Made by a program: the position numbers and the translations under genes. The notes below the pieces were generated by a model that was given only the letters and a program-made list of their open reading frames with translations, made no database searches and was not told the DNA's origin. A DNA stretch of 64,000 nt, from the NCBI RefSeq assembly GCF_056746865.1, contig NZ_CM163382.1; one strand, written 5' to 3'. Each line of letters opens with the position of its first letter. Positions within the stretch are counted from its first letter, which is position 1. This document shows positions 1-64,000 of the stretch, piece by piece.

Positions 1-474
1 CGCTTCGCTTAATTTTTGTCCGCCATATTCTGAAATTATCCCCACGCAGTTACCCGCCAGAAAACCCAGTAATGTCACCGTCCAGTTCATCCCGCTGGCA
101 AAAAATAGCGTCATGCCGAGAAAGCCTCCGGGAATAAAAGACAATAAACCGAAACGTCCTTGCCAGACCACCACCGCCGAGAAGGGTACAGTCATAATCA
201 CGCTCGCCCAGAACGTGGACAATCCACTCACCGAGGCCAGCCAACCGGCAGCCAGCGCGGCGAAAAACGCCCACACCATCCCAGAATAATTAACCGCCAG
301 GCTTCTGATAAACCCCGATTTACCGCCGCCTGCGGCATAAAAACTGCAAAAGGCGACGAAGCCAATAGTTCCTAATAATTCCCATCCCTGAGAGAGCCCG
401 ACATGTGAAGACACTAACTGCCAAAGCCCTGCACAAATACCGACGGTGACACCCGTTGCCGTGAGTCCGTTCAT
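1..474 (-). CDS. yahC: DUF1097-family inner membrane protein, 3' end outside window
   Basis: Minus-strand frame from ATG (cat at 472-474) translates MNGLTATGVTVGICAGLWQLV..., hydrophobic throughout; translated by eye, not in ORF track because it runs off the window edge. Confidence 0.6.
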   Translation of the reverse strand, partial: MNGLTATGVTVGICAGLWQLVSSHVGLSQGWELLGTIGFVAFCSFYAAGGGKSGFIRSLAVNYSGMVWAFFAALAAGWLASVSGLSTFWASVIMTVPFSAVVVWQGRFGLLSFIPGGFLGMTLFFASGMNWTVTLLGFLAGNCVGIISEYGGQKLSEA

Positions 475-731
475 CTTGTTCCCCTCTGGTTAGACATGGA
501 CGAAAGCTACTCTTACATGTGCAGACTATAGAGAAATAAAACCTGATTGAGTGAAAGGGTATCGGGTCAAAGAAACAAATATTGCACTACCGCACACTGC
601 GAAAAGATTGTTGAACATCATTCAACAAAAAGGCGAAATACGGCGAATTAAATTTAAGCGGGTTCTTTTATCAGATTATCGTTGCTATTCTCAATTCATC
701 GAAAACAGCCACAAAAACCAGGGGAATGTGA

Positions 732-1337
732 ATGACTATAAAAAATCTACCTGCCGACTATTTATTGGCTGCGCAACAGGGTGATATCGATAAAGTAAAA
801 ACATGCCTTGCGCTGGGTGTCGATATTAATACTTGCGATCGTCAGGGGAAAACGGCAATTACGCTGGCAAGTTTATATCAGCAATATGCTTGCGTTCAGG
901 CATTAATTGATGCCGGAGCGGATATTAATAAGCAAGATCAAATATGTTCAAATCCTTTTTTAATTAGCTGCCTGACCGGCGATTTAACCCTGTTACGGAT
1001 TATTTTACCGGCTAAACCTGATCTTAATTGCGTCACCCGTTTTGGCGGTGTCGGCCTGACGCCTGCCTGTGAAAAAGGCCATTTAAGTATTGTAAAAGAG
1101 CTTTTGGCGCATACGGAGATTAACGTTAACCAGACCAACCATGTTGGCTGGACGCCGCTACTGGAAGCAATTGTGCTTAATGATGGCGGGATTAAACAGC
1201 AGGCGATTGTCCAGTTATTGCTGGAACACGGTGCCAGCCCGCACATGACGGATAAATATGGCAAAACGCCGCTGGAACTGGCGCGGGAACGAGGCTTTGA
1301 AGAGATTGCGCAGTTACTGATTGCCGCAGGTGCATAA
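732..1337 (+). CDS. yahD: ankyrin-repeat protein
   Basis: ORF track 201 aa; repeated ankyrin-like motifs (GADIN, GKTAITLA, GWTPLLEA, GKTPLELA). Confidence 0.85.
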   Translation: MTIKNLPADYLLAAQQGDIDKVKTCLALGVDINTCDRQGKTAITLASLYQQYACVQALIDAGADINKQDQICSNPFLISCLTGDLTLLRIILPAKPDLNCVTRFGGVGLTPACEKGHLSIVKELLAHTEINVNQTNHVGWTPLLEAIVLNDGGIKQQAIVQLLLEHGASPHMTDKYGKTPLELARERGFEEIAQLLIAAGA

Positions 1338-1376
1338 ACCGGGAGGCTTGCTATCAACACACCAGAAAGACGGTGT

Positions 1377-2240
1377 GTGTGGGCGCTAACTGCGGATGCT
1401 GATTTTCTAGCGCAGCGGGGGCAAGGACAGGTTGAACAGGTCTTTGCCAGAGCGGTAAATATCGCACTTCCGGCCCGCCAGCAGTTGCTGACGCTGCTTT
1501 GTGAAGAGTACGACAATGCGCCAAACAGTTGTCGGTTGGCACTCACTCACTTTGATGGTCTGTTCCGGCATGGTGATAAGGTTCAGTTTGACGATCAAGG
1601 CATTACGATTGGTCAACATCTTCATATAGAGATGAGTCATTGCCTGCGTTGGCTGTCCCCAACCTTGCAAATGGCCGCTGTGAATTTTCACCTTATCGCC
1701 TGGCAACAGTGGCATGACATTATTCATCAGCACCTGGGGGAAAATGAAACCCTGTTTAATTATCGCGGCGATAATCCGTTTTATCAGGCGTTAAATAAAG
1801 CACTACATATTAAACGTCGGGCAGTTATTCAGGCAGTAAACGATAAACAAAATATCGCCTCAGCAGTCGCCAGTATGATGGGCTTAGGGATTGGCCTTAC
1901 GCCATCAGCCGATGATTATTTAACAGGTCTGGCGCTTATTTTATTTATTTCCGGGCATCCGGCAGAAAAATACAAAGAGGAATTTTATCGCGGTCTGCAA
2001 CGCGGCAGAAATAATACCACGTTATTAAGTGCCATAACGCTGGAAGCCGCATTACAACAACGCTGCCGGGAAAATATTCATCGTTTTATTCATAACATTA
2101 TTTATGACATCCCTGGGAACGCAACTCAGGCAATAGAAAAAATTAAACATATTGGCTCCAGTTCCGGCTGCGACATGCTGTATGGCATGGCCGATGGTTG
2201 TGCGCTGAGCCAAACCTACGGAGGGAATTATGTCAGTTAA
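1377..2240 (+). CDS. yahE: DUF2877-family protein (YlbF-like)
   Basis: ORF track 287 aa; matches recalled YahE length and position; overlaps yahF start by 11 nt. Confidence 0.8.
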   Translation: MWALTADADFLAQRGQGQVEQVFARAVNIALPARQQLLTLLCEEYDNAPNSCRLALTHFDGLFRHGDKVQFDDQGITIGQHLHIEMSHCLRWLSPTLQMAAVNFHLIAWQQWHDIIHQHLGENETLFNYRGDNPFYQALNKALHIKRRAVIQAVNDKQNIASAVASMMGLGIGLTPSADDYLTGLALILFISGHPAEKYKEEFYRGLQRGRNNTTLLSAITLEAALQQRCRENIHRFIHNIIYDIPGNATQAIEKIKHIGSSSGCDMLYGMADGCALSQTYGGNYVS

Positions 2241-3777
2241 AATAGTCATTAAACCGAATACCTATTTTGATTCTGTCTCGCTGATGTCTATCTCCACGCG
2301 TGCAAATAAACTCGACGGCGTCGAGCAGGCATTTGTGGCGATGGCGACCGAAATGAACAAAGGCGTGCTGAAGAATTTAGGACTGCTGACGCCGGAGCTG
2401 GAGCAGGCGAAAAACGGCGACCTGATGATTGTCATCAATGGTAAATCGGGTGTGGACAACGAGCAGTTGCTGGCGGAGATTGAAGAACTGTTCAACACCA
2501 AAGCGCAAAGTGGCTCGCACGAGGCGCGTTACGCCACTATTGCCAGCGCCAAAAAGCATATCCCGGAAAGTAACCTGGCGGTGATTTCGGTCAACGGTCT
2601 GTTTGCCGCTCGCGAAGCGCGTCAGGCGCTGCAAAACGATCTTAACGTGATGCTGTTTTCCGATAACGTCTCAGTTGAAGATGAACTGGCGCTCAAACAG
2701 TTGGCCCACGAAAAAGGGCTGCTGATGATGGGGCCAGACTGCGGTACGGCGATTATCAACGGCGCGGCGCTCTGCTTTGGTAACGCCGTGCGTCGCGGCA
2801 ACATCGGCATTGTTGGCGCATCCGGCACCGGTAGCCAGGAACTGAGCGTCCGTATCCATGAATTTGGCGGCGGCGTTTCGCAACTGATCGGCACCGGCGG
2901 GCGCGACCTGAGCGAGAAAATCGGCGGCCTGATGATGCTCGACGCCATCGGGATGCTGGAAAACGATCCGCAAACTGAAATCATTGTGCTTATCTCCAAA
3001 CCGCCTGCGCCTGCGGTGGCCCGCAAAGTGCTGGAACGCGCGCGCGCCTGCCGCAAGCCAGTGGTGGTTTGCTTCCTCGGTCGTGGCGAAACGCCGGTGG
3101 ATGAGCAGGGGCTACAGTTTGCCCGCGGCAGTAAAGAGGCGGCGCTGAAAGCGGTAATGCTCTCCGGCGTGAAACAGGAACATCTCGACCTGCATACCCT
3201 GAACCAGCCATTGATTGCTGACGTGCGCGCTCGCCTGCAACCGCAACAGAAATACATTCGTGGCCTGTTCTGCGGCGGCACGCTGTGCGACGAAACGATG
3301 TTCGCGGTGATGGAAAAACACGGCGATGTCTACAGCAACATTCAGCCCGATCCGGAATTCCGCCTGCAAGATATCAGCCGCAGCATCAAACACACCTTCC
3401 TCGACTTTGGTGATGACGACTTCACCAACGGCAAGCCGCATCCAATGATTGACCCGACCAACCGCATCAGTCGCTTGATCGAAGAAGCGCGCGATCCAGA
3501 AGTGGCGGTGATCGTGATGGATTTTGTGCTCGGATTTGGATCGCATGAAGATCCGGTCGGCTCCACCATCGAGGCGATCAAAGAAGCGAAAGCGATCGCC
3601 GCTGCCGAAGGACGTGAGTTGATCATTCTCGCCTATGTGCTGGGTACCGATCTTGATACGCCATCATTAGAACAACAAAGCCAGATGCTGCTTGATGCCG
3701 GAGTGATTCTGGCCAGCAGTAGCACCAATACCGGATTGCTGGCGCGTGAATTTATCTGCAAAGGGGAGGAAGCCTGA
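2230..3777 (+). CDS. yahF: FdrA-like acyl-CoA synthetase/CoA-binding family protein
   Basis: ORF track 515 aa; glycine-rich CoA-ligase-like motifs (GIVGASGTGSQE, GTGGRD). Confidence 0.85.
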   Translation: MSVKIVIKPNTYFDSVSLMSISTRANKLDGVEQAFVAMATEMNKGVLKNLGLLTPELEQAKNGDLMIVINGKSGVDNEQLLAEIEELFNTKAQSGSHEARYATIASAKKHIPESNLAVISVNGLFAAREARQALQNDLNVMLFSDNVSVEDELALKQLAHEKGLLMMGPDCGTAIINGAALCFGNAVRRGNIGIVGASGTGSQELSVRIHEFGGGVSQLIGTGGRDLSEKIGGLMMLDAIGMLENDPQTEIIVLISKPPAPAVARKVLERARACRKPVVVCFLGRGETPVDEQGLQFARGSKEAALKAVMLSGVKQEHLDLHTLNQPLIADVRARLQPQQKYIRGLFCGGTLCDETMFAVMEKHGDVYSNIQPDPEFRLQDISRSIKHTFLDFGDDDFTNGKPHPMIDPTNRISRLIEEARDPEVAVIVMDFVLGFGSHEDPVGSTIEAIKEAKAIAAAEGRELIILAYVLGTDLDTPSLEQQSQMLLDAGVILASSSTNTGLLAREFICKGEEA

Positions 3778-5195
3778 TGAGCCAGTCACTGTTTAGCCAA
3801 CCGTTGAACGTTATTAACGTCGGTATCGCCATGTTTAGCGATGATCTGAAAAAACAGCATGTAGAAGTGACCCAACTCGACTGGACGCCGCCGGGGCAGG
3901 GCAATATGCAGGTGGTGCAGGCGCTGGATAACATTGCCGATTCGCCGCTGGCAGACAAAATCGCCGCCGCTAACCAGCAGGCGCTGGAGCGCATTATCCA
4001 GTCGCATCCGGTGCTGATTGGTTTTGATCAGGCGATTAACGTGGTGCCGGGCATGACGCCGAAAACCATTCTTCACGCCGGGCCGCCGATCACCTGGGAA
4101 AAAATGTGCGGCGCGATGAAAGGCGCGGTCACCGGGGCGCTGGTGTTCGAAGGGCTGGCGAAAGATCTCGACGAGGCGGCTGAACTGGCGGCCTCCGGGG
4201 AGATCTCCTTCTCGCCGTGCCACGAACATGACTGCGTGGGATCGATGGCGGGTGTTACCTCGGCCTCGATGTTTATGCACATCGTAAAAAACAAAACCTA
4301 CGGCAACATCGCTTACACCAATATGAGCGAGCAGATGGCGAAGATTTTGCGTATGGGCGCTAACGACCAGAGCGTGATTGACCGCCTCAACTGGATGCGC
4401 GATGTGCAGGGGCCAATGCTGCGCGACGCGATGAAAATTATCGGCGAGATCGATCTGCGCTTAATGCTGGCGCAAGCGCTGCATATGGGCGATGAATGCC
4501 ATAACCGCAATAACGCCGGGACGACGCTGCTGATTCAGGCGCTGACGCCGGGGATTATTCAGGCGGGTTATTCCGTCGAGCAACAGCGCGAAGTGTTTGA
4601 GTTTGTCGCCAGCAGCGACTACTTCTCCGGCCCGACGTGGATGGCGATGTGTAAAGCGGCGATGGATGCGGCGCACGGCATCGAATACAGCACCGTGGTG
4701 ACCACCATGGCGCGTAACGGCGTCGAGTTCGGCCTGCGGGTCAGCGGCCTGCCGGGGCAATGGTTTACCGGTCCGGCGCAGCAGGTCATCGGCCCGATGT
4801 TTGCCGGTTATAAGCCGGAAGATTCGGGGCTGGATATCGGCGACAGCGCCATCACCGAAACCTACGGCATTGGCGGATTTGCTATGGCGACCGCGCCCGC
4901 GATCGTCGCGCTGGTGGGTGGCACGGTGGAAGAGGCTATCGATTTCTCCCGTCAGATGCGTGAAATCACCCTTGGCGAAAACCCCAACGTCACCATTCCG
5001 CTGCTCGGTTTTATGGGCGTGCCATCGGCAATCGACATCACCCGCGTGGGTAGCAGTGGCATTCTGCCGGTGATCAACACCGCCATCGCTCATAAAGATG
5101 CGGGCATCGGCATGATTGGCGCGGGCATTGTGCATCCACCATTCGCCTGCTTCGAGAAAGCCATTCTTGGCTGGTGCGAACGTTACGGCGTTTGA
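3777..5195 (+). CDS. yahG: DUF1116-family protein (YlbE-like)
   Basis: ORF track 472 aa; start overlaps yahF stop (ATGA). Confidence 0.8.
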   Translation: MSQSLFSQPLNVINVGIAMFSDDLKKQHVEVTQLDWTPPGQGNMQVVQALDNIADSPLADKIAAANQQALERIIQSHPVLIGFDQAINVVPGMTPKTILHAGPPITWEKMCGAMKGAVTGALVFEGLAKDLDEAAELAASGEISFSPCHEHDCVGSMAGVTSASMFMHIVKNKTYGNIAYTNMSEQMAKILRMGANDQSVIDRLNWMRDVQGPMLRDAMKIIGEIDLRLMLAQALHMGDECHNRNNAGTTLLIQALTPGIIQAGYSVEQQREVFEFVASSDYFSGPTWMAMCKAAMDAAHGIEYSTVVTTMARNGVEFGLRVSGLPGQWFTGPAQQVIGPMFAGYKPEDSGLDIGDSAITETYGIGGFAMATAPAIVALVGGTVEEAIDFSRQMREITLGENPNVTIPLLGFMGVPSAIDITRVGSSGILPVINTAIAHKDAGIGMIGAGIVHPPFACFEKAILGWCERYGV

Positions 5196-5217
5196 CTCTC
5201 CAACCGCACCTTACGAT

Positions 5218-5242
5218 CCCTTCTCCCTTCAGGGGAGAGGGG
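5218..5242 (+). other. stem-loop (10-bp stem with one G-T pair, 5-nt loop) in yahG-yahI spacer
   Basis: cccttctccc ttcag gggagagggg; no downstream T-tract. Confidence 0.4.
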
Positions 5243-5290
5243 CAACCTCACTCTCATAACCCCATCACCCTCTGTAGCGGACATAACAAC

Positions 5291-6241
5291 ATGAAAGAAC
5301 TTGTGGTCGTTGCCATTGGTGGCAACAGCATTATCAAAGATAACGCCAGCCAGTCGATTGAGCATCAGGCGGAGGCGGTGAAAGCCGTCGCTGATACGGT
5401 GCTGGAAATGCTGGCTTCCGATTACGACATTGTGCTGACCCACGGCAACGGGCCGCAGGTCGGGCTGGATTTACGCCGCGCGGAGATAGCCCACGAGCGC
5501 GAAGGGCTGCCCTTAACGCCGCTGGCGAACTGTGTGGCGGATACGCAAGGCGGCATTGGCTATCTGATCCAACAGGCGCTGAATAACCGACTGGCGCGTC
5601 ACGGTGAGAAAAAAGCCGTCACCGTGGTGACTCAGGTGGAAGTGGATAAAAACGATCCGGGGTTTGCCCATCCCACCAAGCCCATCGGCGCATTCTTTAG
5701 TGAAAGCCAGCGTGACGAATTACAAAAGGCAAACCCTGACTGGCGTTTTGTTGAAGATGCCGGACGGGGCTATCGCCGCGTGGTCGCCTCGCCGGAACCG
5801 AAACGTATTGTCGAAGCACCGGCCATTAAGGCGCTGATCCAACAAGGCTTTGTGGTGATTGGCGCGGGCGGCGGCGGAATCCCGGTGGTGTGCAGTGAAG
5901 CGGGGGATTACCAAAGCGTGGACGCGGTTATCGACAAAGATCTCTCTACCGCGCTATTGGCCCGTGAAATTCACGCTGACATTCTGGTGATCACCACTGG
6001 CGTCGAAAAAGTGTGTATTCACTTTGGCAAACCGCAGCAGCAGGCGCTGGATCGCGTAGATATTGCCACCATGAACCGCTATATGCAGGAAGGGCATTTT
6101 CCGCCTGGCAGCATGTTGCCAAAAATCATCGCCAGCCTGACGTTCCTGGAACAGGGCGGCAAAGAAGTGATTATCACCACGCCGGAATGCCTGCCTGCGG
6201 CGCTGCGCGGTGAAACGGGCACCCATATTATTAAAACGTAA
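5291..6241 (+). CDS. yahI: carbamate kinase-like protein
   Basis: ORF track frame 5174..6241; start moved to ATG 5291 (MKELVVVAIGGNS...) giving 316 aa typical of carbamate kinases. Confidence 0.85.
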   Translation: MKELVVVAIGGNSIIKDNASQSIEHQAEAVKAVADTVLEMLASDYDIVLTHGNGPQVGLDLRRAEIAHEREGLPLTPLANCVADTQGGIGYLIQQALNNRLARHGEKKAVTVVTQVEVDKNDPGFAHPTKPIGAFFSESQRDELQKANPDWRFVEDAGRGYRRVVASPEPKRIVEAPAIKALIQQGFVVIGAGGGGIPVVCSEAGDYQSVDAVIDKDLSTALLAREIHADILVITTGVEKVCIHFGKPQQQALDRVDIATMNRYMQEGHFPPGSMLPKIIASLTFLEQGGKEVIITTPECLPAALRGETGTHIIKT

Positions 6242-6250
6242 GGACGTAAG

Positions 6251-7633
6251 ATGAAAGAAAACAATAGCCGCCGTGAATTTCTGAGCCAGAGCGGTAAGAT
6301 GGTCACCGCCGCCGCGCTGTTTGGTACGTCTGTGCCGCTCGCCCATGCGGCAGTCTCTGGCACAATCCATTGCGACGCGAATAACACCATGAAAATCACT
6401 GACCCGCACTACTATCTCGACAACGTGCTGCTGGAAACCGGTTTTGACTACGAAAACGGTGTGGCGGTACAGACCCGCACGGCGCACCAGACCGTAGAGA
6501 TTCAGAACGGCAAAATTGTTGCCCTGCGCGAGAACAAGCAGCATCCGGACGCCACGCTGCCGCACTATGACGCTGGCGGTAAGCTGATGCTGCCCACCAC
6601 CCGCGACATGCATATTCATCTCGACAAAACCTTTTACGGCGGGCCGTGGCGCTCGCTCAATCGCCCGGCAGGCACCACCATCCAGGACATGATCAAACTC
6701 GAGCAGAAAATGCTGCCGGAGCTGCAACCGTACACTCAGGAACGAGCGGAAAAACTGATCGATTTATTGCAGTCGAAAGGCACTACCATTGCCCGCAGCC
6801 ACTGCAATATCGAACCGGTTTCCGGCCTGAAAAATCTGCAAAATTTGCAGGCGGTGCTGGCGCGACGTCAGGCGGGCTTCGAGTGTGAAATTGTCGCCTT
6901 CCCGCAGCACGGTTTGCTGCTGTCGAAATCGGAACCCTTAATGCGTGAAGCGATGCAGGCGGGGGCGCATTACGTCGGCGGTCTGGATCCGACCAGTGTT
7001 GATGGCGCGATGGAAAAATCCCTCGATACCATGTTCCAGATTGCGCTGGACTACGACAAAGGCGTTGATATTCACCTGCACGAAACCACTCCGGCAGGCG
7101 TGGCAGCCATCAATTATATGGTTGAAACGGTGGAGAAAACGCCGCAACTGAAGGGCAAGCTGACCATCAGCCACGCCTTTGCGCTGGCAACGCTCAATGA
7201 GCAACAGGTAGATGAACTGGCGCACCGGATGGCGGCGCAGCAAATTTCTATCGCCTCGACGGTGCCGATTGGCACGCTGCATATGCCGCTCAAACAGTTG
7301 CACGACAAAGGCGTAAAAGTGATGACCGGCACCGACAGCGTTATCGACCACTGGTCGCCTTACGGCCTGGGCGACATGCTGGAAAAAGCCAATCTGTACG
7401 CGCAGCTCTATATTCGTCCTAACGAACAGAACCTCTCCCGCTCGCTGTTTTTAGCCACTGGCGATGTATTGCCGCTCAACGAAAAAGGCGAGCGCGTGTG
7501 GCCCAAAGCGCAGGATGATGCCAGCTTTGTGCTGGTGGACGCCTCCTGTTCCGCCGAGGCGGTGGCGCGTATCTCGCCGAGAACGGCGACGTTCCATAAA
7601 GGGCAACTGGTGTGGGGGAGTGTGGCAGGTTGA
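6251..7633 (+). CDS. yahJ: amidohydrolase-family deaminase with twin-arginine (Tat) signal peptide
   Basis: ORF track 460 aa; N-terminus SRREFLSQSG...AAALFG...AHA; metal-dependent amidohydrolase-like HxH region (DMHIHLD). Confidence 0.85.
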   Translation: MKENNSRREFLSQSGKMVTAAALFGTSVPLAHAAVSGTIHCDANNTMKITDPHYYLDNVLLETGFDYENGVAVQTRTAHQTVEIQNGKIVALRENKQHPDATLPHYDAGGKLMLPTTRDMHIHLDKTFYGGPWRSLNRPAGTTIQDMIKLEQKMLPELQPYTQERAEKLIDLLQSKGTTIARSHCNIEPVSGLKNLQNLQAVLARRQAGFECEIVAFPQHGLLLSKSEPLMREAMQAGAHYVGGLDPTSVDGAMEKSLDTMFQIALDYDKGVDIHLHETTPAGVAAINYMVETVEKTPQLKGKLTISHAFALATLNEQQVDELAHRMAAQQISIASTVPIGTLHMPLKQLHDKGVKVMTGTDSVIDHWSPYGLGDMLEKANLYAQLYIRPNEQNLSRSLFLATGDVLPLNEKGERVWPKAQDDASFVLVDASCSAEAVARISPRTATFHKGQLVWGSVAG

Positions 7634-7894
7634 TACGCATTTGAAACGCCTGCAATGGTGAATCGTAAGAGATTTAAAGCCCCAGGGAGTGGGGCGGGAA
7701 TGGTTTGTTAATGAATGATCCTGAACTTTATAATCTCCCGGCATAATTTCCAGGGGATTATTTGAGAGAAATACACAAAAGTGAGTTTTAACAATATTTA
7801 TCAAGCCATAAATGTGACCGGCTTCGGATAAAAAAGATTAAACATAGAAAAACCAATGATCCTCTTGCTGATGGTTATCAACAGTAATTAAGAT

Positions 7895-8338
7895 GTGATT
7901 TTTTTCCGTAATCGCGAAAATATTCTCATGACCATAAAAGAAAAAATCTCACAAAAATATCCCCATGCTTCCTTTTGTACTTTTGGCGATTCAGCAGCGT
8001 TGGCCGATCACCTCGCAACGTTGATTGCGACAGGTGTTAAAACAGCTTCCTGTGGTTCGCTGGCGGGATGTATTGAAGACAACGCATTTCCGATGATTGG
8101 TGAGTATAAGATTGTAGAAAATAGCCGTGGTGAGCCTGTCTGTGTTATCAGAGTGATTGGCCTGCATTTACTGCGCTTTTCTGATGTCACCGCGGAGCTT
8201 GCCCGTAAGGAAGGTGAAGGTGACCTCAGTCTTGAATATTGGCGTAATGAACACCGTCGTTTTTTCCAGGCAGAAGGATGCTATTCACCCGAAATGGACG
8301 TTATCTTTGAAGAATATGCCCTTATTGACGTTGTGTAG
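7895..8338 (+). CDS. ASCH-domain (PUA-like fold) protein
   Basis: ORF track 147 aa; GxK motif (ATGVKTASCG); real start may be ATG at 7928; no strong Shine-Dalgarno at either. Confidence 0.55.
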   Translation: MIFFRNRENILMTIKEKISQKYPHASFCTFGDSAALADHLATLIATGVKTASCGSLAGCIEDNAFPMIGEYKIVENSRGEPVCVIRVIGLHLLRFSDVTAELARKEGEGDLSLEYWRNEHRRFFQAEGCYSPEMDVIFEEYALIDVV

Positions 8339-8588
8339 ATAACTATTTTTCTACGCGAAATAAGCTCACAAACATAAAATATCGCTAATTTTGTTTATTT
8401 TGCTATTTTTTACGTGATGAATGTCACACTTATTATTGCTGCCCGTTTTGTCCATATTTATAACCAAATTTTTAATAGCTGCCTGAAATAGGGCTGTTTA
8501 TTCTGCATAAAAATATTCGAAAATTCTTATTCTCTCCAGCGCGCTAATTTGGGCGAACACTTCCTGACTACCCTGCAATGAGGCTGAA

Positions 8589-9575
8589 ATGATGAATAAA
8601 CGTTTTGTTATCAATATGGTGTCTTCGCTGTTATTAGGCGCTGCGCTAATTTCTGCGCCGCTCCAGGCAGCGGAAAAAGTCGTGGTGAATATCTCTAAAG
8701 TCGATGGTATGCCGTGGTTTAATCGCATGGGCGAAGGTGTGGTCGAGGCGGGTAAAGCCTTTGGTGTTAATGCGTCACAGGTGGGGCCTTCAAGTACTGA
8801 TGCTCCGCAACAGGTTAAAATCATTGAGGATTTAATCGCCCGTAAGGTTAATGCAATTACAATTGTGCCAAACGATGCCAACGTGCTGGAACCGGTATTC
8901 AAAAAAGCGCGAGATGCCGGAATTGTGGTTCTGACCAACGAATCCCCCGGTCAGCCAAGTGCTAACTGGGATATCGAAATCATTGATAACGAAAAATTTG
9001 CCGCTGAATATGTTGAACATATGGCGAAACGCATGGGTGGCAAGGGCGGCTATGTGATTTACGTGGGTAGTTTGACCGTGCCGCAGCATAACTTATGGGC
9101 TGACTTGCTGGTGAAATACCAGAAAGAGCATTACCCGGATATGCATGAAGTTACCCGCCGCATGCCGGTTGCCGAGAGTGTGGATGACTCACGTCGTACC
9201 ACACTGGACCTGATGAAAACCTATCCTGACTTGAAAGCGGTTGTCTCCTTTGGTTCAAACGGTCCGATTGGCGCGGGACGTGCAGTGAAAGAGAAACGGG
9301 CGAAAAATAAAGTCGCAGTCTATGGCATGATGATCCCTTCACAGGCGGCATCACTGATTAAAAGTGGTGATATCACCGAAGGGATTACTTACGATCCGGC
9401 CTCTGCAGGTTACGCACTCGCGGCCGTCGCCAGCACGTTGCTGAAGGGTGAAGAGATCAAACCTGGATTAGAAATGCAGAATCTGGGGAAGGCCGACGTA
9501 GATATAGATAAGCGAATTATCCGTTTCCATAAGGTACTGCTGGTCAACAAAGACAATATCGACTCACTTTATTAA
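8589..9575 (+). CDS. periplasmic sugar-binding protein of ABC transporter (PBP type 1, LsrB/RhaS-like)
   Basis: ORF track 328 aa; cleavable signal peptide (MMNKRFVINMVSSLLLGAALISAPLQA); GAGG Shine-Dalgarno upstream. Confidence 0.75.
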   Translation: MMNKRFVINMVSSLLLGAALISAPLQAAEKVVVNISKVDGMPWFNRMGEGVVEAGKAFGVNASQVGPSSTDAPQQVKIIEDLIARKVNAITIVPNDANVLEPVFKKARDAGIVVLTNESPGQPSANWDIEIIDNEKFAAEYVEHMAKRMGGKGGYVIYVGSLTVPQHNLWADLLVKYQKEHYPDMHEVTRRMPVAESVDDSRRTTLDLMKTYPDLKAVVSFGSNGPIGAGRAVKEKRAKNKVAVYGMMIPSQAASLIKSGDITEGITYDPASAGYALAAVASTLLKGEEIKPGLEMQNLGKADVDIDKRIIRFHKVLLVNKDNIDSLY

Positions 9576-9623
9576 TCCATTTCTTCGGGGCGAAAGCCCC
9601 GATTCTTATTGCCAGGGGATGTT

Positions 9624-20248: not shown

Positions 20249-21139
20249 ATGTCTCTACACTCTCCAGGTAAAGCGTTTCGCGCTGCACTGTCTAAAGAAA
20301 ATCCATTGCAGATTGTTGGCACCATCAACGCTAACCATGCGCTGCTGGCGCAGCGTGCCGGATATCAGGCGATTTATCTTTCCGGCGGTGGCGTGGCGGC
20401 AGGGTCGCTGGGGCTGCCCGATCTCGGTATTTCTACCCTTGATGACGTGCTGACCGACATTCGCCGTATCACCGACGTCTGCTCGCTGCCGCTGCTGGTA
20501 GATGCGGATATCGGTTTTGGTTCTTCTGCTTTTAACGTTGCGCGCACCGTGAAATCGATGATTAAAGCCGGTGCGGCGGGATTGCATATTGAAGATCAGG
20601 TTGGTGCGAAACGCTGCGGCCATCGCCCGAATAAAGCGATCGTCTCGAAAGAGGAGATGGTGGATCGGATCCGCGCGGCGGTGGATGCGAAAACCGATCC
20701 TGATTTTGTGATCATGGCGCGCACCGATGCGCTGGCGGTTGAAGGGCTGGATGCGGCGATCGAGCGTGCGCGGGCCTATGTTGAAGCGGGTGCCGAGATG
20801 TTGTTCCCGGAGGCGATTACCGAACTCGCTATGTACCGCCAGTTTGCCGATGCGGTGCAGGTGCCAATCCTCGCCAACATTACCGAATTTGGCGCAACAC
20901 CGCTGTTTACTACCGATGAATTACGCAGTGCCCATGTTGCAATGGCGCTGTACCCGCTTTCAGCGTTTCGCGCCATGAACCGCGCCGCCGAACATGTCTA
21001 CAACGTCCTGCGTCAGGAAGGCACGCAGAAAAGCGTCATCGACACCATGCAGACCCGCAACGAACTGTACGAAAGCATCAACTATTACCAGTACGAAGAG
21101 AAGCTCGACGACCTGTTTGCCCGTAGCCAGGCGAAATAA
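20249..21139 (+). CDS. prpB: 2-methylisocitrate lyase
   Basis: ORF track 296 aa; isocitrate lyase/PEP mutase family; prp operon synteny. Confidence 0.95.
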
Positions 21140-21160
21140 AAAACGCCCGTTGGTTGTATT

Positions 21161-21625
21161 CGACAACCGATGCCTGATGCGCCGCTGACGCGGCTTATCA
21201 GGCCTACGGGATGAACTGAACTGTAGGTCGGATAAGACGCATAGCGTCGCATCCGACAACCGATGCCTGATGCGCCGCTGACGCGGCTTATCAGGCCTAC
21301 GGGGTGAACTGAACTGTAGGTCGGATAAGACGCATAGCGTCGCATCCGACAACCGATGCCTGATGCGCCGCTGACGCGGCTTATCAGGCCTACGGGGCGT
21401 GCTGAACTGTAGGTCGGATAAGACGTATGGCGTCGCATCCGACAACCGATGCCTGATGCGCCGCTGACGCGACTTATCAGGCCTACGGGGTGAACTGAAC
21501 TGTAGGTCGGATAAGACGCATGGCGTCGCATCCGACAACCGATGCCTGATGCGACGCTGACGCGGCTTATCAGGCCTGCGGGGTGAACTGAACTGTAGGT
21601 CGGATAAGACGCATAGCGTCGCATC
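21161..21625. repeat. tandem array of five 93-bp units built from inverted REP palindromes (BIME-type)
   Basis: cgacaaccgatgcc recurs at 21161, 21254, 21347, 21440, 21533; spurious ORFs 20960..21790 and 21085..21624 show a 31-aa periodic peptide. Confidence 0.9.
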
Positions 21626-21671
21626 CGACAACAATCTCGACCCTACAAATGATAACAATGACGAGGACAAT

Positions 21672-22841
21672 ATGAGCGACACAACGATCCTGCAAAACAG
21701 TACCCATGTCATTAAACCGAAAAAATCTGTGGCACTTTCTGGCGTTCCGGCGGGCAATACGGCGCTCTGCACCGTGGGTAAAAGTGGCAATGACTTGCAT
21801 TACCGTGGTTACGATATTATTGATCTGGCGGAACATTGCGAATTTGAAGAAGTGGCGCATCTGCTGATCCACGGCAAACTGCCGACCCGTGACGAACTCG
21901 CCGCTTACAAAACGAAACTGAAAGCCCTGCGTGGTTTACCAGCTAATGTGCGTACCGTGCTGGAAGCCTTACCGGCGGCGTCGCACCCGATGGATGTTAT
22001 GCGCACCGGCGTTTCCGCGCTCGGCTGCACGCTGCCAGAAAAAGAGGGGCATACCGTCTCTGGCGCGCGGGATATTGCCGACAAACTGCTGGCGTCACTT
22101 AGCTCGATTCTTCTCTACTGGTATCACTACAGCCACAACGGCGAACGCATCCAGCCGGAAACCGATGACGACTCCATCGGTGGTCACTTCCTGCACCTGC
22201 TGCACGGCGAAAAGCCATCGCAAAGCTGGGAAAAGGCGATGCATATCTCGCTGGTGCTGTACGCCGAACACGAGTTTAACGCCTCCACCTTTACCAGCCG
22301 GGTGATTGCGGGCACTGGCTCTGATATGTATTCCGCGATTATTGGCGCGATTGGTGCACTGCGCGGGCCGAAGCACGGCGGGGCGAATGAAGTGTCGCTG
22401 GAGATCCAGCAACGCTACGAAACGCCGGACGAAGCCGAAGCCGATATCCGCAAGCGGGTGGAAAACAAAGAAGTGGTCATTGGTTTTGGTCATCCGGTTT
22501 ATACCATCGCCGACCCGCGTCATCAGGTGATCAAACGTGTGGCGAAGCAGCTCTCGCAGGAAGGCGGCTCACTGAAGATGTACAACATCGCCGATCGCCT
22601 GGAAACGGTGATGTGGGAGAGCAAAAAGATGTTCCCCAATCTCGACTGGTTCTCCGCTGTTTCCTACAACATGATGGGCGTTCCCACCGAGATGTTCACA
22701 CCACTGTTTGTTATCGCCCGCGTCACCGGCTGGGCGGCGCACATTATCGAACAACGTCAGGACAACAAAATTATCCGTCCTTCCGCCAATTATGTTGGAC
22801 CGGAAGACCGCCAGTTTGTCGCGCTGGATAAGCGCCAGTAA
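21672..22841 (+). CDS. prpC: 2-methylcitrate synthase
   Basis: ORF track 389 aa; citrate synthase family. Confidence 0.95.
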
Positions 22842-22874
22842 ACCTCTACGAATAACAATAAGGAAACGTACCCA

Positions 22875-24326
22875 ATGTCAGCTCAAATCAACAACATCCG
22901 CCCGGAATTTGATCGTGAAATCGTTGATATTGTCGATTACGTGATGAACTACGAAATCAGCTCCAAAGTAGCCTACGACACCGCACATTACTGCCTGCTC
23001 GACACGCTCGGCTGCGGTCTTGAAGCTCTCGAATACCCAGCCTGTAAAAAACTGCTGGGGCCAATTGTCCCCGGCACCGTCGTACCTAACGGCGTGCGCG
23101 TCCCCGGAACTCAGTTCCAGCTCGACCCCGTCCAGGCGGCATTTAACATCGGCGCGATGATCCGTTGGCTCGATTTCAACGATACCTGGCTGGCGGCGGA
23201 GTGGGGGCATCCTTCCGACAACCTCGGCGGCATTCTGGCAACGGCAGACTGGCTTTCGCGCAACGCGGTCGCCAGCGGCAAAGCGCCGTTGACCATGAAA
23301 CAGGTGCTGACCGCAATGATCAAAGCCCATGAAATTCAGGGCTGCATCGCGCTGGAAAACTCCTTTAACCGCGTCGGCCTCGACCACGTTCTGTTAGTGA
23401 AAGTGGCTTCCACCGCCGTGGTCGCCGAAATGCTCGGCCTGACCCGCGAGGAAATTCTCAACGCCGTTTCGCTGGCGTGGGTGGACGGTCAGTCGCTGCG
23501 CACCTATCGCCATGCGCCGAACACCGGCACGCGTAAATCCTGGGCGGCGGGCGATGCCACTTCCCGCGCGGTACGTCTGGCACTGATGGCGAAAACGGGC
23601 GAAATGGGTTACCCGTCAGCCCTGACTGCGCCTGTGTGGGGCTTCTACGACGTCTCCTTCAAAGGTGAGTCGTTCCGCTTCCAGCGCCCGTACGGTTCTT
23701 ACGTGATGGAAAATGTGCTGTTCAAAATCTCCTTCCCGGCGGAGTTCCACTCCCAGACGGCAGTTGAAGCAGCGATGACGCTCTATGAACAGATGCAGGC
23801 AGCAGGCAAAACGGCGGCAGATATCGAAAAAGTGACCATTCGCACCCACGAAGCCTGTATTCGCATCATCGACAAAAAAGGACCGCTCAATAACCCGGCA
23901 GACCGCGACCACTGCATTCAGTACATGGTGGCGATCCCGCTGCTGTTCGGACGCTTAACGGCGGCAGATTACGAGGACAACGTTGCGCAAGATAAACGCA
24001 TCGACGCCCTGCGCGAGAAGATCAATTGCTTTGAAGATCCGGCATTTACCGCTGACTACCACGACCCGGAAAAACGTGCCATCGCCAATGCCATAACCCT
24101 TGAGTTCACCGACGGTACGCGATTTGAAGAAGTGGTGGTGGAGTACCCCATTGGTCATGCTCGCCGCCGTCAGGATGGCATTCCGAAGCTGGTCGATAAA
24201 TTCAAAATCAATCTCGCGCGCCAGTTCCCGACTCGCCAACAGCAGCGCATTCTGGAGGTTTCTCTCGACAGAGCTCGCCTGGAACAGATGCCGGTCAATG
24301 AGTATCTCGACCTGTACGTCATTTAA
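22875..24326 (+). CDS. prpD: 2-methylcitrate dehydratase
   Basis: ORF track 483 aa; MmgE/PrpD family. Confidence 0.95.
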
Positions 24327-24365
24327 GCAAACAGCGGTAAGGCGTAAGTTCAACAGGAGAGCATT

Positions 24366-26252
24366 ATGTCTTTTAGCGAATTTTATCAGCGTTCGATTAA
24401 CGAACCGGAGCAGTTCTGGGCCGAGCAGGCCCGGCGTATTGACTGGCAGACGCCCTTTACGCAAACGCTCGATCACAGCAATCCGCCGTTTGCCCGTTGG
24501 TTTTGTGAAGGCCGAACCAACTTGTGTCACAACGCTATCGACCGCTGGCTGGAGAAACAGCCAGAGGCGCTGGCGCTGATTGCCGTCTCTTCGGAAACAG
24601 AAGAAGAGTGCACCTTTACCTTCCGCCAGTTACATGACGAAGTGAATGCGGTGGCCTCAATGCTGCGCTCGCTGGGTGTGCAGCGCGGCGATCGGGTGCT
24701 GGTGTATATGCCGATGATTGCCGAAGCGCATATTACTCTGCTGGCTTGCGCGCGCATTGGCGCTATTCACTCGGTGGTGTTTGGGGGATTTGCCTCGCAC
24801 AGCGTGGCGGCGCGAATTGATGATGCTAAACCGGTGCTGATTGTCTCGGCTGATGCCGGAGCGCGCGGTGGCAAAATCATTCCCTATAAAAAATTGCTCG
24901 ACGATGCGATAAGTCAGGCGCAGCACCAGCCACGCCATGTTTTGCTGGTGGATCGCGGGCTGGCGAAAATGGCACGCGTCAGCGGGCGGGATGTCGATTT
25001 CGCGTCGTTGCGCCATCAACACATCGGCGCGCGGGTACCGGTGGCGTGGCTGGAATCCAACGAAACCTCCTGCATTCTCTACACCTCCGGCACGACCGGC
25101 AAACCTAAAGGCGTGCAGCGTGACGTTGGCGGATATGCGGTGGCGCTGGCGACCTCGATGGACACCATTTTTGGCGGCAAAGCGGGCGGTGTGTTCTTTT
25201 GTGCTTCGGATATCGGCTGGGTGGTGGGGCATTCGTATATCGTCTACGCGCCGCTGCTGGCGGGGATGGCGACTATCGTTTACGAAGGATTACCGACCTG
25301 GCCGGACTGCGGCGTGTGGTGGAAAATCGTCGAGAAATATCAGGTTAGCCGGATGTTCTCAGCGCCGACCGCCATTCGCGTGCTGAAAAAATTCCCTACC
25401 GCTGAAATTCGCAAACACGATCTCTCGTCGCTGGAAGTGCTCTATCTGGCGGGGGAGCCGCTGGACGAGCCGACCGCCAGTTGGGTGAGCAATACGCTGG
25501 ATGTGCCGGTCATCGACAACTACTGGCAGACCGAATCCGGCTGGCCGATTATGGCGATTGCTCGCGGTCTGGACGACAGGCCGACGCGTCTGGGAAGCCC
25601 CGGCGTGCCGATGTATGGCTATAACGTGCAGTTGCTTAATGAAGTCACCGGCGAACCGTGTGGCGTCAACGAGAAAGGGATGCTGGTGGTGGAAGGGCCA
25701 TTGCCGCCGGGGTGTATTCAGACCATTTGGGGCGACGACGACCGCTTTGTGAAGACGTACTGGTCGCTGTTTTCCCGTCCGGTGTACGCCACTTTTGACT
25801 GGGGTATCCGCGATGCTGACGGTTATCACTTTATTCTCGGGCGCACTGACGATGTGATTAACGTTGCCGGGCATCGGCTGGGGACGCGCGAGATTGAAGA
25901 GAGTATCTCCAGTCATCCGGGCGTTGCCGAAGTGGCGGTGGTTGGGGTGAAAGATGCGCTGAAAGGGCAGGTGGCGGTGGCGTTTGTCATTCCGAAAGAG
26001 AGCGACAGTCTGGAAGACCGAGACGTGGCGCACTCGCAAGAGAAGGCGATTATGGCGCTGGTGGACAGCCAGATTGGCAACTTTGGTCGCCCGGCGCACG
26101 TCTGGTTTGTCTCGCAATTGCCGAAAACGCGATCCGGAAAAATGCTGCGCCGCACGATCCAGGCGATTTGCGAAGGACGCGATCCTGGGGATCTGACGAC
26201 CATTGATGATCCTGCGTCGTTGGATCAGATCCGCCAGGCGATGGAAGAGTAA
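24366..26252 (+). CDS. prpE: propionyl-CoA synthetase
   Basis: ORF track 628 aa; AMP-binding motif YTSGTTGKPKG. Confidence 0.95.
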   Translation: MSFSEFYQRSINEPEQFWAEQARRIDWQTPFTQTLDHSNPPFARWFCEGRTNLCHNAIDRWLEKQPEALALIAVSSETEEECTFTFRQLHDEVNAVASMLRSLGVQRGDRVLVYMPMIAEAHITLLACARIGAIHSVVFGGFASHSVAARIDDAKPVLIVSADAGARGGKIIPYKKLLDDAISQAQHQPRHVLLVDRGLAKMARVSGRDVDFASLRHQHIGARVPVAWLESNETSCILYTSGTTGKPKGVQRDVGGYAVALATSMDTIFGGKAGGVFFCASDIGWVVGHSYIVYAPLLAGMATIVYEGLPTWPDCGVWWKIVEKYQVSRMFSAPTAIRVLKKFPTAEIRKHDLSSLEVLYLAGEPLDEPTASWVSNTLDVPVIDNYWQTESGWPIMAIARGLDDRPTRLGSPGVPMYGYNVQLLNEVTGEPCGVNEKGMLVVEGPLPPGCIQTIWGDDDRFVKTYWSLFSRPVYATFDWGIRDADGYHFILGRTDDVINVAGHRLGTREIEESISSHPGVAEVAVVGVKDALKGQVAVAFVIPKESDSLEDRDVAHSQEKAIMALVDSQIGNFGRPAHVWFVSQLPKTRSGKMLRRTIQAICEGRDPGDLTTIDDPASLDQIRQAMEE

Positions 26253-26278
26253 GGTATTGTCGGATGCGTCGTGTGGCG

Positions 26279-26994
26279 CATCCGACACCGTGCGCCGATG
26301 CCTGATGCGACGCTGACGCGTCTTATCATGCCTACAGGCCTGAACCGTAGGTCGGATAAGGCGCTCGCGCCGCATCCGACACCGTGCGCCGATGCCTGAT
26401 GCGACGCTGGCGCGTCTTATCATGCCTACAGGTCTGAACCGTAGGTCGGATAAGGCGCTCGCGCCGCATCCGACACCGTGCGCAGATGCCTGATACGACG
26501 CTGGCGCGTCTTATCATGCCTACAGGCCTGAACCGTAGGTCGGATAAGGCGCTCGCGCCGCATCCGACACCGTGCGCCGATGCCTGATGCGACGCTGGTG
26601 CGTCTTATCATGCCTACAGGCCTGAACCGTAGGTCGGATAAGGCGCTCGCGCCGCATCCGACACCGTGCGCAGATGCCTGATGCGACGCTGGTGCGTCTT
26701 ATCATGCCTACAGGCCTGAACCGTAGGTCGGATAAGGCGCTCGCGCCGCATCCGACACCGTGCGCAGATGCCTGATACGACGCTGGCGCGTCTTATCATG
26801 CCTACAGGCCTGAACCGTAGGTCGGATAAGGCGCTCGCGCCGCATCCGACACCGTGCGCAGATGCCTGATGCGACGCTGGTGCGTCTTATCATGCCTACA
26901 GGTCTGAACCGTAGGTCGGATAAGGCGCTCGCGTCGCATCCGACACCCCGCGCCGATGCCTGATGCGACGCTGACGCGTCTTATCAGGCCTACC
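26279..26994. repeat. tandem array of about 7.5 units of a 94-bp REP-pair repeat (BIME-type)
   Basis: catccgacacc recurs every 94 bp from 26279 to 26937; five identical-frame 61-aa spurious ORFs at 94-bp spacing in ORF track. Confidence 0.9.
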
Positions 26995-27070
26995 CACTAC
27001 CCACTGTTTTTACACCGATAATTTTTCCCCCACCTTTTTGCACTCATTCATATAAAAAATATATTTCCCC

Positions 27071-27086
27071 ACGAAAACGATTGCTT
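27071..27086 (+). promoter_or_regulatory. candidate PurR operator upstream of codB
   Basis: acgaaaacgattgctt matches 13/16 of recalled PurR box ACGCAAACGTTTTCTT. Confidence 0.4.
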
Positions 27087-27152
27087 TTTATCTTCAGATG
27101 AATAGAATGCGGCGAATTTTTTGGGTTTCAAACAGCAAAAAGGGGGAATTTC

Positions 27153-28412
27153 GTGTCGCAAGATAACAACTTTAGCCAGGGGCCAGTCCCGCAGTCGGCG
27201 CGGAAAGGGGTATTGGCATTGACGTTCGTCATGCTGGGATTAACCTTCTTTTCCGCCAGTATGTGGACCGGCGGCACTCTCGGAACCGGTCTTAGCTATC
27301 ATGATTTCTTCCTCGCAGTTCTCATCGGTAATCTTCTCCTCGGTATTTACACTTCATTTCTCGGTTACATTGGCGCAAAAACCGGCCTGACCACTCATCT
27401 TCTTGCTCGCTTCTCGTTTGGTGTTAAAGGCTCATGGCTGCCTTCACTGCTACTGGGCGGAACTCAGGTTGGCTGGTTTGGCGTCGGTGTGGCGATGTTT
27501 GCTATTCCGGTGGGTAAGGCAACCGGGCTGGATATTAATTTGCTGATTGCCGTTTCCGGTTTACTGATGACCGTCACCGTCTTTTTTGGCATTTCGGCGC
27601 TGACGGTTCTTTCGGTGATTGCGGTTCCGGCTATCGCCTGCCTGGGCGGTTATTCCGTGTGGCTGGCTGTTAACGGCATGGGCGGCCTGGACGCATTAAA
27701 AGCGGTCGTTCCCGCACAACCGTTAGATTTCAATGTCGCGCTGGCGCTGGTTGTGGGGTCATTTATCAGTGCGGGTACGCTCACCGCTGACTTTGTCCGG
27801 TTTGGTCGCAATGCCAAACTGGCGGTGCTGGTGGCGATGGTGGCCTTTTTCCTCGGCAACTCGTTGATGTTTATTTTCGGTGCAGCGGGCGCTGCGGCAC
27901 TGGGGATGGCGGATATCTCTGATGTGATGATTGCTCAGGGCCTGCTGCTGCCTGCGATTGTGGTGCTGGGGCTGAATATCTGGACCACCAACGATAACGC
28001 ACTCTATGCGTCGGGTTTAGGTTTCGCCAACATTACTGGTATGTCGAGCAAAACCCTTTCGGTGATTAACGGTATTATCGGTACGGTCTGCGCATTATGG
28101 CTGTATAACAATTTTGTCGGCTGGTTGACCTTCCTTTCGGCAGCTATTCCTCCGGTAGGTGGCGTGATCATTGCCGACTATCTGATGAACCGTCGCCGCT
28201 ATGAGCACTTTGCGACCACGCGTATGATGAGTGTCAATTGGGTGGCGATTCTGGCGGTCGCGCTGGGGATTGCCGCAGGCCACTGGTTACCGGGAATTGT
28301 TCCGGTCAACGCGGTATTAGGTGGCGCGCTGAGCTATCTGATCCTTAACCCGATTTTGAATCGTAAAACGACAGCAGCAATGACGCATGTGGAGGTTAAC
28401 AGTGTCGAATAA
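27153..28412 (+). CDS. codB: cytosine permease
   Basis: ORF track 419 aa, polytopic membrane protein; adjacent to codA. Confidence 0.95.
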
Positions 28413-29685
28413 CGCTTTACAAACAATTATTAACGCCCGGTTACCAGGCAAAGAGGGGCTGTGGCAGATTCATCTGCAGGACGGAAAAATCAGCGCCATT
28501 GATGCGCAATCCGGCGTGATGCCCATAACTGAAAACAGCCTGGATGCCGAACAAGGTTTAGTTATACCGCCGTTTGTGGAGCCGCATATTCACCTGGACA
28601 CCACGCAAACCGCCGGACAACCGAACTGGAATCAGTCCGGCACGCTGTTTGAAGGCATTGAACGCTGGGCCGAGCGCAAAGCGTTATTAACCCATGACGA
28701 TGTGAAACAACGCGCCTGGCAAACGCTGAAATGGCAGATTGCCAACGGCATTCAGCATGTGCGTACCCATGTCGATGTTTCGGATGCAACGCTAACTGCG
28801 CTGAAAGCAATGCTGGAAGTGAAGCAGGAAGTCGCGCCGTGGATTGATCTGCAAATTGTCGCCTTCCCTCAGGAAGGGATTTTGTCGTATCCCAACGGTG
28901 AAGCGTTGCTGGAAGAGGCGTTACGCTTAGGGGCAGATGTAGTGGGGGCGATTCCGCATTTTGAATTTACCCGTGAATACGGCGTGGAGTCGCTGCATAA
29001 AACCTTCGCCCTGTCGCAAAAATACGACCGTCTCATCGACGTTCACTGTGATGAGATTGATGACGAACAGTCGCGCTTTGTCGAAACCGTTGCAGCCCTG
29101 GCGCACCGTGAAGGCATGGGCGCGCGAGTCACCGCCAGCCACACAACGGCAATGCACTCCTATAACGGGGCGTATACCTCACGCCTGTTCCGCTTGCTGA
29201 AAATGTCCGGTATTAACTTTGTCGCCAACCCGCTGGTCAATATTCATCTGCAAGGACGTTTCGATACGTATCCAAAACGTCGCGGCATCACGCGCGTTAA
29301 AGAGATGCTGGAGTCCGGCATTAACGTCTGCTTTGGTCACGATGATGTCTTCGATCCGTGGTATCCGCTGGGAACGGCGAATATGCTGCAAGTGCTGCAT
29401 ATGGGGCTGCATGTTTGCCAGCTGATGGGCTACGGGCAGATTAACGACGGTCTGAATTTAATCACCCACCACAGCGCCAGGACGTTGAATTTGCAGGATT
29501 ACGGCATTGCCGCCGGAAACAGCGCCAACCTGATTATCCTGCCTGCAGAAAATGGGTTTGATGCGCTGCGCCGTCAGGTTCCGGTGCGCTATTCGGTACG
29601 TGGCGGTAAGGTGATTGCCAGCACCCAACCAGCACAAACCACCGTATATCTGGAGCAGCCAGAAGCCATCGATTACAAACGGTGA
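28402..29685 (+). CDS. codA: cytosine deaminase
   Basis: ORF track frame 28387..29685; start set to GTG 28402 ([19 protein letters not shown]...), 427 aa; amidohydrolase HxH motif. Confidence 0.9.
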
Positions 29686-29724
29686 TCGGCTGGGCTGTGT
29701 GTTGACAAAGCGAGCGTAGTTTAT

Positions 29725-29803
29725 GCCGGATGCGGCGTGAACGCCTTATCCGGCCTACGTAGAGCACTGAACTCGTAGGCCTGATAAGCGTAGCGCATCA
29801 GGC
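29725..29803. repeat. REP palindrome pair between codA and cynR
   Basis: gccggatgcggcgtgaacgccttatccggcctacg ... cgtaggcctgataagcgtagcgcatcaggc. Confidence 0.7.
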
Positions 29804-29817
29804 AATTGTGTCAGTGG

Positions 29818-30717
29818 TTACCGCGATTCATTCCCGCCAACAACCGCGCATTTATCCAACGCCATTTGCAAAAATGCCTTCGCGGCGGCTGTCTGCCAGC
29901 TATTTTTCCGCCGCAACAAAACCGCCGTTCTCTTCAGTAGTGGTGGGGCAAGAGAAATAGCTTTAAGCCCTTCATGTTGTGTGGCAATCGCTGCTGGCAA
30001 CAATGTGGAAAGGGAAGTGCGGCGAATCAGCTCCAGAACCGCGCTAATTGAGTTCGCCTCAATGACCACCTGTGGATGTAGCCCCGCTTTCTCACAGTAG
30101 TGGTCAATTTGCTCTCTGGTGGCAAATTCCGCGCTGAGCAGGACCAGTTTTTCATCATGCAAGCGACTCAACGCCACCTGTTCACAGGCAGCCAGCGGAT
30201 GATGTTGCGCCACGACTAACGCTAAACTTTCTGTCAGTAAAGGAATTGCCTCCAGCTCCGGCGAATGCACAGGCGCGAAGGCAATCCCAACGTCCAACTC
30301 GTCGCGACAAAGCAGATCTTCGATTTTCTCCTGCGACATTTCCTGTAGCTTGAGCGTGATGCCGGGGTAGCGCGCATAGAAATCCGCCATTAAAGGGCCG
30401 ATAAAGTAGCTCGTAAAGGTGGGGGTGACGGCGATACGCAGCGATCCTCGCGTCAGATCGGCAACATCATGAATCGCCCGTTTACCCGCCCCCAGTTCCT
30501 GTAACGCCCGGCTGGCGTACTGTCGCCAGACTTCTCCTGCATCAGTGAGACGAATCGTTCGCCCGCTACGGTCAAACAGCGGCACGCCTAAACTCTCCTC
30601 TAACTGGCGAATCTGCTGGGAAAGCGCAGGCTGGGAGACGTGCAACGCACTGGCGGCACGGGTAAAGCTGCCATGTTCAGCCACGGCAAGAAAATAATTG
30701 ATATGTCGAGAGAGCAT
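29818..30717 (-). CDS. cynR: LysR-family regulator of the cyn operon
   Basis: ORF track frame 29818..30741; start set to [18 protein letters not shown] (299 aa). Confidence 0.9.
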
Positions 30718-30826
30718 TCGCCAACCTATAAGTAAATCCAATAGAACTCATCATAAATGAGACTTTTACCTTATGACAATCGGCGAGTAGTCTGCCTCTC
30801 ATTCCAGAGACAGACAGAGGTTAACG

Positions 30827-31486
30827 GTGAAAGAGATTATTGATGGATTCCTTAAATTCCAGCGCGAGGCATTTCCGAAGCGGGAAGCCTTGTTTAAACA
30901 GCTGGCGACACAGCAAAGCCCGCGCACACTTTTTATCTCCTGCTCCGACAGCCGTCTGGTCCCTGAGCTGGTGACGCAACGTGAGCCTGGCGATCTGTTC
31001 GTTATTCGCAACGCGGGCAATATCGTTCCTTCCTACGGGCCAGAACCCGGTGGCGTTTCTGCTTCGGTGGAGTACGCCGTCGCTGCGCTTCGGGTATCTG
31101 ACATTGTGATTTGCGGTCATTCCAACTGTGGCGCAATGACCGCTATTGCCAGCTGCCAGTGCATGGACCATATGCCTGCCGTCTCTCACTGGCTGCGTTA
31201 TGCCGATTCTGCCCGCGTCGTTAATGAGGCGCGCCCGCATCGTGATTTACCGTCAAAAGCTGCGGCGATGGTGCGTGAAAACGTGATTGCTCAGTTGGCT
31301 AATCTGCAAACGCATCCATCGGTGCGCCTGGCGCTCGAAGAGGGGCGGATCGCCCTGCACGGCTGGGTCTACGACATTGAAAGCGGCAGCATCGCAGCTT
31401 TTGACGGCGCAACCCGCCAGTTTGTGCCACTGGCCGCTAATCCTCGCGTTTGTGCCATACCGCTACGCCAACCGACCGCAGCGTAA
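30827..31486 (+). CDS. cynT: carbonic anhydrase
   Basis: ORF track 219 aa; beta-carbonic anhydrase motifs (CSDSR, HSNCG). Confidence 0.95.
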
Positions 31487-31498
31487 CCTTATTTTTAA

Positions 31499-31987
<489 letters not shown>

Positions 31988-32019
31988 CAACCATGCGCGA
32001 CCATCAAAAGACGTTCACG

Positions 32020-33174
32020 ATGCTGCTGGTTCTGGTGCTGATTGGTCTTAATATGCGACCACTGCTCACCTCCGTCGGACCACTGCTACCGCAATTGCGT
32101 CAGGCGAGTGGAATGAGCTTTAGCGTGGCAGCCCTGTTGACTGCTCTGCCGGTGGTTACCATGGGCGGGCTGGCGCTGGCCGGAAGCTGGCTTCATCAGC
32201 ATGTCAGCGAACGTCGCAGCGTCGCCATCAGTTTGTTACTGATTGCCGTCGGTGCATTGATGCGTGAGCTTTACCCCCAAAGTGCGCTGCTGCTTAGCAG
32301 CGCACTGCTTGGTGGAGTGGGGATCGGCATCATTCAGGCAGTGATGCCTTCGGTAATTAAGCGGCGGTTTCAGCACCGTACGCCACTGGTGATGGGGCTG
32401 TGGTCCGCGGCTCTGATGGGCGGCGGTGGACTTGGTGCCGCCATTACGCCCTGGTTAGTTCAACATAGCGAAACCTGGTATCAAACACTCGCCTGGTGGG
32501 CGCTGCCTGCCGTTGTTGCGCTCTTTGCCTGGTGGTGGCAAAGCGCCCGCGAGGTCGCCTCTTCTCACAAGACAACAACCACTCCGGTTCGCGTGGTATT
32601 TACTCCCCGCGCCTGGACGCTGGGTGTTTACTTCGGTCTGATTAACGGCGGTTACGCCAGCCTGATTGCCTGGTTACCCGCTTTCTATATTGAGATTGGT
32701 GCCAGCGCGCAGTACAGCGGTTCCTTGCTGGCATTGATGACGCTTGGGCAAGCAGCAGGGGCATTGCTAATGCCTGCTATGGCTCGCCATCAGGATCGGC
32801 GCAAACTTTTGATGCTGGCGCTGGCGTTACAACTGGTGGGGTTCTGCGGCTTTATCTGGCTGCCGCTGCAATTGCCGGTATTGTGGGCAATGGTGTGTGG
32901 GTTAGGTCTGGGCGGCGCATTTCCGCTCTGTTTGCTGCTGGCGCTCGATCACTCTGCGCAACCCGCTATTGCTGGCAAACTGGTGGCGTTTATGCAGGGG
33001 ATCGGTTTTATCATCGCCGGGCTTGCCCCGTGGTTTTCTGGTGTGCTGCGTAGTATCAGTGGCAATTACTTGATGGACTGGGCGTTTCATGCGCTGTGCG
33101 TCGTTGGGCTGATGATCATAACCCTGCGTTTTGCACCAGCACGTTTTCCGCAGCTGTGGGTCAAAGAGGCATGA
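32020..33174 (+). CDS. cynX: MFS cyanate transporter
   Basis: ORF track frame 31993..33174; start set to MLLVLVLIGLNMRPLL (384 aa). Confidence 0.85.
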   Translation: MLLVLVLIGLNMRPLLTSVGPLLPQLRQASGMSFSVAALLTALPVVTMGGLALAGSWLHQHVSERRSVAISLLLIAVGALMRELYPQSALLLSSALLGGVGIGIIQAVMPSVIKRRFQHRTPLVMGLWSAALMGGGGLGAAITPWLVQHSETWYQTLAWWALPAVVALFAWWWQSAREVASSHKTTTTPVRVVFTPRAWTLGVYFGLINGGYASLIAWLPAFYIEIGASAQYSGSLLALMTLGQAAGALLMPAMARHQDRRKLLMLALALQLVGFCGFIWLPLQLPVLWAMVCGLGLGGAFPLCLLLALDHSAQPAIAGKLVAFMQGIGFIIAGLAPWFSGVLRSISGNYLMDWAFHALCVVGLMIITLRFAPARFPQLWVKEA

Positions 33175-33261
33175 TGCGACGCTTGTTTCGCCAGATAATG
33201 GAAGAGTGAATTATTGTCGGATGTGCCCAATGGCGCATCCGACATTTATTTCAGTGCTAAT

Positions 33262-33873
33262 TTAAACTGAAGGTTCAACTTTATAATCTTTGTAATAATA
33301 GTGCTTATCCCGGTCGTTTATTTCGCGAATAACCCGGCAAGGAACGCCAGCAGCCACGACGTTTGGTGGAATGTCTTTTATGACGACACTACCCGCGCCA
33401 ATAACAGAATTATCCCCGATGGTGACGCCTGGATTAATGACCACATGACTTCCGATCCAGACGTTATTGCCAATCGTTATCGGAAAAGAGTACATCTCAC
33501 CGTTTTTTCTTAATTCATGGTGTACCGGGTGTCCCGTAACGGAAAGAGTAACGTTGGGTGCAATCAGTACGTTATCACCGATTGTTACCGTGTAGTCATC
33601 GACAATGGTTAAATTAAAATTTGCATAAAAATTGCGGCCTATATGGATGTTGGAACCGTAAGAGAAATAGACGGGAGGTTCTACCCAGGCGTTTTCCCCT
33701 ACCGTGGCAAACATTTCTTTAATCAGGCTTTCTCTTTTTTCAACTTCTGATGGATGCGAGTGATTAAACTCATACATTAACGTTTTCCCACGAAGTCTTT
33801 TTTCCGGTAAGCCTTCGCACATATCGGTAAATAGCTTGCCTGCTTTTATTCTTTCGGTCATTGGCATGTTCAT
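33262..33873 (-). CDS. lacA: galactoside O-acetyltransferase
   Basis: ORF track frame 33262..33924; start set to MNMPMTERI... (203 aa); hexapeptide-repeat acetyltransferase. Confidence 0.95.
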   Translation of the reverse strand: MNMPMTERIKAGKLFTDMCEGLPEKRLRGKTLMYEFNHSHPSEVEKRESLIKEMFATVGENAWVEPPVYFSYGSNIHIGRNFYANFNLTIVDDYTVTIGDNVLIAPNVTLSVTGHPVHHELRKNGEMYSFPITIGNNVWIGSHVVINPGVTIGDNSVIGAGSVVIKDIPPNVVAAGVPCRVIREINDRDKHYYYKDYKVEPSV

Positions 33874-33897
33874 TGCGATCATTCCGTTATGATATGT

Positions 33898-33932
33898 TGG
33901 TCGGATAAGGCGCTCGCGCCGCATCCGACATT
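33898..33932. repeat. REP palindrome between lacY and lacA
   Basis: ggtcggataaggcgctcgcgccgcatccgaca. Confidence 0.6.
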
Positions 33933-33938
33933 GATTGC

Positions 33939-35237
<1,299 letters not shown>

Positions 35238-35243
35238 TTATTA

Positions 35244-38356
<3,113 letters not shown>

Positions 38357-38362
38357 CCACAC

Positions 38363-38392
38363 AACATACGAGCCGGACGCATAAAGTGTAAA
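38363..38392 (-). promoter_or_regulatory. lac promoter (-35 TTTACA, 18-bp spacer, -10 TATGTT)
   Basis: Reverse complement reads tttacactttatgcGtccggctcgtatgtt. Confidence 0.9.
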
Positions 38393-38409
38393 GCCTGGGG
38401 TGCCTAATG

Positions 38410-38425
38410 AGTGAGCTGACTCACA
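38410..38425 (-). promoter_or_regulatory. CRP (CAP) binding site of the lac promoter
   Basis: Reverse complement TGTGAGTCAGCTCACT (K-12 has TGTGAGTTAGCTCACT). Confidence 0.85.
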
Positions 38426-38427
38426 TT

Positions 38428-38448
38428 AATTGCGTTGCGCTCACTGCC
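38428..38448 (-). promoter_or_regulatory. lac auxiliary operator O3, overlapping lacI 3' end
   Basis: Reverse complement GGCAGTGAGCGCAACGCAATT. Confidence 0.8.
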
Positions 38449-39523
38449 CGCTTTCGAGTCGGGAAATTTGTCGCGCCAGCTGCATTAAAGAATCTGCCAA
38501 CGCCTGGGGAGAAGCGGTTTGCGTATTGGGCGGAAGGGTGGTTTTTCTTTTCACCAGTGAGACGGGCAACAGCTGATTGCCCTTCACCGCCTGGCCCTGA
38601 GAGAGTTGCAGCAAGCGGTCCACGCTGGTTTGCCCCAGCAGGCGAAAATCCTGTTTGATGGTGGTTAACGGCGGGATATAACACGAGCTGTCTTCGGTAT
38701 CGTCGTATCCCACTACCGAGATATCCGCACCAACGTGCAGCCCGGACTCGGTAATGGCGCGCATTGCGCCCAGCGCCATCTGATCGTTGGCAACCAGCAT
38801 CGCAGTAGGAACGATGTCCTCATTCAGCATTTGCATGGTTTGTTGAAAACCGGACATGGCACTCCAGTCGCCTTCCCGTTCCGCTATCGGCTGAATTTGA
38901 TTGCGAGTGAGATATTTATGCCAGCCCGCCAGGCGCAGACGTGCCGAGACAGAACTTAATGGACCTGCTAACAGCGCGATTTGCTGGTGACCCAATGCGA
39001 CCAGATGCTCCACGCCCAGTCGCGTACCGTCTTCATGGGAGAAAATAATACTGTTGATGGGTGTCTGGTCAGAGACATCAAGAAATAAAGCCGGAACATT
39101 AGTGCAGGCAGCTTCCACAGCAATGGCATCCTGGTCATCCAGCGGATAGTTAATGATCAGCCCACTGACGCGTTGCGCGAGAAGATTGTGCACCGCCGCT
39201 TTACAGGCTTCGACGCCGCTTCGTTCTACCATCGACACCACCACGCTGGCACCCAGTTGATCGGCGCGAGATTTAATCGCCGCGACAATTTGCGACGGCG
39301 CGTGCAGGGCCAGACTGGAGGTGGCAACGCCAATCAGCAACGACTGCTTGCCCGCCAGTTGTTGTGCCACGCGGTTGGGAATGTAATTCAGCTCCGCCAT
39401 CGCCGCTTCTACTTTTTCCCGCGTTTTCGCAGAAACGTGGCTGGCCTGGTTCACCACGCGGGAAACGGTCTGATAAGAGACACCGGCATACTCTGCGACA
39501 TCGTATAGCGTTACTGGTTTCAC
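38441..39523 (-). CDS. lacI: lactose operon repressor
   Basis: ORF track frame 38441..39532; start set to GTG 39523 (VKPVTLYDVAEYAGVSYQTVSRVVNQ..., 360 aa). Confidence 0.98.
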   Translation of the reverse strand: MKPVTLYDVAEYAGVSYQTVSRVVNQASHVSAKTREKVEAAMAELNYIPNRVAQQLAGKQSLLIGVATSSLALHAPSQIVAAIKSRADQLGASVVVSMVERSGVEACKAAVHNLLAQRVSGLIINYPLDDQDAIAVEAACTNVPALFLDVSDQTPINSIIFSHEDGTRLGVEHLVALGHQQIALLAGPLSSVSARLRLAGWHKYLTRNQIQPIAEREGDWSAMSGFQQTMQMLNEDIVPTAMLVANDQMALGAMRAITESGLHVGADISVVGYDDTEDSSCYIPPLTTIKQDFRLLGQTSVDRLLQLSQGQAVKGNQLLPVSLVKRKTTLPPNTQTASPQALADSLMQLARQISRLESGQ

Positions 39524-39599
39524 ATTCACCACCCTGAATTGACTCTCTTCCGGGCGCTATCATGCCATACCGCGAAAGGTTTTGCGCCATTCGATGGTG

Positions 39600-40433
39600 T
39601 CAACGTAAATGCATGCCGCTTCGCCGTCCGGCCACCAGAATAGCCTGCGATTCAACCCCTTCTTCGATCTGTTTTGCCACCCGTTGTAGCGCCGGAAGAT
39701 GCTTTTCCGCTGCCTGTTCAATGGTCATTGCGCTCGCCATATACACCAGATTCAGACAGCCAATCACCCGTTGTTCACTGCGCAGCGGTACGGCAATAGA
39801 GGCGATCTTTTCTTCTTGATCCCAGCCGCGGTAGTTCTGTCCGTACCCCTCTTTGCGCGCGCGCGCCAGAATGGCTTCCAGCTTTAACGGTTCCCGTGCC
39901 AGTTGATAGTCATCACCGGGGCGGGAGGCTAACATCTCGATTAATTCCTTGCGTTCTTGTTCCGGGCAAAAGGCCAGCCAGGTCAGGCCCGAGGCGGTTT
40001 TCAGGAGCGGTAAACGTCGCCCGACCATTGCCCGGTGAAAGGATAAGCGGCTGAAACGGTGAGTGGTTTCGCGTACCACCATTGCATCAACATCCAGCGT
40101 GGACACATCTGTCGGCCATACCACTTCGCGCAACAGATCGCCCAGCAGTGGGGCCGCCAGTGCAGAAATCCACTGTTCGTCACGAAATCCTTCGCTTAAT
40201 TGCCGCACTTTGATGGTCAGACGAAAACTGTCATCGGAGGGACTACGCCGGACATATCCCTCTTCCTGCAGCGTCTCCAGCAGTCGCCGCACAGTGGTGC
40301 GATGCAGGCCGCTGAGTTCCGCCAGCAGCCCGACGCTGGCACCGCCATCAAGTTTATTTAACATATTTAATAACATTAGACCGCGGGTTAAGCCGCGCAC
40401 GGTTTTGTATTCCGTCTGCTCATTGTTCTGCAT
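39600..40433 (-). CDS. mhpR: IclR-family activator of the mhp operon
   Basis: ORF track frame 39600..40547; start set to MQNNEQTEYKTVRGL (277 aa). Confidence 0.9.
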   Translation of the reverse strand: MQNNEQTEYKTVRGLTRGLMLLNMLNKLDGGASVGLLAELSGLHRTTVRRLLETLQEEGYVRRSPSDDSFRLTIKVRQLSEGFRDEQWISALAAPLLGDLLREVVWPTDVSTLDVDAMVVRETTHRFSRLSFHRAMVGRRLPLLKTASGLTWLAFCPEQERKELIEMLASRPGDDYQLAREPLKLEAILARARKEGYGQNYRGWDQEEKIASIAVPLRSEQRVIGCLNLVYMASAMTIEQAAEKHLPALQRVAKQIEEGVESQAILVAGRRSGMHLR

Positions 40434-40623
40434 ATTAATTGACATTTCTATAGTTAAAACAACGTTGTGCACCTGGTGCACATTCGGGCATGTTTTGATT
40501 GTAGCCGAAAACACCCTTCCTATACTGAGCGCACAATAAAAAATCATTTACATGTTTTTAACAAAATAAGTTGCGCTGTACTGTGCGCGCAACGGCATTT
40601 TGTCCGAGTCGTGAGGTACTGAA

Positions 40624-42288
40624 ATGGCAATACAACACCCTGACATCCAGCCTGCTGTTAACCATAGCGTTCAGGTGGCGATCGCTGGTGCCGGTCCGGT
40701 CGGGCTGATGATGGCGAACTATCTCGGCCAGATGGGCATTGACGTGCTGGTGGTGGAGAAACTCGATAAGTTGATCGACTACCCGCGGGCGATTGGTATT
40801 GATGACGAGGCGCTGCGCACCATGCAGTCGGTTGGCCTGGTCGATAATGTTCTGCCGCACACTACGCCGTGGCACGCGATGCGTTTTCTCACCCCGAAAG
40901 GCCGCTGTTTTGCTGATATTCAGCCAATGACCGATGAATTTGGCTGGCCGCGCCGTAACGCCTTTATTCAGCCTCAGGTCGATGCGGTGATGCTGGAAGG
41001 ATTGTCGCGTTTTCCGAATGTGCGCTGCCTGTTTTCCCGCGAGCTGGAGGCCTTCAGCCAGCAAGATGACGAAGTGACCTTGCACCTGAAAACGGAAGAA
41101 GGGCAGCGGGAAACGGTCAAAGCCCAGTGGCTGGTGGCCTGTGATGGTGGGGCAAGTTTTGTCCGTCGCACCCTGAATGTGCCGTTTGAAGGTAAAACTG
41201 CGCCAAATCAGTGGATTGTGGTAGATATCGCCAACGATCCGTTAAGTACGCCCCATATCTATTTGTGTTGTGATCCGGTGCGCCCGTATGTTTCTGCCGC
41301 GCTGCCTCATGCGGTACGTCGCTTTGAATTTATGGTGATGCCGGGAGAAACCGAAGAACAGCTGCGTGAGCCGCAAAATATGCGCAAGCTGTTAAGCAAA
41401 GTGCTGCCTAATCCGGACAATGTTGAATTGATTCGCCAGCGTGTCTATACCCATAACGCGCGACTGGCGCAACGTTTCCGTATTGATCGCGTACTGCTGG
41501 CGGGCGATGCCGCGCACATCATGCCGGTGTGGCAGGGGCAGGGCTATAACAGTGGTATGCGCGACGCCTTTAACCTCGCATGGAAACTGGCGTTGGTTAT
41601 CCAGGGGAAAGCCCGTGATGCGCTGCTCGATACCTATCAACAAGAACGTCGCGATCACGCCAAAGCGATGATTGACCTGTCCGTGACGGCGGGCAACGTG
41701 CTGGCTCCGCCGAAACGCTGGCAGGGTACGTTACGTGACGGCGTTTCCTGGCTGTTGAATTATCTGCCGCCAGTAAAACGCTACTTCCTCGAAATGCGCT
41801 TCAAGCCGATGCCGCAATATTACGGCGGTGCGCTGGTGCGTGAGGGCGAAGCGAAGCACTCTCCGGTCGGCAAGATGTTTATTCAGCCGAAAGTCACGCT
41901 GGAAAACGGCGACGTGACGCTGCTCGATAACGCGATCGGCGCGAACTTCGCGGTAATTGGCTGGGGATGCAATCCACTGTGGGGGATGAGCGACGAGCAA
42001 ATCCAGCAGTGGCGCGCGTTGGGCACACGCTTCATTCAGGTGGTGCCGGAAGTGCAAATTCATACCGCACAGGATAACCACGACGGCGTACTACGCGTGG
42101 GCGATACGCAAGGTCGCCTGCGTAGCTGGTTCGCGCAACACAATGCTTCGCTGGTGGTGATGCGCCCGGATCGCTTTGTTGCCGCCACCGCCATTCCGCA
42201 AACCCTGGGCAAGACCCTGAATAAACTGGCGTCGGTGATGACGCTGACCCGCCCTGATGCCGACGTTTCTGTCGAAAAGGTAGCCTGA
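40624..42288 (+). CDS. mhpA: 3-(3-hydroxyphenyl)propionate hydroxylase (FAD monooxygenase)
   Basis: ORF track 554 aa; FAD-binding GAGPVG. Confidence 0.95.
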
Positions 42289-42289
42289 T

Positions 42290-43234
42290 ATGCACGCTTA
42301 TCTTCACTGTCTTTCCCACTCGCCGCTGGTGGGGTATGTCGACCCGGCGCAAGAGGTGCTCGATGAGGTCAATGGCGTGATTGCCAGCGCCCGCGAGCGT
42401 ATTGCGGCTTTCTCCCCTGAACTGGTGGTGCTGTTTGCGCCAGATCACTACAACGGCTTTTTCTATGACGTGATGCCACCGTTCTGTTTAGGCGTTGGAG
42501 CGACGGCAATTGGTGATTTCGGTAGTGCGGCAGGAGAGCTGCCCGTGCCTGTTGAGCTGGCGGAGGCCTGTGCGCATGCCGTCATGAAGAGCGGGATCGA
42601 TCTTGCCGTTTCTTACTGTATGCAGGTGGACCACGGGTTCGCCCAGCCGCTGGAGTTCCTGCTCGGCGGGCTGGATAAGGTGCCGGTTTTGCCTGTGTTC
42701 ATCAACGGTGTCGCCACGCCGTTGCCCGGTTTCCAGCGTACCCGCATGTTGGGTGAAGCCATTGGACGTTTCACCAGTACTCTCAATAAACGCGTGCTGT
42801 TCCTGGGTTCCGGTGGGCTTTCCCATCAGCCGCCGGTGCCAGAACTGGCGAAAGCCGATGCCCATATGCGCGACCGTCTGTTGGGGAGCGGGAAAGATTT
42901 ACCCGCCAGTGAGCGCGAATTGCGTCAGCAACGGGTGATTAGCGCCGCTGAGAAGTTTGTTGAGGATCAGAGAACGCTGCATCCCCTCAACCCGATTTGG
43001 GATAACCAGTTCATGACTTTGCTGGAGCAGGGACGCATACAGGAACTGGATGCCGTCAGTAACGAAGAGCTTTCCGCCATTGCCGGAAAGTCGACACATG
43101 AAATCAAAACCTGGGTCGCCGCTTTTGCCGCTATTTCTGCGTTTGGCAACTGGCGTAGCGAAGGGCGTTATTACCGCCCAATCCCGGAGTGGATTGCCGG
43201 ATTTGGCTCGTTAAGCGCCAGAACAGAGAACTGA
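42290..43234 (+). CDS. mhpB: 2,3-dihydroxyphenylpropionate 1,2-dioxygenase (extradiol)
   Basis: ORF track 314 aa. Confidence 0.95.
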
Positions 43235-43251
43235 ATATGCAGGAGAAGATG

Positions 43252-44118
43252 ATGAGTTATCAGCCACAAACCGAAGCCGCCACCAGTCGTTTTCTGAATG
43301 TAGAAGAAGCGGGTAAAACGCTGCGCATCCATTTTAATGACTGCGGACAAGGCGACGAAACTGTTGTCCTGCTGCATGGTTCCGGCCCGGGTGCTACTGG
43401 CTGGGCGAACTTCAGCCGCAATATCGATCCGCTGGTAGAGGCGGGCTATCGGGTGATCCTGCTGGATTGTCCGGGTTGGGGTAAGAGCGATTCGATCGTT
43501 AATAGTGGTTCGCGATCGGATCTTAATGCGCGAATCCTGAAAAGCGTGGTGGATCAACTGGATATCGCCAAAATCCACCTGCTGGGCAACTCGATGGGCG
43601 GCCACAGTTCTGTGGCGTTCACTCTTAACTGGCCGGAGCGCGTCGGCAAACTGGTGCTGATGGGCGGCGGTACGGGCGGCATGAGTTTGTTTACGCCGAT
43701 GCCAACCGAAGGTATTAAGCGACTGAATCAGCTTTATCGTCAGCCGACTATCGAAAACCTGAAGCTGATGATGGATATCTTCGTTTTTGATACCAGCGAT
43801 TTGACCGACGCCCTGTTTGAAGCGCGCCTGAATAATATGCTGTCGCGCCGCGATCACCTGGAAAACTTCGTTAAGAGCCTGGAAGCCAATCCGAAACAGT
43901 TCCCGGATTTTGGCCCACGTCTGGCGGAAATCAAAGCGCAAACCCTGATTGTCTGGGGGCGCAACGACCGCTTTGTGCCGATGGATGCGGGTCTGCGTCT
44001 GCTGTCCGGCATTGCCGGTTCTGAACTGCATATCTTCCGCGACTGTGGTCACTGGGCGCAGTGGGAACATGCCGACGCTTTCAATCAACTGGTGCTGAAT
44101 TTCCTCGCACGCCCTTAA
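43252..44118 (+). CDS. mhpC: 2-hydroxy-6-ketonona-2,4-dienedioate hydrolase (alpha/beta hydrolase)
   Basis: ORF track frame 43189..44118; start set to [14 protein letters not shown] (288 aa); GNSMGG nucleophile elbow. Confidence 0.9.
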
Positions 44119-45880
<1,762 letters not shown>

Positions 45881-45884
<4 letters not shown>

Positions 45885-46894
45885 ACGGTAAAAAACTTTA
45901 TATTTCGGACGTCACGTTGCGTGACGGTATGCACGCCATTCGTCATCAGTATTCGCTGGAAAATGTCCGCCAGATTGCCAAAGCACTGGACGATGCCCGC
46001 GTGGATTCGATTGAAGTGGCCCACGGCGACGGTTTGCAAGGTTCCAGCTTTAACTATGGTTTCGGCGCACATAGCGACCTAGAATGGATTGAAGCAGCGG
46101 CGGATGTGGTGAAGCACGCCAAAATCGCGACGTTGTTGCTGCCAGGAATCGGCACTATTCACGATCTGAAAAATGCCTGGCAGGCTGGCGCGCGGGTGGT
46201 TCGTGTGGCAACGCACTGTACCGAAGCTGATGTTTCCGCCCAGCATATTCAGTATGCCCGCGAGCTCGGAATGGACACCGTTGGTTTTCTGATGATGAGC
46301 CATATGACCACGCCGGAGAATCTCGCAAAGCAGGCAAAGCTGATGGAAGGCTACGGTGCGACCTGTATTTATGTGGTGGATTCTGGCGGTGCGATGAACA
46401 TGAGCGATATCCGTGACCGTTTCCGCGCCCTGAAAGCAGAGCTGAAACCAGAAACGCAAACCGGCATGCACGCTCACCATAACCTGAGTCTTGGCGTGGC
46501 GAACTCTATCGCGGCGGTGGAAGAGGGCTGTGACCGAATCGACGCCAGCCTCGCGGGAATGGGAGCGGGCGCAGGTAACGCGCCGCTGGAAGTATTTATT
46601 GCCGCCGCGGATAAACTGGGTTGGCAGCATGGGACCGATCTCTATGCGTTAATGGATGCCGCTGACGACCTGGTGCGTCCGTTGCAGGATCGACCGGTAC
46701 GAGTCGATCGCGAAACGCTGGCGCTGGGATACGCTGGTGTTTACTCCAGCTTCCTGCGTCACTGTGAAACGGCGGCGGCGCGTTATGGCTTAAGCGCGGT
46801 GGATATTCTCGTTGAGTTGGGCAAACGCCGGATGGTTGGCGGTCAGGAGGATATGATCGTCGATGTGGCGCTGGATCTGCGCAACAACAAATAA
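45881..46894 (+). CDS. mhpE: 4-hydroxy-2-oxovalerate aldolase
   Basis: ORF track 337 aa; 4-bp overlap with mhpF. Confidence 0.95.
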
Positions 46895-46924
46895 TGATGA
46901 CTGCCGAGAACGTGCATTTTGTAT

Positions 46925-46990
<66 letters not shown>

Positions 46991-47069
46991 CAGTCATTAA
47001 ATGGTTCTGATTACGCGGCTGACAATGTATCAGCCGCGATTCACCTGCACTCGCAACGAGGTTCATCTT

Positions 47070-48281
47070 ATGTCGACTCGTACCCCTTCATCATCTTCAA
47101 CCCGCCTGATGCTGACCATCGGGCTTTGTTTTTTGGTCGCTCTGATGGAAGGGCTGGATCTTCAGGCGGCTGGCATTGCGGCGGGTGGCATCGCCCAGGC
47201 TTTCGCACTCGATAAAATGCAAATGGGCTGGATATTCAGCGCCGGAATACTCGGTTTGCTACCCGGCGCGCTGGTTGGCGGAATGCTGGCGGACCGTTAT
47301 GGTCGTAAGCGTATTTTAATTAGCTCAGTTGCGCTGTTTGGTTTGTTCTCACTGGCAACGGCGATTGCCTGGGATTTCCCCTCACTGGTCTTTGCGCGAC
47401 TGATTACCGGTGTCGGGCTGGGGGCGGCGTTGCCGAATCTGATCGCCCTGACGTCTGAAGCCGCGGGGCCACGTTTTCGTGGGACGGCAGTGAGCCTGAT
47501 GTATTGCGGTGTTCCCATTGGCGCGGCGCTGGCGGCGACACTGGGTTTCGCGGGGGCAAACTTAGCATGGCAAACGGTGTTTTGGGTAGGTGGTGTGGTG
47601 CCGTTGATTCTGGTGCCGCTATTAATGCGCTGGCTGCCGGAGTCGGCGGTGTTCGCTGGCGAAAAACAGGCCGCGCCTCCACTGCGTGCGTTATTTGCGC
47701 CAGAAACGGCAACCGCGACGCTGCTGCTGTGGTTGTGTTATTTCTTCACTCTGCTGGTGGTCTACATGTTGATCAACTGGCTACCGCTGCTTTTGGTGGA
47801 GCAAGGATTCCAGCCATCGCAGGCGGCAGGGGTGATGTTTGCACTGCAAATGGGTGCGGCAAGCGGGACGTTAATGTTGGGCGCATTGATGGATAAGCTG
47901 CGTCCAGTAACCATGTCGCTACTGATTTATAGCGGCATGTTAGCTTCGCTGCTGGCGCTGGGAACGGTGTCGTCATTTAACGGTATGTTGCTGGCGGGAT
48001 TCGTCGCGGGGTTGTTTGCGACAGGTGGGCAAAGCGTTTTGTATGCCCTGGCACCGTTGTTTTACAGTTCGCAGATCCGCGCAACAGGTGTGGGAACAGC
48101 CGTGGCGGTAGGGCGTCTGGGGGCTATGAGCGGTCCGTTACTGGCCGGGAAAATGCTGGCATTAGGCACTGGCACGGTTGGCGTAATGGCCGCTTCTGCG
48201 CCGGGTATTCTTGTTGCTGGCCTGGCAGTGTTTATTTTGATGAGCCGGAGATCACGAATGCAGCCGTGCGCCGATGCCTGA
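47070..48281 (+). CDS. mhpT: MFS transporter for 3-hydroxyphenylpropionate
   Basis: ORF track frame 47001..48281; start set to MSTRTPSSSSTRL (403 aa). Confidence 0.85.
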   Translation: MSTRTPSSSSTRLMLTIGLCFLVALMEGLDLQAAGIAAGGIAQAFALDKMQMGWIFSAGILGLLPGALVGGMLADRYGRKRILISSVALFGLFSLATAIAWDFPSLVFARLITGVGLGAALPNLIALTSEAAGPRFRGTAVSLMYCGVPIGAALAATLGFAGANLAWQTVFWVGGVVPLILVPLLMRWLPESAVFAGEKQAAPPLRALFAPETATATLLLWLCYFFTLLVVYMLINWLPLLLVEQGFQPSQAAGVMFALQMGAASGTLMLGALMDKLRPVTMSLLIYSGMLASLLALGTVSSFNGMLLAGFVAGLFATGGQSVLYALAPLFYSSQIRATGVGTAVAVGRLGAMSGPLLAGKMLALGTGTVGVMAASAPGILVAGLAVFILMSRRSRMQPCADA

Positions 48282-48381
48282 CGCGCCTTATTAAGCAGGG
48301 ACGAAAGGGACTTGCCCCAATACACCTACGGCGTTTACAGGTATACTCGCTAAAAATTATTCAGCGGGTTTGGAAACAAAG

Positions 48382-48921
48382 ATGGCAAAACTTACCTTAC
48401 AAGAGCAGTTGCTCAAAGCAGGATTAGTCACCAGCAAAAAAGCGGCGAAGGTCGAGAGAACGGCGAAAAAATCGCGCGTTCAGGCGCGTGAAGCTCGGGC
48501 GGCGGTAGAAGAAAATAAAAAGGCACAGCTTGAACGTGATAAACAGCTTAGCGAGCAGCAAAAACAAGCGGCGTTGGCGAAAGAATATAAAGCTCAGGTG
48601 AAGCAGCTCATTGAAATGAACCGAATCACCATTGTTAATGGCGATATTGGTTTTAACTTCACTGACGGTAATCTGATTAAGAAAATCTTTGTCGATAAGC
48701 TCACGCAAGCGCAGTTAATTAATGGTCGTCTGGCGATTGCCCGCTTGTTGCTCGATAACAATAGCGAAGGTGAATACGCCATTATTCCCGCCAGCGTTGC
48801 CGATAAAATTGCTCAGCGTGATGCCAGCAGTATTGTGTTGCACAGCGCGCTCAGTGCCGAAGAGCAGGATGAAGACGATCCGTATGCCGACTTCAAAGTG
48901 CCTGATGATTTGATGTGGTAA
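48382..48921 (+). CDS. yaiL: DUF2058-family protein
   Basis: ORF track frame 48370..48921; start set to MAKLTLQEQLL (179 aa); lysine/glutamate-rich. Confidence 0.8.
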   Translation: MAKLTLQEQLLKAGLVTSKKAAKVERTAKKSRVQAREARAAVEENKKAQLERDKQLSEQQKQAALAKEYKAQVKQLIEMNRITIVNGDIGFNFTDGNLIKKIFVDKLTQAQLINGRLAIARLLLDNNSEGEYAIIPASVADKIAQRDASSIVLHSALSAEEQDEDDPYADFKVPDDLMW

Positions 48922-48929
48922 ACATAGAT

Positions 48930-49040
48930 AAGTCGTGCGCAGATGCCTGATGCGACGCTATGCGCGTCTTATCATGCCTACGGCCTGCGGGCGAAATGTA
49001 GGCGGATAAGGCGTTCACGCCGCATCCGGCAGTCGTGCAC
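48930..49040. repeat. REP palindrome cluster between yaiL and frmB
   Basis: gcagatgcctgatgcgacgctatgcgcgtcttatcatgcctacgg ... ggcggataaggcgttcacgccgcatccggcag. Confidence 0.65.
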
Positions 49041-49045
49041 TATTA

Positions 49046-49879
49046 TTAACGCATATTCAGTTTATTGGCGTGATAGGCAATATGCTCGCCAATAAAACTG
49101 GAGACAAAATAATAGCTGTGATCATAACCCTCGTGATAACGGATTAACGTCTTGATATTCATCTCCTGGCAGATCTTTTCAAGATTTGGAGTCCGCAGCT
49201 GTTCTGCGTAAAAATCATCACTCAACCCCTGATCAACCATGATTTCCGCAACGCGTTGACCTTGTGAAATAAGGCTCACCGGGTCGTAATCCAACCAGGC
49301 TTCTTTATTTTCACCAAGATATGCGGTAAAGGCTTGCTGTCCCCACGGTACTTGCGATGGGGAGACAATGGGCGAAAACGCTGAGACGCTGACATATTCA
49401 TCTGGATTACGTAACGCCAGCACCAGTGCGCCCAGCCCGCCCATAGAATGACCTGAGATAGACTTTCTGGCCGTTGCCGGAAAATGTTGCATCACTAAAT
49501 CCGGCAGCTCGTTGCGGATATAGTCATACATTTTGTAATGTTCATTCCACGGCGCTTGCGTTGCGTTCAGGTAAAACCCGGCACCTTGCCCGAGATCGTA
49601 ACGGTCAGCATCTGCGACATGACTGCCTCGCGGACTGGTGTCCGGCGCAACAACAATAATGTTGTGCTCAGCCGCGTAACGTTGCATCCCCGATTTAGTA
49701 ATGAAATTCTGCTCGTTGCAAGTCAGCCCTGAAAGCCAGTACAACACCGGCAATTTTTCACTTGCGGCTTTTGGTGGGAGATAGACGCCGACATTCATTT
49801 CACATTTCAGTGATGGGGAATAATGCCGATACACATTTTGCCAGCCGCCAAAGCTGGCATGTTTTTCAATGAGTTCCAT
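49046..49879 (-). CDS. frmB: S-formylglutathione hydrolase
   Basis: ORF track 277 aa; esterase D family, GHSMGG. Confidence 0.95.
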   Translation of the reverse strand: MELIEKHASFGGWQNVYRHYSPSLKCEMNVGVYLPPKAASEKLPVLYWLSGLTCNEQNFITKSGMQRYAAEHNIIVVAPDTSPRGSHVADADRYDLGQGAGFYLNATQAPWNEHYKMYDYIRNELPDLVMQHFPATARKSISGHSMGGLGALVLALRNPDEYVSVSAFSPIVSPSQVPWGQQAFTAYLGENKEAWLDYDPVSLISQGQRVAEIMVDQGLSDDFYAEQLRTPNLEKICQEMNIKTLIRYHEGYDHSYYFVSSFIGEHIAYHANKLNMR

Positions 49880-49970
49880 CAGTCATTATCTCACGGTTAA
49901 TCCCCCGGACGGCTGCCCGGGGAGAGTATTAAGAACCCCGTCTGAACTGGACGGGTAAACCTGCGGGAAA

Positions 49971-51110
<1,140 letters not shown>

Positions 51111-51114
51111 TCAG

Positions 51115-51390
51115 CTATTTAAGATAGGCACGAACCAGTTCAATAGTGTCGTCAACGGATTGGCTGACTTCGCGGCTGTAGCAGTCATTTCGGTCAAACG
51201 TTTCCCGGATATGGCTTTCAAGCACTTCTGCCATCAGCCCGTTAGCCGCGCCCCGAACGGCAGCGATCTGTTGGAGTATGGCACGGCATTCGGCATCACC
51301 CTCCAGCGACCGTTCCAGAGCATCAATCTGCCCCCGAATACGACGAACTCGAGTAAGGACCTTTTTCTTCTCTTCCGGAGTACTGGGCAT
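51115..51390 (-). CDS. frmR: formaldehyde-responsive repressor (RcnR/CsoR family)
   Basis: ORF track frame 51115..51411; start set to [21 protein letters not shown] (91 aa). Confidence 0.9.
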
Positions 51391-51416
51391 TTCGCACCTC
51401 ATCATCTGCACGCAAT

Positions 51417-51465
51417 ATACTATAGGGGGGTATGCTATATGTCAATGCATACCCCCCTATAGTAT
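51417..51465 (-). promoter_or_regulatory. candidate FrmR operator: perfect 19-bp inverted repeat with G6/C6 tracts, 11-bp spacer
   Basis: atactataggggggtatgc tatatgtcaat gcatacccccctatagtat, 27-75 bp upstream of frmR ATG. Confidence 0.75.
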
Positions 51466-51577
51466 ATAACACTGGAGAATAAAATTTATCCGGTGAATGT
51501 GGTCGGAAAACAAAGAGGAAAGGGGGTGGGGCTAATCGGCAGGGAAGGCCGCCCCGGATAGCGGGCGGCAGAAGCAA

Positions 51578-52351
51578 TCAGAATTTCCAGGTCAGATGGG
51601 CTGCAAGTTGCAGACCGTTATAATCATCGGTTGGGGTGTCGTACCACACTTTACCTGCCGTCAGCCCGAGATTAAGTTGCTCAGTCAGCGGTTGAATACG
51701 TTGCAAACTGACGCTCTTCATGCTGCCGTAGCGTGTTTCTGGCGTCCAGTCATAGGTGTAAGCACCTGTTCCGCGGCTTAGCCATAGTTGCGTATAACCA
51801 GTGCCGCGCGGGTCATTCAGACGCACGGAAATCATATTGCTGTAACTACCACCTGCATCGCTGGAGTCATAATGGGTATAGCGGTAGCTGGAGATCACCG
51901 GGCCAGTATAGAGTGATACGCCGCCTTGCCAGGCATCGACTTCGACATCATCGTAATATTTAGTGTAGCGATAACCGGTCGTGAAAAGCGTTTTTGGCAA
52001 CAGTGCCAGGTTAATATCCTGACGAAAATCCTGGCGGGCAAAGACCGGCGTATTATCCGCAAAGGCAATACCCATTCGGGTTGTCAGCCAGTTATTCCAT
52101 TTATACCAGACCGCACCCTGACCGCGAGTGGCATTGAAATGTTCAGTTTCATAATCACGACGCCCCTGGGAAAGATTAAAAAGCAGCGTTGCGTTTTCAA
52201 CTTTCGCCACCAGTTCAGCATACGCTAAATTACGGTTGCCATGATCGCCAGAATAATCGGTAAAATCGTAGCCCGCGGTAATGGAAGTTAACCCGGCATA
52301 AGCGGGCAATGTGCTAAAAATTGCTGCCGCTAATAACGTCCGTTTTATCAT
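51578..52351 (-). CDS. yaiO: outer membrane beta-barrel protein
   Basis: ORF track 257 aa; signal peptide; C-terminal aromatic residue (WKF). Confidence 0.9.
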   Translation of the reverse strand: MIKRTLLAAAIFSTLPAYAGLTSITAGYDFTDYSGDHGNRNLAYAELVAKVENATLLFNLSQGRRDYETEHFNATRGQGAVWYKWNNWLTTRMGIAFADNTPVFARQDFRQDINLALLPKTLFTTGYRYTKYYDDVEVDAWQGGVSLYTGPVISSYRYTHYDSSDAGGSYSNMISVRLNDPRGTGYTQLWLSRGTGAYTYDWTPETRYGSMKSVSLQRIQPLTEQLNLGLTAGKVWYDTPTDDYNGLQLAAHLTWKF

Positions 52352-52352
52352 T

Positions 52353-53045
52353 TTAATCTCCTGTACGGATAAGTTCTTGTCGGAGTGAATAAGTTCCGGG
52401 AGGTAAATTACGTTCTACAATCACGCGCGGGCCAAGTTGCGTGTTCGGGGAAATAATTCGCCCAGGCAAAATAATAACTTGTACGCCAAGGCGTGAACGC
52501 TGCCCGATATAACAACCTAATTTATCGCATCCGGTAGCGATAATTCCCTCTGGAGTTCGAACAGACACGGGCTGTTGATCCAGACGATGATTACTGGTAC
52601 GTACTTGTGCGCCCAAATATGCCTGGTTTGCAACTACCGAGTCGGCGATAAAGCATTGCGGACCAATCGTTGCTTCCGCTTCAATAACCGCATTTTTAAT
52701 TTCGGTGGCGAAACCAATTTTTACGCCATTGCTGATTATTGTGCCAGGACGAATAAACGCATAATTACCTATCAGGCAGTTTGCGCCAATCACTACCGGA
52801 CCCTGAATAACGGCACCGTGACAAATACGGGTATTCGCGCCGATAACAACTTCACCTGCAGTTTCATCAATAATTACCTGGTCTGCAATCTGAATATTTT
52901 TCTCTTTAACATTAAGCTTCAGAAAGTTTTTCAGTTCCTGTGACAGAAGGTTGGGAATAAGAGGTTGACGCTTCCACCAGTGCGGAATAGCGGGTGGGTT
53001 TGTCGCGCTGAGGTTCGCGTCCAGTAAAAAAGGCAATAAGTCCAT
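52353..53045 (-). CDS. yaiX: hexapeptide-repeat acyltransferase, apparently intact
   Basis: ORF track frame 52353..53063 (236 aa); left-handed beta-helix repeats; 5' end overlaps yaiP 3' end by more than 130 bp so the true start is uncertain. Confidence 0.65.
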   Translation of the reverse strand: MDLLPFLLDANLSATNPPAIPHWWKRQPLIPNLLSQELKNFLKLNVKEKNIQIADQVIIDETAGEVVIGANTRICHGAVIQGPVVIGANCLIGNYAFIRPGTIISNGVKIGFATEIKNAVIEAEATIGPQCFIADSVVANQAYLGAQVRTSNHRLDQQPVSVRTPEGIIATGCDKLGCYIGQRSRLGVQVIILPGRIISPNTQLGPRVIVERNLPPGTYSLRQELIRTGD

Positions 53046-54108
53046 AAATAATCCAGATGGCATAAGCTAATAATACATACACAACGGAAAGCGGTGCTAA
53101 AGGCACCAACAACCAGCAACGATGAAACCAGGCGCTAAAAGCACCAATAACACAAACTACGCCGACCCAGATAAGCGGAAACATTGCCAACACCACACCA
53201 TACGGCCCGGTGGTGATGAATTCATTAAACCAGGTAGTGAGATAAATCCCAACGCCATAAAGCACAACCAACAGCATAGGAAATATACTGAAGATACCGA
53301 AGCGGCTAAATAAAAGCCTTTTATGCAGGCGCATACAGACCGCGTAGCCCACAATCCAACGCCGCCAGCGACGCCATTCCTCACGCGGGCTGTTGCATTC
53401 CTGTGGGTATACGATGCAGCGATTCGCCTGCCGAATACGATAGCCGTTTGCCACCAATGTCCAGGTGAGATCAAGGTCTTCGACTTTAGTACGATCAGAG
53501 AAACCGAACTTACGCAATACATCAGTACGGAACATCCCGCAGGCACCGCTGATAATAAACGGTGCGCCGCCCAGGAGCTGCTGTAGCGTGCGCTTCATAA
53601 CAATCATCGGCAACTTTACGGTCGCGCGGATGTGCGGTAACAGACCCGCGCCTTTCAACGCAGTAGAGGGAATGCCGCCTACGGCATCAGCACCGCGCTC
53701 TATTTCTGCAAGCATATAGCCCATTCCGTCTTGATCGGGCGGAACATAGGTGTCGGCATCACTTAAAAAAACCTGGTCGCAGGTGGCGTAATTGAGGCCA
53801 TTCATCAGCGCACCACCTTTACCGGTATTTTTTTGCGTGACGGCAACAAAGCGGTCGCCCCATTTGCGTTTGACTTCCGCCATGACCGCTTCGGTATTGT
53901 CCGTGGAGCCGTCGTTTACGCAAATTACCCGGCAAAAATAAGGATTACGCAGCAGATTATCCAGTGACTGTGCCAGACACGGGCCTTCGTTATAAGCAGG
54001 TATAATGGCGTCAATACAGCCTTTCTTTTGACTGGGTTTACGTTTTAGCGTACTTAAAAACCATAGCAACATTGCTATGGACATACAGATAAATATCCAG
54101 GTTTTCAT
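52912..54108 (-). CDS. yaiP: family 2 glycosyltransferase, membrane-associated
   Basis: ORF track 398 aa; GT-A motifs (VICVNDGSTDNT, DAD); C-terminal TM helices. Confidence 0.85.
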   Translation of the reverse strand: MKTWIFICMSIAMLLWFLSTLKRKPSQKKGCIDAIIPAYNEGPCLAQSLDNLLRNPYFCRVICVNDGSTDNTEAVMAEVKRKWGDRFVAVTQKNTGKGGALMNGLNYATCDQVFLSDADTYVPPDQDGMGYMLAEIERGADAVGGIPSTALKGAGLLPHIRATVKLPMIVMKRTLQQLLGGAPFIISGACGMFRTDVLRKFGFSDRTKVEDLDLTWTLVANGYRIRQANRCIVYPQECNSPREEWRRWRRWIVGYAVCMRLHKRLLFSRFGIFSIFPMLLVVLYGVGIYLTTWFNEFITTGPYGVVLAMFPLIWVGVVCVIGAFSAWFHRCWLLVPLAPLSVVYVLLAYAIWIIYGLIAFFTGREPQRDKPTRYSALVEASTSYSQPSVTGTEKLSEA

Positions 54109-54117
54109 GCAATTTGC

Positions 54118-54789
54118 TCAAAGAATCATTTTATGAATTACAAAGCCTTCACCCAGATCGCTATTGACCTGTTGCCCGCGAAATTGTGCAACTGCACGCA
54201 GGCGATCATGACGCATATAATCGCGTCGTTCCTGGCTTTTATGTTTTTTTAATGCAGCAAGTTTGACTGTGAAATATTCTTCTTTAACGGATTCAAAAAC
54301 CTGAGGCATAAATGAAAGCCAGGTGCTTGGGGTTTCGTAGCCGAGAATTTGTGGAATAGTTCGGCAGGCAACCATTGAAGCTTGATAAACAGCAAGATGA
54401 TCCTGATGGCGGTCGGCATCATGCATGGTATATACCCGCATGATTTCAACATCAGAAGGAATTTGATTTTTAATGATGTCTTCCAGGGCGGAAATCATAT
54501 CATTGAGCTGCAAATGCGCGCGGGTGTCAGCAAAATTAAGATGAATAGTTTGGTGGCACCCTAATATCTTTAGGGCGTTGCGCGATTCTTCATGGCGATC
54601 GATTATTCCATCTGTGCCAGAGTTGCCGGTAGTCATCACCACGGCTGCGATATAAATTCCTTTTTGCGCAAGACGAGCAAGCGACGCGCCACAGCCCAAT
54701 TCTATATCGTCAGGATGTGCGTCAATAGCAAGGATACCCTTTCTTTTATTTGCCGAAGAAAGGATGGCTGAATCTAAAACCTTATCCAC
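54118..54789 (-). CDS. yaiS: PIG-L/LmbE-family deacetylase
   Basis: ORF track 223 aa; N-terminal AHPDDIELG motif; exact start uncertain. Confidence 0.75.
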   Translation of the reverse strand: MDKVLDSAILSSANKRKGILAIDAHPDDIELGCGASLARLAQKGIYIAAVVMTTGNSGTDGIIDRHEESRNALKILGCHQTIHLNFADTRAHLQLNDMISALEDIIKNQIPSDVEIMRVYTMHDADRHQDHLAVYQASMVACRTIPQILGYETPSTWLSFMPQVFESVKEEYFTVKLAALKKHKSQERRDYMRHDRLRAVAQFRGQQVNSDLGEGFVIHKMIL

Positions 54790-55397
54790 TTAATGACACT
54801 CCATTTTATTTATTATACTACAAGCACAACGATGCCCGCAGAGACGTAATCTCTGGCACAGACAGATGCTAATTTTTAAGTGTTAAAAATTACTGATAGC
54901 TGAAAAATAAGGGGCTTTCAGGTACGGGGATACGACTGCGTAATCTTTTATGTAGTTCATATGTTAAGTGTTTGTGTGTTTGGTTTGTATAGTTATTTTG
55001 TTTTATATATTGTATTTAGATGTGATTTAGTTTGTCAATTAATTACATATTAAAAATATGTTCTAGGCACAAATATGGATTATATACATTATGTGAATGT
55101 ATTATGTGGTTGATTGAGAATGATACAGTTATATATGCAATGTGAATATAATGATTTCATTATATGTATTGCTGTTAATAAAATAAAAGACATTATGTTC
55201 TGCTTGTTTATGCATTAATAAAAATGAAGTGCAGTAACTTACTGAATTGTCAGCGTGGGTGTAATTGCATATTTAATCTTTCCTTTGCCGCTTTTTTGCT
55301 AAGAATAAAATCATCTGTGCGATAACGACTAATTCTTTTAATGAATGTTTTTATTCCTGAATACTGCTCCTATAACAAGACAGGGGAGCAGACAATC

Positions 55398-56360
55398 ATG
55401 GCAATTTCATCGCGTAACACACTTCTTGCCGCACTGGCATTCATCGCTTTTCAGGCACAGGCGGTGAACGTCACCGTGGCCTATCAAACCTCCGCTGAAC
55501 CGGCGAAAGTGGCTCAGGCTGATAACACCTTTGCTAAAGAGAGCGGGGCGACGGTGGACTGGCGTAAGTTTGACAGCGGAGCCAGCATCGTGCGGGCGCT
55601 GGCTTCAGGCGATGTCCAAATCGGTAACCTCGGTTCCAGCCCATTAGCGGTGGCAGCCAGCCAACAGGTGCCGATTGAAGTCTTCTTACTGGCGTCAAAA
55701 CTGGGTAACTCCGAAGCGCTGGTGGTAAAGAAAACTATCAGCAAACCGGAAGATCTGATTGGCAAACGCATCGCCGTACCGTTTATCTCCACCACCCATT
55801 ACAGCCTGCTGGCGGCGCTGAAACACTGGGGTATAAAACCCGGACAAGTGGAGATAGTGAACCTGCAGCCACCCGCGATTATCGCCGCATGGCAACGGGG
55901 AGACATTGATGGTGCTTATGTCTGGGCACCGGCGGTTAACGCCCTGGAAAAAGACGGCAAGGTGCTGACCGATTCTGAACAGGTCGGGCAGTGGGGCGCG
56001 CCGACGCTGGATGTTTGGGTAGTGCGCAAAGATTTTGCCGAGAAACATCCTGAGGTCGTGAAAGCGTTCGCTAAAAGCGCCATCGATGCTCAGCAACCGT
56101 ACATTGCTAACCCAGACGCGTGGCTGAAACAGCCGGAAAACATCAGCAAGCTGGCGCGTTTAAGCGGCGTGCCGGAAGGTGACGTGCCGGGGCTGGTGAA
56201 GGGGAATACCTATCTGACGCCGCAGCAACAAACGGCAGAACTGACCGGACCGGTGAACAAAGCAATTATCGACACCGCGCAGTTTTTGAAAGAGCAGGGC
56301 AAAGTCCCCGCCGTGGCGAATGATTACAGCCAGTACGTTACCTCGCGCTTCGTACAATAA
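55398..56360 (+). CDS. tauA: taurine ABC transporter periplasmic binding protein
   Basis: ORF track frame 55341..56360; start set to MAISSRNTLLAALAFIAFQAQA (320 aa); GGGGAG Shine-Dalgarno. Confidence 0.95.
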   Translation: MAISSRNTLLAALAFIAFQAQAVNVTVAYQTSAEPAKVAQADNTFAKESGATVDWRKFDSGASIVRALASGDVQIGNLGSSPLAVAASQQVPIEVFLLASKLGNSEALVVKKTISKPEDLIGKRIAVPFISTTHYSLLAALKHWGIKPGQVEIVNLQPPAIIAAWQRGDIDGAYVWAPAVNALEKDGKVLTDSEQVGQWGAPTLDVWVVRKDFAEKHPEVVKAFAKSAIDAQQPYIANPDAWLKQPENISKLARLSGVPEGDVPGLVKGNTYLTPQQQTAELTGPVNKAIIDTAQFLKEQGKVPAVANDYSQYVTSRFVQ

Positions 56361-56372
56361 AAGGAGGCGCGG

Positions 56373-57140
56373 ATGCTGCAAATCTCTCATCTCTATGCCG
56401 ATTATGGCGGCAAACTGGCGTTGGAAGATATCAACCTGACGCTGGAAAGCGGCGAGCTGCTGGTGGTGCTGGGGCCGTCTGGCTGCGGCAAAACCACCTT
56501 GCTGAATCTGATTGCCGGTTTTGTGCCTTATCAGCATGGCAGCATTCAACTGGCGGGTAAGTGCATTGAGGGACCGGGAGCAGAGCGGGGCGTGGTTTTT
56601 CAGAATGAAGGGCTGTTGCCGTGGCGTAATGTGGTAGACAACGTGGCGTTCGGCCTGCAACTGGCAGGTGTAGAGAAAGCACTGCGCCTGGAAATCGCGC
56701 ACCAGATGCTGAAAAAAGTGGGGCTGGAAGGCGCAGAAAAACGCTATATCTGGCAGCTTTCCGGCGGTCAACGTCAGCGGGTAGGGATTGCCCGCGCGCT
56801 GGCGGCGAATCCCCAGCTGTTATTACTCGACGAACCGTTTGGCGCGCTGGACGCCTTCACCCGCGATCAGATGCAAACTCTGCTGCTGAAACTCTGGCAG
56901 GAGACAGGTAAGCAGGTGCTGTTGATTACCCACGATATAGAAGAAGCGGTGTTTATGGCAACCGAACTGGTTCTGCTTTCACCCGGCCCAGGCCGTGTGC
57001 TGGAGCGGCTGCCGCTCAACTTTGCTCGCCGCTTTGTTGCGGGAGAGTCGAGCCGCAGCATCAAGTCCGATCCACAATTCATCGCCATGCGCGAATATGT
57101 TTTAAGCCGCGTATTTGAGCAACGGGAGGCGTTCTCATGA
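56373..57140 (+). CDS. tauB: taurine ABC transporter ATP-binding protein
   Basis: ORF track 255 aa; Walker [18 protein letters not shown]. Confidence 0.95.
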
Positions 57141-57964
57141 GTGTGCTCATTAATGAAAAACTGCATTCGCGGCGGCTGAAATGGCGCTGGCCGCTCTCGC
57201 GTCAGGTGACCTTAAGCATTGGCACGTTAGCGGTTTTACTCACTGTATGGTGGACGGTGGCGGCGCTGCAACTGATTAGCCCGCTGTTTTTGCCGCCGCC
57301 GCAACAAGTACTGGCAAAACTGCTCACCATTGCCGGACCGCAGGGATTTATGGACGCCACCCTGTGGCAGCATCTGGCAGCCAGCCTGACGCGCATTGTG
57401 CTGGCGCTACTTGCGGCGGTGTTGATCGGCATTCCGGTTGGGATCGCCATGGGGCTAAGCCCGACGGTGCGCGGCATTCTGGATCCGATAATTGAATTGT
57501 ATCGCCCGGTGCCGCCGCTGGCGTATTTGCCGCTGATGGTGATCTGGTTTGGTATTGGTGAAACCTCGAAGATCTTACTGATCTATTTAGCGATTTTTGC
57601 ACCTGTGGCGATGTCGGCGCTGGCGGGGGTGAAAAGCGCGCAGCAGGTTCGCATTCGTGCCGCCCAGTCGCTGGGTGCCAGCCGTGCGCAGGTGCTGTGG
57701 TTTGTTATTTTGCCCGGTGCGCTGCCGGAAATTCTCACCGGATTACGCATTGGTCTGGGTGTGGGCTGGTCTACCCTGGTGGCGGCGGAGCTGATTGCCG
57801 CGACGCGCGGTTTGGGTTTTATGGTCCAGTCAGCGGGTGAATTTCTCGCGACTGACGTGGTGCTGGCGGGGATCGCGGTGATTGCGATTATCGCCTTTCT
57901 TTTAGAACTGGGTCTGCGCGCGTTACAGCGCCGCCTCACGCCCTGGCATGGAGAAGTACAATGA
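57137..57964 (+). CDS. tauC: taurine ABC transporter permease
   Basis: ORF track 275 aa; 4-bp overlaps with tauB and tauD. Confidence 0.95.
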
Positions 57965-58598
57965 GTGAACGTCTGAGCATTACCCCGCTGGGGCCGTATA
58001 TTGGCGCACAAATTACGGGTGCCGACCTGACGCGCCCGTTAAGTGATAACCAGTTTGAACAGCTTTACCATGCGGTACTGCGTCATCAGGTGGTGTTTCT
58101 GCGTGAACAGGCCATTACGCCGCAGCAGCAACGCGCGCTGGCCCAGCGTTTTGGCGAGCTGCATATTCATCCTGTTTACCCTCATGCCGAAGGGGTTGAC
58201 GAGATTATCGTACTGGATACTCATAACGATAATCCGCCAGATAACGACAACTGGCATACCGATGTGACATTTATTGAAACGCCTCCTGCTGGGGCGATTC
58301 TGGCGGCGAAAGAGTTACCCTCGACTGGCGGCGATACGCTATGGACCAGCGGTATTGCGGCGTATGAGGCACTCTCTGTTCCCTTCCGCCAGCTGTTGAG
58401 CGGGCTGCGTGCGGAGCATGATTTCCGTAAATCGTTCCCAGAATACAAATACCGCAAAACGGAGGAGGAGCATCAACGCTGGCGCGAGGCGGTCGCGAAA
58501 AATCCGCCGTTACTACATCCGGTGGTGCGAACGCATCCGGTGAGCGGTAAACAGGCGCTGTTTGTGAATGAAGGCTTTACTACGCGATGGATTTGCCC

Positions 58599-59504
58599 CT
58601 ATATTTCCAGACACCTGTTATCACTTAACCCATTACTGGCCCGCTGCCGTAGATATTCCCGTGGCGAGCGATAACCCAGTGCACTATGCGGATGCCATTC
58701 GTTATAATGCTCGAACGCCTCTGCAAGGTTCTTTGCTGCCGTTAACCCGTCTGGTTTAGGCATGATACTGATGTAGTCACGCTTTATCGTTTTCACGAAG
58801 CTCTCTGCTATGCCGTTACTCTCCGGACTCCGCACCGCCGTGTTCTTCGGTTCAAGCCCCAACATCCGGGCAAACTGCCGTGTTTCATTAGCCCGGTAGC
58901 ATGAACCATTATCCGTCAGCCACTCTACTGGAGACGCCGGAAGCTCGTTGCCGAAGCGGCGTTCCACCGCTCCCAGCATTACGTCCTGTACTGTTTCACT
59001 GTCGAAGCCGCCCGTAGTGACTGCCCAGTGCAGTGCCTCACGGTCACAGCAGTCCAGCGCGAACGTGACTCGCAGTTTTTCTCCGTTATCACAGCGGAAC
59101 TCGAACCCGTCAGAGCACCATCGTTGATTGCTTTCTTTCACGGCCACTTTGCCAGTATGTGCCCGTTTCGATGGCGGTACAGCGGTTTTTCGCTCAAGCA
59201 ACAGCGCATTCTGGCGCATGATCCGGTAAACACGTTTGGCATTGATCGCAGGCATACCATCAAGTTCGGCCTGTCTGCGAAGCAGCGCCCATACCCGACG
59301 ATAACCATACGTGGGCAGCTCTCCGATAACATGGTGTATACGGAGAAGCACATCCGTATCATCTGAGTGACGGCTGCGGCGACCATCTTTCCAGTCATCG
59401 GTTCGTCTGAGAATGACGTGCAACTGCGCACGCGACACCCGGAGACAACGGCTGACTAAGCTTACTCCCCATCCCCGGGCAATAAGGGCGCGTGCGCTAT
59501 CCAC
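58599..59504 (-). CDS. insD: IS2 transposase OrfB (InsD)
   Basis: ORF track 301 aa identical to 14757..15662. Confidence 0.95.
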
Positions 59505-59872
59505 TTTTTTGCACGCCCGTATTCAACGGCTTCTTTAAGGAGTTCATTTTCCATCGTTTTTTTGCCGAGCAGGCGCTGGAGTTCTTTAATCTGCTTCATG
59601 GCAGCAGCAAGTTCAGAGGCAGGAACGACCTGCTCTCCTGCGGCCACAGCAGTAAGACTTCCCTCCTGGTATTGCTTGCGCCAGAGAAATAACTGGCTGG
59701 CTGCCACACCGTGTTGCCGGGCAACAAGGGAGACCGTCATTCCCGGTTCAAAACTCTGCTGAACAATAGCGATCTTTTCCTGTGTAGTACGCCGTCTGCG
59801 TTTCTCCGGTCCTAAGACATCAATCATCTGCTCTCCAATGACTAGTCTAAAAACTAGTATTAAGACTATCAC
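59462..59872 (-). CDS. insC: IS2 transposase OrfA (InsC)
   Basis: ORF track 136 aa identical to 14389..14799. Confidence 0.95.
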
Positions 59873-60157
59873 TTATTTAAGTGATATTGGTTGTCTGGAG
59901 ATTCAGGGGGCCAGTCTACGCGAATTGTTGATGTCAGCGAGAAAGAGAGCGAAGCCTTGTTAAGTTTTTTGTTTGCCCATATCACCAAACCGGAGTTTCA
60001 GGTGCGCTGGCGCTGGCAACCAAATGATATTGCGATTTGGGATAACCGCGTGACTCAGCACTATGCCAATGCGGATTACCTGCCACAGCGGCGGATAATG
60101 CATCGGGCGACAATCCTTGGGGATAAACCGTTTTATCGGGCGGGGTAAGGGGGAAAT

Positions 60158-60177
60158 GCCGGGTTGGATAACCCGGC
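60158..60177. terminator. candidate stem-loop terminator between convergent tauD and hemB
   Basis: gccgggtt ggat aacccggc, perfect 8-bp stem; weak flanking T-tracts. Confidence 0.35.
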
Positions 60178-60187
60178 ATAATGATCA

Positions 60188-61162
60188 TTAACGCAGAATC
60201 TTCTTCTCAGCCAAATCCAGCGCAAAGTAGCTGAAAATCAGATCCGCACCCGCACGCTTAATCGAACCTAAGCTTTCGAGCACGACTTTCTCTTCATCTA
60301 TAGCACCCGCCAGCGCGGCGAACTTAATCATCGCATACTCACCGCTCACCTGATACGCGCCAATCGGCAATTCAGTACGTCCACGCAGCTCACGCACGAT
60401 GTCGAGGTACGCTCCAGCTGGTTTCACCATCAGGCAGTCTGCGCCCTGGGCTTCATCCAGCAATGATTCACGAATCGCCTCACGACGGTTCATTGGGTTC
60501 ATCTGATAGCTTTTGCGGTCGCCTTTTAATGCGCTTCCTGCCGCTTCGCGGAACGGGCCATAAAAGGAAGAGGCAAACTTGGTCGAATACGACATAATCG
60601 CCGTATCTTTAAAGCCCGCAGCGTCCAGCGCCTGGCGAATCGCCTGTACCTGACCATCCATCGCGGCGGAAGGGGCGATGAAGTCCGCACCTGCAGCAGC
60701 TGCAACCACGGCTTGCTTGCCTAAATTTTCCAGAGTCGCGTCGTTGTCGACGCCATGCTCGCACAGCACACCGCAGTGACCGTGAGAAGTGTATTCACAA
60801 AAGCAGGTGTCTGACATCACGATCATTTCAGGCACGGTCTGCTTGCAGATGCGCGACATCCGCGCCACCAGTCCATCTTCCCGCCAGGCATCGCTGCCGG
60901 TTTCATCGGTATGGTGAGAGATGCCGAAAGTCATCACGGAACGAATACCGGCGTTGGCGATGCGTTCAATTTCGCGTGCCAGATGTTTCTCAGGAATGCG
61001 CATCACGCCTGGCATGGCTTCAACGGCTTTGTAGTCGTCAATTTCTTCTTCAACAAAGATCGGCAACACCAGGTCGTTAAGGCTAAGTGTTGTCTCTTCA
61101 AACATAGCGCGCAGCGCAGGAGATTTGCGCAGGCGACGAGGGCGTTGGATTAAGTCTGTCAT
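60188..61162 (-). CDS. hemB: porphobilinogen synthase (delta-aminolevulinate dehydratase)
   Basis: ORF track frame 60188..61273; start set to [18 protein letters not shown] (324 aa). Confidence 0.95.
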
Positions 61163-61687
61163 GGTCTGCCTGATGTTTGTGGAATCGAGGGGCATAGTAT
61201 ACCTGAAGCAGGGTGGGGATGTTTTACGAAAGTTGTCGCGATGTTGACAAGAAGAGAATGAAAGAGAGTCCATGACATCTTTGTAATAGAAACAGCAATA
61301 ATTTCATATTCACTGAAAATATTTTTAATTTTTATTTATATCCCTGGATTATTGTTTTTACGGATTTGATTGCGTTATCAAAAACAGAATGATTTAAAGT
61401 TCATTGGTTATTGATAGATTATTTGTCTGGTTTGTGTGTTTGATATTTTAAATGCATATGCTTTAAAAATGGAACTCCTGTTAACTTGTTGAAACATCAA
61501 GCCTTTATCAATTTTTTCTTTGTGTGTTCCTCCGTGCTTTATATATGTCCGTAACCGGACTTCGGGGAAAGAATAATTGAACCATTCCTCTATAACGCCG
61601 CATAATCGTCAACGCGAAACATAAGATGTTTTCTATGCATTGATAATTGATGGATCAACTTATTACGTCCCTGAGGAGGGATGACAA

Positions 61688-64000
<2,313 letters not shown>

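Follow-up and report, generated by a model that had tools for sequence, protein, structure and literature searches.

The spacer between the divergent genes yaiS and tauA in a 64,000-nucleotide stretch of an E. coli genome (hereafter the window) is probably, with a likelihood that we put at about 80%, a composite of ~470 bp of upstream region belonging to an acquired gene cassette and ~137 bp of tauA promoter, two regulatory regions that would have been joined on insertion of the cassette. The spacer occupies positions 54790-55397 (608 bp) and extends exactly from the base after the yaiS GTG start on the left to the base before the tauA ATG, at 55398, on the right. To its left the gene order is yaiS, yaiP, yaiX, and yaiO, followed by frmR and frmA; to its right lies tauABCD. 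A sequence-only reading of the same DNA had named yaiS, yaiP, yaiX, and tauA, all of them correctly. The window is 99.98% identical to E. coli strain 118UI over ~10 kb. The locus has already been described for K-12, and the stretch analyzed here is another allele of the same feature. The coordinates of the features discussed below are collected in Table 1.

Table 1. Features of the yaiS-tauA spacer and its surroundings, in window positions
Feature	Position	Strand	Remarks
Variably present segment	51494-55261	-	yaiO-yaiX-yaiP-yaiS cassette and its AT-rich upstream region
yaiS open reading frame	54118-54789	-	GTG start
yaiS-start block	54780-54830	-	GTG 54787-54789; Shine-Dalgarno GGAGTG 54797-54802; TATAAT 54812-54817
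AT-rich core	54944-55243		23% GC; mapped counterpart of K-12 promoter island 383994_309
Distal yaiS-directed sigma70 promoter block	54950-55050	-	Hexamers and ~50-nt leader downstream
Small open reading frame	54961-55053	+	30 amino acids; hydrophobic product
yaiS distal promoter (predicted)	55009-55038	-	Near-consensus; -35 TTGACA 55033-55038; 18-bp spacer; -10 TACAAT 55009-55014
Imperfect 22-nt direct repeat	55080-55101 and 55129-55150	+	77% identical; 49-bp spacing
Promoter-like site toward tauA	55114-55141	+	TTGAGA-16-TGCAAT; K-12 has TACAAT (SELEX-paper site)
tauA upstream activator region and -35	55262-55359	+	Presumed Cbl/CysB binding region; -35 TTAATG 55338-55343
tauA core promoter and leader	55360-55397	+	-10 AATACT 55360-55365; short leader; Shine-Dalgarno GGGGAG 55383-55388

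Composition of the spacer and its K-12 counterpart

The sequence-only reading had described the region as more AT-rich than its flanks, and this was borne out. The GC content of the spacer was 30.3%, compared with 52.3% for the window, and no other 608-bp stretch of the 64 kb had so low a value; among 300-bp stretches, the core at 54941-55240 (23.0% GC) was the lowest. Relative to the window average, TpA steps were enriched ~2.7-fold, and so were A/T tracts of at least 4. Hexamers resembling a -10 element reached 40 per kb in the core versus 5.25 per kb window-wide, and the window's densest 300 bp for such hexamers was 54982-55281. The AT-richness of the spacer is real and, for this window, extreme. 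Full promoter-like sites in the spacer did not exceed the number in shuffled sequence (2 found, 3.5 expected), that is, they were no more frequent than composition predicts, so that an "island" of promoters is a consequence of AT-richness.

Motif counts were compared with those in 1,000 dinucleotide-preserving shuffles. The repeated motifs named in the sequence-only reading were present, but mostly at frequencies expected by chance at such a composition. TTATAT occurred in 4 copies in the spacer (P value = 0.04), TGTATT in 3 copies (P value = 0.07), and ATGTGAAT in 2 copies (P value of ~0.001, for a motif picked post hoc); only ATGTGAAT stood out against the shuffles, and both of its copies fall in one imperfect direct repeat (at 55080 and 55129). 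Repeated 7- to 10-mers were no more numerous in the spacer than in shuffles (P values of 0.14 to 1.0). The short repeated motifs of the spacer are largely a by-product of its composition.

The K-12 counterpart of the spacer is 1 of 78 published "promoter islands" (383994_309, yaiS(-)/tauA(+)), tied to predicted foreign genes and bound by H-NS "according to all studies" (Panyukov and Ozoline 2013, PMC3661553 Table 1). In H-NS ChIP data, a check that the sequence-only reading had proposed, the counterpart is bound in all of the ChIP-chip sets. Promoter islands in general show a low transcript output despite RNA polymerase binding (PMC3661553). Genomic SELEX with the RpoD holoenzyme gave the entry "yaiS < HNS > tauA," in which the HNS mark stands for an H-NS SELEX site inside the spacer, and the same paper assigns the promoters TTGACA-18-TACAAT to yaiS and TTGAGA-16-TACAAT to tauA (PMC3946193). 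A SELEX peak of the RpoS holoenzyme also lies in the K-12 spacer (PMC5493296). The occupancy by H-NS and RNA polymerase comes from K-12 data, and the allele here differs by ~13% (86.6% identity to the K-12 spacer overall, with a 9-bp indel).

K-12 coordinates were carried to the window through the alignment, with the tauA ATG taken as 384,456, which we assume to be its position in the published K-12 coordinate system and which fits the SELEX peak positions. On this mapping, the RpoS-holoenzyme peak falls at 54817, on a perfect minus-strand TATAAT (54812-54817). The yaiS hexamers of the SELEX paper, TTGACA-18-TACAAT, also occur in this allele (55038-55009, minus strand).

An AT content well above average over a few hundred base pairs, as in H-NS targets, is found here (30.3% GC, with a core of 23%). 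The high-affinity nucleation motif of H-NS has a TCGATAAATT-like consensus, and with at most 2 mismatches this consensus was matched once, at 55035, in the spacer. In a check for curvature, which the sequence-only reading had also put forward, AA/TT power at 9.5 to 11.5 bp, a crude measure of phased A-tracts, was not above that in shuffles (P values of 0.75 to 0.84). With one motif match and no phased A-tract signal, binding of H-NS would rest on general AT-richness.

Linkage of the AT-rich tract to the yai cassette

The upstream region assigned to the cassette makes up ~470 bp of the spacer (54790-55261). The left limit of the variably present segment was obtained from BLAST, and its right limit was inferred from the onset of homology to ancestral tauA promoters. 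The cassette encodes a PIG-L deacetylase, a GT2 glycosyltransferase, a hexapeptide acetyltransferase, and the YaiO outer-membrane barrel. In 594 complete E. coli genomes, frmR directly adjoins tauA, without yaiOXPS or the AT-rich tract, and E. albertii and Escherichia sp. E1V33 have the same frmR-tauA junction, also without the cassette and without the tract. In cassette-less taxa (Citrobacter, Klebsiella, Enterobacter, Kluyvera, and others), GC content was 39 to 48% over the 200 bp that precede tauA. The cassette adjoins tauA in E. whittamii and E. fergusonii too, and it is found at unrelated sites, away from tauA, in Citrobacter braakii and Superficieibacter, where the ~300 bp upstream of yaiS is 19 to 25% GC.

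These comparisons indicate that the AT-rich tract belongs to the yai cassette and not to tau, because AT-rich DNA follows the cassette even where the cassette is not beside tauA. The yaiS upstream DNA of Citrobacter and Superficieibacter had no detectable sequence similarity to the spacer of the window, and a tract that seems to travel with the cassette could instead arise again beside it. Promoter islands are tied to horizontally acquired genes, and so is this one, given that the cassette is variably present and occupies other loci elsewhere. The body of the cassette, at 47.6% GC, is only mildly AT-rich.

At least three arrangements of the DNA upstream of tauA occur in E. coli, which makes this site an insertion hotspot. 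In the third, seen in some E. coli such as strain 150, a different accessory island takes the place of frmR/yai; it carries an iron ABC transporter, a uhpC-like gene, and a two-component system, and the tauA promoter next to it is of the ancestral type.

Like E. fergusonii and Citrobacter, the window strain has an intact yaiS, with an open reading frame of 223 codons. In K-12, a stop codon cuts yaiS short at codon 186 and an IS2 copy sits in yaiX, which indicates that the cassette is decaying in K-12. The identical yaiS of strain 118UI is marked as a partial pseudogene in RefSeq, in what looks like an annotation artifact.

Constrained blocks and the tauA promoter

We aligned six alleles of the spacer: the window allele, K-12, two other E. 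coli alleles, E. whittamii, and E. fergusonii. Three constrained blocks emerged (54780-54830, 54950-55050, and 55260-55400), with variable DNA between them. Relative to K-12, yaiS and the genes to its left were 98 to 99% identical, identity per 100 bp fell to 70 to 89% over 54801-55300, the part that includes the indel, and 55301-55400 was again 99% identical. At four-fold-degenerate sites, the difference from K-12 was 2 to 6% in yaiO, yaiP, and yaiS and 15 to 16% in tauA, tauB, and tauC, with a breakpoint to low divergence near the yaiS start. The variable parts of the spacer differed from K-12 by ~11 to 29% per 100-bp bin, approximately what neutral evolution of the tau-side haplotype gives; since this is close to the four-fold divergence of the tau genes, diversifying selection is unnecessary as an explanation and was rejected. 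As a separate observation, tauA and tauB (55398-57140) have unusually deep haplotypes within E. coli (four-fold divergence of 15 to 18%), which beside the low divergence of the yai genes suggests recombination breakpoints near the yaiS start.

Everything that is conserved for tauA is confined to the last ~137 bp of the spacer (55262-55397), a block that is ~1.5% diverged from K-12 where the neighboring neutral rate is ~16%. The inferred tauA core, TTAATG-16-AATACT at 55338-55365, is of the sigma70 type with a weak -35 and lies directly upstream of tauA; its -10 and leader are near-identical in all Escherichia, whether the cassette is present or absent. From ~55266 to the ATG, the sequence aligned without gaps to the cassette-less tauA promoters of 8 other taxa of the Enterobacteriaceae, and the two kinds of promoter have the motifs T-run/CTAAnAA, TAATTCnTTTA, and AAATACTGC in common. 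Because the alignment is gapless, cassette-linked and cassette-less tauA promoters are probably homologous. BLAST homology to cassette-less E. coli resumes only 38 bp before the tauA ATG.

The comparison of promoter types covered the 75 bp (55285-55359) that separate the T-run from the -10. Here, the tauA promoter of cassette-less E. coli was 85 to 89% identical to those of Citrobacter and Klebsiella, and for this ancestral type identity fell to 71 to 75% against Enterobacter and Kluyvera. Cassette-linked and cassette-less E. coli promoters were 48 to 52% identical to each other, and the cassette-linked promoter was 48 to 55% identical to the ancestral type. In E. whittamii and E. fergusonii, the promoter is of the cassette-linked type with an ancestral-like -35. 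By parsimony, the K-12-type tauA promoter would be a derived variant linked to the insertion of the cassette.

A footprint of Cbl at the tauA promoter, obtained by van der Ploeg in 1997, reportedly extends from -112 to -68. A tauA transcription start at ~55372 would put the start of the conserved block (55262) at ~-110 to -112, in line with that footprint, and Cbl/CysB would then bind within 55262-55340. Local alignments of the tauA and ssuE promoters gave scores within the range of shuffles and revealed no Cbl box common to the two.

The sequence-only reading had seen the 600-bp region as consistent with a silenced tau promoter, a view that, taken for the whole region, does not agree with tau conservation limited to 55262-55397 and with a gapless alignment to taxa that lack the tract. 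In the corresponding alternative, which we regard as unlikely, the entire spacer is an extended tauA regulatory region in which H-NS silences tau and sulfur starvation, through Cbl/CysB, relieves the silencing. It is consistent with the occupancy of the K-12 spacer by H-NS, whose filaments can spread, with the presumed tauA activator sites directly abutting the AT-rich tract at ~55262, and with the fact that ssuEADCB, the other Cbl-dependent operon, also borders an H-NS-bound promoter island (27% GC). However, a conserved promoter that is not AT-rich precedes tauA in every cassette-less genome examined, so that tau regulation does not need the tract. Moreover, 55060-55260 evolves at approximately the neutral rate, and the tauA-directed promoter-like site within the tract lacks conservation: its -10 has here lost the key A at position 2, a base that varies among the alleles, and the site is therefore probably not constrained. 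This TTGAGA-16 site is probably one of the chance sites of the tract. Finally, a literature search found no reported effect of H-NS on tauA.

The conserved block at 54950-55050 was directed toward yaiS. Both hexamers of the predicted distal promoter were invariant in 6/6 alleles, that of E. fergusonii included, whose four-fold divergence from the window strain is 57%. The suggestion in the sequence-only reading that the region may control the divergent yai genes fits this near-consensus, invariant promoter. The conservation also bears on a further alternative, that the tract is nonfunctional filler made AT-rich by mutational bias and relaxed selection, with incidental H-NS binding. The variable segments do diverge at roughly the synonymous rate, neither k-mer repetition nor promoter-like sites exceed the compositional expectation, and an IS1 copy sits inside the yaiS-tauA spacer of E. 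coli EP91B (NZ_CP149810.1) without obvious harm. Against these points, the block stays ~90% or more identical across alleles with a four-fold divergence of up to 27 to 57%, and the DNA upstream of yaiS is again extremely AT-rich where the gene lies at unrelated chromosomal sites, and we consider the filler explanation improbable.

It is very improbable that the tract hides an unannotated gene, for a small hydrophobic protein or a small RNA: the open reading frame at 54961-55053 lies in the best-conserved block and has a hydrophobic product, but T-rich DNA yields hydrophobic reading frames by chance, RefSeq annotates nothing in the area, and we rejected the frame as a gene because it lacks a Shine-Dalgarno sequence, is cut to ~10 codons in E. 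fergusonii, and differs mostly by amino acid changes (in K-12, the first 28 codons carry 2 nonsynonymous changes and 1 synonymous one, counted by eye, and more C-terminal changes and a moved stop follow; in AF6, four changes, all nonsynonymous, translated by eye). A search for structured RNA over 54000-56000 gave no Rfam match at an E value of ≤1, and no terminator-like sites were found in the spacer. We also rejected a sigma54 promoter for yaiS: no match to TGGCAC-N5-TTGCW with 2 or fewer mismatches occurs in the spacer, and the nearest candidate, a GG..GC pair at 54853, is incorrectly spaced and lacks conservation in K-12.

Proposed silencing of yaiS and related systems

According to the composite reading, 55262-55397 would serve as the sulfate-starvation promoter of tauABCD, with a weak sigma70 core whose activity would require Cbl and CysB, activators of the LysR type, at sites immediately upstream, and 54790-55261 would be the upstream region of the horizontally mobile yaiS-yaiP-yaiX-yaiO cassette. 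The near-consensus yaiS promoter would be intrinsically strong, such that RNA polymerase could bind it unaided, and H-NS polymerized on the 23%-GC core would silence this promoter together with many chance promoter-like sites. We infer such silencing of yaiS for the window strain as well. The published behavior of promoter islands is a match for the silencing proposed here. To our knowledge, no counter-silencing regulator has been described for yaiS. The idea of an H-NS-silenced tau promoter, put forward in the sequence-only reading, thus stands in part: the H-NS occupancy in K-12 (ChIP-chip and SELEX) speaks for silencing on the yai side but not on the tau side.

A more elaborate history, which we offer as speculation and think unlikely to be correct, is that insertion of the cassette was followed by a rewriting of the tauA activator region, that Cbl/CysB have a second role in holding back the adjacent H-NS filament, as a boundary or counter-silencer, and that the two haplotypes, one with the cassette and the derived promoter and one with neither the cassette nor a change from the ancestral promoter, are an old polymorphism across Escherichia species. 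If this were true, the boundary role of Cbl/CysB would hold in most E. coli, K-12 included.

Several known systems resemble the locus. K-12 promoter island 383994_309 lies at the orthologous locus and shares its flanking genes and yaiS promoter hexamers with the window spacer; in contrast to the window, where the cassette is intact, K-12 has a disrupted yaiS and yaiX, and occupancy is known from K-12 only. The locus also resembles the general model of xenogeneic silencing by H-NS (PMC3946193, PMC3661553), in that AT-rich DNA holding a promoter of intrinsic strength lies 5' of a cassette of variable presence and the K-12 counterpart binds H-NS, whereas the cassette body here is only mildly AT-rich and the spacer has neither an enrichment of high-affinity motifs nor a curvature signal. 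The Cbl/CysB-dependent tauABCD promoter of K-12 is near-identical to the right-hand 137 bp but covers only about a fifth of the region flagged in the sequence-only reading.

The tauA upstream region can also be compared with "switched" intergenic regions, or regulatory switching (Thorpe et al. 2018, PMC5890482, citing Oren et al. 2014). As in such regions, tauABCD is preceded by alternative, poorly alignable upstream DNA among E. coli isolates; here, however, the switch goes with a cassette insertion, and the two promoter versions align gaplessly. The tauA case fits the less conservative "upstream" definition of PMC5890482 and not the strict gene-pair one. The ssuE/elfA spacer of K-12 offers another parallel, in that a Cbl-activated sulfonate operon is divergent from an accessory fimbrial operon; that spacer has a GC content of 27% and is listed as an H-NS-bound promoter island (PMC3661553 Table 1), but it is a different locus and has no detectable sequence similarity to the tauA promoter. 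The cysB/ymiA spacer is listed as an H-NS-bound promoter island too (PMC3661553 Table 1); these listings may be a coincidence.

With an AT-rich, H-NS-bound region upstream of acquired genes and a well-studied sulfur-starvation promoter next to it, the locus is a textbook case. Its modest new points are the association of the AT-rich tract with the cassette, the insertion hotspot, and a K-12-type tauA promoter that appears to be derived. The K-12 tauA promoter is not the version carried by most Enterobacteriaceae or by about a tenth of E. coli, and because it is lineage specific, regulatory conclusions drawn from it may not transfer. Three or more arrangements make the tauA upstream site convenient as a natural system for the effect of a neighboring silenced region on a core promoter.

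Other features of the window were recorded alongside the spacer. An IS2-like element of ~1.33 kb (58588-59918), 95.8% identical to a K-12 IS2 copy, interrupts tauD, whose reading frame departs from TauD after ~209 codons; strain 118UI lacks the insertion. With tauD interrupted, the taurine dioxygenase of the window strain is probably inactive and its tau promoter would drive a broken operon. A near-perfect long palindrome (ATATACTATAGGGGGGTATGC...GCATACCCCCCTATAGTATAT, 51415-51467) lies just upstream of frmR and is kept in cassette-less strains; it is presumably the frmRAB operator/promoter. The sole perfect match to the sigma54 consensus TGGCAC-N5-TTGCW in the window is TGGCACACCCCTTGCT (20187-20202, plus strand), which by its map position we take to be possibly the prpB promoter. 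Between hemB and an autotransporter gene lies the 300-bp stretch that ranks second in the window for AT content (61249-61548, 27.7% GC); it could be another H-NS target.

Follow-up and report, generated by a model that had tools for sequence, protein, structure and literature searches.

A complete IS2 variant splits tauD, the last gene of the tauABCD operon

The tau locus and the inserted element

The window analyzed here, a stretch of 64,000 nucleotides from contig NZ_CM163382.1 (RefSeq assembly GCF_056746865.1), contains tauA, tauB, tauC and tauD in this order between yaiS and the convergent hemB, which matches the arrangement in Escherichia coli K-12 MG1655 and in E. coli CFSAN061770. The three import genes on the plus strand are intact: tauA (55398..56360) is a single open reading frame without internal stop and encodes the taurine-binding periplasmic protein of 320 amino acids, which differs from K-12 TauA at one amino acid, tauB (56373..57140) encodes the ATPase of the ABC transporter (255 amino acids) and tauC (57137..57964) its permease (275 amino acids), with a stop codon that overlaps the start of tauD (ATGA). 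A preliminary description of this DNA had called the taurine import genes intact, and this is borne out by the full length of tauA, tauB and tauC as well as by their DNA, which is 100% identical to the CFSAN061770 genes annotated as complete.

The fourth gene is present in two pieces. The 5' fragment of tauD (57961..58587, plus strand) starts with an ATG at 57961 and comprises codons 1-209, the residues of which align to TauD in PDB 1GQW. The 3' fragment (59924..60148, plus strand) comprises codons 210-283 and the stop codon at 60146-60148, which amounts to 75 codons with the stop or 74 amino acids. Both parts together give 283 amino acids (209 + 74), which equals the full length of TauD in E. 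coli. An interruption of 1,336 bp, made up of an insertion sequence and a duplicated CGCGA, follows codon 209, and the left and right copies of this target-site duplication are located at 58583..58587 and 59919..59923, respectively. Thus, a TauD frame readable up to codon 209 (58587) and then running into an IS2 end, as well as a perfect CGCGA duplication on both sides of the element, were found as previously described. The earlier statement that 74 codons resume directly after the IS is right in the number of codons, but the restart follows the duplicated CGCGA.

As a consequence, the locus holds no uninterrupted reading frame for the whole TauD domain, and the existing frame finishes in IS sequence. 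The fusion ORF now present (57961..58674, plus strand) joins residues 1-209 of TauD to 28 IS-encoded residues, resulting in 237 amino acids, and its stop codon at 58672-58674 lies within the region of the right inverted repeat of IS2. On the other side of the element, an ORF with a TTG start in the left repeat of IS2 (59891-60148) reads in frame into the 3' codons of tauD. Exact-product look-ups of the 237-amino acid fusion ORF and of the 85-amino acid 3' ORF returned no record, a null result that is uninformative, as pseudogene products are often uncalled and contigs break at IS elements. The tauD locus is an IS2-disrupted pseudogene.

The 5' fragment carries the codons for His70, Tyr73, His99, Asp101 and Thr126, and the 3' fragment those for His255, Arg266 and Arg270. 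In TauD structures, the carboxylate of 2-oxoglutarate is bound by Arg266. The iron ligands of TauD are His99, Asp101 and His255, and taurine is bound by His70 and Arg270 (PMC9304159), so that the insertion parts His70, His99 and Asp101 from His255 and Arg270. As neither piece is able to form the active site, we infer that TauD activity is wholly lost; neither fragment would form the catalytic jelly-roll and no active TauD would be made. The position of the cut between the metal ligands also supports the earlier claim that the dioxygenase is not intact. A polar effect on tauABC is not expected, because the insertion affects the final gene of the operon and hemB, which comes next, is convergent.

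The inserted element is a complete IS2 of 1,331 bp on the minus strand (58588..59918) with both reading frames open. It begins with TGGATTTGCCCC... (TGGATTTGCCCCTATATTTCC... from 58588) and finishes with ...GGGGGCCAGTCTA at 59918. Terminal alignment of the two ends yielded a right inverted repeat (IRR) of 41 bp (58588..58628, minus strand) and a left inverted repeat (IRL) of 42 bp (59877..59918, minus strand). Since the transposase genes orfA and orfB are encoded on the minus strand, the IRR abuts the 5' part of tauD and the IRL the 3' part. Compared with IS2A from K-12, the left repeat is unchanged and the right one carries a single substitution. The gene orfB (58599..59504, minus strand) encodes an InsD-like protein of 301 amino acids with an HTH_21 domain and an integrase core of rve and rve_3 (Pfam), and orfA (59462..59827, minus strand) an InsC-like protein of 121 amino acids with an HTH_Tnp_1 domain (Pfam). 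The product of orfA is identical to InsC1 of K-12, and that of orfB differs from InsD1 of K-12 in 10 of 301 residues. Both frames overlap and have an A6G slippery site for -1 frameshifting (~59504-59510), as is characteristic of IS2; the AAAAAAG heptamer is located at IS position 409 directly before the GTG of orfB, and the frameshifting itself is predicted from sequence.

An ungapped comparison with the reference copy, annotated as 'insertion sequence:IS2A' in NC_000913.3 (E. coli K-12 MG1655), revealed 1,275 identical positions out of 1,331 nt (95.8%) and 56 differences. All tested features of IS2 (IS3 family) were found, namely the length of ~1,331 bp, imperfect repeats of 41-42 bp, the 5-bp duplication, the two frames and the sequence identity. 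The naming of the element as IS2 in the preliminary description is therefore supported by the length of K-12 IS2A, by this identity, by the orfA/orfB layout and by the transposase domains. As an identity of 95.8% is borderline under a 95% rule, the element is best described as a variant of IS2, which is complete and presumably active. The nearest IS2 copies elsewhere are 99.6-99.7% identical.

Empty site, second IS2 copy and frequency of the allele

Deleting positions 58588-59923 (the IS and one CGCGA) results in a tauD ORF of 852 nt. A comparison with a tauD-intact strain had been proposed as a check, and CFSAN061770 (NZ_CP023142.1) provides it: its tauD is uninterrupted, identical to the reconstructed gene over 852/852 nt, and contains the empty-site string GGCTTTACTACGCGAATTGTTGATG. 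The protein encoded by the reconstructed gene has a full-length Pfam TauD domain (PF02668, residues 7-272, E = 2e-74), agrees with crystallized E. coli TauD (PDB 1GQW, 1OS7 and others) in 281 of 283 residues, the differences being S19T and D49E, and contains the His-X-Asp...His iron triad (His99, Asp101, His255). After excision of the IS, the region 49000-64000 (13,665 nt) differs from CFSAN061770 by one base. The observation of tauD::IS2 is correct to the base.

CFSAN061770 is the closest genome to the window, and both are collinear over the entire 64 kb, with two IS2 insertions, five mismatches and one gap as the differences. The annotation of this relative also points to defects in two other genes, as yahN (window ~16900-17600) is listed there as a pseudogene with an internal stop and the yaiS-like gene for a PIG-L deacetylase (window 54118-54789) as a partial pseudogene. 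Because the window shares these sequences, both genes are probably defective here too. Furthermore, the window contains two tandem arrays, one near prpB-prpC (21161-21632) with 5.1 copies of a 93-bp unit and one in the prpE-codB gap (26277-26993) with 7.6 copies of a 94-bp unit. Both units are built of REP-like palindromes (GCCTGATGCG...CTTATCAGGCCTAC) and represent ordinary intergenic repeats of the BIME type; in CFSAN061770 a 179-amino acid 'hypothetical protein' is annotated over the 93-bp array.

The second IS2 insertion (14343..15673, plus strand) is 100% identical to the copy in tauD and has the opposite orientation. It occupies the gap between yahK and yahL at a distance of 66 bp upstream of the ATG of yahL, and a duplication of its own, GATAG, flanks it on both sides. 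This copy is missing from CFSAN061770 as well, where the empty site is present, and the 42,914 bp lying between both IS2 copies are 100% identical to CFSAN061770. As each copy has matching flanks, both must have inserted independently and never recombined with each other. A composite transposon made up of the two copies was considered and ruled out due to the separate duplications (CGCGA versus GATAG). IS2 is at present an active element in this lineage, as the two new identical copies show. The inverted identical copies bracket 42.9 kb (prp-cod-cyn-lac-mhp-frm-tauABC), which could constitute an inversion-prone or mobilizable unit.

IS elements were also found at several places around these sites in other genomes. 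In the yahK-yahM region (window ~13100-17000) IS2 is present in 33 complete E. coli genomes, and the two copies inspected are located after yahL (DETEC-C31) and inside yahL (O55:H7 DEC5B); these differing positions suggest a regional target preference of IS2. In the gap between hemB and the autotransporter gene (window equivalent ~61300-61800) six genomes carry an IS2, and the four inspected copies occupy slightly different positions. The IS2 beyond hemB in ZF31/ZF34 is itself interrupted by an IS3, and in K-12 both yaiX::IS2 and yaiT::IS3 are found within a few kilobases of tauABCD. The tau neighborhood gathers IS elements; tauD itself is almost never struck.

Among 5,426 complete E. coli genomes from RefSeq, no IS was detected inside tauD. 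Using the reconstructed tauD as query, a search that is blind to point mutations and small frameshifts, the gene was found in one piece in 5,420 of the 5,426 genomes. The remaining six comprise one genome with a truncated tauD (HNSQ2209) and five without a match. Two copies of IS1 in E. coli HNSQ2209 accompany the loss of tauABC together with the initial 361 nt of tauD, as well as a disruption of the yaiS-like deacetylase gene. Six records with a query coverage of 80% or more were considered as further carriers of the same allele and rejected, since the five inspected have an intact tauD and an IS2 beyond hemB, which the search had merged with the tauD match by joining pieces.

The 30-mers GGCTTTACTACGCGATGGATTTGCCCCTAT and GGGGGCCAGTCTACGCGAATTGTTGATGTC would pick out the tauD::IS2 allele in other assemblies. 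An exact scan with the 30-nt left junction gave 0 matches in metagenome contigs and 0 in GTDB species-representative genomes. A literature search on tauD in combination with IS2 returned only irrelevant papers. Judging from these comparisons, the allele is strain-specific or clone-specific and young. The 5,420 uninterrupted genes suggest that tauD is normally maintained, and therefore tauD::IS2 is probably of recent origin and either neutral or mildly harmful.

Origin of the insertion

The flawless duplication of the target and its closure to the wild-type gene form the signature of transposition and are not what a misassembly would yield. We are highly confident that the locus results from a single, recent and simple transposition of IS2 into tauD, the last gene of tauABCD, in an E. 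coli strain. In this reading an active IS2 copy inserted once at codon 208/209; the sequence shows the 5-bp duplication typical of IS2 and all other bases of the locus unchanged. Precise excision between the CGCGA repeats, a rare but possible event, would restore GGCTTTACTACGCGAATTGTT and with it a perfect tauD. The insertional inactivation of a well-characterized gene by a known IS is already known in kind and routine.

An unlikely possibility is that the insertion is real and yet stems from storage or passage in the laboratory, or that it is confined to part of the sequenced culture. If true, it would say nothing on the biology of the natural isolate. IS elements are well known to transpose in stabs and stocks, and both IS2 copies are very young, as they are missing from a relative that is ~99.99% identical. 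However, the sequence gives no distinction between a laboratory origin and a recent event in nature, and an IS2-active lineage would account equally well for two new copies that arose independently within 64 kb.

A role of selection is also conceivable. One could assume that the loss of TauD with TauABC kept was selected in this lineage and not neutral, resulting in taurine uptake without consumption under sulfur limitation or in a shift to SsuDE-dependent use of taurine, and this we regard as very unlikely. Slightly lower still we place the chance that the insertion as such was favored, for which the intact tauABC speaks, either because TauD is switched off with TauABC kept, which might for example allow taurine accumulation or spare 2-oxoglutarate, or because of an outward promoter borne by IS2. 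A promoter-like match does extend across the left junction (58576-58605; TTTACT, 18 nt, TATATT), but with one match found versus 1.7 expected it is at chance level, and it points into the IS. A scan of 58300-60300 for promoters and terminators found nothing above chance, so that a promoter created by IS2 was dropped, and since hemB is convergent there is no downstream gene to activate. Moreover, the allele occurs in one genome only, against a background of 5,420/5,426 genomes with uninterrupted tauD that indicates purifying selection.

That an IS2 copy was misplaced into tauD when the assembler resolved repeats is highly improbable, even if the setting is prone to such errors. IS2 is multicopy in E. 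coli, with a median of 4 matching places per genome, the window itself contains two 100% identical copies, and the junction was matched in no other assembly among complete genomes, metagenome contigs and GTDB representatives. But a misjoin would not yield a perfect 5-bp duplication around an element of exactly the full length of 1,331 bp, nor would the flanking tauD sequence then join into a gene with 100% identity to that of CFSAN061770, and the two copies were not swapped, since the sibling carries a different duplication (GATAG). Finally, the TTG-start ORF at 59891-60148, in frame with the 3' codons of tauD, could hint that fragment complementation or read-through still provides a functional enzyme, but the separately made parts would have to assemble one jelly-roll with a metal site spanning both, no promoter is evident for the 3' ORF, which runs opposite to IS2 transcription, and such a gene product is not on record in exact-product look-ups, which makes this the most far-fetched of the readings and its probability close to nil.

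Predicted taurine phenotype and comparison with known systems

In E. coli, TauD catalyzes the release of sulfur from taurine, which enters the cell via TauABC only (PMC6906117). The tauABCD genes are needed for the use of taurine as sulfur source and are induced by sulfate starvation (PMC6906117; PMC12585060), and sulfur assimilation from taurine needs TauD or SsuDE (PMC12585060). According to the summary of earlier work given in PMC12585060 (citing Nishikawa 2018, 2022), tauD-deficient E. coli is at first unable to use taurine, and prolonged incubation gives rise to sulfate-transporter mutants, in which repression of ssuEADCB is relieved and taurine is used via SsuDE. The proviso in the preliminary description that another enzyme might stand in for TauD is thus relevant. 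Starting from a single transposition of IS2 into tauD, a strain with this allele would import taurine under sulfate limitation, yet free no sulfite from it. We predict that the use of taurine sulfur is probably impaired in this strain: growth would likely not set in promptly when taurine is the only source of sulfur, and might follow with a delay via the SsuDE monooxygenase. The strain could serve as a natural tauD-null for testing the SsuDE backup outside K-12. In the annotation of the strain, tauD should be labeled as an IS2-disrupted pseudogene, and the insertion matters little beyond that.

The insertion of IS2A into yaiX of K-12 MG1655, ~5 kb upstream of tauA, shares the type of element, the length of 1,331 bp and the orfA/orfB layout with tauD::IS2, and there, too, 5 bp of target sequence are duplicated and the interrupted host gene is annotated as two fragments. 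In contrast, target gene and strain are different, and the two IS copies differ in 56 of 1,331 nt. The same neighborhood is also hit in GPEC87-32-644, PK6, 510016, ZF31/34 and HCP30S3_I2, where IS2 is located between hemB and the yaiT-like autotransporter gene, and the copy in GPEC87-32-644 is 99.7% identical to the IS2 in tauD. In the five of these genomes that were inspected (GPEC87-32-644, PK6, 510016 and ZF31/34; HCP30S3_I2 is only listed), tauD is annotated as intact and the IS lies past hemB, in contrast to the insertion described here.

Like the strain with tauD::IS2, HNSQ2209 is a rare case of an E. coli that has lost TauD naturally and with IS involvement. There, tauABC and the 5' end of tauD are deleted in association with IS1, whereas the IS2 insertion deletes nothing and keeps the transporter genes. 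In this respect tauD::IS2 resembles the laboratory tauD nulls of K-12 (Keio delta-tauD736; van der Ploeg 1996; Nishikawa 2018, 2022), which, as summarized in PMC12585060, have lost the only dedicated taurine-desulfonating enzyme and retain the transporter. As the same loss is combined with a retained transporter here, the same phenotype is expected. The laboratory strains are engineered K-12 deletions, whereas tauD::IS2 is natural, revertible by precise excision and located in a non-K-12 background.
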